Origin: Glycera tridactyla
Taxonomy: Eukaryota
Length of the DNA stretch: 64,000 nucleotides
Reading direction: 5' to 3'
Assembly (NCBI GenBank): GCA_965644265.1
Contig: OZ286474.1
Span: forward strand, 15,810,001 to 15,874,000
Under the pieces are notes generated by a model. That model made no database searches. It was not told the origin of the DNA and saw nothing but the letters and a program-made list of their open reading frames with translations. Each line of letters starts with the position of its first letter. Position 1 is the stretch's first letter. This document shows positions 1 through 64,000 of the stretch, in pieces. The position numbers and the translations under genes are program-made.

Positions 1-1090
1 CTGAGACTGAATTGCCATCAGGCAGCATGTGTATGATTTAAGTTTTCACGGACTTGATTGTTTACTACAGTAACATGCATGCATCTATTGATTTGTGATT
101 TTTTGTTTGCCGTGTGCTCCTGACCTTGGTTTTTCAGTCTTTAGTTCATGCATTTCTCAGTCATTCCACATCCTTCGTAATCTTCCAATATTCAAGTTGT
201 ACCCAATTTAAAAATGAGACCAGGGAAAGTCAATCTGGAACTTGGGGTAGGAAGTGCCACAAAATTCTCATTTCAGAGGGAGTGAATTGAAGAGTGTTGC
301 AGCTAGGAGGGGGAAGTGGGCCAATTGACACACATTTGCTATCTTCGGCCCTTTCTCAAGATGATGGTGGGTTGAATCCCCCATATTATCTGAGATTATT
401 ACTACGGTTTCCATTATATTGGCCCCCCAAAAAGTTGACATGGGCCCAAACTTGTTAATCAAAAGGGCCAATTGGCCCCTAATTTGGAATTTATAGATGG
501 ATCTCTGATATTTTTACCTCTGGTTCGAGATTTTGGAATTCAGAGGGAGTGGGCAAAAAATTGGAATTTAAGCCTTATTCTAACTCTAAGGCTGAGAGAT
601 CGCCTTCTTTCACACCATCATTTTTGGAGAAATACCTTTTTGATTTGACTCATCCATGGTAGAATACTTGACAGGCAGTGAATATGCCTGTGATGGAAGG
701 AATGAAATCACTTTGATTACCAGAACATTCATTCACAATCAGGGCCTGACAATCAGACTCACATTTCTTATGCCACATGGGGTGAACATCAAGGGGCATT
801 ATCTTCTTTCAAATCAACCCTGGTGTGCGTGCATGGGTGCTCACAAAGTTCCTTGATAAACAATAAAAAGAGTGAAGTTGTGTATTGCTGCAAATCTGTT
901 GAATGAAGTTCCTATTTCCCACTCATTCGGGCATGCAGTGTGTATTTCTTCTGGTCCACAAGCCAGCAAAAGCCCATGGAATTTCTACCTGATAAGATGT
1001 GCAGAATCTAATCTAGGCTTTCATATGCAGTATGGAGATTGACAATCACAGTCTTTGTTTTTCTCATCAATCTTATATGTTACATCACCG

Positions 1091-1162
1091 ATTTGATATT
1101 CATTTAGAGTTGCGTTTGTTTAAGGTGATTTGATATTCATTTAGAGTTGCATTTGTTTAAGG
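1091..1162. repeat. 37-bp tandem duplication
   Basis: atttgatattcatttagagttgc.tttgtttaagg occurs twice, at 1091 and 1128. Confidence 0.9.
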
Positions 1163-1334
1163 CAAGGGGCGATTTGAGGAATTTGCCTATTTGTTATATC
1201 ATTTGAATTTTCCACAAACCTGTCAGATGCATGTAATAATTGATTTGATCACCATCTGTTAGTACCAGCCCATCAGTGAGAAGGGTTAAATGATATTCTT
1301 TCAAGTTCATATTCTGGACATGTGTGTCATGGAA

Positions 1335-1544
1335 CAGGGTTGCATCCAGGGGGATTTCACACATTTTGTTGAGGATTGGTCCCTTTTCATAACAATCACG
1401 GGCCAAATGCCTCCAGAAATTCCGAGAGAGTTGCCCTTACTCCATATTGAGTGCACTAATTTCCAAGCATTTTGTGTAGAAATGCCCCCTTTTCTCGTTA
1501 TGAGGCATATGCCCCCAATTCCAAAAATCCTGGATGCAACCCAG
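1335..1544. mobile_element. hAT-like MITE, TIR CAGGGTTGCATCC family, 6-bp TSD atggaa
   Basis: TIR cagggttgcatccagg / cctggatgcaacccag; atggaa at 1329-1334 and 1545-1550. Confidence 0.8.
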
Positions 1545-1876
1545 ATGGAATGAAATAAATTGTTTCAAGACAAATTTCATTGAATAAAAATTTAGTGTTT
1601 GAACAACTTCCAAAATTTGATAATCACGTCTCACCTTCAACTTCATTTGTGAATCATTCGTAGCTGCCATTTAGTCAAGAGAATTAACTCAGCCCAAAAT
1701 GTGTTACCTCAGTTTTTATCAGAAATCTTGTCTTATCTTTAAGTACTTCCAGAGAAAGAGGATGAAATCCAGTAATACATGCTCATTTGGCAGGTTTGAG
1801 TCTGAACCCTTGTTAAGAATGTGTTCGTTTTCAAACCCAGTTTGACTTGCATGCACCCACCTATTTCCTTCCCCAG

Positions 1877-2638
1877 GTTTGGCAATCTGCCGCTCAAGAG
1901 AAGGAAGGGGCTCAGTCCGACTTGCATGATCGCATGAAGGAGATGGAACAGAAGTCGCAGGAGCAACGCGAATCGCTTCAGGCGAAAATCAACGAACTCG
2001 AAAAAGAGGCCCTTGAGAAGGATAATGCTGCGCAGGACCTTGTCCAGAAGGTCTCAAATCTGGAATTGACTCTGAATTCTAAAGAAGAAGTGATCGTAGC
2101 TTTTGAGCAACGTTTGGAAGAATTCGGCAAGCACATCGAGGTGCAGACCGCGGAATACCAAACTCGTCATCAGGAAATTGAAACTTTACTTCGAGAAAAG
2201 GAGTCGAAATTAGAAGAGCAGCAGAATCAGTTACGAGAAAAAGACAGCAATCTCGAAAAGTTAACAGCTGACATCACAGAAAAAGACAATGAACTGTCAG
2301 ATATCGGTAAAAAGTTCGCTGCTCTGAAGGAAGAAGCTAAAAATCGTATCAAGGAAATGAAAACTAAGCTCGATGAAAGTACAAAGGAAATAGAGGAAAA
2401 AGAAAAGCAACTTACCGATAGTCTAGGTGGCAAAGATCTTGAGTTTGAAAAACTCATGAAGGAGCAGAAAGACAAGTATGAAAGTCAGATCACTCAGTTG
2501 ACGGAAACACTTGAGAACATAAAATTGGACTACCAGGCTGAGATTAAGGTTTTGAATGACCGCCTTGAGAAGGAGGATGAAAATATGAAAGTATTCAAGG
2601 AAAATGTTAAGAAACAGTTTGAAGAACGGCAAAATCAG
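1877..2638 (+). CDS. GOLGA4: GOLGA4 coding exon (254 codons, phase 0-0)
   Basis: Acceptor tttccttccccag|GTT; donor CAG|gtgagt; VWQSAAQEKE...KQFEERQNQ coiled coil. Confidence 0.92.
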
Positions 2639-2683
2639 GTGAGTAATGTGCGTGCGTGTGTGTGTGGGTGGGTGGGTGCGTGC

Positions 2684-2739
<56 letters not shown>

Positions 2740-5700
2740 CAGAGAGCTTGTCAAGATGTTGCTGCATTTTCCGCGAACTAACACGAACACTCGCGAAAGT
2801 TGCATGATCAGCGTAGTTGTAGTTTCTCGGTTGGAGTGCAATTTCTGGATTTTGTAGTAGTGTTTGCCCCTGTTCAGTACTAACATGAGTTTTGTTAAGT
2901 TGAAAAACGAACATTAATCCCATGACAAAAATCCCAGAAAGGACACCAAGAAAGTTCCTGGTACTCACGGTTGATTTAGAAAACAAGTAGCTTTCAGTGA
3001 TCTATCCCTATTCTCTCATCGGCTCATGGCAAATGCAATGTTATGTCATCATGTGATCCGGTAGTTTGGGAGCAATCACGTGTGTGAGTCTGTGTTGTGT
3101 GTCACGCACTACGGACATATTGCCGAGACTTCTTTACAATGTAGATTTTGTAAATCGCTACCCTCTGTCAGGAACACAGGTCTTTTTTCCATGCCCTATG
3201 CATGGGCATCACAGTATATCAGTTTGATCGCTGATGATATGTTAAACCTGAACCAATCCACAACCATGCCAATAAATCAGTTGATTCAAGATGAAAATGC
3301 CATCTTTCAAACAACTAGTTTTGAGAGTGTCAACTTTGTAGTTATGGAAGAATTAGCGGACAATGATTACAGCAGTGGTGCCCATTTTCTGAAAATTTTC
3401 GAAAATCTGGAGATTGGATGAAAAATATTGATTTCAGAAATTACTAAAATCTGGTTAGGCGTTTTGATGATATGTGGGGGTGGTTTCAGAAAATGTTTCC
3501 TTATTTCCGAGAATTTAGCTTCATCTCATTGACATCACTGTTACAGGGAATGCAAAATTTCACATTTGATCGATTGTAGTGGTGTTTTCCAATGCACGAT
3601 GGCATTCCATGTGGATATACTGGGCTCTATCCGAAGGCCTTTCCTACTAGCTCAAACAAGCAGATTTCCCGTTAGTCACCTCAATTTTCTGAAATTTTAA
3701 GGGTTCTGAAGAATGGGCAAGAAATTGACTTTGAGAAATTGTTACAATCTGGCTGAAAGTTTTACGATAGGTTCTTCTGCAGCGTTGCATCCAGAGGGGG
3801 GCATGGGGGCATTTCACACATTTTTTCACAGTGGGCCCCTTTTCAAGGATATCAGGAGCCACAATGCTCCCTAAATCCACCTGGAGGCTGCACATATTGA
3901 AATTAAGTGAACCCATTTTGGGACATTTTGTGAAGGAATATCCCCCCTTTTCTTGAATTCAAGGGGGCAAATGCCCCCAATTTCTGAAATCCTGGATGCA
4001 ACCTTGACTTCTGAGAATATGTTGGGGGTAGTTTCAGGAGAATATAAGAGTATTGCTTGCCAGCATAGACATCACTGCTGCTATGGCAGGTGGAATAAAT
4101 CCCTTCGCCTTCTTGATGGGCGGGTCCATGATCATGATAGCATGAGAGCAGGTGAAAAATTTATCTCGCCTGCTTAAAGGGCAGCTCAAGTGAAAAATAA
4201 TCTAGAGTGCGACCCTATGTTAGGGTTGATACATGCCATTAAACCTTAAACAAACAAACAAACAAGCTGCTATATTCCAGCTTCAAATCCCGTTTCTTTT
4301 TGTACGAGAAGAAATATAAATGAGTGTTACGTGTTTTTTGATGGGAGGACTGGTTGATTGATTGAGTGGTATTCAACATCCCTTCGACACAGGCAGGATT
4401 ATATGAGACTGAAGGAATGAATCAATTTTCAAACCCATTCATTCAGTCGCATACCGTATTCTCCCTAATCAGCGCTCGCCCTCATTAGCTGCCCGCCCCC
4501 CCCCCCCCCCCAAGGAAGATAGAAGTTGCCTGACAGGCTTTGACAGCCCCAGACCTTTGAATTTCCTGCTCTTTCTGAGCCAGCAAGGAGGCCAGATCCA
4601 ACATGGCCGTGCACATGAATGAAGCTTCTGCTCTATATTTTCGCTGTTTTTGGCAAATATTGGATGGATTCTCGATATTTATGCATGGATACCACCCTAT
4701 CTGCTGCAGAGAAATTCATTTATATGACCATTTTCTTTTGGTAGCTATACAACTTAGGATACACCATAAGTTGGGGACCGAAACCCCAGCGTTTGTTCGC
4801 CAAAATGCCCGATTATCGCCCATCTGCAATTTTTCACATCTCGAACGAATGACTGACCCCCTTTCTCAATTAGCAAGTGCCCCAGGGCGCTAATTAGGGA
4901 GAATTAGGTATATTCCTGCACTTTGAGGGATATATGTAACATACAATACCATGTGTATGCTTGGGGTGTTGTATCCATTTGTCATATGCGAATGATTTAT
5001 TTGCCCCCTTAGCCACACCAGACCTAAACTCAATTTCACTCATCAAGGTAGTCTTACAAAAACTTGGTTGTGGGTGTATAATAGCTGTGATTTTGTGTGA
5101 AAGTGTAGCAACTGTACTCAGCTTCAAGAGTGTGGGCTAACCGATCAGTTGCAATACTTTTTCATCAATTCTATTTGTAGACGAAAGAGATGGTGGGGAA
5201 ACTAAAGGAGCGATTACAGCAAAGTGTTGCCGACAAGGAAGAAATATTCGAACGGAAAGCAGAAAAAATGAAGAAACAATGTGATAAAGGTGATTACTTT
5301 TCTGTTTATCTACAATTATAAGTTGTTCATATGTTTTTTGTATTTCATAGCGAAGTATATTCTCCGTCGAAAACCACTGTAGGCAGTGATGAAAGTCTTC
5401 CGGATATTTCCAGAATTCCAGAAATGACCTAATGATATCTATGTTCTCCAGAAATGAGGAGTGGCTCACTTGTTGTGTAAGAGTCAGTCTGTTTATGTTG
5501 GTGGGAGGCAAGAAGAGCTGATCTTGCCCCCCTCCCCCCCAAAATTTTTATGTTAGATGGTATGTGAATACCACCTGCAACTAACCATCCCTGGAAAGCT
5601 TCTGTCTTGGAGGTCAAACAGATATTTGAAGTAATGGCGGAATGATTTCCAGAGTTTTTCATAGGTGTAACTTTTATTTAGTCCATAATCATATAAAAAA

Positions 5701-8700
5701 GGGCAGGTGGAAATGTAGTGAAGGGTAGATCAAGTGAAAAGTTGATCGACCTTGCAACATATATTCCTGTTTCCTCTCGTGTCATGTTTTCTTATTTTCT
5801 GTTAGTCTTCAAAATATATTATTCCAGGAAAGAGATAATAATAGCAGTATCTGCATGATATTATCACTGTCACAAACACACCTGGAGTAAAAGTTCGTGA
5901 ATCCTTCAATATGGGTTTATGAGCTTTTCAGGAAATTTGTTCATGGGCCACTTTCATCACTGGTAGAATGAAATTGTTGTTCCATATGCAGTGTGACAGT
6001 GTGTGTGACTGGTGGAGTAGGGGTAAGGAGTACTGGAAGTTTGCTGCTGGCGGCGGGTGCCTTACTCAGAGGTCATGGGTTCATACCCCTATGAGACCCC
6101 AAAATTGGACATGTTATTTGACTCATTTCATGGAGCTATTGCCCGTGCATTTGACTCATTTCATGGACCTATTGCCCATGCATTTGACTCATTTCATTGA
6201 CCTATTGCCCATGCATTTGACTCATTTCATGGACCTATTGGCCATGCATTTGACACATTTCATGGACCTATTGCCCATGCATTTGACTCATTTCATGGAC
6301 TTATTGGCCGTGCATTTAACACATTTCATGGACCGATTGGCCATGCATTTGACACATTTCAAGGACCTATTGCCCGTGCATCATGTCACTGACATGAAAT
6401 TGATTTTTAAAAAGTGTGTACACATAATTGAATGTGCCTTTTGGCAGATCATGTATGGATGCATGTGCTCTTCTCAAATGCAGGTGCCTTAGATGTGCCA
6501 CTCAATTTTTTGTTGTGATGACCTAGGTGCTTACTGGCTTCTGGTTACTCAGTTATGCCACTTCATTTATATGATACTACGTAGGAACAGGTGTGTTTGA
6601 ACTTATAGCTACATCGACAATTTCTCTGGTTCCCTTCCATCTTGTGTTTTGGGTTTGCAAGGGTGATGCCTGCAGGGGCAGAGCATGCAGCTCTTATAAA
6701 TCAGGAACACACAGCATACATAATCCTTAGGCTTGATACATGCAGCTAAACTCTAAACCAATCAATCAATCATCGGCTAATGTATTCAATTTTCTCAGTT
6801 GATTTTAGCTTGTTTTGACTCAGGCTTTGATAAGATGCCGCTGTTTTTGTCTTCAGAATATGGAATTTGGTGAGATAATTTGTCAGCACCGCTATCAGGC
6901 TTGAGTGTCAGCCTCAAGCCAGTTAGATATGCATAGTTAGATATGCCATCTTTAGGTTCAACATGTGTATGTTAGATAGGTAGAGGTGTGTCTGAACTGT
7001 CAGCTACTTCCACTTGATAGCCTTTCAGATTCCCCTTCATCTTGTGTTCAGTGTCTGTTCACGTGATGTCTGCAGGGGAGAGAATATCTAGCTTTCATTG
7101 ACTAGGAACATGCAGCATACATAATCCTCTGGATTGATGCCATTGTTTTGATGTAATGAGGGACAATTATCATGTCTACGTAGAAATCTTTGTGATCAGA
7201 CCCGCTTATGAACGTAACACGTCTTACTCATCATTTTTCAGATAATGAAAAGGTGAAGAAGGAAGCTGAATTATCCATTGTGAAGGTCAAGACTGACTTG
7301 TTGAAGCAGATCGGGGATGTCAAAGCAGAGCACGATGAAGATTCGAAAAAATGGAACGAGGAGAAGCTGGAATTCCAGGCCGAGATTGAGGCATTGAAAG
7401 TTCGAACGAAAGAAGTGACTGCGCAGCTGACATCTGAAAAAGAGGCCATCGTCCGTCAGTGTGAGAAGTCCATTGACGATGTGAAGGAGCTGAGGGAGAA
7501 GTGTGAACAGCTAGTCGTAGAAAACGAGCGGTTACAAAGTGCGAACGATGACTTGATCAAACAGATCGATAATCTGCAGTCTATGAACAAAGAGCTGTCG
7601 CAGCAAGTTGAGGCGAGTGTCGAAGAACTTAGTTCGGTGAAGGAAAAATATGAGACAGAATTGCAGGAGAAGACATCCTCAGAAAAACTTCTGATCAGTC
7701 AAGTTGAAGAGCTGCAGAAAACAAACACTGAACTCTGTGATAATGCGTCCTCTGTTAGTACTGCATTAGAAAAATTGCAAGAGAATATGCAGAGCAACTC
7801 TGATGCATCAACTAAGCTCAAAGAACAGTTTGATGACAGACTTGCAGAGTTGAAGACGGAGCATGAAAATCTGGCACAGGCCAAGGAGAAGGAATTTGAC
7901 GCCAAACTTAAAGAAGTGCAAAATCAGTATGAGGCGCAGGTCGCAGAGATGAAAGAGCAGCACGATTCCCAACTTAAGGAGCATTTACAAGAGTTGCAGG
8001 CCAACTCAGAACAATTGCAAGAGCAGCGTGATTGTGTTGAGACAAAGCAGTCGGAATTGAAAGAACTTCAGATCAAATTTCAGCAGTTGCGAGAGAAAGC
8101 CACCACGAAAATACAAGATACTAACAAAAAACTTGAAGAGAAGGAACGTGATAGTCTCAAGTTGCAGCAGGAAAATGAGTCAAAGGAACAGGAGTTGACT
8201 GAGGTCAAAGCGGAACTGAACAAATGCAAAGAGGAGATGGCCACGCTCAAAGAGGAAATGGATAAAAAACAGGAGGAAATAGTTGTTGTTAAAGAGAAAA
8301 TTGTAGGAGAATTAAGATCAAGTAAAGAAGCATATGAAGAGCAGTTAGGTGAAATAGCAAAGAATGATGGTGTGTTGAAAAAGAGAGTTGAAGAATTGAC
8401 GGAGAAGATGACCACCACCGAAGAACAGTTGTCAGAGTATGCGCAACAATACGAAAACACCGTCGGCGAATACGAGGCAAAATTGGTCACGCAAAAGTCA
8501 GCGCATGATCAACAGGTGGAGCTCTTGAAGCAGCAGATTTTGGACGCGGAAAAGCAGACAGCCATGAATTCCGAAGAGCTCGAGAATGAGCTGAAGGCCA
8601 AGTTGCAAGAGAAAGAAGCAATGCTATTGAGTCTCACCCAATCTCATTCTGAGCAACTGGCAGAACAAGAGAAGCAGTCTCAGACCAAATATCAAGAGTT

Positions 8701-11700
8701 GCGGCAGAAGTTTCTCGCAAAGCTTAAAGACATTCAGGGCCAGAATGAAACCAAATTGAAAGAGGCAACAGATTCCCTGTCTCAAGAGAAAGCAGAAAAG
8801 GACCGTTTGAATGTAGAAGTTAGCTCCTTGCGAGAAAGCTTACAAGAGAAGGAGACTGCATCCGAACAGTTGAATTCCACAAACTCCACACTCCAAGAAC
8901 AGTTTGAAAATGAGCGGACATCTTTGAATTCTGAAATTAGTGAACTGAAGCAGCAGTTAGAAGAAAGTGAAAAATGTAAAGTCAGGTTAAAAGAGTTGGA
9001 GTCGCAACTAGGCGATTTACAGTCACAGTTAACGATTAATCAAGAGAATCTACAAACTAGCAGTAGTAGATTAGCTGAACTAGAACAAGTGAAAGAAAAA
9101 CTTGAAAGTGAGTTACAAGAAAGGGATGAATCTGCCAATGCGAGCGTACAAAGACTCAGAGAGCAGGAGGAAACCTTGAAATCGAAAGATGCGGAATGTT
9201 TGGAACTGTGTGAAAAATTGACATTAGCTGAAAGTAGCCTGGTGCAGATAACGGAAAAACACACTCAAGCCTTAGAGTCGGAAAGAGTTAAGCTTGAAAC
9301 GGAGCATACTGCCAAATTGGATGAGATTACGAAGGAGGCCGCGGCGGAGTTGGATGTTGTTAAGAGTCAGCTGCAGGGGGATAGCTCCAGTGCCATAAAC
9401 CAAGTAACTGAGCAGGTAGGATTATTATTCTCCTCGTGAGGATTACATACATTATGCCACTAGGGCAGTTTTCCACGTGATGAAGGGATATGTAATATTA
9501 CAAGCAATACTCACCAGCCAGAGAGTATTAGCAGAACTACTTTTTTGACTGGTACCTGTGATCTTGCTCAGCAGTAATATAGTTGGAAGATGGGGTACCA
9601 GTGAAACTTGAAACAAGCATAGTGGAGACCTGCAAATGATAAAAAATGCAATTATCACCCACTATAAATTAGTGTAAACAATTCTAGGGTGGTTTTAAGA
9701 ACAAGAATTTCTTGGGTGGATGGTCTGAACCATGATAACAATCCCTTGTGTGTGATATCATGGCTCAGACCATCCAGGTTGGGTATTCTTGCTATGGTCA
9801 TTTCATGACCATCAGCTCCAATTCCTTCATTTCCTTACCAGTACAGATGAACCTGCTTGAGAGACCACTTCTTGCAAAAACCACCTGTATACAAAGGCCA
9901 CCGTTGGTGGGATGACCGACAGTATTTTACACCATAAACAGCTTCCCTACAAAGGCCACCTCTTCACAATGATTACTTCTTCATGTAGTGATGGAAGTTT
10001 TCAGATAATTATCCAAAATATGTTGGAATTGATATTCCACATCTTCAGATATGATGGAAATTCTGGACAGGAACTGATTTAAGATATTTTTCATGATGGT
10101 GACTTCATCCATGTTCATGTGATCGTACAATCTTTTCAAATTAGTCTCATGCCAGTCTTCAGGCTGGTAGAAGTCATGTTAGAATTAGTCCAGAAAAAAT
10201 ATTAAAATTTTGGCCAACAANNNNNNNNNNNNNNNNNNNNNNNNNNNNNNNNNNNNNNNNNNNNNNNNNNNNNNNNNNNNNNNNNNNNNNNNNNNNNNNN
10301 NNNNNNNNNNNNNNNNNNNNNNNNNNNNNNNNNNNNNNNNNNNNNNNNNNNNNNNNNNNNNNNNNNNNNNNNNNNNNNNNNNNNNNNNNNNNNNNNNNNN
10401 NNNNNGTTTTCTGCCTTTTTGCAATAATAAGTTGTGTTGGGAGACATCTGAAGAGAGACCCAGTCTTGGATTTGTCATATTTATTTTGAATATTTGTGCA
10501 GGTATCAGTTTTGGAAAAGGAGCGGGATGAGTTAGCAGCAGAGAAAAGTGCCTTATCCAAGGAGAGAGATGAGCTCGCTAGTCGTATCGGCCAGCTCTCC
10601 GACGAGATCGAGGCCTTACGGAAGGAGTCAACGGAAACGAAGCCATGGCCAGAGACGGAGAAGAAAGAGATGGTGCAGGTGGAGGAGGTGATGACCCTCC
10701 AGCAAGCGCCCCTCACGTCCGCTAGCCCTCGCGAGGAAGAGGTCATTCAGCAGTCGAGTTCCAAACAGTTAGGAGCCCCTCCCGCTGCTGACAACAAAGT
10801 CAAGGTGAGATAATCAAATAAAATGAGGAATAAAATGAATTGCTAGAAAGAAATCATGTAGGCATTGCACAGGAATGTGATTTTTCTGCAGACCAATGAA
10901 CTTCAATAACCGAAATATGTGCTGGTTCCTAATGCTAGTGAGAACTATCCTCAGGTCAGACATCTGCAGGGGATGGTGGCACTGCCAGCAAAGAACTGTC
11001 TTTAATGCAGCAGTAATCTTCTGAACAATCATTCACTAAGTTCATAGTCTATGTTTTATGTCTCGTGTTCTACAATTGTATTCAAAATGTTCTGGAAGAA
11101 AATATTTCAAATGTGTGTTTGAACAATGGAAGCGATCTTCTTGCCGGCCACTTGCAAGCTTCTGGCGGGTTAAATACCTAGATATGCTTTCAATGGGTTT
11201 ATTCAGATTGATGTGAGGTGTGTATAGGTGTGGCTGAACTGTCAGCTACTTCCACACTTCCACAACCCTCCCATTCCTATCATCGTGTTTAAGGTTAATG
11301 AAAGTGATGCCTGCAGGGGACAGAGCATCCAGCTTTCGTAGATCAGTGATACACACCATAGACAATCATTTGGGTTAATACATGCTGCCTAACCCAGGAT
11401 GTGTTTGTTCCGGGTTTTTGATCACAGGTGCAGCAATCCACGCATATGGCAGAAAAGAGCATTTTATGCTGATTATTTTGGATTTTAGATCATGAAAATC
11501 TGACCAGTATTAGTGGAGATAAGGCACATAGTTTATATGCAGTCATAGTAGCCATTAGTTAGCAGCTGTGGAGGTTTCTTGGTCCACGAAATCTTGGTGA
11601 AAAGCACCTCCGGTCAAATTTTCAGGGTTTTTGGTTGTGAGCCGATCACATCCCTGCTAACCTTAAACCAAACCAAAAACCTGCCTGTGTTCACATATCT

Positions 11701-14700
11701 TTTGACATTTATTTTTTTCAGGAGCTGAAGAGAGAGAAGGAAGAACTGAACTCCAAGATTATCACACTTGAAGCTGAGAAGGCCAAACTGCTGAAGAAGT
11801 TGGAGAAGACGGCGCGTGATATTGAGCAGCTCAAACACGACCATGACGTCAATATTCGAGCTTTGAACTTGGAACATGAAGGTGAGAGTTTATGGTAGTA
11901 GAATCTGATGGTGTGGTTATTGTTATAATTTAGTTACATTATCATCACGGACCCCACATATCGCAGAGATGCCAACTGCTACTATTTTTTCGAGTAGCGA
12001 CTTCTCTTCTTAGGTCTGAATTCTTGCATTTCACATGTGATGCTACTCAACAAAATCAAAATTTTTTCTTATCATTTCATTGCAATTACTGGTAATGCCA
12101 TTCTTTAAAATTGGCCCTGATACTATTTTTGTCCATCAGAGGTTGGCTTCCCTGTGTCAGTTGGTTCCCCCAAAAAATTATGAATCAGTAAAAAGTTAGT
12201 GGATTTCGTTCATGGTCAGAAATCAGTAACCTATTTTGTGGACTTTTGTGAAGGAATGCCCCCTATTCTGAAATTACAGTACTGGGTGCATTTGCCGTGA
12301 TAGTCAGTAAAAAGTTGAGGAATAACCAGACCAGCCATACCAGTTGCTATGGCAGTAATCCCGATTCAGGATGAAATTAGAATGATGACTGTTTATTCCC
12401 ACAATTGCGAAAGTATCATTACATTTGGCATCTGAAGAAAGTATTCCTGATGTCTTGTGATGAGACTGCATTCACTGGCTGAGACTGATTAAGGGAAGAC
12501 TGGGTCTCCCACTCCCTGGAACTATTGGCAGCCTGATCATATTTGCTTTGGCTGAACAGAAAGTTAGCACTATATCTGTGAAATCAAGAATGTCTTGTGT
12601 TGAAGATTGCAATGTCCTTTTCCATTAGGAGATAGCCGTCTTTATGGTTGTGATTTCATCCTGTTTCAAGGTGAGATAAAGCGACTGATCAGTGAATACG
12701 ATGGACAGCGGGAAGACATGGAAAGCGAACATAAGTCGATGATGAAGCAACTCATCAAGGAGTATAACCTCAAAATCGCCGAGAAAGAGCGTGACTTCCA
12801 AGAAACGTTCAGTAATGCCATCGGTAAGTCAGAGTGTGATTCGCTAATGGCTATTCCATCCAAGGAGGGTAGAGTGGAAGAAAGTCCGACGCATGAATCC
12901 GGAATAATCTAGCACAAATATACCCACAAATTCAGGATTTTACAGGGACTGCCCCACCCCCAAATTCTGAATATACACATGTTTTTTCTCCCAGATTCTC
13001 ATTACCACCAGTATTCAAAATAGTATTTGGTTGGCACCCCAGGATTACATCCAGGGGAGGGCATTATGGCATTTCACACTCTGTCTGGTGTGAGCCCTTT
13101 TCCAAGGGAGTTAAGGGCCACAATGCCCCCTAAATCAACAAAGAGACTGCACTCTTTCATACTAAGTGAACACATTTTGTGAAATATTGTGGAGAATTGC
13201 CCCTTTTCCCAAATATGAGGGTGCTAATGCCCCCAATTTGGGAGATCCTGGATGCATCCCTGCATCCAGAGGAGGGCATTAGATCATTTCACACACTTTG
13301 TCTTGTGTGGGCCTTTTTCAAAGGGAGTTAGAGGCCATAATGCTCCCTGAATCAGCAAGATGGTTGCACTTATTCCATGCTGAGTTTCCTATTTTAAGAG
13401 ATTTCTCGGAGAAATGCCCCTTTTCTAAAATTTTAGGGGGGCAAATGCCCCAAATTCAGGAGATCCTGGATGCAACCCTGGCACCCAAAACTGGGGTAGC
13501 AATATCCTCTGCTTCATTGCTCAATTTTAGCAGTTTAATACCAGGAATTTCAAATGCAGGGTGCAGAATTGCATCCAGAGGGGGAAATATGAAATGTTGA
13601 GGTTTTAGGTCCACTTTCTGCACTTGAGTAGGCTAAATCAGACCACCTGCCAAGGAGGAGCGAAGATGAAGGGACATGGGGGCATTTCACACATCATCTT
13701 GAGCATTGGCCATTTTCAAAGTAACCAGGGGCCACGATACCCCCTAAATCAGCTAGAAGGTTGCACTTACTCCTCACTGAGTGAACCCATTTTGAAAGAT
13801 TTTGTGAGGAAATGCCCCCTTCTCACAAACATTAGGGGCCAAATGCCCCCAGTTATGGAAATCCCGGATGCATCCCTGAGGGTGTCAATATCATCACCCT
13901 CATCTCCTTAATCATATCTAGGATGCACAATGATTCACGGGATGTCAGAGCCACTGGTCTGCCATGGGGTGGAACAGACTTGAAGAATCTATACTAGAGC
14001 CCAGTCGAGGCTGTACCTTAGACCTACGAGTGTTGCCGTGTTGGTGTCATTGGGCAGTTCACTGTTACTAACCGAGAAAATTTCACTTGTAATTTGCATG
14101 GCCAGGCTGGAATTCAGAGTCATACTGTCTTTTGACAACCCCTTGTACATGAATAGGGAATTGTTCAATTCATCAATGATTAACTTGTGTCCATGTTTTT
14201 GATGATGCAGATAAATCTCAGCGAGAGGACAATATGATGAATCTTGAGCATCGTCAAGAGATTGAGGAGCTGCAGAAGGATCTTTACGAGAAGGATCAGG
14301 CGATCGAGAACATGATGGAGGACTACGAGATCCAGTTGCAGGTATGCTCGGTTGCCAGACTCCCTCTATAGCTCAGCGTTTTAGCTATAGCTAATGATTT
14401 GAGTCTAATGATAAAGAAAAAATCAATTTGCTAAAATAATTCACCAAAGTAATTTTCAAACTTGATTGCAGAAAGGTGGTGATGGCACTTCATTTTCCAT
14501 TTTGGTCAACTGATTCTAAGATAACGATTCCTGAATTGCTGAAATTATTTCCCTTTTGCTCAAATCATTCGCTAAAAGGTTTTTGCTTCCCAGAGGGAAC
14601 TAGATTCTCATCCAGAGAGGGGTATTGGGGCATTTCACTTCATTTAGTTGAGTGTGGGCCTCTGCAATTCCCCCTAACTCACCAAAAAGGGTTGCACTTA

Positions 14701-17700
14701 CTCCATATTGGCTGAACCAATTTTGAAAGATTTTCTAAGAGGAATGCCTCCTTTTTATGAGATCTGCAGATTCAGCTTGCACCCACAGCAAATCACCACA
14801 ATGAATACATGAAATTGGTCTTAGAAATTAATTTTCTTCTCCTTATAGAATTTGATGAAGTTCAAAAATTATGATGGTGTACAGGGCTTGCAAGGCCTTG
14901 AAAATGGCCTTGAAGAAGTCTTGAATTTGGTTACGAGGGAGTCTCAATGTTGGAGATGACAATTGCATATGTTCTTAGTATGATTCCAGTGACTACACAA
15001 ATTATTGGGAGTATTCCAAATCTGTGCCGACAAGAGAAGATGGAGAATGGTTTTGATATACCTGGTGAGATTTTCAGAATTTGCTTCTTTTAATAGGTGA
15101 AGGATGAGGAGCACAAAGCCGAGGTGCGTCAGCTGCAGGAGAAAATCGAGGGTTTGAAGGTCAAGATCGAGGAGCAGGAAGCGGCAATCGCTGAAGAACG
15201 GGAAACGATGGAAGCGCAAATACGAGCTGAGGTCAGTTACTTGCATTGTTGTTATTCTAGCGAGAAGATATTTATATTGCCACTCAGTCAAAGCTTTGCC
15301 CTGGCTGGTTCAGGAGTCATTCTTCACTTTTCCCACCTACTCACATCGATGTTTTTCAACAGTTGTTTTATTTTTGGCAGATGAAGTGAGATTTCAACTT
15401 GCCCCCTAAATATCCTCTCCCTCTCACTTTCTCAAAATATTTATCCAACGCAGACCTTAGCATGACCTTGTGCAAAAGTGCTTTCACCAAAGAGAATGTG
15501 TTTATTTGATAAACTAACACAGTTCAAAAAGGATATTTTTCTTTCTTGTTGATCCACAAATTGATGTGTCATAAAAAGTAGAGTTAGTGAGAGTCATGCG
15601 CCCCCACTTTAAGTTTTTACTCTCTTAGGCACTGCCCTCGAATAAACTTCTGTTACAGTAACTGGTGAAAGAATGCATACAGCATTCCGGAAACTTTCAC
15701 ATCACAGAACCATGAGTGCAATGAGACACTTACGTCCTCGACAAAATTCCACCTTTCATGTGACTGTGTGTCCTGGTGACATTTCTACCAAGGTTTTATC
15801 ACAAATCTTCAAAGTAATCATAGGTAAAGTTTTGATGTGCTCAGAAAATGGAGCACATCAAAAACCATATATTGCCGTATATATAGCCATACACAACGTT
15901 TATCGATATGTGCCTGTATTTTGGGCATTTTGAGAGTGATTGGGAGTCATCAAAACCCATCAATGTGTTGCCTTTATCAGGCTTCATGCAGTCAAAGTCA
16001 GTTCCAAATAGACGCATATGACACTTGACCATGCCTTCGCCCACTGTGCATATAATTGGCAATGTACGGTAGTCTATCGTTAGCAGTGTACAAGTGACAA
16101 ATTGATCTGCTAACTGCAGCGCCCTCTCTCCTAGAAATGGAGTAGCTTTTATCTGTACGGACTTTGCTCCAACTATTCAGTAGATGTGCCTAGAGGACAG
16201 GGACACAACCCAGAAATAATCCTAAGAGCACTTCTCAGTAGTATCTATTCAGAGAAATATCCAGTAGTATCCGTGCAAAGTTATAAACATCCTTACCACC
16301 AGAATAAATAAAGATTTTGTCATTCTGTCACATCAGATTGTACGTCATCAGAATTTGCTGGCATTAGTAAAAACATGCCGCAGTTTTGATACTGCTTTGC
16401 ATAATTAAGGTAATGCTTTAGTCATTAGTATGAATCTATATAGGCCTGCTTCATCCTAGGTGTCTTGAATAATCGCTATCCTAGTTTTTCTAGCTCCATA
16501 GAGTTATTAATAACAGTGTGATGTTGTTAGCCATGCATACCTGCTCATGATTTTTAACATAAATCCGTGTTCAAGCACAAATGATATGTCAGATCTTGTG
16601 TTAAAATACTGTCATTGTGTATATGTGAAACTATAGGGAGCAGATGCCTCCAATTCAGGGAATCCTCGGTGCAGCCCTATATATTTGAGGTATATTCCAG
16701 GGATGTTCGGAGTCTTTGGGGGGGGGGGGGGGGGGGGGCTGTAGGACATACACAAAGATGCTCAGACATCAGAGTATTATCTCCACCTTTGTTTCTGATT
16801 TGTGTACTATTTCACAGTTAAAGCGTCAGTTTGGATCAAAGGAGCGACTTCATGCCGAAGAGCTAGATGCTCTGACCCGAGAATGGCAGTTTGAGCGTCA
16901 GGTATCTAAGATCTCGATGGCGTGACCTGTTATGTCCACGTGTCAACTGTGTCTGCTCCACACCTTTTCGTCTTTGTTTTGTCTGTGAATATATGTACCG
17001 CTAGCTAGCTTTCTGTGGAGGCCACACGCATTCACACTTTTTTCATTCATTTCATGTCAGCGACAACAGGTCCATGAAATGTGTCAAATGCCCAAGCCCA
17101 GTTATTGGGTTTCATACGGGGTTTGAACCCGAGACCTCTGAGTGAGACACCCATTGCCAGCAACACACTGCCAGTGCTCCTTACCTGCTACCCCACCAAG
17201 GCACCCCACAAAAAGGGGAACTCAGTGAGCAGCTGTGAGGCTAGCACTGACAATGCATCTCCCCTCNNNNNNNNNNNNNNNNNNNNNNNNNNNNNNNNNN
17301 NNNNNNNNNNNNNNNNNNNNNNNNNNNNNNNNNNNNNNNNNNNNNNNNNNNNNNNNNNNNNNNNNNNNNNNNNNNNNNNNNNNNNNNNNNNNNNNNNNNN
17401 NNNNNNNNNNNNNNNNNNNNNNNNNNGCCAGTTAATCCATCTATTTGAATCATGGATTTGGTATTTCAGTCATAGATATTGTGGTATATTGTATAGTCCA
17501 TCACAAATTCCATGTCAGTACTTGTAAACATTTGTATCGTTACCATTTCTGTCAGCTGAATCTTATAGGGCATATCCACCATATAAGTATCTGTCAGACT
17601 GCGGTAATTAAGCCAATTGGAATTAAGACACCACACCTTTCAGGCATACATTCATAGCATAATTATTGGTACAGATATGAAGCAGGCATGTAATTGCCTA

Positions 17701-18399
17701 GCCATGAAAATAATCGCTCACCTGAGTGAAATCATTTCAATACAGCTCATAAATTGAGCATGAAGCATGACATGTCTGCAGTACTAGAATTTCACTAGTT
17801 GCTGAAGGTATTTGTACCCAAACCAATCGATCAATCAATCAGATTTTAGAAGTCAGGAGAAGCGGGATATTGCCTGTTTTCAGTCAGTGTCGCTTTCTGT
17901 TTCCTTCCATGTTAGCTTTTTGCACTGGGAAGCGAGTTGTGGAGCAGATACGACGTTGATTGTGTCACAATGTCTCTAGATGACTAGAATGTTTTTGAGC
18001 ATGGCTTGGATCGTTTTGTAACTCACTTTCCCGTTCGGATCATCCGTTGTTGTCAAGTACCAGTTTCCATGGTGACAGTTTTTGTCAGAAAAATGCGTCA
18101 CTGGATTTTGTACGAGCATTTGTCTGTTTAGGCACTTGGTGAACGTTGGGGAGAATATTGTGGTTTGGGGGGGTTCTGTCTGTGGTTGCAGCTTGATTGA
18201 TTGTCAGTCGAGAGTTTATAAAATGCTGCGGTGTTGTCATGGCAACAACTGAATGCTGTTACCCGGCATCTGCGCTTTGCTGCAGTGTGCACATTGCATT
18301 CGATGTAGAAGCATGCATGCACATTCCATTCTGGTAAACGTACATGCATACACTTCAGAATGTGTACATGTCAGAGGGTATATACACGCATGCATGCAT

Positions 18400-18463
<64 letters not shown>

Positions 18464-21400
18464 ATTTTAATCAATCATTGAATATACAGTCTAACCTGCT
18501 CTAACGACCACCTCTCTATAGCGACCACCTCGCTTTAACGACCACCCCTGACCGCGACCGACGTATTTTTCACTATAATTGACCTCTGTATAGCGACCAC
18601 CTCCCAACTCCGACCAGCGACCGCCATTTTTGGTTGAGGAACCTTCCTATAACGACCGCCCAGCCGCACTCGAGACCGTGAAATCTGCTCAGATTCCGCT
18701 TGCTCGTCTCTCAGATGAGCTCACTTCCCCCGCCTACAAGCTAGCAGCGGCCGGTCTCCCTCCTCCAGCGACCGCCCGATCAAACTCGACACCGTAAAAT
18801 CTGCTCAGATTCCGCTTGCTCGCCTCTCAGATGAGCTCACTTCCCCCGCCTACAAGCTAGCAGCGGCCGGTCTCCCTCCTCCAGTGACCGCCCGATTAAA
18901 CTCAACACTGTAAAATCTGCTCAGATTCCGCTTGCTCGCCTCTCAGATGAACTCACTTCCCCCGCCTACAAGCTAGCAGCGGCCGCTGTTGACATCTCGC
19001 GACGAGAGCCCCATGAAAGCAGGTCGCTGATTGGTCGATTTCGCCGTGATCTCGGCGATTTGGCCAATCAGGGATCGTGACAGATATCTGTGTCGGTTCT
19101 TTATCACCTCCAGCGTTAGCACTGGGTCTTTCGAAAGTGACGAAACTCGCAGGCGAATTTGACAAATGAACTTCGTTTTCGCGACTTTTAGATGCGATCC
19201 AACAGAAATTTTGGTTGTATTACAGGTGAACCTCTCTATAGCGGCCACCTCTCTGTAACGATCACTCCGGCAGTCGACCGAGGGTGGTCGTTATAGAGAG
19301 GTTCGACTGTAGTAGATCATGGGCCCTCACTTTCTTCAGAAATATCAGCGTAGCACCAAACACCTGATGTACGGTAATAGCTCATATAATTGCTGGGAAA
19401 TTTCGGAATTCATTGGTAAAAATATATGGATGTGCCCCAAAATGTCGTACTCCATATTAACAAATGCCCTGGAGGTCAATGGTGACCGCACAAATTTGAC
19501 TCATCAGAAATGGTAGAGCTAGTGTTTTCTGACAATTTGGCTCATCATTTTATAGAGCCTGAATAGAGTGGATTTTATCTAAAATTTGATCACCAGAATT
19601 TGATCCCAAGAGAAAAATGTTGAATGAATCTTGCGTCGAGTCACTCTGACCATTAATCACGAATTCGATTTTCATTGCTTGGGCTGATAGATGGTGTGTA
19701 CTTTTTTTTTCTTTTTTTTTACACTCTTTTTGAAGATGACTCCCCTTGATTGTTATGGGTCACTGAGGGCCTGCTTTCACTGTAGGTATCCATCTCTTGA
19801 TGTGTCGAAGCAACTTGAAGGGGTTCCCCTTGACGTTCACGAAATACAATCCAGTTCCATATGTCAACCTTTTGTCACTGTGCCATTCATTGCCTTGGTG
19901 TTAAGATACGTGTCTGCGATTGTGCGAATGTTATATATTTTGCAATTGGGCTTTTTTGTCTCTCGATGCAGTTGAATACGCCGCACGGCTTGCCGTCCGA
20001 TGCTTCCAGCCAATCAGCACAGGTAGATAGTTTCATCATCACAAGCACCGTTTTCCAAATGGAAGTTAAGTCCCCCATCAGTAGGTGATGAGGGTGACGT
20101 GCCCCTGCTCTTGAGCTATAAGCTTCACGCTTTCTGATCACTGTTGTGCCATGATGCTAGAAAGATTCCTTGTTGGCTCTTAAGGTTCACCACTATGCTC
20201 TAGTGCAAGAAAATTGGAGGTCTTTTATAAAACTATCACCACCATGCTTCGGAACTCTGCATCAACTTTTTTCTTCGGCTCTCCTCCATACTGCTGATTT
20301 GGGAATTTCACCAGCCCTCACTGACATTTACGTGTGCCATCTTGCATACAGTGAAACCTGTGACAAGTCACCAAAACGTGGTCCCTCAAAAAAGGTGGTC
20401 TCTCATCGGAGGTATATTTGAACATTCCTCATCAAAGTGTTCTCCCGTTAGAGGTGGCCTCTTGTCTTGGGATCTCCTGTCACAGGTTTCACTGTATTAT
20501 CATAGCATGGTTTGCATGGCCTCAAAAAATCTTTGAAAATTGGCCTGAGTCTTTAAAAAGTCTTTAAATCTGATCACTGCCTTGAAGGATGCAGAAATTG
20601 ACAAAAAAAGTTTTTTTAAATTGCTGAAAGTCCTTGAATATCCAAGGAAAGTCTTTGAATTCCGGGTGCGACAGTCATTAATCCTTCAAATTCCGCCAAC
20701 AATTGTCACTGAAAGTTCGAGTTTTTCGGTGACATGCTAGCATGAGGCAGGTACCACCAAACAATCAGCGGGTTTTTGGAACTTTTGGGACTGGTTTTGC
20801 ATCAAAAAGTCAGCAGCAATGAAGAAAACTAGTGGGAGACAAGCACCCTGAAACATAAACGGTGGTTTAGTGAACCATCAGAATTGGATTTTTGAGGCGA
20901 GTCCTTGAGAAATGGTCCTTGGCCTCAAAAAGTCTTTAAATTCAATTCCAAAATGTCTGGATGAACCATGCATAGACCATACAATGGTAATAATGCTGCC
21001 CATTTGGTATGCAGACTCATGAACAACAAATCTGCCTGTTTGTGCCAGTTGGGCAAGTCTCAGCTTTAGAGCCCTGTGCTCCGGTGTGAGAAAATTGGAG
21101 ATCTCTATTAGCTTTTGATACAGTAAAACCTGTCTTGAGTGAAAAGTCACGGGACCAAATTTTTCTTTCACTTAAGACAGGATTTTGCTTAGCGCAGGAC
21201 AATTATAGTGAGAAAAAAACATCCGGTCAGACCGTGGGGTATGTGCTTAAGGCAGGATTTTGCCTAGCGCAGGTTTACACTCAAGCAGGTTTCACTGTAT
21301 ACCGTATATTGTCGTATATACCCAAATAGACGCGCATCCCCTTCTTATACTCATCAAGCATACCAGCTTGACCATTGAACATGTGTCAATACTGTAAAAA

Positions 21401-24400
21401 CGAAAGGATGCCATCATTATTCATCGATTTGGCGAGTGTTTTAATCTCGTTTGTGGCAAAATTGTGATCAAGTTTTCCCTTAGATTCAGTTTCGAATAGA
21501 CGCGCACAACACTTAACTGCACCTTCGCCCAATGCCCGTATATTCGGCAATATACGGTAACATGATTTTGCTCTGGCACCAAAAAAAGTAGGAGCTTCTC
21601 TATCGGCAACTAACCATTTGTTGCACTCAGGGCTGGTAATGTGTCCCACTGCACAACTTGCTCTTGATGTATTGTACATGTACTGACAGCACCACAATGA
21701 GCAACATGCTTGTGAGCCTTTTGTGCAGATATAACTTCACTAGACAGCAAGGACGGGGAAACCACAAAGGGCAAATTATTTTGACTCTATGTACAGTAAA
21801 ACCTGTCTTGGGAGACCGGCCCAAACGCCAACAAAAAGTGGTCTCTCAAAAGAGGTGGTCTCTCATTGGAGGTATATTTGACTATGTCAAATGGAGAAAG
21901 CCGATAAAGAGCGGTCTCCCATTAGAGGGCGGTCTCCCAAAAGAGGGGTCTCCCAAGACAGGTTTCACTGTATTATATATGTTTCATTATTTAACTCAAA
22001 AAGTTGAAAGAAAATGAATATAATCAACTAAGAATTACAGCATTAAGAATCTGGATTTATATGTCAAAATGACTCAATTCACTCATGTACAGTATAGCAA
22101 AATGTTAATGTGAGCAAGATCGTGCCTCCCGGTCATCTAACTGTTCTCAGAATCAGGGATAATTTTGCGCTGTGCCTTTTGGCAAATGGCACATAAAGTT
22201 GTGAAAGTGCACATTAAACCATATATCTCGTGCCCAGAAGGCACATGGAATTTTTGATACTTTGATATGATTACATGGTTTGAGCCACACACAAATCCGA
22301 AATGGCACATGAAATCTGCATTAATGTGCCCGAAAGACCCGTACATATTCCCGAGCAAGGAAATCCCTGCAGGATGATATGCTCTGAGGAAGTCGTTGCC
22401 TATTTTGGCACTTGTTTTTTCTAGAGAGAAAAAATGAAATTTAGTTATTGAGATTGAGAATTGTTTATTTCAGAACACGGACATGCATCGGTATACACAG
22501 ATTTCTTTCATGTCCGTGAATCAACATGCTGATTCAACAGACCAATTAATCGATATAACAAATAAGCAATCGATGAAATTTGCAGATGATATTGTAATTG
22601 CGATTGAGTACTGCTGATACGCCTGCTTGACAAAAATTCATCACATCAAAAATACACTGTGGTCTCAAACCCCTATGAATGTTTTGGCAGTGCCAACTAT
22701 AATTGCTTGATATCAAAGCTCATCTAAGATGAGATAATTATGAGTTCTGTCATATTGAAAGAGAAAGGCAATAAAATTGATTCCAACGAGATGACATTGA
22801 TTAGCGGAATCGAATCCCAATTTGATTGATAAATCGATCACTGAGTAAATCGTTGTAACTCTTACTGATACGTGTTATATGCACTGGGTCTACTTGCACG
22901 ATACAATGAAACCCATCACAATTGACCATCCTACTTGTCACAATTGAACACATTGACTGAGTATTCTCCTAATCTAATGCTTTTCCTCGTGTCAAGTGCT
23001 GCGCTTCGCAAAAACAAAGCATTGCTATCAGGCTTGAGTGTTAGCTTCCAGCCAGTTACATACAGTCAAACCTGTATTCAGCAACCACCCTTGGGACAGT
23101 GAAAAGTGGTTGCTTAAGACAGGTGTTTGTCTAATACAGGTTAATGATAGTGAGAAATACTCTAGAAGGATTTTCAAAAGTGGTTGCTTAAGGCAGGTGG
23201 TTGCTTAATACAGGTGCCCTTTATAGCGGGTTCACCTGTAGTTAGATATGCCATCATTAGATTCAGTTTGTTCATGAAGAGTAGGTAGAGGTGTGACTGA
23301 GCTGTCAGCTACTTCCACATGACAACCTTTCAGGTTCCCCATCATCTTGTGTTCAGGGTTTGTGAGAGAGATGTCTGCAGGGGAGAGAACATCTAGCTTT
23401 CATTGACCAGAAACACATGGCATACATAACCCCAGGGTTGATACATGCCTTTAAACCTCAAACAAACAAAACTTACTTGTCACAGAAAAGTGGTTGTGAC
23501 AGGTTTCACAATATTGCAGAGTTTTGCACAAAGCACATCTTGGTCTCTTCTCATGATCTTTTTTTTCTCTCCTCATGATCTTTGAACTCCACCTAGTTAC
23601 ATAGTTATTTCATCTGAAGGTTCAGTTATGTATTTAGGTAGGTAGAGGTGTGTCTGAACTGACAGCTACTTACACTTGACAACCTTTCCTGGAACTCTGT
23701 GATCTTTCATGTTCGAACTTGGTTGTTAAAGTTATGATCAATTAATTGAACTCGGCAGCGAGTGATTATTGATCATAAAATCGGAGTTCAGACTCACCTG
23801 GCTGATCTTGCGTTCAGTGTGTGTGAGAGAGACGCCTGCAGGGGACGGTAGCCTGAAGTCAGCGAAATACAGGTGTCTGTCGGACCCGTGATTAGAGCCA
23901 TAGGAATAATTTCGTCTCAAGTACACTTGGATGAATGGGACATTCGAGAATTTGATGGGAGATTCTCCTAAAATCTCCCTCCAGGAATATCCCTGAGTGA
24001 CATTCATGGCTGAACTCCCATAGTTTACAATCCAGCCACTGGAGGCGCTACTAAATCTCTGGTCACCATTGTTATGTTTGTTAAGATAATGTGTTGTACT
24101 CTGCGATTGGTCACTTGTAACTGATAAGCTGCACATACAATAGACTGTAGCTCACATACACCATCCTATACCTGTCAGGGCTCTACGTTGCTACCTGTGA
24201 GTAGCCAATTGCTACCAAATTTACCCTCTGGCTACCATATTTTAAAAGTTAGGAGCCAACCGCCCCTAACATTTTGTGAGGTTGTAATTGGCAATGCATT
24301 GATTGGCTACCGAAATTTTGCACTTGCTACCAAATGATTCAATTCAGGAGCCAGCCGGCTCCTAAATATTTTGGCCAACTCAGAGCCCTGCTTGTCAGTA

Positions 24401-27400
24401 CCTCAAACGTTCATCAACATCTAAAAAACATTTGAAGATGTGTTAAAATTTCTCCACACTATTGGGCCCCTAATCAATGATGTTCTCTCTCATCAGGGAT
24501 GTCTATATTCTGGATTCAGTGTCAAAATGTCATGCTGATTTCGCCATGCCCAAATTCTTGGGATAAGTGTACTGCACTATCCATTTGGGCAACCAGAATG
24601 CAGAATCTGGTGGCCCAATCGGCAACTATGATTCCAGGATCACATGAAAGCCTGCATTCATTCTACACTTTCTCTGCCTGTCTTTGCTCTTCCTTTGGAT
24701 GGATCCACCCAGTCATTTTGTGATGAGGATTTGGGCACATTTGTACTGAAAAATCTATTAATTCCATCTTCTTCAAGGTCTATATGAGCTGTTTTCAGTT
24801 TGTCGTCTTGGTACTCACATTTTTTGACTGGTAAATCTGCACCGCACTTCCCAGCACCTGCCATCTGTTAGCTAGCCCTCAGAAGTTATCGATTGACGAC
24901 AACTTGCATTTAGAGTGTTGTTATTCTTGTTGTTAAGGTCATGTATGTCAATAATGATAATGTAAGTAAACCAAAATTGTCAATTTTCTAGTGACCCCAT
25001 TGGTCATTTACATGTGGAAATTTTGTTCATAACTGATCACTTTGGTTGGTATTCTTTGAACCTGATCAATTGCTTCTTATATGGCCATATGTGCACTTTG
25101 ATGTGCAAATTTAATATGCCTTTTAGGGCGCCGGGCACAAGAGTCAGGATTTATCACATGTTATCATCTTGGATCCATTTTTTGTGGGCCTGTATCTGGC
25201 TATGAGATATGGGGATTAGTATCCCTGAATTTGTGAAGTATTCTCTTGCCTCAATCATGATGGCCATAGCTGCCTGAGTAGTGGAACATCTGGGTCTGCA
25301 GTGCTGGAGACTCGTTCCCGTATGTGACTCCGGCCATGTAGATGACGAGATGGCAACCAAAGCAATACTACAACCGGTTGCATTCGATCATTTTCTCATC
25401 TTCAGAGGACAAGATTATGTCTTTGGAATGTATGATTACAGAGTAATAGCATGTGATATAGACACTTTACATTCATTGTGGAGACACTTCATGGCACCCT
25501 TTCTTGTTTGATCCTCTGTATTCACCTCACCGCTGCACAGCTTATCAATACTTCGCCTCAAACCCTTGAGGATACCGTGACCTGTCTCCCTGACTTGTAT
25601 GTGACTGTATTCATCCGTGAAGGGGGATGGAGCACCCAGCTCCCGTTGATATTGAGCATATGGCATATAGACTCCCATTGGTTGATGTCAACCAACCTAC
25701 AAACCAATCGAGCTAACTTGTTTGTTTGTTTGTTTCTTTATTTTCATTCGTCAGATTGCATAGTGCAGACAATGATACAAGAATGCAATATATATGATCC
25801 CATATAAAAGGGTCGTTTTCATATTGATGAACCGGATGGACCTCCACAAATTCAAACCTTTTTGGGTTTTTTTATAAACCAAACATATTTACAATTTTAC
25901 CACACTTAGCACGATAACTATTGATGTATGGAGATGAGTCGAACCAGGTGAAAAATAATGGATCTGAAATGTAGAAATGGCAGGGTGAGGTGGGAGAGGT
26001 GAGATGAGATGAGATGAAATGAGAGCTGCCTGTACTTAGTAAATGAGCTATGCTGTATTGACTAACTTCCCAATTTGGCACTATCCTATATCAAATATGC
26101 AGGAATTTTGCTAAGTTTGCCTTGAAGTCCTTGGACACGTCACATCCGAAGTCAAGCGATCTGCCAACATACTGGTTCCAGAGTCTCGAGCCTCTGTACC
26201 TAAATGAACCCTCAGCTTGCTTTCTCCTCGGCATGCTTACAGAGCTAACGTCTTGTTGTTGTTTCGTCATTAGGAGTTGATGCGGCAGAATCAGCTGGCG
26301 CTGAACGCGATGCAGAGCGGGAGTGCAACCGGCGAACTTCTCCGACATCAAGTGATAGAGTTGACAAAACAAATAGAAGAAATTAAAATAAAACACAAGT
26401 AAGTAGGATCAGGGATCTGATTGTTCTGCGGATTTGCAAGTTTCCATGTTTCTTTCATCTCAAATGTAGCAATCCATGTTTTTGACAGAAAAGAGCATTT
26501 TGCTCTTTCACCAGTACATCTTGTGTTAGTGAATTGTATGCACTATATGGAAAAAGAAAATAACTGATAGATTTCTTCATAGCCACTTTTGAGAATTTCT
26601 ATCGGTTGTATGTACACATTATTCATGTATTGTCACATCCAAAAATTACTGTTACTGTAAATGACATAATAATCACCCTGGGTGTTTATTAGGATTCATG
26701 CTGGGAGAATAGGGGGGATGGGCGTTTATTACAGCCATCTCCATGAAATATCCTCCGATGTTTAAGAAGCCTCAGTTATGGAGAGAATATGGTGAATTCC
26801 AAGCCTTTATACAGTACTTGCCCCCTGCTGTCAATCACCCCGACTTCCCCACTGTCTTGACCCTCACTGGCCAGTGTATAATTAAAGCAGACTTCCGCCT
26901 GCCCCCCTCCCGCTTTGTTCCCATACCGACTCCAATGAAAGGGCGATTAAAAGGAACTTGCTTGTGGCTGGGGGTCAGGTCCATTTCGGGGGGAATGGGT
27001 GTTTATTGAATCATGGGCTATTATTCCATCATTTATGGTAGATTCCATTGTCGCTGTTTGTTGTTGAGAATCAGGAGCAGTATTATGTACACTTCATGTA
27101 CACTTTATCATGTTATTCCTGTCTTGTCACATCAGGTTGGAGTTGGCCGAGGTGCGGACGGGCCGAGAAATGTCCAAAGGTAAACTACCGAGTCCACTTC
27201 TTGCCAGCGGTGAGGAAGCGCCAAGTGAGGAAACCACCCAGCTGCAAGAAATGGAACTCCACAATATGGACCTGCAGGTAGGATTTACAATCAAACCTGC
27301 TCATAATGTGACCACCTCTATACAAAGACCACCCTGAGCCGTGACCATGATAGTATTTTGGACAGTAAACAATTTTTGATGTGACCAAGGGTGCTTTTTG

Positions 27401-28787
27401 CAGACAGATTTGACTATTTTTTTTGTTACCCTGACTTTTAACTGCAGCACTCTTCAACCAGCTTTAGGTAGTTTTGATTCCGTTTCAATATAGCCATCAT
27501 TCCATTTATTCATCACAACTGCTGTTTGACCTACTTAATGCATGTTTTCATCATATATCAACTAGGCAATTTTGGATCTAAAAAAATATAAACGAACCAA
27601 CCAATGGGGTGCCATGTGGTGTTGTGGCAGCATCTTCTCACGTGATCTGAATGTTAATGGTATCATTATATCAGTGGCCCTATGATAAGTGACTACAAGC
27701 TAGCTACAAAAACACCCCTCCTCAGCACAGACATGCATGCAAACACAAGAGAGGAGGATTCAAATCTCATCATGGGTAGATGTTTGTGCCCTACCAAGAT
27801 TAGACCTCGTACCTGTTAATAGCTAACAGCAGCACTGGGAAGATCAGAACCATTCAGGTTTTGACAGTGGTACCTCACTGGAATGAAATCTACCAGTCAA
27901 AATAGCAAACCAAACAAATCTACTTTTCTGTTCAGGCTCAGGTCATACAGCAAAGTGGAGAGAATGCAAAGTTGAAGATCAGGGAGCGAGAGCTGACGGA
28001 GGCAAACAAGTCGATGATGGCGCGGTTAATGGCGCTCGAGCAAGGTGAAACGCCACCTGGCAGTCCTGCTCGGAACCACACAGGACCGCTACTCACAGAG
28101 GCCACAGAGTTTGAGGTAGGTCGAGTCATTCTGCAGTGATGGGATTGTCCTGCAGATGTCACTGTCTTCCATTGGGGATTGCTGTTAAGTCTATATATGA
28201 CAGAAAAGTAGGGGTGGGGCGGGTCACCGGAATTTATAATAATATTGATCATTTCCAGATGAAATGATTGTTTCGAAAGTAGATGGAGTGTTTTCAGATA
28301 CAACAAAACACAGCTGATGAGTATGCACAAATGCCAATAGATATGATTGATGCGAGTGAAGAAAAATATCCGATCGCAAGCTTGCGAACACCAATCAAAT
28401 TATGGTCAATTGCAACTAATATTGTCAACAAACTCACGATACAAACATGTATTTCAACTTTTGACAGACATCTCTTCGCTGACAACAGACTTCATTTTCT
28501 GAGAGATAACGGTGCTCAAACATGATATAGAGTAAAAAATTACAAGGTGATGGTTGGAAATATGGTACAACAGAGTTGCTTGATAAACAAGAATGCCATT
28601 GTGGAGGGATCTAAAATGTGAACATTGTTCTTTCTCTTTACAGTATCTACGGAATATCTTATTTGAATACATGATGGGACGAGAAACAAAGGTATGTCAA
28701 TTAATTACTTATGTTTTGCAAGCCTCTCCCTGTCTCACTCTCTGCCCCTCCCCCTCTCTCTCTGTCTCACTCCCTCCCCCTCTCACC

Positions 28788-28861
<74 letters not shown>

Positions 28862-29066
28862 AATGCGGGTCCTCCTCAATGAGCCTCATTCAAAAGTCTG
28901 CTATCAGTATTGGTACGCATTTACAGACACAGGGTCAGATGAGCTTTGGTGTCATTGACACTCTGGTCTTTAATTGCAGACGTTATCACGAGTGATATCA
29001 ACAGTGTTGAAGTTTGACCGGGATATGACACGAAAAGTCGTCGATTATGAAGAGTCCAAATCCTCG
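1877..29066 (+). CDS. GOLGA4: Golgin subfamily A member 4 (golgin-245/p230), 3' portion; 14 spliced coding exons, about 1530 aa in window; 5' end outside window, last exon unresolved
   Basis: All 14 exons have AG/GT boundaries with matching phases and give a continuous E/K/Q/L-rich coiled coil. The C-terminal TEFEYLRNILFEYMMGRETKTLSRVISTVLKFD closely matches the GOLGA4 GRIP domain as I recall it (TEFEYLRKVLFEYMMGRETKTMAKVITTVLKF). Confidence 0.93.
2647..2740. repeat. Compound (GT)n/(GTGC)n/(GA)n microsatellite just inside a GOLGA4 donor
   Basis: Seen directly. Confidence 0.95.
3780..4006. mobile_element. Same CAGGGTTGCATCC MITE family
   Basis: Same ends and internal atgccccc motifs; cttctg at 3774-3779 and 4008-4013 (one-base offset). 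Confidence 0.75.
4454..4908. mobile_element. Tc2-like MITE
   Basis: TA|ccgtattctccctaatcagcgc ... gcgctaattagggagaattagg|TA; a solo end also at about 42787. Confidence 0.75.
5181..5289 (+). CDS. GOLGA4: GOLGA4 coding exon (109 nt, phase 0-1), absent from the ORF track
   Basis: Acceptor ttctatttgtag|ACG; donor AAAG|gtgatt; encodes TKEMVGKLKERLQQSVADKEEIFERKAEKMKKQCDK and supplies the phase-1 end needed by the acceptor at 7242. Confidence 0.88.
6005..6400 (+). mobile_element. tRNA-derived SINE with internally expanded 33-bp minisatellite
   Basis: A-box-like tggtggagtagg and B-box-like gggttcatacccc; second copy in reverse at about 17041-17210 (B box gggttcaaacccc). Confidence 0.7.
6116..6381. 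repeat. 33-bp minisatellite, about 8 units (atttgactcatttcatggacctattgcccatgc)
   Basis: Units start about every 33 nt from 6116; explains the repetitive ORF 5968..6492. Confidence 0.95.
6857..6869 (+). other. Candidate 13-nt microexon (AATATGGAATTTG) in GOLGA4 intron
   Basis: Strong acceptor ctgtttttgtcttcag and donor G|gtgaga; phase 0-1, same as exon 5181-5289. Confidence 0.35.
7242..9415 (+). CDS. GOLGA4: GOLGA4 large coiled-coil exon (2174 nt, phase 1-0)
   Basis: Acceptor tcatttttcag|AT; donor CAG|gtagga; lies within the 743-aa ORF 7208..9439. Confidence 0.93.
10221..10405. other. Assembly gap (N run); other gaps at 17267-17426, 30083-30226, 32874-33029, 36335-36614
   Basis: Seen directly; small exons could be hidden in the gaps. 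Confidence 1.
10502..10804 (+). CDS. GOLGA4: GOLGA4 coding exon (101 codons, phase 0-0)
   Basis: Acceptor tatttgtgcag|GTA; donor AAG|gtgaga; VSVLEKERDELAAEK...ADNKVK. Confidence 0.88.
11722..11881 (+). CDS. GOLGA4: GOLGA4 coding exon (phase 0-1)
   Basis: Acceptor atttttttcag|GAG; donor GAAG|gtgaga; ELKREKEELNSKIITLEAEKAKLLKKLEK... Confidence 0.9.
12671..12823 (+). CDS. GOLGA4: GOLGA4 coding exon (phase 1-1)
   Basis: Acceptor catcctgtttcaag|GT; donor ATCG|gtaagt; EIKRLISEYDGQREDMESEHKSMMKQLIKEYNLKIAEKERDFQETFSNAI. Confidence 0.9.
13040..13480. mobile_element. Tandem dimer of CAGGGTTGCATCC MITE, 6-bp TSD gcaccc
   Basis: Two units joined at about 13255-13270 with overlapping TIRs; gcaccc at 13034-13039 and 13481-13486. 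Confidence 0.8.
13564..13878. mobile_element. CAGGGTTGCATCC MITE, 6-bp TSD agggtg
   Basis: agggtg at 13558-13563 and 13879-13884. Confidence 0.8.
14211..14341 (+). CDS. GOLGA4: GOLGA4 coding exon (phase 1-0)
   Basis: Acceptor gtttttgatgatgcag|AT; donor CAG|gtatgc; (D)KSQREDNMMNLEHRQEIEELQKDLYEKDQAIENMMEDYEIQLQ. Confidence 0.9.
15097..15231 (+). CDS. GOLGA4: GOLGA4 coding exon (phase 0-0)
   Basis: Acceptor ttcttttaatag|GTG; donor GAG|gtcagt; VKDEEHKAEVRQLQEKIEGLKVKIEEQEAAIAEERETMEAQIRAE. Confidence 0.9.
16818..16901 (+). CDS. GOLGA4: GOLGA4 coding exon (phase 0-0)
   Basis: Acceptor ctatttcacag|TTA; donor CAG|gtatct; LKRQFGSKERLHAEELDALTREWQFERQ. Confidence 0.87.
17041..17210 (-). mobile_element. 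Second copy of the same tRNA-derived SINE, with a single repeat unit and (atga)n-like tail
   Basis: Reverse complement aligns with 6005-6110 and with gtcactgacatgaaat at about 6385-6400. Confidence 0.7.
18400..18460. repeat. (CA)n microsatellite
   Basis: Seen directly. Confidence 0.95.
18487..19309. mobile_element. pogo/Tigger-like (TcMar) MITE, TA-flanked, carrying a 116-bp tandem array
   Basis: TA|cagtctaacctgctctaacgaccacc ... ggtggtcgttatagagaggttcgactg|TA; multiple subterminal cgaccacc motifs. Confidence 0.82.
18672..18985. repeat. 116-bp GC-rich tandem repeat, about 2.7 units
   Basis: aaatctgctcagattccgcttgctcg recurs with the t at 18684, 18800 and 18916. Confidence 0.93.
20506..20970. 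mobile_element. hAT-like MITE with 5-bp TSD catag
   Basis: TIR catggtttgcat / gatgaaccatg; catag at 20501-20505 and 20971-20975; repeated ccttgaa/ctttaaa motifs. Confidence 0.78.
21121..21297 (+). mobile_element. pogo/Tigger-like MITE (TA|cagtaaaacctg ... caggtttcactg|TA)
   Basis: TIRs and TA flanks. Related short copies at about 20349-20494, 21794-21970, 23063-23238, 32131-32273, 39979-40138, 50384-50555, 54152-54253, 58354-58538 and 63245-63425. Confidence 0.85.
21302..21557. mobile_element. Tc2-like MITE abutting a pogo-like MITE
   Basis: TA|ccgtatattgtcgtatata ... tatattcggcaatatacgg|TA; second, older copy at about 15865-16069 shares caaatagacgc and ccttcgccca. Confidence 0.75.
23022..23470 (+). 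mobile_element. Longest copy of a 5'-truncated retroposon (SINE or LINE 3' end) family ending ...gggttgatacatgccgttaaacctc(aaac)n
   Basis: About 11 copies share the 3' end with variable 5' truncation: ~4215-4265, 6585-6771, 6890-7150, 11222-11392, 23640-23700, 44185-44367, 53745-53870, 55028-55158, 59170-59330, 61824-61995 (-), 63515-63645 (-). Confidence 0.75.
24176..24390. mobile_element. MITE with TIR cagggctct/agagccctg and internal gctacc repeats
   Basis: Flanks cctgt / cttgt (possible 5-bp TSD, one mismatch); truncated relatives at about 41769-41945 and 31960-32090. Confidence 0.65.
26274..26398 (+). CDS. GOLGA4: GOLGA4 coding exon (phase 0-2), absent from the ORF track
   Basis: Acceptor gtttcgtcattag|GAG; donor CAA|gtaagt; ELMRQNQLALNAMQSGSATGELLRHQVIELTKQIEEIKIKH; supplies the phase 2 needed by the next exon. 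Confidence 0.88.
26655..27038. mobile_element. Tc2-like MITE, degenerate
   Basis: TA|ctgtaaatgacataataatcaccc vs reverse complement of right end ccataaatgatggaataatagccc|TA; subterminal gggtgtttatt repeats. Confidence 0.6.
27136..27277 (+). CDS. GOLGA4: GOLGA4 coding exon (phase 2-0)
   Basis: Acceptor ttgtcacatcag|G; donor CAG|gtagga; (K)LELAEVRTGREMSKGKLPSP...ELHNMDLQ. Confidence 0.87.
27936..28115 (+). CDS. GOLGA4: GOLGA4 coding exon (phase 0-0), start of GRIP domain
   Basis: Acceptor cttttctgttcag|GCT; donor GAG|gtaggt; AQVIQQSGENAKLKIRERELTEANKSMMARLMALEQGETPPGSPARNHTGPLLTEATEFE. Confidence 0.9.
28644..28691 (+). CDS. GOLGA4: GOLGA4 GRIP-domain exon (YLRNILFEYMMGRETK)
   Basis: Acceptor tttctctttacag|TAT; donor AAG|gtatgt; contains the conserved GRIP tyrosine. 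Confidence 0.93.
28792..28860. repeat. (CA)n microsatellite in the intron between the two GRIP exons
   Basis: Seen directly; mixed GT/GC tracts also at about 44530-44610 and 49985-50045. Confidence 0.95.
28980..29066 (+). CDS. GOLGA4: GOLGA4 GRIP-domain exon (TLSRVISTVLKFDRDMTRKVVDYEESKSS)
   Basis: Acceptor tctttaattgcag|ACG; donor TCG|gtaagt; second half of GRIP, no stop, so at least one further exon is required. Confidence 0.92.
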
Positions 29067-30581
29067 GTAAGTTTGTCAATTTGAGCTTCTTACCCTCACA
29101 TTGTAATTTTCCCTTGCTTCACTAACACCCAGCCTAATTCCAGGGAGTGAAACGATTTGCAGTGATAAATTTGTTTTTGGTATGTGACATATAACTGTGC
29201 AGAGCTTGTGTTTTGATGTATTGTAGCATTAGATGGTTATTAGATTTTCAAAAGAACTTATACACATTTCATCCATAATGTATCATCCGTACTACGATAT
29301 TGAGCAAATTCCTGCAGATGATTTTTATCTACTTTTCTTGATCAAAGCTGAAGATTTGTCTGTATTACAAGCAGCATTCACTTCGGATATGCAATTTGTT
29401 TTTTTGTTTGAGTTTAACGTCACTTAAACCCGCTTTGGTCATATCGGACTGAAAAAACTGAAAATGCTTGGAGGTTGCTTCATGGAATTTATATTTTTGA
29501 TGGCAAATGGAGCAAGCAATTAATATGACGGGATTGTTCTTTTGTGCTGATTATTTCGACTTTTAGATCTTGGTATTCGGACCAGAGTTAATGGAGGTAG
29601 AGCACAGAGTGTGTATCGAGTTGTAATAGCCGTCCTTCATCAGTTGTTGGGGTTTGTTGGTCGACATATTCTTGGTGGGAAGTGCCTCCAGCCAGATTTT
29701 CAGGGTTTTCATTTTGGAGCATATCACAGCCTTGAAAAACACTAGGCCAAATCAAAATGAGGTGGGAATCGGGTCAGGTGTCAAATGATATATCAATTAG
29801 GAGATGTGAGGTCAGGACAGATATGCAACTTTGTTAAATGTACAATAAAGTATATCTATACTATGGTACTGACAGTTCAGAGTTTGTTTGCCTCATTGTG
29901 CAAGGTGATGAATGTCCCAAGGAAAATTGCACTCAAATCAATATTTTCCTTCAATGAGGAGAAACATTGTAGGTCTCCAATGAAGGTTTTTCTCATAATT
30001 TCAATGTTTTTATATGAACTAGATTAAAAGTGGTTTTGAATATTTTTGGGGTGATCCATAATGCAGAAGAGATCAAGCAACANNNNNNNNNNNNNNNNNN
30101 NNNNNNNNNNNNNNNNNNNNNNNNNNNNNNNNNNNNNNNNNNNNNNNNNNNNNNNNNNNNNNNNNNNNNNNNNNNNNNNNNNNNNNNNNNNNNNNNNNNN
30201 NNNNNNNNNNNNNNNNNNNNNNNNNNATGCTCAGTTACACTCTGTCTAACATTTTCAGCTGCAGAATTTTCTACCTCTCGATATGTTGTGAGTGTGGTCT
30301 TCCCCGCTAATACGAACTTTGCATGTCGATGAATCCATCCTCCTCACACTCTCGTGGGATGTTTTTTGGAGAATGGTAGAATTTGTCCAAATTTTGTCTT
30401 GCAACTAATACCTTATGGCACATGCACTTCGAATGCTGGTGGCAGGGATTAATGCATTTTGGAATGAAATCTTGCACCCTGGAACAAACCATGCCTTGAC
30501 ATCTATAAAAAAAAAGATAGCTCTCTCAATTGGATGGCAGTATGAAGAATCTCAGGATTTATGTTAATTTTTTAGTGTTTT

Positions 30582-31006
30582 CAGGGTTGCATCCAGGATT
30601 TTCAAATTTGTGGGCATTTGCCCCCGAAATCACTACCAGACCTGAACATTGAGTAAATTGGCCAGTTGGGATAGATGTATACCCCTGAATCAATCAGATG
30701 GTTGCCCTTTTTCGTTGCTTGATGTATTATTTTTAGGGCACATTGTGGAGGTATGCCCCCTTCCCTGGAATTTATATTTGGGAGGGGGGCAAATGCCCCC
30801 ATTTTCCAAAATCTTTGATGCAACCCTAAAAACACAGCCCCTTTTCGAACTAAGCTGGGGCCACAATGCCCCCTAAATCAGTAAGAGGGTTGTACTTACT
30901 CCTCATTAGGTGAACCCATTTAGAAAGGGTTTTGTGAGGAAATGCCCCCTTTTCACAAACTTTAGGGGGCAAATGCACCCAATTCTGGAAATCCTGGATG
31001 CAACCC
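30582..31006. mobile_element. Two adjacent copies of the CAGGGTTGCATCC MITE (first inverted, second lacking one end)
   Basis: Same terminal and internal motifs; no clean TSD. Further degenerate copies at about 54844-54995 and 59416-59630. Confidence 0.7.
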
Positions 31007-31116
31007 TGCATAATGTTGAAAAGAATTGCATTGAATTTTGTTTTCCACTTACATGGAGAATGCTGTGGCTTACATGAATACACGATGCTGACTTTGTCGT
31101 CATTTCTATCTCTCAG

Positions 31117-31206
31117 TCGTTCCAGCCAGAATCAAGTAGCACATGGATGTGTTCCAGGAGCCATCTTGAAAATCCGGCTGGATCCATCCATGTGGCTCTT
31201 CCTGAG
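31117..31206 (+). CDS. GOLGA4: Candidate post-GRIP cassette exon (SFQPESSSTWMCSRSHLENPAGSIHVALPE)
   Basis: Acceptor catttctatctctcag|TCG; donor GAG|gtattt; 90 nt, open in phase 0. Confidence 0.5.
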
Positions 31207-32491
31207 GTATTTTGTTATCATGACGCATTAGATCCCATCACATGGACTGGGAATTCTCTAGCCTGGCTCACCACATTGAGAGGTTTCCTTTAAACCTGTC
31301 TATAAAAACCACAGTGGTCACGTCAGAAAGTGGTCTTTGTAGACAGGTGATCTTTGTAGCAGGGTCGTAGAAAGGTACTCCTGCAGGCAGGTGGTTTTTG
31401 TATTGAGGTGGACCCTTCAGCAGGTGACCTTTGTAGCAAGGTCGTAGAAAGATACTCTACCAGTCACCAAACCTTTTAGCAGGTGGTTTTTGTATAGAGG
31501 TGGACCCTCAAGCAGGTTCAACATTCACTTGGAAATATATGGAAAAAATATTACTAGTGGGTGACTTGCTCTGACCTAGGTTCCCTCTTTCTCGTTCATA
31601 AATTTTTGTTTGGCTTTGGGAGTAGCTTTCTCCTTGTAGTTCCATCACGTTTTTTTTATTAGAACATGATAATGCCTTAAAGCACCATCATTGCGAGCTG
31701 CACAGTCTGTGAGCCATCATATCTGTATTCAGATTCGTATTGGTTATCCTATTCTTGTTCAGGAGGTATTGAATCTTAGAACATTTTTGTAGGCTGTGGA
31801 TTTCCCATATATTCCCATACATATCACATCACATCTCCCAGCTCTCAGAGTTACAATAGATCTTTGCACTTTGTGGACCAATACCCATCACATACTTTAC
31901 ATGTGTACAAATGTACTGTCAAACCTTTTTGGTAGCCATTGCCAAATATTTGTAGCCAACCATTTTCATTGCCAATAACATCCTCTGGAAATATTAGGGT
32001 GTTGGCTACATAGTTTCAAAATATGGTAGCCAGAGAGTAAATTTGGTAGCAATTGGCTACCCACTTGTAGCAATTCGGAGACCTCATATGTTTGAAGATC
32101 TGAAATTCTGTACGTAAAGACTGAATGATACAGTGAAACCTGTGACCAGAGACTGCCCTGAATGTCGCCAAATAGCGGTCCTTCAAGAGAGGTGGTCTCT
32201 CATCAGAGGTATATTTCACTTATGTCAGAAAGAAGTGGTCTCATTGGGCGATCTCTCGTCGCAGGTTTCACTGTAATGCTCAGGTGCTGAGTACAAGTTG
32301 TGCTCAGGACAGGTTTGACATCTTCTTACATGGTTAGAGCAAGCTTGGTCAAGTTGCCCCCTGGTGACCAAATCTTGAGACAGGTAAGGTGTGCCACCTG
32401 GTAGCCATGATGTACATCATGAACTCAGACTCATTTCTCGCTCGAATGATTGTATGACGGCTTTGCTGGGTGTTTTCTTTACTACACGCAG

Positions 32492-32500
32492 ATGTTCCCT
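32492..32500 (+). CDS. GOLGA4: Candidate 9-nt microexon (ATG TTC CCT = MFP)
   Basis: Long pyrimidine tract gtgttttctttactacacgcag, then 9 nt, then perfect donor gtaagt; phase 0-0. Confidence 0.5.
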
Positions 32501-33462
32501 GTAAGTCTAATCACATTTCAGCCATGTGTCCAAAAAACCGTCTTGTATTTGATGTTTGATGTATGACTGTTGTGATTTCCTGTTTGATTTGAGTTTGTTC
32601 TTGTGAATATTGTGACAGTCTGTAACAAAGGCATGTTGATGGTTTTACAGGGATATCCCGACTCCATACCCTTTGCTAAAAGGCACATAAATTTCAAAGA
32701 AGGCTCAAGTCCAAAATGTACTATCGACTGTCGCATCCTACTGCTGGTTGCGAAAGTGAATATGGTAGCTCACCGTCTTGTATTCCCAAGCTCTACCAAA
32801 TTCATGATTACATTTCTTGGCCAGCCAGTTCAAGCTTGTGCCTTTCTCAACCAATGAAGCATTGTATGGCCTGNNNNNNNNNNNNNNNNNNNNNNNNNNN
32901 NNNNNNNNNNNNNNNNNNNNNNNNNNNNNNNNNNNNNNNNNNNNNNNNNNNNNNNNNNNNNNNNNNNNNNNNNNNNNNNNNNNNNNNNNNNNNNNNNNNN
33001 NNNNNNNNNNNNNNNNNNNNNNNNNNNNNAATTCCTATAGTATGACCATGAGAAAATAATTTGGGACTTTCAACGAAATTTGTACTCGTCAGATCTGACC
33101 CACAATTTGAATGGGATGGGATTCATAGTTTGGCTAGTAATCACTCATCAGTACATGAACATCACAAGTGATATTTTGCTAGTTGGTGTGGTAGTACAGT
33201 CGAAAGTGCATGTTTCGTTTGGTTTTCATGTTGAAGTAGCTTGAATTTATTCCCAATTCTGAGTTGTTGTAAATTTTAGTGTTTCACGATGCTTGCTTTT
33301 CTAGCACATAAGTTCATGATGAGGGAAATGATTAGACTAGAAACCAGATTGCTATCTAGTGATTTTGATGCGTTGAAATGTCCTTTCATATTCATCACAA
33401 TGAGTCATGTAATAAAATGGGAAGTCAGACGAGACTTACCTGTAAGATGAAGTTTTGACGTA

Positions 33463-33595
33463 CAACATTTCAGTAAACGGCTACAAGAGTTTAAAGGAGA
33501 AAGGGCGCTGCAGTCCGGCATAAATACTTGACAATATTTATGCCGGACTACAGCGCCCTCTTTGCTTTAAACAAGGAGCCGTTTACGAAATGTTG
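33463..33595. repeat. Palindromic ~133-bp element (fold-back hairpin)
   Basis: Inner arms 33489-33526 / 33535-33572 with 4 mismatches; outer arms caacatttc(a)gtaaacggct / agccgtttacgaaatgttg. Confidence 0.9.
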
Positions 33596-36500
33596 ACTCA
33601 ATATGAATCCCCTGCAGAACATATTGAACGGAATTTGTTTATTTCGAAAAAATTGAATCCCAAGATGTTGAGATTTTGTTCGACAGTTTCAAAACATCAA
33701 TATTCTGAGAGCACATGTGGGCAATTTCAGAAAGCTGAGTCTAAAGTTTGCTCCATCTCAATTGCATCCTTGTTGTCCACTAGCATCAGTGATTCTTCCA
33801 ATCTACTCTCCTGATAGGAGAGTGGGTGAAAAAGTTTTTCATGAAGACTGGTACTGTATTACCTAAAACATGATGCAATAATATTGACTCCATTATAGTA
33901 ACGTTGAATAGAATCAAAACCCAATTGCGCACTCTGCTGGAACAAATGCTGGTTGCATTTGTGGGGAGCTTGCCATTGCATGTGTGTTCATATTCTCTAC
34001 ATGTGGATCTGTTTCAGGCCAAAAAATAGGCCCCAACAGAGGGTAATACATAGTTTTATTGGTGTCCTTCCCCCTTCTCTTATTTCAATGTCGGTTTCTG
34101 GAAATTGATTGCTGGTTATGGCTATGACCTCTTCTGAAATGTTCTTCACCCATTTAGTGACCTGGTAACAAGAAGACTTATTTAAAGATGGATTTTATTT
34201 GCAAAAAATTGAAGATTTTGTACTCTCTGAGTTTGAGTTATATTGCGCCCTGTTTCAATTTCTGTGTTTTTGCGACATTCAAAAGCATTCCAGATTGATA
34301 GTTGTCCATTTTCCTCTCAGAAAAAAATTCGGTTTGGTCAACAACTTCATTTATTCATGGGGCGGTATGCTATGACCTCCTGTTTGTGTGAAATTATTGA
34401 GCCTCAAGAATCTTCTTGATGATGCCAGATGTATTGGGTGACTGCAAGCTGTTACCTGCGTGTAGTTAAGCTGCACATCGGTCAACTTCTGCCTCTACAC
34501 TACTTCCTCCCTCAATTTTCCACAAAATTGGATGAAATATCCAAATTGAGAAGATGATGCCTACTTCTTGGAAATTACAGTACCAATACTTACGAGAATA
34601 TGTGAGTGTATTTCAGGAAATGTAACTTAATGCTCAAAAATTTTGCATCGTTTTAACCCAACCCTCAGGCAGTTCATCATACAATTTGTGTTTCGCATTC
34701 TAAATGGCCTCCTATATTCTCAGCAAACTGCTTAGATTTTGCAATAGAAATCTCGGAACATGAGAAAGGAATTCTGGAATGCTTTTGGATGTTGTGGTTG
34801 TGGAGATCATTGTGTTCTGTAGGAATTTGAGAAAATGAGATGGAATTTGCCAAGTATGATGGATTGTGTGTAATTTTACCGCCTTTAACATCATCTGGTC
34901 CTTTCTGAACATAAAATACTGAGATTACACTAGGTATACGTCATCAGGTATCACTGACATTAGGTTTTGTACCATGGGTTGAGAAGTGTCGATTATAGTA
35001 AGAAGACATTGAGGTGTGAGATTTAGCGTTATTCCCAACAAGGTGCGCCTAAGGATTCTAATCAAGTTGGGAATGACAAGCGGATCTCACACGACAATGT
35101 GTTCTTACTTTTCTCCCATGACATTTCTCGTAGTATTTTGATGATTTGGACCGAGAAAACTGCAAGAAACAAACCTTGTTCATTCCCAGGGTCGGTTGCG
35201 CTCAGGACCGGCGTTCTCGTTTCAGCCTTCTGCCCGACGCTTGATGACGTCATAATAGGCAGTAACCATGGTTTCATTCACTGATTGTGACAAAAACTAT
35301 GCTTTCCCCTGTGACGTCATATTCATTATCGTAGTCCTGACAGCCAGTGTTAGATTCAGGCCAGGAGTGTGAGATTCGCGTAATCTCACACACCCCTATC
35401 TCACACTAAAAATGGCTCTGTCATGGGAGATAAGCCACAAGCAACCAATGACTCTTCTCCACTGATACATCATGGCATGTAATTTTTGTGATCCTTCTAC
35501 ACGTCTTTCCCCATTCTTCGTTGTCTATTCGGCCAACTTCGGGAGCATTATCCATCTGAGCGTTCGCATGTCTATTGTATTATTGATGATTGTGAAGCGG
35601 ATGACTATTCAGTGTTGTAATTCCTGGTCACGTGGTTGGTGGTTTAAATGTTGTGCTCTCTGGTGTAGGTATTGAAGTCTGTCAAGTCCAAATGTGATGA
35701 GTACACTTTCCAGCCGAGTATTGCAAATTTGTATCGAATTGAGATGAGACTCTCAGACAGATTTTGTTGACATCTCTGGCGACTAGAAATGTAATCTCAG
35801 CAAAGTTCTCTTGTATATTTCACCCTGGTGCACAAATATATTGATTTCACGCTGGTCTCATGGCAAGGGCAGCAGCTACCTCCCCATCGATACACATGCA
35901 GGGCGTGACAACATCAAAAATATCCACCTGCCTGGCAGGCAGGTACAATTGAGATCTACCTGCCCTCTTCAAAATTCAACATGCCCCCATTATATGTTCA
36001 TTGCCTTTATTATCATTTTCTACCTGTCCATCGGGCAGGTAGGTTTTGAATTCAACCTGCCCGTCTTTGAAATTTACCTGCCCCGGGCAGGTGGGAGGCC
36101 ATCTCATCGCACCCTGACATACAAAGATTCCGTGATAAAAATGCAGTAAAATCAGGATCCATTGTCTTCAAAAACATGCCGACAACCTGAAACCAGGCTT
36201 GATGATCGCCAGAAGACCCATATAATCCATCCGTGCCATTAGAACTCAAATCGGAGGCGAAATGACAACTGGCAGGTTTTTAAACAAGAAATTTCTTCAA
36301 AAAGAAGAATGGTCGTCGATTTACAGTGGAGAGGNNNNNNNNNNNNNNNNNNNNNNNNNNNNNNNNNNNNNNNNNNNNNNNNNNNNNNNNNNNNNNNNNN
36401 NNNNNNNNNNNNNNNNNNNNNNNNNNNNNNNNNNNNNNNNNNNNNNNNNNNNNNNNNNNNNNNNNNNNNNNNNNNNNNNNNNNNNNNNNNNNNNNNNNNN

Positions 36501-38545
36501 NNNNNNNNNNNNNNNNNNNNNNNNNNNNNNNNNNNNNNNNNNNNNNNNNNNNNNNNNNNNNNNNNNNNNNNNNNNNNNNNNNNNNNNNNNNNNNNNNNNN
36601 NNNNNNNNNNNNNNGTGTGAGATCCGCGTTCCCGATGCGAGATCTGGCGGTAGTTGACAGGTCGAGGTGAGGCGCTCCTCTCCCCCTCGCATACACGCAG
36701 CCCCCCCTCCCACCCTCCACCCGCCACTGATATGACCTCACGGAGGGGTTTCCCCGTCAATGGCACTCGGTTTATCAGCCATGTGTCGCTTCTGATAAGA
36801 TAGATTCCGTTTCAAACGTCCGCACACAGTCAGTTATTCACGATATCCGAATTTAGCATTGATTCACTCGAAAATGTCTGTTTTTCACACATTTCACACA
36901 TGTTTCAAGCAGTTTCGATTCAATTCTGATGATTTCATAGCGATCGTTTACAAATGGTAGCCTACGGAACATGTGTGTGAAGCATTGTCAAATCATGGCG
37001 AATCAGCCCGTAAAATGGACGATAGTAATGTCTAGATTGAGTGGGAGTCCCAAAGTGAAAATAGTACCGTCTCCGAAGGAAAAAGTTACCGTCCGATTGG
37101 ATTTGACAAAGTATAGTTACATGTTGTGACTTTCTCCACATGTTTTGATCGGCTTAGCTGATTCTTCTTGGATGTTGCTGTCTATTCATCACTCCTGGAG
37201 ATGTTTGTATGTCTGAACTTCTTCCTGTAACTTCTTGCCTGCATTCTTTCAAAGAATGAGATGAAACTCCTCTGATCATGTATGTATTGCAACTTACGCC
37301 TTGTCGAAAGCTTTGTTCATGCATCAATGCCTGACATCAAAAGACTTTCAGGATCGTTCGAGTGATTGGCAGTTGAGTGCTGCATGAAATGAGTTGGCAA
37401 GTGTGATGAATGGAACCCATATTTACAGAATGATACCTCAACACAATACTAGGGTAGAACTGGTTGTTCACTATATTCACTGTCAGTTTTCATTCTTGTG
37501 ACCTTTTGTTTCCTGGAGACTTCCCATCAGAACAACTTGCCCCAAGCATGGAGCTTTGTGAAATGATGAAACCGTGAGTCCATGCTTAGGACTGGTGATA
37601 TGTAGAGAAAAATGCTCTGGTGGGATGAACCAAAAGCTGTTGCCCAGAGCAAGTTCCACTGTACATGTATTTGGATGAAAGATGATTGAAAGTTGCTGAG
37701 AAAAAAATTGAAAATCAGAAAAACGGATTGAAAGTTTCTTCAAATTCAATCATGGTCCTCTTCACATACAATGGATTTCTGACTGCATGTTTCATTATCA
37801 TGCGTCAATGATGTACTCTAAAACATTTTGATGTCATACTTTGCAGTCATGTATCTGATGTCGACATCTTTCTCTGATTTCTCCATTATAGCAGAGTCCC
37901 TATAATGCCTCATTCTCTCTGCGAATCAGAGATGCGGACGCAGATCATTCGACGGTCAGAATCAAATTTTGGGTTCCTGCGATTGCTAAGAATATCACAG
38001 AAAATATAGGTCACAAGAAGAGTTGAATCGAATGTACCAAATATATCAAATATATCTTGAGATTAGAACTGAAGGATTTACTGATAGATGCTGCACAGTA
38101 TAATTGAAGCTAAGTAGCGATAGATTTTTCGTACTGTGCACATCGGGGATGTTCTGCTTCACCAAATGCATAATTGTTTGATCAATATTCATAATGTAAT
38201 CATGTGGTGAGCTTGCTTTGATCATGTGGCATATATTTGGGGAGAATGATGTGTGATACACTTTCCATCACTTGTGTGTATACAGATTCTTTGGTGACTG
38301 TATACTACTTGTATATTTTTGCATTAATATGATTGAGACGGGATTGGTCTGCCGATTTTGAATGTTTATCGTCATGGCTGTATAAAGAGTACTGGAGCCC
38401 TCCTCTTTGTTGTACACTATTTGCTACCCCCCATAGTTGGCACTTGGGCACCAAGTCGAGGCTAAATCACAATTCCACCGCTCACATCCTTAGCATGTCC
38501 ACGAAATACCGCTATATGTCAGTTGTTGGCCTAGAAATCGGTTTC

Positions 38546-39245
38546 GGTTGTCATGATGACCGATAGGTAACCAATGGTTACAAAAATTACTCTATGTCTG
38601 TCGTCAGCCTTGAAATCAGTAACAGTGTATTTTTGACTGCAATAGTAATTAATAGTAACACAGATTAATTTATGTCAGCCTTGGAGTCAGTATCAGCATA
38701 TATTTGGTTGTCATGACGACCAATAGGTAACCAATGGTTACACAAATTACTGTATGTCTGTCTTTTTTCAACTGCTATAGTAATCAATAGTAACACAGAT
38801 TAATTTATCTCAGCCTTGAACTCAGTATCAGCATTTTTTTGGTTGTCATGATGACCAATAGGTAACCAATTGAGACACAAATTACTTGAAATCAGTAACT
38901 GTATTTTTGGGGAGTAATAATGACTATGCTATAATTCATCGTGTAATCCTCTATGGCTGTGTACCACCCCCTGTCAAATCTTATGTCACCCCTAGGTAAC
39001 TATGTATTGATTGCTGGCTATTATGGCAACCAATCGGTAACCAATGGTAACACCATAGCCCAAAATGATTATCCGCACCTTCAAGTTTTTCTGAGTAATA
39101 ATCGCGATTGCAGACCTCATGTGTGGTCACAATTCCAAACTATTCCTGTTATTGCTGTTCACCATCCAGTGTCAAATCTGATGTCACCCTTAGGTGACTG
39201 TGTTGCTATGGCAACCAATGGTAACAACATTGCTCAAGATGACTT
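38546..39245. repeat. Degenerate repeats: three ~135-160-bp units, then two copies of a ~90-bp unit
   Basis: ggttgtcatgatgacc.ataggtaaccaat at 38546, 38706, 38841; tgtcaaatct.atgtcaccc.taggt at about 38970 and 39170. Confidence 0.8.
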
Positions 39246-39750
39246 TTTGCCATCATGTTCCTGGAATTATCATAAGTATTTCCGATTTAATTCTGGTGTG
39301 TCACTCATCAAGTACATGTAATTTGAAAAAGTGATTGCTTTCGCCTTGTGTTCGTTGATGTACTTATATAATCTTTTTGGAATGTTCCTCATCACTGATT
39401 TTGTTTAGTGCAACTTGGAAACTTCTAGTAGAATTGGAGCAACGTTGAAAACAACCAAACAAACCTACCAGGGAGACAAAGATCTCTCAACTTGAAGCAT
39501 CTTGGAAGAATATGTTGTAAAATGTGCCCTTTCTTTGAACTTATAAGCCAAATGCCCCCAATTTTGGGAGCCCTGGTAGACATGGTTGAATCGTGTTATT
39601 CAGTGATGTTGGGCGTGCTTAGGATGTGACGGGAGGGACCGTGTCCTTGTGTTACCATCATGTGAATCATGCTCCTGTCTTGACTGTTCTGCCATGTCTG
39701 TGTTCCTATCCATGCCGTGCATGTAGTGTCGCCTATACGCATGCATTCAG

Positions 39751-39816
39751 TGTCTGTACGAGCACCAGAAAGTCAGTGTCGTTACGCAGCCGAGTCAGCT
39801 ACCTGACAACATATAG
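39751..39816 (+). CDS. Candidate terminal coding exon A (CLYEHQKVSVVTQPSQLPDNI*)
   Basis: Acceptor gcatgcattcag|TGT (an in-frame alternative at 39727); open in phase 0 to TAG; weak pyrimidine tract. Confidence 0.25.
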   Translation, partial: CLYEHQKVSVVTQPSQLPDNI

Positions 39817-42800
39817 CCACAGCCGGGATCACAGCATGTATTGCTGATTGTAGTGGCCTTCACACAAAAGTATAGGAATGCACAGTGCCAGCTGCAGTCG
39901 GCATATAAATGATGATGACAATAAGCAACCAGGAAATAGCTTCAATTTCTTGTTTACCAAGAAAGGATCACTTATATACAGTTGAACCTTTCTCGAAGAC
40001 CACCCTTGGATGCATCAAAAAGTTGCCTTTGTAGAGAAGTCAACTACTGTAGAAAATTCTCTTACAGTCACAGCTTTGGGTGGCCTTTGTTGGCAGTTGG
40101 CCTTTGTATAGAGGAGGATTCTTGTGCAGGTTTGACTGTACCAACAAGAAGTGGCACATAACAGATCTTTGCGGAAATTTTCAAAGCGCATTAGCCCAGA
40201 CTGTACAGGTTGGATTGGAAACATACAGACATGGAGAATAGACAGGACTGCGACGCTGTGGCCGCCATTTTTCTGGGTAACTCTTGTTTGGTCTACAGGA
40301 TACATTAACTCACTTTGTTGTACCAACTTATCGACCAAAACCTCTCCCCCATTCATTTCAGTCATGATTGTCATTTTGTGATTTCTATCCCAACTGTTCT
40401 CAAGTTGTTGCATTTCTCCCTTTCACAACTGGCTGTATTTCAGCCAAACATCATATCACCCACACACTCACAATAGCTTTGGCAGATATGAGCATTATGG
40501 AAAGAAAGAACGCAATACAGAATCTGAATCTCATTTCCCGACCCTATTCGGTGAAGTAGCATCGTAGGATGCTCAGTATTACATTCGAAAGTTATTGTTC
40601 ACGTAGATTGTATTGAGTTCCTCATCGTTTTGATGAATGAACAAAATATGATGGTTTGAAGGATGATTGGATGGCTCAAATGCTTTCACCGTGATATCAG
40701 ACTAGGCAATACTTTGCAGGGACCTCAGAAATCTTTTAATCCCTACCTTATCCTTTTTGAAAAAGCCACACTGAGTGAGTTAATGTCCTGTATAACCAAG
40801 CAGTTTTTGAAGAACATTAGTCTTCCAGATTCATTCTGTGACTGAGTCATGTTTTTGCTGGCCACATCTCTGGCTACTTTCCACTCACTAAATTACTTCT
40901 TTACATAATTTTGTCTCATTATTTTCCGTTGAAGATTCCTGATTCCAAAATTATGAAACACCAGTTTTTCTTTATCGTGGCTGGTGTTAAAAGAAATGTT
41001 TGCCATGATTTCAACTGCAGGCGCTGTTTCAGAAATTCATGCATGGCGTATCGGGTCATACAATATCGCCTGGTGGTTCACGCCCTGGTGGTGGTGCTAA
41101 CCTAACGCGCCCTGGTGGCGGTATCAAACAGACGTCCAGCCAGGCACGTCGCCACAGTGGCGGTACCACAGGGGTACCGCCGCCGGCCTGGCCGACCCGT
41201 GCCCCTCCTCGACGGGTCCGCCGTCCGCCGGCGCCCCGCCCGCGTAAAGAACGGGAAGAGGACCTGGTGGCTCCCCCTGTATTTGTGTAATCCCGGTGAT
41301 AAGATGCAGTGAGTAAGCCTGGCTTTACATCAGCGTATGCTGCGCTCCGTACTCCCACACCCATTTTCCCCTCAACCCGGGGAGGTCACACGTCACCCTG
41401 TCTCACACCTGCAGGAACATACAAACGTCACCCTGTCTTACACCCCCAAAGCTATAATTCTTTTTCCAATGTTTTCAGCATATTTTGTTGGCGTTCTTGT
41501 CAACCAATTAACTTGGCTTCTGTGTAAGTTCTTACTCGTGCTCATATCTGCCAAAGGCACCCTTGAATAGTGTACCTTTCACCACAATCTTCACAAAAAT
41601 AACCATGTAAAATCTACAAAGAGGTTCAATATTTACCCGAGAAATAAATGTGAAGACCATCTGTGAAGACTAGTGGCCTTGCATTACAGGTATCACTCTG
41701 ATCGGGATGAGAAGAAGTGTATCAGAAATCTGGCTGCTGGTTACTCACAAGATTGAGACATTCTGTTTACAGGGCTCTATGTTGCTACCTATAGGCAGCC
41801 AATGGCTACCAAATGTACCCTCTGGTTACATATTTTTTTTAAAGAAATTTGAGGGGTTGCATTGACTGGCTGCCAATATTTGGTAATGGCTACCAAAAAA
41901 TATCAACTTAGGAGCGAGCTGGCTGCTGAATATTTTGGCCAGAATTACTACTCACTCCTGGTAATTGGAGGATGTTGATTACGGGGTTCGTAACCAGGTT
42001 GCTATATTACAATTGTATCACTCTTAGCAAAAGCGTTGATGGTTTGATGGTAAAAATAGATGCAGAGCAAAACACTATGGCTGTGGTCGCTGATAACATT
42101 GAATTACACCAAAATTCTTATTTAAAAAAACAATATTAAATTGCACATTTTTATCAGATGAACACGGGGAAATTTTGAGCTTCATACTTGATAACGCCAA
42201 GATAGCACTAGGGAGAGAATTGGATCACATCAAATCATTGACATTTACAGAATTTTCCAAAATTTCAACTACATGTATTTTCGATTGGCAACCCTTCACC
42301 TATGCTCACCTATCCGTGTTGGCACATACAGTACCCAAATGCAGCCAAAATGTGAGACATAGAACTCATACATTCGAGACAACATAACTGTTTCAAATGT
42401 AAGACTGCAAGATCATTAGTACTTTTGTTTGTGTAAGAAAATAATGATTCTTGAGATCCGGAATGCTGCACAAATTCTTTGACGTGACCTCCCTGGAACC
42501 CACATCCCATTTTTGCTGTGTAATGCCTGCAAGCCCCCCGCGTCAGACATGAGTGATGCCAATAATTCAGAAATCCTGAAATCCATTTCCAGATAAAATA
42601 TACCTTAAAGAAAACTCTATGATGTGATGTGAAATGACGTTTGATGATTGATAATGCTCAATGATTGCCTCAAATTAATCCAAAGATCATTTGTCGGTAA
42701 CAAATATCCAATATGGATATGACATGAGTTTCTGCCATGATGCAGCATTTGACAACTATTCAGGTACACCTTCCAAAAATGACATACCGTATTCTCCCTA

Positions 42801-43014
42801 ATTCGAGCCCCAAATCCAATATACATATTGCAAGTTGACCTAAATAAGATCACTCATGCCTGGTATTTATTCAATTTTTTTTTCAATTATATTTCACTTA
42901 GTATCAGTTTTGCTGCAATTTATACATCTTCATAGCGCTTTTTTTTTTTGGCTTTCAAATACTTTCATTGCATCTTTCACATTTCGCATCTTAGTATCTC
43001 CTTGTTTTATTTAG

Positions 43015-43119
43015 AACTGCACGCACTGGGAAAGAAGGTTTGATTCAGGAGCTCATTCAAAATATTCATCATTATATTATGTTAGTTTTGACAAAAACAG
43101 AATGGACATAGTACTTTAA
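43015..43119 (+). CDS. Candidate terminal exon B of GOLGA4, followed by UTR-like sequence
   Basis: Very long pyrimidine tract ending cttgttttatttag|AAC; phase-0 reading NCTHWERRFDSG...IVL*; reading frame not independently confirmed. Confidence 0.3.
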   Translation, partial: NCTHWERRFDSGAHSKYSSLYYVSFDKNRMDIVL

Positions 43120-45629
43120 TTGATTATATCACTTTCAGAACATCGATACTCTGGCACATCGTACTTTAGCCTGTCTGTAGAGTCAGTCAAACTGCCTGTG
43201 TTGTCTTGTGACTGATTGGGCCAATCAGATTCTGTGTTACAGCCAGTGGTAGAGAGGTGCTCAGACATGTGACCACATTGCAGCCAATCAGAACACTGCT
43301 GTTTGTCATGTGACTATCATTGGACCAATCAGGAAGCTGTGCAAACATTCTAACGCAGACATTCATGTCTCATATGTTTTGTTCTCTGCGGAGATACTTA
43401 CCTGGAAAAAATATTTTGTAAAGTATTAGTAACCAACAGTATGTATTTGATGGTTGTTGTGTGGTATTGGTTTGTGTTTTTAGGGCTGTGCACGTTTGTT
43501 GTTTTTACATTCTGTATGAGAAATCTCCATGCGTATCCTTCTCAGCTACATTTCGGACTCTACACTTCTAGTGTTTGATTCTGTCAGGAAATATATTAGC
43601 TATGCTGGAGAACTTCTGCATCAGTGCTGTCAACAAAAAGACTGAGCACAATTCATTTGATTTTGGTTATTGTTCACAAGCCATGAAAATCTAACCATGC
43701 ATTAGTTACAATATCTGATGGTTTTTGTGATAAAAGTAGCAATCAGAAATGATCTTTCCACTTGGCTTTATATAGCGGATTTTCCCCGATGTTTCATACT
43801 TTTTGCAGATTTTATTTGAATTGAACCCGTTTTTCAGTTGGTCCTGCTGCCTTTGTCCGCTTTTCTTATCCCTTTTCTCGTTCACCTCATTCCCTCGCAG
43901 TGTTGTCTCGGTAGAACAGAGTTGTTCTGTATTGTCATGCATCATCTTTGCTGTGCATTTCTTTCTCAAGTATTTGAATGCATTTCAAGGCATTATCAGC
44001 TCATATATTGTTCCGTCGATAGCTTTGTCATCTTTTGCCGAACCAGATTTCACACTGAAATGTGAATTACATCAATAGTGATATCAAACTGTATGATTTT
44101 TCAGGGATTACCAGTGTATCTTATACTGATGATAGTTGATGCCATTTTGCCAGAAGTCTTGGTGCTGAAGGTGATGGATTGCCATAGAGGTGTGTCTGAA
44201 CTGTCAGCTACTTCCCCTTGACAACCTTCCATCATCTTGTGTTCAGGGTTTGTGAGCATGGTGTCTGCAGGGGAGAGAACATCTAGCTTTCATTGGCCAG
44301 GAACACACAGCATACATGACCCTGTGGGTTGATACATGCTGTTAAACCTTGAACAAACAAACGAATAAACCATGAGCATTTCAATTCATTTGGCATCTGG
44401 CCTTCTGGTGTGACCATACTCAGATAATTTGCGATCATGACTCAACCCCATGGTCCACATTCTACCACAGCAAGCTCTCAATACATTGCAGAATTCTGGA
44501 CATTTTGTGGCTCGGATACAGGTTATGAGTGTGTGCGTGCGTGCATGCCTGTGTGCATGCAAGCGTGTGTGTGTGTGCATGCGTGCGTGTGCGCATGCAT
44601 GCCTGTATGTCATGACATGCACCCAAGAGGCATCGTCGAAATCACCAAATGTATGAAACTGTGTATGGAGTGCAATATTGGGCGGGTGGTCAGCGGAGAT
44701 GCCAACCAATATGATTCTGAGTGCTTACCACTCGTCATGCCAAAATTCTTTCATTTTCAGAGTGATACTACTCTGCAATTTTGAGACTTTTTTTGTATCA
44801 TTCTTTTGCAGGTATTGGCCCTGATACTCTTTCGTAAATGGTATCATTGCTATTCTTTTTCGTTAGATGTTGCCATCTCTGGATTGGGAGTCTTGAAAAA
44901 ATGAATATCCATTAAAGTGATGAATCAGCGATTTTATCCTGATTAGTGGCAGTCACAGAACTTCAATACTGAATATGCAGTGGTCCCAATTTTCAGAATT
45001 TTTTGAAAAATTGAGAAATTGCTTTGAAATCCCACTGCAAGTTTCAGGGGAGATACTTTTGGAGAATAGGTAGGGGTCATTTCAGTAGATGTATTCACAT
45101 TTCCGGAAATTCAGAAGTTTTGTGCATAACATTGATTGAAAGTTGCAGTATGACAGCTTTGGTGTGAATTTTGTAGGTTTTGACTGTTCTGATGCCGTCT
45201 ATTGCATGTTTGACCATTGAAATTACTAATGTGTGCCGTTCAGGGCAATGTATGTAACTGACTTGGTCCCATTTTTAGCCCCTTTCACTGAGCAAATCAT
45301 CAGTGGGCTGCAAAAGGTTGGTGTGTGTGTTTGCTTGCAAGAATGCTGCCGAGTCGATTCTCCATGCTCCCCTGCTGTGTGCATGGCCAGAATCTATCTA
45401 TTGCCGCAAACATCTGCAATCCTGGAGCGAGAATTCAGTAGTTACCTTGACTTTTAGCCAGGCTTGAATCAATAGTACTACTCAGAAGTGGCTTGTGCAT
45501 AGTTGGACTTGTCTGGAGTGATGTATTATTTCTCTATTGAAGCTGACGTATATTGCTTTGTATGCATGTTCAGTAAACGCATGCAATGATTTTGATGTCT
45601 TTGGAATCTGAATGCAAGGAAACTTAATA

Positions 45630-45809
45630 CAGTGAAACCTGCTTGAGTGTAAACCTGCGCTAGGCAAAATCCTGTCTTAGGCACATACCCCACGGTCTGC
45701 TCGGATGTTTTTTTCTCACTATAATTGTCCTGCGCTAGGCAAAATCCTGTCTTCTTAAGTGAAAGAAAAATTTGGTCCCGTGACTTTTCACTTAAGACAG
45801 GTTTTACTG
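45630..45809 (-). mobile_element. Inverted near-identical copy of the 21121-21297 MITE
   Basis: Reverse complement aligns end to end with about six substitutions and a 3-nt indel by eye; TA flanks. Confidence 0.85.
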
Positions 45810-47831
45810 TACATGTATATGGCAAATATGACCTTTGAGGTCAAATGAGACTGGCTTTTTGGAATGCTTTTAGTAGTTGGAATCTTGTTATGTCACACTT
45901 GTATCCTCTTTTGGCACGGTGTTCTGTGTAATCCTAAATCTATGTATTTTCACTAGACTCTCCGGTCATGACAAACGAGCTTCTATGTCACGCTGACTGC
46001 ATGGAGAATTCAGGTGTGCAGAATTCTATGCCAGTTGAATGGGGTCAAAGTATGTGTAGTGACTCAGATGCGGGGCTCTGATTGGTCAGCTTCACAGGTG
46101 GTCAGAAAGTAGTCCCACAGATCATGTACATCAGGGCTCTGATTGGTCAGTTTGACAGTTGATCAGAAAGTAGTGCCTCTGATGCTAAGCTCTTATTGGT
46201 CAGATTAACAGTTAGCCAGAAAGTAGTCTCTTGGTAAATTGATTTCTTTGGAAAATGTCAGAAAATTGACTAACAAATCAATGTCAGTTTCAGGAAATTT
46301 CTTCAAATATCCCACACAATAGAATTTGTGTGTGGATCTCCCCATACCTTTGATCTTTTGATATAGCTACACTGGTAATATCTTGGCTCCCCATCATTGT
46401 TAGGCAAATTGTGATTTTGAAGCCTTTGAATAACTCATTCAATCCATGAATCTTGCCCTGCATGGAATGGTATTTCTGCTCTTGAAAAACTTGAATTCTC
46501 CCCTGTGAATAGCTTCACACTTTCAAAACCCAAAACATATTCTTTCCCTCCTGCTTTCCGACAAGAAAAGGGCCAGTAAAATGAAATATGAACATCATTT
46601 GATTACTTTTTTCTTGCAGCCTATTGGAATATTTATATCTTGTATATCTGAATAACCTTGTGCATCATGTGCATATTGGCGAAGAATCCATGTATGGCTG
46701 TTTTTGCATACTAATCTCCATGCTTGTGTGTTTTCTCTCTCTTTTCTTTCTTACAACAACCATCATGCAGTAACTGACCATAAGGATCTCAGGTTCAACT
46801 TGTCGTGTGTCATGGTTAGTGTCATATTCACAAATGTAAATCTTTTTTCAAATTTTGCTGCTATTTTGGTTTCATTATACATGGCAAAGTGATGTGTAGT
46901 TTGCTAATGCATGCAGAAAATCGAGCCCTTAAGGCTTTAGTTTGGACCTTCACAGTGCATTGCACTCACGATCATTGCTTTGAACTCGTTGGTGGATCTC
47001 ACAAGCTTTGCCATGTATGGTATCTCACTTTCAAAATCATGGTCACGGGGAATTGATCTCTTCTTCTCTTTTGTGTTTGTGTGTTGTCTATGATCGGCGG
47101 GTGTAAGGTCACTATTCCCTAATTTCATTTTAGATGTATCACTGGATCAGATGTGAAGGTCTCCCGGTCTCTGAAATGATTTGTAATCTTGTTCATACAT
47201 GTATTCAATATCCTTTTTGTGAAAATTGTGCCTATTCAAATCCATGTCAGTCAGATCTAGTAAGAGATTAATTTTCACTGATGGTAGGTTTCCTATGGAC
47301 AGTCAGTTGCCACCGAATTTCTCCCTCAGATACCAAGAAATTGAAGTTAACCACCAGCTGGATTCTTGAATGTTAAATTAGTTCACTACTGACTGGCTAC
47401 CGATATTCAAAGTTGGCTCTTCATTGTGGCTTATGATGATTCTGGCCAACATCAATATTCAATTATATTTTGGTTTGGATCTGATGAAGAATTTGCTGGG
47501 TGGTCAATCCACATGAAATCAGATGCTTTCTGACAATGTAATCTGTGCATTCCTATGGTATATCATAAAACATAGTGACCTCGGGCTTGTTTCAAGAGAC
47601 ATATCATGCTGAGATAATTTTATCTAATGCAGGAATGAGAGCATTCTCCCTCAAAATATCAGGTCAGAGTATGTATAGTGAGTGGAGTGGGTGGGGAAAG
47701 ATGGGTAGACATTCTTCTGTCACCTGTATTTACACACCAAACATCGGTCATGGGCGGTGGATCGTATCTCCCTCATCTTGCGCCATATCACCATCTCTGG
47801 GTCGTTGTGGTTTCCCTCATGTAGTAATATG

Positions 47832-47999
47832 CAGAGACGCCAACCACTACGATTTTGGAGTAGCAACAACTCTTTTCAGGCCCAAATTCCAGCATTTTGA
47901 GGGTGATGCTACTCTGGAAAAAAAAATCAGGATTTTACTTATTCCATTGCAAATATTGGTGCTGCTACTATTTTTGTTCATCAGAGGTTGGCATCTATG
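47832..47999. mobile_element. hAT-like MITE, TIR CAGAGATGCCAAC family, 6-bp TSD aatatg
   Basis: cagagacgccaac / gttggcatctatg; aatatg at 47826-47831 and 48000-48005. Related copies at about 11964-12154 and 44694-44881. Confidence 0.78.
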
Positions 48000-48166
48000 A
48001 ATATGGCAAAAATGTGCACCACTTTCATTTTGGGGTTCCGAAATGACAGACATTGATAAGAAAAAAAACTCTGATTACTCTGCAATTGGTTGTAATTGAA
48101 ATGAGGAGTCCCCTCTCATATTTGGGATTACATTAACCTATTCCCTTGTTTGAATATAGGCAATGA

Positions 48167-48645
48167 CAGGGTTCGCACTGACTCTGGAAATGTTCTGGAA
48201 ATCAGTTCCTATACTGGAAATGTTCTGGAAAACATGTTTTTCACTCTTGTGTTCTGGAAAAATACTGGAATTTTGAGATTTGCACTCTGGAACTTTTACC
48301 TATGTTCTGGAGATCAGCAAAAACATGGTAATTTCACTCATATTTGCTGATTGACAGTGCACACTGTAGGCATTAATAGTTCTGATAGATCTCAAAATGA
48401 CCACCAAGATGTGCAGATGAAAAATTGTGATCAGCATCATAATGGAGAATTTCAGAAATCAGTGGTTCAAACATACTTCCTCTAGCCGCTGGTGCTGCAC
48501 ATATAAAATCACCATTAATTATGAGGCATTCATTTCGGATACCATAAATATATTGATTGTATGTGTTCTGGAATTTTTTATGGTGTACTGGAAATGTTCT
48601 GGAAAAACTCTGGAATTTATTCGTAAGAACCCTGTATGAACCATG
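48167..48645. mobile_element. hAT-like MITE with 5-bp TSD aatga
   Basis: TIR cagggttcgcac / gtatgaaccatg; aatga at 48162-48166 and 48646-48650; repeated ctggaaa motifs. Confidence 0.8.
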
Positions 48646-49019
48646 AATGAAGTATAGTTCTTTTATAATTATGTATGCCCTGCTGACGCATTAGATATAT
48701 CTAAGACATTGCATGAACATTATAGATTTAAGTCTCTTAGTCTTACATTGAACACTGTCTCCAAAGGTCACTTTCAGCCACATCAGATACTGGCCTATAG
48801 GCAGGTGGTCTCTGTAGACAGGTCATACACTGTTAAATGCCATCACGGTCACAGCTCAGGGTGGTCTTTGTAGATAATTGGTCTCTCGATCAGGTTCAAT
48901 TGTAGACGAAGATTACTCTTCATCACTGAGCAATGCTGAGTTGTGTTCAATGGTAAACTGACTGTAAGCTGAAGGTTTAGATCCCAAGGGCACAATGCTT
49001 GCTTGGGGCATATACAGTA

Positions 49020-49793
49020 CCGTATATACTGGCGTATAAGTCGAGTTTTTTTCGCCAAAATCCGAGCCAAAAACAAGGGGGTCGACTTATATGCCCGATA
49101 TGGAGGAAAATGACGATGTTTCGAACCAAAAATTGTTGTTGTGACAGAATCCATGCTGACCAGCTGTTGACAAACGATGATTTTCTCGAACGATCGCGCT
49201 CGAAAATGAACAGAATACACCCAGATCTTAATGATTCACGAGTCTGTTCCATGATTAAATGCTTCCCGCTGCTGAAAACACGTATCAACGCTGGATGTTC
49301 ATGTATTTCGCGATAAAAACAAAAGGCTTGGATGATTTAGAGCGATTTGGGCGCCATTGTCGTAATGTCGAAATCCCCGGATGTATAACAAAACAGGAAC
49401 CAGAATACCTAATTAGCATACGACCTTGACCTTATAGTCTGCTCGAGGTGGCGGAACTTTCTCGATTTGTCAATGTTTTCATCACGTTTATGGCAAAATC
49501 GTCATGATTTTCTCAGAAACGATCATCAATTACGCAAGTAGAGTCATCATGGGTGTGTTTGGTATTATTTATCGATGTATAAAGGTGCGAACAACTTGTC
49601 AAAAGCCGGGGTAAGGCGTGAAATGGCTTCTCTCAATGGCGTTTCTCGTTGACATTTTCGCCGATCTTAGCGATGTTCGAGCAAGATTATGGGGTCGACT
49701 TATATACAAGAAATTGACTAAATCCTGACTTTTGGAGGCGAAATCGGGGGGTTGACTTATACGTCAAGTCGCCTTATATGCCAGGATATACGG
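49020..49793. mobile_element. Tc2-like (CCGTA-ended) non-autonomous transposon
   Basis: TA|ccgtatatactggcgtataagtcga ... gtcgccttatatgccaggatatacgg|TA; subterminal gtcgacttata repeats. Confidence 0.82.
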
Positions 49794-52700
49794 TAGATAA
49801 CTCCAGAATGTGCAAATTGAGCCCATAAATTTTCTCCTCAGGAGTATCTTAGCAACATGTTTGTGTTCCCATTGGTGGTTCCAACAAGTGGGATAAGGTG
49901 ATTTGTCAGTACATGAGTTGGTTCTTGCTGTTATTTCAAAGAACTGTCTTTATTCTCTCACCATTGCTTCTGATTTTCCATCTATGTGTGTGTGTGTGTG
50001 TATGTGTTTGTGCATGCGTGTGTGTCTGTGCATGCATGCGTGCATGCTTACATCCATTCAAGCTTGCGTTATGCTTCTTATTTGGGAATCCTCTGCAAAG
50101 AGAATTCAGAGAGGGCGAGAGTAGTGTCTATGCATGTTAAAATGAGATTTTCACGTATTTGTTCTGATGAGCCAGACATGTTTCGTATTAAGTGAAAAGA
50201 ATGCATATTTATCAATACATGAATTGCTGCCTGCATTTATACACGTTGTTCATTTGTATCATTACTCAATATTGGGTTGTGTTAGCCATGCTTTTGTCTC
50301 AGCTATGATTATTGATTGTTCAATTTATTTGATTTGAGATACACTTGGGAGGGCCCATTTTATGGCCTATGACAGATCAAGCACAGTGAAACATGCAATG
50401 AGAGACCGCCCAAAGAGTCACCAAAGCAATCTCTCAAAAGAGGTGGTCTCTCTTCAGAAGTATATTTGACTATGTCAATTAGGACAGCTGCCCCATTTAA
50501 GTCTCCTGTCAAAGGTGGTCTCTCCTTAGGGGGTCTCTCATTGCAGGTTTCACTGTATTAGGGCAGCAGATTTGGTCACCTGCCTGAAGGTTAAATCTGT
50601 GCCAATAATCAATTCTATAATTCTCTGCAGAAGGGCAAAAGGTGAAAATGAAGGCAGGTGGGAATTCTGCTTTACTTGCCCTGAGGACGCCTGAAGTGAA
50701 GCACTAGGAATCCTGCTTGATTCAGGTCTTTTTTGAAGACTGAAGACAGATGAAAAATCGGCAAAGTTTGCTTCAGAAAAATAAATAATCTTAGCCATCT
50801 GTCACAACTGCATCGAATATCCTGTCACTTATGTATAATTAATGTGCGATTGTGTCATGAAATAGAGTTTCTCGATCTCAATCTCAAAATAATACCAGTG
50901 TCCAATCTTGAAATCAACTTCAGGGGGAGAAACGGCCCCCTCTCTGAGAAAAGGGGGTGTTTTCAGGAAAATAGGGGCGTCATTGTAAGAAGGGGGATTT
51001 TCTCAGGCAATGCCATGATGTTTAGAAAAATGGAAGAGAGCAGCTTGGTATGGCCAGGTGAACACAACTACCAAGGAAACCTAATACACATGCTCATTTA
51101 AATGTATTTATTGAGCTTTCTAATGGGGGCGAAATGTGTCCCACAATCCAGAAACAAAGAGCATCTTGTCAGGTTTGTGGGGCCATTTGCCTCAACGCCC
51201 CTCTAGATCAGACACTGTCATACCCATCACATTTGAATTGAAGGAGCTCGAAAGAGTTGGTATTCTTTTGAAATTTTTTATGACACTACTAACTCACTAA
51301 TTTTGAAACTCTCTTCACTTCCAGTGAAATAGTGCTCATCTTTCAATGATGGTCTAATGTCTGTGGTTTCTGTCTGTTGTAGACGTGGCTCTCTCCAATG
51401 AAACTTCTCGATCAGCAGAGACTCTGACCCCAACTGACTCATCGCGTTTGACGGCTTTATCTGCAAATCTGCGCCCCATGTGATATTCGACTGATCGTGA
51501 CGTGTGATAGCGTGCACGCTGATATAACTCCCGTGAGATGACGTATACACTGTTAAGACGGTCTTCGAATTCAGCCACTCTCCCGAATCCCGGGGAGAGT
51601 GAATTTGGTTGCGGGAGAGCGGAAAGACCATACTCATTCTCCCAATGGGAGAGTGTAAATTTTCCAGTTGATTGGAAAGTTGTGAATTCTTGTTAAGACG
51701 GAACAACACAGTTTTGAATCCTCCAACGAAAAACCATAATCCGTGCGAGATGACTTTGCATATTCCTGCACATGTTTTCCTCTCGAGAACGAACCTGAGC
51801 ACACAATGGGTTGGTCTTACTTAGATAGTCACTCACATGACGGATAAGTTGGAATTTGTGTCTCGATAAGGATGTTACTCACACAAATGTCTTGCTCTCA
51901 CTTTCGAACAAATTCAGGAGAGTGAATGTATTTTCGGGAGAGTGATTTTTCCAGTCTGCTCTCCCAACGGGAGATTGGCTGAAAAAGTTTTTTTCGTGAA
52001 GACTGTGAAGAGGATGTATTCATGTTTTCATATCCATCTGGTGTATTGGTGTCCCCTTAGTAGGGGCTTCCCTTGGGAGAAGTGAAAACATGACCAGAAT
52101 GAAGATCCCTGCCACCTCATTTTCTGATCCATTGCAAGAATTATTTGCAATCCTACAAGAAATCCTTCCCAGATTGAAGAGATGATAAGCCCAACTTGAT
52201 CAATCAATCCATATGAAATCTTTATGTGAAAGGTGACCAGAAATTAGATTATAATTTGAAGTTCATATATATATATATATATACAGTTGAACCTGCCCTA
52301 AGCATGCACGGTACGGAGCAAAAACCTTTCTTAGGCAACCTTGCTGTATTCATCCAGCCAGAGTATACATGCACTCTCGTGTCTTCCCTTGATCGCATGT
52401 ATAGTACAGATTTGCCTGATATTTTCACTTGATATAAGTGTATGCAACATGGAGTGAATGTTTCCTGTTCCCGTGGTTACTTCTGGAACCTGTAGCAACT
52501 AGAATATTCTCCCAATTTTCTACATGCTCGATATATTGACCAATTCTTATCATTCTCTGGCCAAGAATTGTCAAACCTGAAATCAATGGCTGGATACAAG
52601 TGATTTATCTGATTTGATAGGTTAACCCTTTTTCTCCCCAATATGATTCTTTAAAAGGTCAATGAAATCATATGCATCATCAATTATTGTATATTCAGAA

Positions 52701-52874
52701 ATATCTCTTGACAGAGATCAAAATCCAGTGGATCAATCTGGTGAGGCTGATTTATTACATTCAAACCAAATGTTACCGAATGAAATCTAGTGCAAAAATC
52801 ATATATAGGCTTATTCATTATATGCTATTATAAAATCACTGAATGAAATCCAGTGTGAAAACTATATAGGATTA

Positions 52875-52880
52875 TTTATT
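52875..52880 (-). terminator. Candidate polyadenylation signal AATAAA for the - strand gene
   Basis: tttatt on + strand, about 150 nt downstream of the TAG at 53029; region is AT-rich so specificity is low. Confidence 0.35.
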
Positions 52881-53028
52881 ATATATGATTGAATATATAT
52901 TATAGCAGTAGTTGTAAGCTATTGATCCAATCAAATGAGAATTTTTAATGAATTTATCTTTTCTTAGCATTGAATAGGTACCCATTCCCCCACTTAATTG
53001 TGCATATTGTGTCCAACACAAGTTAAAA

Positions 53029-53219
53029 CTAGTGGTCCATAATTATGTTATGCAGAACTTCAGGCGCCAAAGGTATATGAATGTAGAATTGGGGTCCCTT
53101 GAGTACAGGTTTTTGCCTGTCTTTAGCATTCATTGGAGGGCAGTCATGATCAAATTCCATGGTTCCTGACTCTGCTACTAGACGTGCCACCATAGCAGTC
53201 CTGGATTTCTTGTATGGTA
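53029..53219 (-). CDS. Terminal coding exon of an unidentified - strand gene
   Basis: Acceptor ttttgttttttgtttcag|TA; (L)PYKKSRTAMVARLVAESGTMEFDHDCPPMNAKDRQKPVLKGPQFYIHIPLAPEVLHNIIMDH*; AATAAA about 150 nt downstream. Confidence 0.55.
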
Positions 53220-53425
53220 CTGAAACAAAAAACAAAATGGAACCGAGAGGAACTTTTTACCAGTAAAAATCGAATTCAGTTTTACTTCCATTGTCCAAAA
53301 TTTATTCTATATTCAAAATTACTTACCAGGCTCATGTAATGAGAAAATTTAAATAAAAACCGAGGGGAGTTTATATGGGAACATCTACCTACATAGAAGA
53401 TGGCTAAGTGAATATCGAAACTCAC

Positions 53426-53463
53426 GCTTTGTAGATTGGCCTTGATTGGTGTCAGGTGTGAAT
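53426..53463 (-). CDS. Penultimate exon of the unidentified - strand gene (FTPDTNQGQSTK)
   Basis: Acceptor ttatgatttacag|A; donor AAGC|gtgagt; its phase-1 end fits the exon at 53219; the frame is also open further 5' to about 53615. Confidence 0.5.
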
Positions 53464-56323
53464 CTGTAAATCATAATTTGTCGGAAAATTCGGTGTTGGC
53501 AGTTTTCATCTTTTGGTGATGCATTATGGTCAGGTATGAATGTTATGAACCGAGTTGTACAAATCCCGTGATGTGCCATTTTACCTGGATACCAGTTATG
53601 TAGATAATATCTCTTTCACTTGATGTGACGTAACATTGAACTGAGTATTTTATATCTTCTGTAAAATTGGTTCTTGAACAAAGTGTTTCACGATATCTTA
53701 TGCGTAATCAGTTCAGCCCTGAAACGGCTGCATTCAGGTTCAGGTTCCCCATCATCTGGTGTTCAGGGTTTGTGAGAGTGATGGCTGCACGGAAGATAAC
53801 ATCTAGCTCTCCTTGACCACACAGCTGACATAATTGTCTGGGTTGACACATGCCGTTACACCGCAAACAGAAACTGTGTCAGATAGTCGGGGAACAGTAG
53901 GTTCTTCAGTGAGCCGAGAGAATAATATTTGGTCAATCTCTGAATCACTGCTGTTCGTTCTCTACTAATACTCCCATTATCACTCAGTATCATTGTGGAT
54001 TTTCTTCATCGATGGTTGATATCCCTGCTTCTTTGCGGGATTCAGTCAAGTGAAATCCCAGAAAAAAAGTCCCAGTTCCTTAGGGACTGAATGACTGTTG
54101 GATCGTAATGAGGTCTTTTCTCCTAATAAAACAGTGCTTGTGATAATTATACAGTGAAATTTGCGATAAGAGACTGCCCCAAATGTCACCAAAGAGCGGT
54201 CTTTTAAAGGAGGCAGTCTGTCGTCAGGGGGTCTCTAGTCGCAGGTTTCACTGTACTCATGACAAACGAGTGAGTGTGTGCATGTGATGTACGATTCGGT
54301 GAATGTCATCGTTGTTAGTCGAATATGTATCATTTTGTACAGTTCATCTTTACATTTGTGTGATTGGAAGTGTGTGCTGTGTGTGAGAAATTGGACCATT
54401 TTATCCGTTGAATGTTCTTCAAATCTGAGTGACCTTCCGATTTTGGAGGCTAGATTTTCTCCTTGTTGGTTATTCATAATAGATTTCATGATAAGATAAT
54501 AATATCCCTTTTTCCACAAGTCCAGCTCAGATCAGCTGGGAATTCTGTAAACTATTGGCTATACAGTATAATGGAGGAGGAAAATGAACAGGTACCTGCA
54601 CGTCAAAATGGCATAGAATTTCCGCATAATGTAATATGGACGAGTTGATATATTATCCATACTTATCTGCTGCCATTCAATATGAATATTATATTACCCT
54701 AGACAGTGCTTGCTCCATATCATTGTATATTTGTTCCGCTCTCTCATAACAAAATAAATAGTGTATCTGCTTGCATTTTAAATTCATCAAAAGTGGAATG
54801 AGAGTGCGTGGAATTTTGCTAAGCATGCCATCACTGCCAATAACAGGGTTGCATCCAGAGTGGGGCATGGGGGCATTTCACACATTTTATCGAGTGTGGG
54901 CCCCTTTTTCAAGACAATTATCGGCCCAAATGACCCAATACCACTCCTTCAAGCCATATTGTGTGCACCCATGAGAACTCCTGGATGCAAAGCTGCATAT
55001 AGTGTTCAACCATTGGTTATTCATGCTGAGGGGATCGTTTAGGGTTTGTGAGAGTGATGTCTGCAGGGGAGAGAAACATCTAGCTTTCATCAACCAGGAA
55101 CACACGGCATTATAACCCTAGGGTTGATGCATGCCGTTAAACCTCAAATAAATAAACAAGCTGAGGGATTGTCCCGTGTAAGACTTTCCGGGAGGGTTGA
55201 TCGGTATTTGTGTTAGCATCTCCTGTGATGAATCCACTTTTTTGGTCTACATCAATCGCCCAAATATTTGGACCAGAACAAGGAGTCTCCCGAACACTGG
55301 AAGCCTTGAACTCCTGCAATGTATGCTTACCAAAATGTCATCGAAATTAGTATAGATTTTTCATAACTTGAGATGATCTGAATGTCTGATATATGACTGA
55401 ATGAAATGAACGGGTGATTGTGATCGTTTTTTACTAAATCATCAGTTACAAGAATTTCTGCTTACATTCATTGACGATGGCTGGATTTTCAGCCTATGTG
55501 TTTTTCAGATAATTCTCACTCGAGAGAGGGAGAGAGTATCATTGGGTCGTATAGAATTGACTTCCGCCTCAGAAATATTCATATTTCATCAACTTCAATT
55601 CATTTCAATCTAGATATCTTCTATAACAAGCTGTAAAATACATATGATGTATACTTTTTAAAACTCTTTCCACTTTCTACAAAATATCTGCCCAAGTTCC
55701 CGTGTTTGTCTTGGTCCTTTCTCACAAAATATCTCGTACATTTTATACTGTACAATATACCAGACCCGCCTCCACTTGATTCACAAGTGCGTACATATTA
55801 GCTGCAAGATTGTCGATATATTTACAAGTTATGGGGTTTATGCATTTTTCCGAGTTACAGTGTGAGTGAAATAATCTAATTTTCAACTCGTTATTGACAA
55901 TTCGGGAGTGCGACGGCAGTATGCCAGGTGGAGAATTGTTGGCAGTGATCCTTTGCAAGATGACGACCCGTTCACACCAATTAACTTATGCCCTTCTCGC
56001 ACCCTGTGATATGAACTGATATTTATTGATGCAGAAAGGTTTCCCTATTTTGCGGTGATTTTGGGGTGGAATGTCTTTGTCGTGTTGTACTGTATTCTCC
56101 ATTTCTCCATATCGCATCTCATTATTATCCTCAGTGACATCCCCTCATCGTGTCATTCTTCGTCATTCTAATTCCTGATGCATATGAATATTATTATGAA
56201 GTTTTCCAATTGCATTGTAGAATTTTCCCCTTATTTCCAACTTGAGTACTTGCGTAAATCTCTTCTATTATGACTTCATTTTTTCACCTGTATATCATTT
56301 TGTGATTCTCGACAAATACTTAC

Positions 56324-56426
56324 CTTCTTCCAGACTGTACTAAAGTTGTCAAATACCCACGTATGCTATCTAACATTAAATTTCTAGTCATTGCCTAAGT
56401 CCACCATTCATGCTGAAAGATGGTCT
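56324..56426 (-). pseudogene. Candidate upstream exon of the - strand gene, with one in-frame TAG (or a 5'UTR/start exon)
   Basis: Acceptor ttatttcattccag, donor AAG|gtaagt; reads TIFQHEWWT*AMTRNLMLDSIRGYLTTLVQSGR; phase-2 end fits exon 53463. Confidence 0.3.
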
Positions 56427-58556
56427 CTGGAATGAAATAAGTATAAATTATATTAAAATCTGTATACTTCCCAGTTAATCAGATAAAGAATCAAAAGATG
56501 TAATTTTCAATTTCTTATTATTATCTCTTATTTTATCATGGTACTTCTCCCGTATTTTACAGAAATGTAGACTTCCCTGTGTGGTGTAGAGTCGTAAAAC
56601 TCACCGGCACTCCGGAATAATGAAAGTTGTTCCTCAAAAATCTGAGAGATATTGGTATGAAGTGCCGGTTATGTACCCGTCACTTGTATCGGTCAAACTA
56701 ACATATTCACTGTATGAATACCGATATCAATCAGTTCCGTTTGATTTCCATGTATTTATTGTATAATTCTTGCCTTGTTTCTTCATCTATATTTCTTGTT
56801 GAATTTGTTTCTTATCCTCATCATTCATTCAAATTTCTTCATTATCTACTTGTAACATTTCCATTTCTCCTTTGATATTTAATATTAATAATTAACGATG
56901 AATCCCCGTGTTAGATTTGACATTCTGATGCTTATTCAAATAGGTTGGCCTCTCGTATGAGAAGCATGAAAAACCAGGGCTTCAGTGAGCCAGATTGAAA
57001 AATGAGTGAGAGAAGTTTTTTTTCCCATCAACTTTCCCTTGGACGAGAATGTTTCCAACGAATCCACTCTTTGAATAATATAATTTATCTTGAAGTGATT
57101 TAACTTTCTAATTCTTTACATCTGTATATACATTTCTTGTCAAAGTAAAAAGGATACTACTCATTCTTGATTACTGTTGATTGCAAGTTGCAGTATACCC
57201 TTTATTCATGTTGCCCTTTGTTATTTCATGGATAGACACGATTTCAGATTGCCGAAAGATTATACAATGCTGAGTCTGGCTAGTACATGTAGGGGAACAG
57301 AGGACATGTTCACGACCTGTTGCTCTAACGTTAAAGAAATTCCCATCATCAAATTTACTCATGGACATTTCTGTATCCATTGTAGTTTTTATACAAAGTC
57401 TCACAGATATCATATCCAGAATCAAATTAAACTCTGATCAGACACATGGATGTCAAATCAAGTTATAATTACATGTACGGTATGTACAACATGTACTTGC
57501 ATCCATTCAGTATTGGAATAAATTTGAATGGACGTCTTTATGTCTGGTGAGCCGAATTGTACTATACAATAAATTTGATTTCAATATCTATATCATCAAA
57601 TATTCCGTATCCAATATGACCAATTTCCATGTTCTGATATTGTATTTTTAAGCCCCAAAATAGCCGTGCATGTATGTACTGACATTCTTCTACATTCTAT
57701 ACATGCAAAGCTATCACTCAAACAATTCTGTGTCTTCCTAAATTGGAATGCAGATACTGGAAAGATTCATTTGGGATTGGTGATTTACAAGAGTGACATT
57801 TGTTGCCAATCTTGATATTTTTGTTAAGTTTGATCTGCATGTAATTTGCAGATTTATACAAGTATGTTGAGCGTGCAATATAAGTTTCATATCCTATGGG
57901 CATTAATCATTCATCATGGACGTATTTCTCACTCTGGGAAGCCAGAGTTTGTTTTGTGTGAACCATATTTTTTTACTTTGGTTATTTGAATTCATCAATC
58001 AATACAATATCTGTTCATATATTCTGTTTAGTTTTGAAGACTAAAGATTGGCTCATGTGGATTGCCTAGGATCTAACTTTAATGGACATCTGGGCATGTT
58101 CTACTTTGAACAAGGTGCACCTAATTGCTATGGATATCTTGATTCCACTTCTTCACCGGTGTTGGCAGATGAATCTTACTCAGGTAGCCTCGTACCTATT
58201 CCTCTCTCCTCTGTTTCTTGCAGGACAGGCTTCACATGTACTTGTGTGTGGAGAATCAGAGTAATGTTTTCTCAACTTGGATCGATCCTTGATTGGCACA
58301 GAACGACCACAAATTTGTAACATTACACAAAACCATAGCAAGTAAATCAAACAATGAAGTGAAACCTGCGATGAAAGACCACTGTATATGGCATCAATAA
58401 TTTCAAAAATCGGTCTTGTAAAAAGGCTGGTCTCTCCTTAGTGTAATATTTGATGATGTCAAAAAGGAGCTGCCCCGAAAAAGCGATCGTTCATCGGAGA
58501 TGGCCACTCACCGGGATCACTGGTTGCAAGTTTCACTGTATTCACATGTATTTCTT

Positions 58557-58708
58557 TGATGAACGAAGATTTACCTACTTTGGAACGATTTGTTGAGACG
58601 TATCACATCGTTTCGACCACTCTACAAGCAGCCTTGATCACGTGATGGATCAGTGTTGTTGATACGTCTCAACAAATCGTTCCAAAGTAGGTAAATCTTC
58701 ATTCATCA
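58557..58708. repeat. Inverted repeat, 49-bp arms with one mismatch, 54-nt loop
   Basis: tgatgaacgaagatttacctactttggaacgatttgttgagacgtatca pairs with tgatacgtctcaacaaatcgttccaaagtaggtaaatcttcattcatca. Confidence 0.95.
58601..58648 (-). ncRNA. Candidate minimal type I hammerhead-like motif (variant core)
   Basis: - strand ATCAC GTGATCA A GGCTGCT TGTAG AGTGGTC GAAAC GAT GTGAT: helix I, core, helix II and GAAAC in the correct order; deviates at G3/C8 and position 16.1. Confidence 0.35.
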
Positions 58709-60012
58709 TGGATGATCTTGGAACCGAAAACAATATATTTGCAAATGTATTTCGTTGTTATTGCCATGAATTCATGTTGTTCTCATGAATTTTGGCAACT
58801 CGGATCATCACACCAAAAGTTGTTAAACATATACTTTCACTGACTGCGATGTAATAGCGACCCGTAAGAGTTGGGTCAGCGGTGATGCAAGTGAAGATGT
58901 GTGTGAATCGTCCATATGTGTGTATATTTGGTTCATCAGCCACTTGAATTGCTGAGCTTGTGCATATTTTGTTTGTAAAATATAGGGGAGTGCGCTTTGC
59001 TGCCTGGCGGGGTCGGGAAGGGTCGGAAGCCGCGCTGCGTGTGGCTATATTTGAGTATGTACAGAGTCGTGCTTCTGTTGACATTGTATTTTATTATTGA
59101 CTTATGTTCATCATGCCCTCTCCATACCACCATTGTGATTTTGTGTCGACACTATTCACATTGTGATCACAAGATGCATACCTATGGCAATCATACACAA
59201 ACGGAAGGTGACTGGAATTGCCCGTTTCAAATCAGCATGCTACTCTTTCTCTTGATGAGTCCGAAACACACGGCATACATAACCCACGGGTTGATACATG
59301 CCGTTAAACCTCAAACAAACAAAAAAAAAGCTGTTCTTGTCACCGATGATTTGTAAATGATAGGGATTGTGCGCTGTACCTTACCAGTCTTCCTGTCTCC
59401 TACCAATTACAGATCCTGGGTTGCACCCAGAATGGGGGGCATGGGGGCATTTCACACATTATTGCCAGTGTGCGGCCCTTTTTGAGGCAGTCAGGGGCCA
59501 TAGTGCCACCTAAATTTACCAGATAGTTTCAGTTTCCCATCTTGAGTTGACACATTTTGGTCAATTATATGAAGAAATGCCCCCTTTTCCAAAAATGCCC
59601 CCGATTCAGAAAATCCTTGATGTATCCCGGAAGTCCTCTGGTATGAAGAAATGCAGGATCGGGATATTTTGACAGGGAAATTGAATTTTATCTGTTCAGT
59701 GTAGAATGCTGATTTTGAGATGTAAATGGGAAATTCCAGTGACTGGGCATTGTTACTTGTGTCAAGTGACAGTGATACATGGTGTTCAGGTTACATTCTG
59801 TATTTCATCTTGTACAAATATCATATGGGAACAATTAATAAACTATTATATTTTCCATCTTGGTGTTCCGTTGTATGTGGATGTGCACAATAACTGAATT
59901 TCCAGACTGGTATCTCTCACAAACCCTGAACATGATATGATGATTGGTTGGTTTGTTTTATGTCCAGTAAGCACCATCTGGGCAATATTGAAATGCCAAT
60001 GCAATGGACATA

Positions 60013-61573
60013 CAGTCAAACCTCTTTATAAAGGTTGGTTGGTTGGTTCTGGTTAAATGTCACATCAGCACCATCTTGGCTATATTTTGACGCTCATGTG
60101 ATGGGCATGGGTGGGATCTTCCAAGCCTCCTTCTGGGTCCCAAACGGAAGGTGAAAATTTATGAAATTCACAGACACTCAAGGTGCCATTTCTGTGATGC
60201 TCACTTAGTCGCCTCTTACGACACGTAGGGAAACGAAAGACCGCTTACGGTCGCATGAAAAGTGGCATTGATAGCAAGTTGGTCTTTATACAGGTCATTT
60301 ACTGTTGAAAATACTACCACAGTCGCAGCTCCAGAGATGCCAACTTTTCATGACACAAATTCCTAATGATTAGGCTAAAACTCCTAATGATGATGCGGAA
60401 ATTCCTAATCTCGGCAGTAAAAATTCCTAATGAAAATTCCTAATGACTGCATAGCAGTGAAAATGCGAGTTTATGAGCATGTGGTGCATTCTTTCACACA
60501 AAAATGTAACCGGTAATCAAAAGTGATAATTCTAGGAATATATCTGAAACAGAGATGCCAATTTCTACAGAATTTCTACAGGGTCATATTCATCCTATCG
60601 AAATAAAAATACATCACCAGACTCAGTGGAATTACAGCGTTTCAAAACATCAATACAGTAAAACCTGCTCGAGTGAAAACCTGTGCTAGGTGAAATCCTG
60701 TCTTAAGCACATACGCCACAGACCGCCCAACTGTTTTTTCACTATAATTGTCCTGGATTATCATTAGGCAAAAACCTGTCTAACCTGAACAATGAAACAC
60801 CATTTTTGGTCCCGCAGTGCCTTCCATCCTGTCATAAGTGAAAAGTGAATTTGAGATCAGTTCAATTGTTAGCGGTTCTACATTGGTTATCGCAGGTAAT
60901 CGCCACCATTTAGGCCAGTGGCTGGTCGTGTTAGAGAGGTGATCACTTGTCACAGGTCATTTAAGAAGTATCTGGTATTTTGACAAAAGTGATCGTCCAA
61001 GAGAGGTGATCGCTCATGACAGGTTTCACTCTATTTCTTATCCATATCAGACAAACAGTAGTGAAATCCTGTGCTAAGTGAAATCCTGTCATAAGTGAAA
61101 AAAAAAAATTGGTCCCGTGACTTTTCACTTAAGACAGGTTTTACTGTAATTATGAATGAAAATTCAATAATTATGAAAAAATGGGGTTGCTGTTTAATAC
61201 CCCACTACATCCATTAAGTCATATGATGACATTAGTCTGGTGAGGAGGAGCCTCCATAAACATCCTCCAGGTGCCCCTCTCACAAATTACCAATCAGTTG
61301 GTTCCATTCACAGTTGGTATAATGCCTACTACCAGTTGACTACAGTATGACCAAATGGTGCTACTGTGTGCCTCACATTATGACCCCAAAATAGAATAGC
61401 AAGATAAGGTACCATTCTTCTTTCATATAAAAGCGTAATAATTTGAGACCAGATCGTAATGGCGTAATATCAGGGTGAAAATCGTAATCATTACGCCAAA
61501 ATCGTAATGGTTGGCATCTCTGCAGCTCATGTTTGACTTTTTAGAGAGATTGTCTTTAGAGGAGGTTCGACTG
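60013..61573. mobile_element. pogo/Tigger-like MITE split by nested insertions
   Basis: TA|cagtcaaacct ... aggttcgactg|TA; the internal segment actgttgaaaatactaccacagtcgcagct resembles the intact 39979-40138 copy. Confidence 0.65.
60332..61522. mobile_element. CAGAGATGCCAAC-family element with nested insertions, 6-bp TSD cagctc
   Basis: TIR cagagatgccaac / gttggcatctctg; cagctc at 60326-60331 and 61523-61528; subterminal (ttcctaatg) and (cgtaat) repeats. Confidence 0.8.
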
Positions 61574-62743
61574 TACAAGACTCATCCTTCTGGGTCCCTA
61601 TCAATGGTACAAAATTAATGAATACATGTACATGATAGTGGCCTGCCAACGAAAACTGTTGAAGTAGTCAAACCTGCTTCAGAGACCAACTCTATACAAA
61701 GGCCACCCTGAGCTGTGACAATGACTTTTTTGCTACTGTAAAAGACCTAGAAAGACCACCTCCCGACAAGGTCCTTTCAGTGCAACCAAGGGTGGCCTTT
61801 GTAGACAGGTTTGTACATTTGAGATTCAACAGCATGTATCAACCCAGAGGATTGTGTGCCACATGTTTGTGGTCAATTAAAGCAGATATCCTGTCCGCTG
61901 CTGCAGGCATCACTTGCACAAACCCTGAACACAAAATGATTGAGATCCTGAACAGCTGCCAAGTGGTAGCTGACAATTCATACACACCTCTACCTACTCG
62001 AAATGAACATAATGATGACATATCTAACTATGAAACTGGCTCTCTTAAGCCTGATAGCAATGCTTTCATTTTGAGCAATGCAGAGTACTTGATTTGAAAC
62101 ATAAGCAGTTCTAAATAGTAGAAAGGGTTGACTGTGGATGGTCTTTGTATGCAGGTTTCACTGGTGAAAATTATATCCATATTCACTTGGATCCGAGAGT
62201 CACTCTGAAGTCAGCAGGCATTCACAAGTGGTTACAACATGTCAAGATTGGACAATAGTCTCAAGTGACCACTGTTGGTTGCAAGCATTGAATTACGTCA
62301 AACAGACTGGACAATAGCATCACTGCTCTGGTTATATTTACATGAGTACACACGCAAATAATAACTGATTTAAAACGTCTAAGCAAAGTTTGCATGTTGC
62401 CTCTATGAGCTCACCCTTGCTCCCCTCACTTCATATCACAGTGATGTCGATGAGATGAAGCTGAATTTTCGGAGAAAAATTGATAGATTTTATAGAACTA
62501 CCGCCAAATATACTCAGAAGTAACTGTTCTGAAATTGCCAGCCAGATTCCAGCAATTTCCATTTTTTTTCACCCAATTAGCAATTGAAGAGTTGGTATGA
62601 CTGACATCAACTGTTTGGAATTATCATGTGATCTCCATAGGTGCTTTATTGTGATGTCCATGCAATTGGCATGGGAAGGGGATCTTCTGAAGATTTCTGT
62701 TTCCAATGGAAAGTGAAATCCCACACGCTGAAATCTCCAGTAA

Positions 62744-63241
62744 CATGGTTCATACAGAAATTCTGAGAAAAATTCAAGCACTTTTTAAGGACTCGCCTAG
62801 TTTTTCAAGCCCTCTGCCCATGCCTCAGAAATAATTTTTCATGCATCAATCTGCTCAAAATCATCCTCAGTTCTGATTATCACCACTACACACTAGTTGG
62901 CTGTTTGAGAAATTTTAGCTACATTGACCTAAATCAATATTAACCATCTAAGCGGAGAATTGATGGACTGCAATTCTTAACGACCTCTTGTTCTAATAAG
63001 TATATGCACGACTCTAGCCTTCAATATTGCAATAGTCGTGAGATCCAACTGCTTGCAAGTAATATTTGGTCAGCATAATTTATGACAAATCTGAGATTTT
63101 CCGGTCATATCTGTTGAACTTCAAGCACTCTGTTCAGAAATCAAGCACTTTTCCATGATTTTTCAAGACAGCAATCAAATTCAAGCACTTTCAAGGACTC
63201 ACAATGATTTCCAAGCACTTTTCAAGACTGTGCGAACCATG
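62744..63241. mobile_element. hAT-like MITE with 5-bp TSD agtaa
   Basis: TIR catggttcatac / gtgcgaaccatg; agtaa at 62739-62743 and 63242-63246; repeated ttcaagcac motifs. Confidence 0.8.
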
Positions 63242-64000
63242 AGTAAAGTGAAACCTGTGATGGGAAATTCCTGATGAGACACTACCTCTGGCAGTAGACT
63301 GCTTTTTCTCCTTTTTCTGGGTAGCCTTTCTATTCAACATCACAAAAGCTATCTCAAGATGACAGACTAACCTATATTATCATTTTCAGTGGCATTTAGG
63401 GTGGTCTCTCAATGCAGATTTCACTCTTTTCATAGATGCTTTTTCAAACACTGATTATGGTTGTTTTTGACTCAACAATACTAGCTGGTATGGAATGGAA
63501 CAAACAATGACTTTCTTTCTTTCTTTCTTTGAGGTTTAACGGCATGTATCAACCTGTGGGTTATGTATGCCGTGTGTTCCTGGTTAATGAAAGCTAGATG
63601 TTCTCTCCCCTGCAGAAATCACTCTCACAAACCCTGAACAAACAATGACATGACAATCTACGGTTTTACTATTTTAATACACAAGACAGAATATCACACA
63701 AAGAAAAGTCTTTGATACTTTGCTGCACACTATTTTTAAAATTTAATGCCAGTTATCTTCTACAGATAAAGGATAAATACGCCAGTCCATTCAACTCGCT
63801 TCCAAGTACATTCAGAGCTAGTGACGAGTAAGTGTAGTTTCACAACTAGGATCACTAACTTTCGATGCACTTCCCTTTTGGTAAAACAAACTTCCTGGTC
63901 ATTCTGAAGCACCGACACACATAACATGACACATAAGCGAGTGTTCCCTGTATAGCTGTAGCCACACATTTATATTTCAAAACTGGTGCAGTATAATAAT

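Follow-up and report, generated by a model that had tools for sequence, protein, structure and literature searches.

The genome of Glycera tridactyla (GCA_965644265.1) contains, in the 64-kb stretch of contig OZ286474.1 analysed here (positions 15,810,001 to 15,874,000, called the window in what follows), a near-perfect hairpin whose loop, read on the minus strand, resembles a hammerhead ribozyme with the letters of its 3-8 pair exchanged. In the full-length hammerhead structure, the C3-G8 pair emerged as the key tertiary contact. The locus raises two questions, namely whether a G3-C8 version exists as a natural ribozyme, and how such a motif came to lie between long inverted arms. We consider it likely that the hairpin is a dead head-to-head insertion of a Penelope-like element (PLE), and that it carries the hammerhead of its master elements, in which a G3-C8 swap has become fixed in a clade.

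The hairpin and its parent element

The inverted arms of the hairpin are 49 nt long each and 98% complementary, with 54 nt between them (Table 1). A preliminary description of the locus, made from the sequence alone, had recorded arms of 49 bp with one mismatch together with the letters of the minus-strand loop, and both are exactly as given there. Its 152-bp feature covers the hairpin; the repeated unit is longer and also includes a tail of 36 nt. The 186-nt stretch has a predicted folding energy of -95.1 kcal/mol, whereas its shuffled versions average -39.7 (z = -13.3), none of 200 being as stable.

Table 1. Features of the hairpin insertion and of its hammerhead motif (window positions)
Feature	Position	Strand	Remark
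Left target-site duplication, 11 bp	58546..58556	.	matches 58745-58755 at 10/11
True repeated unit, hairpin plus 36-nt tail	58557..58744		
Left arm, the PLE's last 49 nt, inverted	58557..58605	-	arm of inverted repeat; element 3' terminus (...GTTCATCA) at 58557
Minimal type-I hammerhead motif	58602..58646	-	descriptor match, 81-copy table, covariation
Helix I of the motif	58646-58642 with 58606-58602	-	ATCAC / GTGAT
G3	58641	-	
C8	58636	-	
Extra (unpaired) A	58634	-	
Helix II of the motif	58633-58627 with 58621-58615	-	7 bp, three of them G-U
GAAA (G12-A15.1)	58614-58611	-	
A16.1	58608	-	
U17	58607	-	
Predicted cleavage site	between 58607 (position 17) and 58606	-	
Remnant of the PLE ORF C-terminal coding region, up to the fold-back junction	58647..58659	-	aligns with the last RT/GIY-YIG codons of full copies
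Right arm, the PLE's last 49 nt, sense orientation	58660..58708	+	
PLE tail, optional 30-40 nt beyond the usual 3' end, at one unit end only	58709..58744	+	
Right target-site duplication	58745..58755	.	pairs with 58546-58556

Some copies of this sequence extend into a long interior with an ORF on the strand of the motif, encoding a reverse transcriptase (RT, with YVDD) followed by a C-terminal GIY-YIG endonuclease. The Pfam matches, to RVT_1 (E 1e-5) and then to GIY-YIG (E 0.0016), fall short of the curated cut-offs; YVDD and GIY-YIG are directly readable in the ORF, and we found 4010 homologous database proteins with RT/GIY-YIG domains (PF00078, PF01541), coming from lancelets, corals, mussels, fishes and metagenomes. 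The parent is therefore an endonuclease-positive PLE with a C-terminal GIY-YIG, and these longer copies establish the Penelope origin that the preliminary description had proposed. Full elements have the motif on their coding strand; the C-terminal residues of the ORF product are encoded by its 5' half (the core codes for Arg-Asp-Gln), with the stop codon of the RT/GIY-YIG frame in loop II. Most of 30 PLE copies stop 49 nt past the predicted cleavage site, where unrelated flanks begin. Short copies carry the tail, as do 3 of the 30 long ones (L044, L047 and L052), the rest being tailless. A distant RT match found near one copy (L035:7180-7896, minus strand), with 25% identity to the PLE ORF, belongs to an unrelated retroelement.

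The unit in the window consists of two severely 5'-truncated 3' ends of this PLE, head to head, with the tail on one of them. The left end is inverted and includes the hammerhead, while the right end is in sense orientation and comprises the terminal 49 nt plus the tail. We suggest that the 5'-truncated ends were joined head to head within a single insertion event, a process known from PLEs, in which one arm would stop at the normal 3' terminus, the other would carry the optional tail, and the inverted arm, being long enough to retain the hammerhead, would leave the motif in the hairpin loop.

A single-copy locus had been named beforehand as evidence against the hammerhead reading; a first look at the 2.04-Gb genome returned 2088 candidate copies of this short retroposed unit. 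The boundaries of the unit were taken from 30 copies aligned together with flanking sequence. Target duplications of 8-15 bp, different for each copy, surround about 20 of 22 short copies and sit at the same unit boundaries as the duplication of the window copy. The position of the fold-back junction varies among copies and both subfamilies of the PLE have made hairpin units, which suggests recurrent, independent events rather than one amplifying master.

PLE insertions have a known signature, consisting of an adjoining inverted 5'-truncated copy, a tail of 30-40 bp at one end only, and target-primed insertion (PMC8557442, PMC11167929). The unit has the inverted truncated copy, the one-sided tail and variable duplications of 8-15 bp, and the architecture of these complex insertions explains its hairpin, its one-sided tail and the variation of its duplications. 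Unlike typical cases, it is extreme, since both copies measure 49-100 nt and the whole insertion is a 190-bp hairpin. The inverted pLTR remnant suggested in the preliminary description fits well, the arms being the last 49 nt of the PLE, inverted and in sense, with the PLE-specific tail. Its other suggestion, a MITE-like carrier, does not. A MITE or fold-back DNA transposon, with the hairpin as its functional unit (for example, as a small-RNA precursor), would account for a long near-perfect 49-bp stem in a short element with many copies. However, symmetric terminal inverted repeats and a fixed-length target duplication are absent: the tail is one-sided and the ends asymmetric, the duplications range from 8 to 15 bp, the fold-back junction is not constant among copies, and both arms are the 3' end of an RT-encoding retroelement. 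We rejected this candidate, which is scarcely credible on these data.

Other arrangements of this kind were seen in the course of the analysis. Many pairs of complete motifs on opposite strands, 60-300 nt apart, lie head to head in the genome, for instance at C1:79347905(-)/79347991(+), C4:102962740(-)/102962929(+) and C11:55136782(-)/55136948(+). Their architecture is that of the window hairpin, except that each arm is of sufficient length to contain the hammerhead. Two copies, L004 and L010, have identical flanks and target duplication, and represent one insertion in a duplicated genomic segment rather than two events. At the end of a metagenome contig (L076:1440-1496), a sense motif turns into its own reverse complement halfway through helix II, which is another fold-back junction, this time inside the hammerhead.

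The hammerhead motif and its copies in the genome

A minimal-hammerhead descriptor with positions 3 and 8 left free had one match in the 64-kb window, the motif itself, and none in 40 dinucleotide shuffles. Minimal hammerheads of PLEs are characterized by a short helix I, a long helix II, an unpaired nucleotide between 9 and 10.1, and G10.1-C11.1 (Cervera and De la Pena 2014, PMC4209133). In the motif, helix I measures 4-5 bp and A9 is followed by an unpaired A; G10.1-C11.1, a 7-bp helix II and GAAACGUC are also present. It resembles the published type-I forms (PMC4209133) in its location on the sense strand at the PLE terminal repeat or 3' end, in the length of helix I (4-5 bp) and helix II (7-8 bp), in the unpaired nucleotide between A9 and G10.1 followed by G10.1-C11.1, in a palindromic 15.2-16.2, pointing to dimeric action, and in the many dispersed, truncated and inverted copies per genome. 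It differs from them in having G and C at positions 3 and 8, where they have C and G, and in that the ORF end and a CACGTG palindrome both overlap its 5' half.

All 29 long copies have a helix I of 4-5 bp, GUGAUCA, the unpaired A and a 7-bp helix II starting with G-C, and their 3' half contains GAA, ACGU and C17, followed by GUGA. The core has the form GUGANCA (G3...C8): in place of the canonical C3 and G8, the pair is kept with its letters swapped. An Rfam search with E up to 10 found no hammerhead in the window copy or in consensus-like copies, and it likewise missed seven control hammerheads of PLEs, which were canonical or U3-A8. Published descriptors start with CUGANGA (PMC8557442) and for this reason miss the G3-C8 form.

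A relaxed descriptor also produced a CUGAUGA match in antisense, within the endonuclease coding region (L054, about 1700-1745, minus strand). This match has a mismatch in helix II, lacks G10.1-C11.1, contains an unpaired spacer of 16 nt and lies on the wrong strand. It recurs in about 20 other PLE copies, and we take it for a chance match that coding constraint has preserved.

For a per-position table we used 81 motif instances with distinct flanks (L001-L073). C8 is present in all 81 copies. G3 is found in 72 of them, and A3, always after a C, in the remaining 9, as decay of a CpG would give. Positions U4, G5, A6, A9, the unpaired A, G10.1, C11.1, G12-A14, A15.1, C15.2, U16.1, G16.2 and C17 are each found in 73-81 of the 81 copies. 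Within this range, the unpaired A occurs in 80, G10.1 in 79, and C11.1 in 75, its losses being C to T at a CpG; U16.1 is found in 79 and C17 in 73. The palindromic 15.2-16.2 (ACGU) is retained, with C15.2 in 79 copies and G16.2 in 76, and in PLE hammerheads this palindrome lets two copies form helix III jointly (PMC4209133). Almost every recurrent substitution in the 81 copies is a C-to-T or G-to-A change in one of the motif's four CpGs (2.1/3, 11.1/12, 15.2/16.2 and 17/1.1), suggesting that methylation drives CpG decay in this genome.

The family consensus is GAAACGUC, with U16.1 and C17, and has the conserved core together with a base other than G at position 17. Most copies keep G3 with C8 and have U16.1, the check that the preliminary description had proposed. 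The GUU given for the cleavage site in the preliminary description has to be replaced by GUC. The window copy alone among the 81 has A16.1, and it also has U17, so that, compared with the U16.1 and C17 of the consensus, it is probably inactive; a possible loss of activity had already been suspected from A16.1, and the comparison supports this at the level of sequence. Besides these two changes, the 49-bp stem would compete with helix I and contribute to making this copy inert. The window copy itself is an ordinary dead insertion.

Exact copies of the window family gave 186 pattern matches in the genome, and G3-C8 motifs with another helix II, all followed by GAAACGUC, gave 81, the reversed-pattern control being 0 for both. 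In a second family, the commonest of those with another helix II, searched with positions 2.1, 3, 7 and 8 free, we found 55 copies (reversed control, 0), all with C8 and 49 with G3, the remaining 6 having A3 after C. The coordinates of this family coincide with the 3' ends of endonuclease matches 61-66% identical to those of the window family.

The loose genome pattern also matched an abundant dispersed repeat without helix II, unrelated to the hammerhead, which starts with CACGTGAGCAAGGGGATCAG and ends with GTGAAAC (for example at C1:17967180-17967217, and in about 200 other places). Minimal hammerheads of other PLE families were found in the flanks of some copies, with C3-G8 at L007:2233 (+) and at L062:2343 (read on the minus strand), and with U3-A8 at L017:1714 (+). 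All three Watson-Crick versions of the 3-8 pair coexist in one genome.

The G3-C8 pair is fixed in a clade of PLEs

From metagenome contigs, 80 related PLE loci were scanned by the descriptor with positions 3 and 8 free. Their minimal hammerheads lie on the sense strand, 23-180 nt past the end of the ORF match, and inverted ones also occur just upstream of truncated ORFs. About 28 of these loci have the C3-G8 pair and 5 have U3-A8 (L079, L082, L104, L129 and L140). Among them, C8 was found only in L076 and L075, which are the two closest relatives of the window family. L076, with 66% protein identity, contains CACGTGACCA twice and CACATGACCA once, and its family is accordingly G3-C8 with C at position 7. 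L075 (57% identity) has A3, A7 and C8, with ACAU replacing ACGU, both CpGs being decayed. These two lineages share with the window family the downstream 49-nt region and the tail, which makes their homology independent of the descriptor.

In a maximum-likelihood tree of the RT-endonuclease region, the window family, L076 and L075 form a clade (SH-aLRT 99), nested among lineages with C-G (L077, L150, L074 and the decayed L141). A distant relative with the canonical core, L101, is colinear with the window family and differs only at 2.2, 3, 7 and 8. The swapped core occurs in two metagenome lineages and, within this genome, in a minimum of two PLE families. A natural G3-C8 covariation, as the preliminary description had put it, is what the relatives reveal, since homologous PLEs have C3-G8 or U3-A8 at the same site and the G3-C8 lineages group in one clade. 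The motif is thus homologous to the PLE hammerheads, and its swapped pair is fixed. The sister lineage L113 is ambiguous, having a GTGATCA box and a decayed CUGAAGA core that share one 3' half.

Within the clade, positions 4-6, 8, 9, the unpaired A, 10.1 and 12-15.2 are constant, while N7 is U, G, C or A depending on the lineage. In a sequence-only MAFFT alignment, 95.9% of the helix II cells pair, with changes on both sides in three of the pairs; in controls displaced by one to three columns, 21-46% pair. The helix II variants in this genome (5'/3': GACUGCU/AGUAGUC, GAUCACU/AGUGAUC, GAUCGCU/AGUGGUC, GAUCGCU/AGCGGUC and GAUCGUU/AACGGUC) form a chain of compensated steps, in which 10.3-11.3 and 10.4-11.4 alternate between C-G and U-A via U-G, and 10.6-11.6 passes from C-G to U-A. 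Helix I, which was misaligned by MAFFT, was read directly from the sequences for L075; its AGUAC/GUACU differs from AUCAC/GUGAU in two pairs, both compensated. The motif has therefore evolved in the clade with its structure preserved.

Natural variants of the 3-8 pair in the literature searched are U3-A8 only, reported by Perreault et al. 2011 (PMC3088659) and in the Cercyon PLEs of Schistosoma (PMC4209133). All G3-C8 cores encountered in this full-text literature, to which Lunse et al. (RNA Biol 2017) on variants of the PLE hammerhead does not belong, were engineered. As in the U3-A8 hammerheads, the case described here is a natural tertiary covariation at 3-8 that keeps the Watson-Crick geometry. 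However, U-A can arise from C-G by two transitions via a U-G wobble, whereas G-C requires two transversions without a pairing intermediate. Engineered C3G/G8C hammerheads were described by Martick and Scott 2006 (as cited in PMC11167929), for the PLE hammerhead of Anolis (PMC11167929) and in PMC3884650. Their core letters are identical to ours, and the double mutant partly restores the cleavage lost in the single ones: in the PLE hammerhead, C3G and G8C each abolish cleavage (PMC11167929). Those are laboratory variants with reduced activity, whereas the swap is here natural, clade-fixed and present in hundreds of copies.

Origin of the swapped core and its possible activity

A chance look-alike is one alternative to a ribozyme core. 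GTGATCA is half of a ATCACGTGAT palindrome, the palindrome is real, and the remainder of the motif could have arisen accidentally; the loose pattern did match the abundant unrelated repeat, and a 19-base pattern matched one unrelated GC-rich phage contig without PLE in a scan of viral contigs, a match that we attribute to chance. Nevertheless, the motif sits where related PLEs have undisputed minimal hammerheads and has in common with these the unpaired nucleotide, G10.1-C11.1, the long helix II, the short helix I and ACGU. The descriptor had no match in the 40 shuffles of the window, and the reversed patterns had none against 186, 81 and 55 real matches. An accidental origin is contradicted by these comparative data, and we regard it as very improbable.

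Another alternative comes from the surroundings of the core. G3 is the last letter of a CACGTG palindrome. E-box-like CACGTGA boxes, some of them CpG-decayed, occur 10-75 nt upstream of canonical or U3-A8 hammerheads in six relatives (L077:1643, L080:2282 and 2308, L113:1279 and 1297, L129:1061, L130:2014, L144:1126 and 1153), and in many homologous proteins the box is translated as SHVT or SRD close to the C-terminus. Many related PLEs have one or two such boxes where the ORF ends, upstream of the hammerhead, and in the window family one lies about 25 nt upstream of the motif (L054:1860-1900). The CACGTGA box might serve the terminal repeat as a promoter or as a recognition element, and G3 could be kept for a reason unrelated to catalysis, namely the palindrome. 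The motif would then be a pseudo-ribozyme, whose catalytic role was lost in the clade: the 5' part would be kept as a CACGTG DNA or coding motif and the 3' part for recognition of the 3' end by the PLE machinery, leaving a G3...C8 complementarity without function. The boxes of the six relatives and their SHVT/SRD translations speak for it, as do the dispensability of the hammerhead for PLE insertion in vitro (PMC11167929) and the predicted minimum-energy fold of the 45-nt motif, where helices I and II form and G3 pairs with C17. On the other hand, the letters after the box vary outside the clade, while inside it N7 is any base and C8, A9, the unpaired A and G10.1 are fixed; all helix II changes keep pairing; and the coding frame would equally allow a canonical core. 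A free N7 between such fixed letters, with a paired helix II, fits an RNA structure and not the constraint of a DNA box or of coding. We find the loss of catalysis in the clade unlikely.

Two routes to the swapped core can be considered. The colinearity with L101 suggests two substitutions in place. Alternatively, the canonical 5' core may have been lost and replaced by the upstream box, with C8 compensating, and the same letters would then have two functions; this second route is also the basis of the pseudo-ribozyme proposal. A 5' core rebuilt on, or merged with, the CACGTG box, in which the box fixes G3, C8 compensates and the letters serve both functions, is a tentative idea that we hold to be possible and somewhat doubtful.

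Returning to a functional hammerhead in the master elements, their transcripts would self-cleave after GUC (between GUC and GUGA, 49 nt before the 3' end of the element), probably as a dimer through the palindromic ACGU, or aided by a PLE protein. The partial rescue by the engineered double mutant, in a PLE hammerhead too (PMC11167929), speaks for the feasibility of such cleavage. Against it, PLE minimal hammerheads cleave poorly in vitro (PMC4209133), read ends at the hammerhead site are lacking in Anolis (PMC11167929), and a G3-C8 variant is reported to work less well with C17 than with G17 (PMC3884650). Given this preference and the predicted G3-C17 pair, the G3-C8 form with C17 may misfold. 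Among Logan contigs from sequencing runs, whose RNA status is uncertain, no ends were found at the predicted site.

The role of PLE hammerheads is disputed (PMC8557442, PMC11167929). The clade-fixed G3-C8, the free N7 and the compensated helices provide independent evolutionary evidence that it is the pair that is selected and not its letters, which suggests that PLE hammerheads are under selection. If the core was indeed merged with the box, these elements would be a natural experiment in which selection acted on the 3-8 pair rather than on its letters, and PLE families without a canonical hammerhead may hide core-swapped ones. The copies also offer natural sequences for probing how a G3-C8 core copes with C17, in view of the competing G3-C17 pair predicted. 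As standard searches miss the swapped-core form, surveys that score PLE families as being without hammerheads may undercount them.
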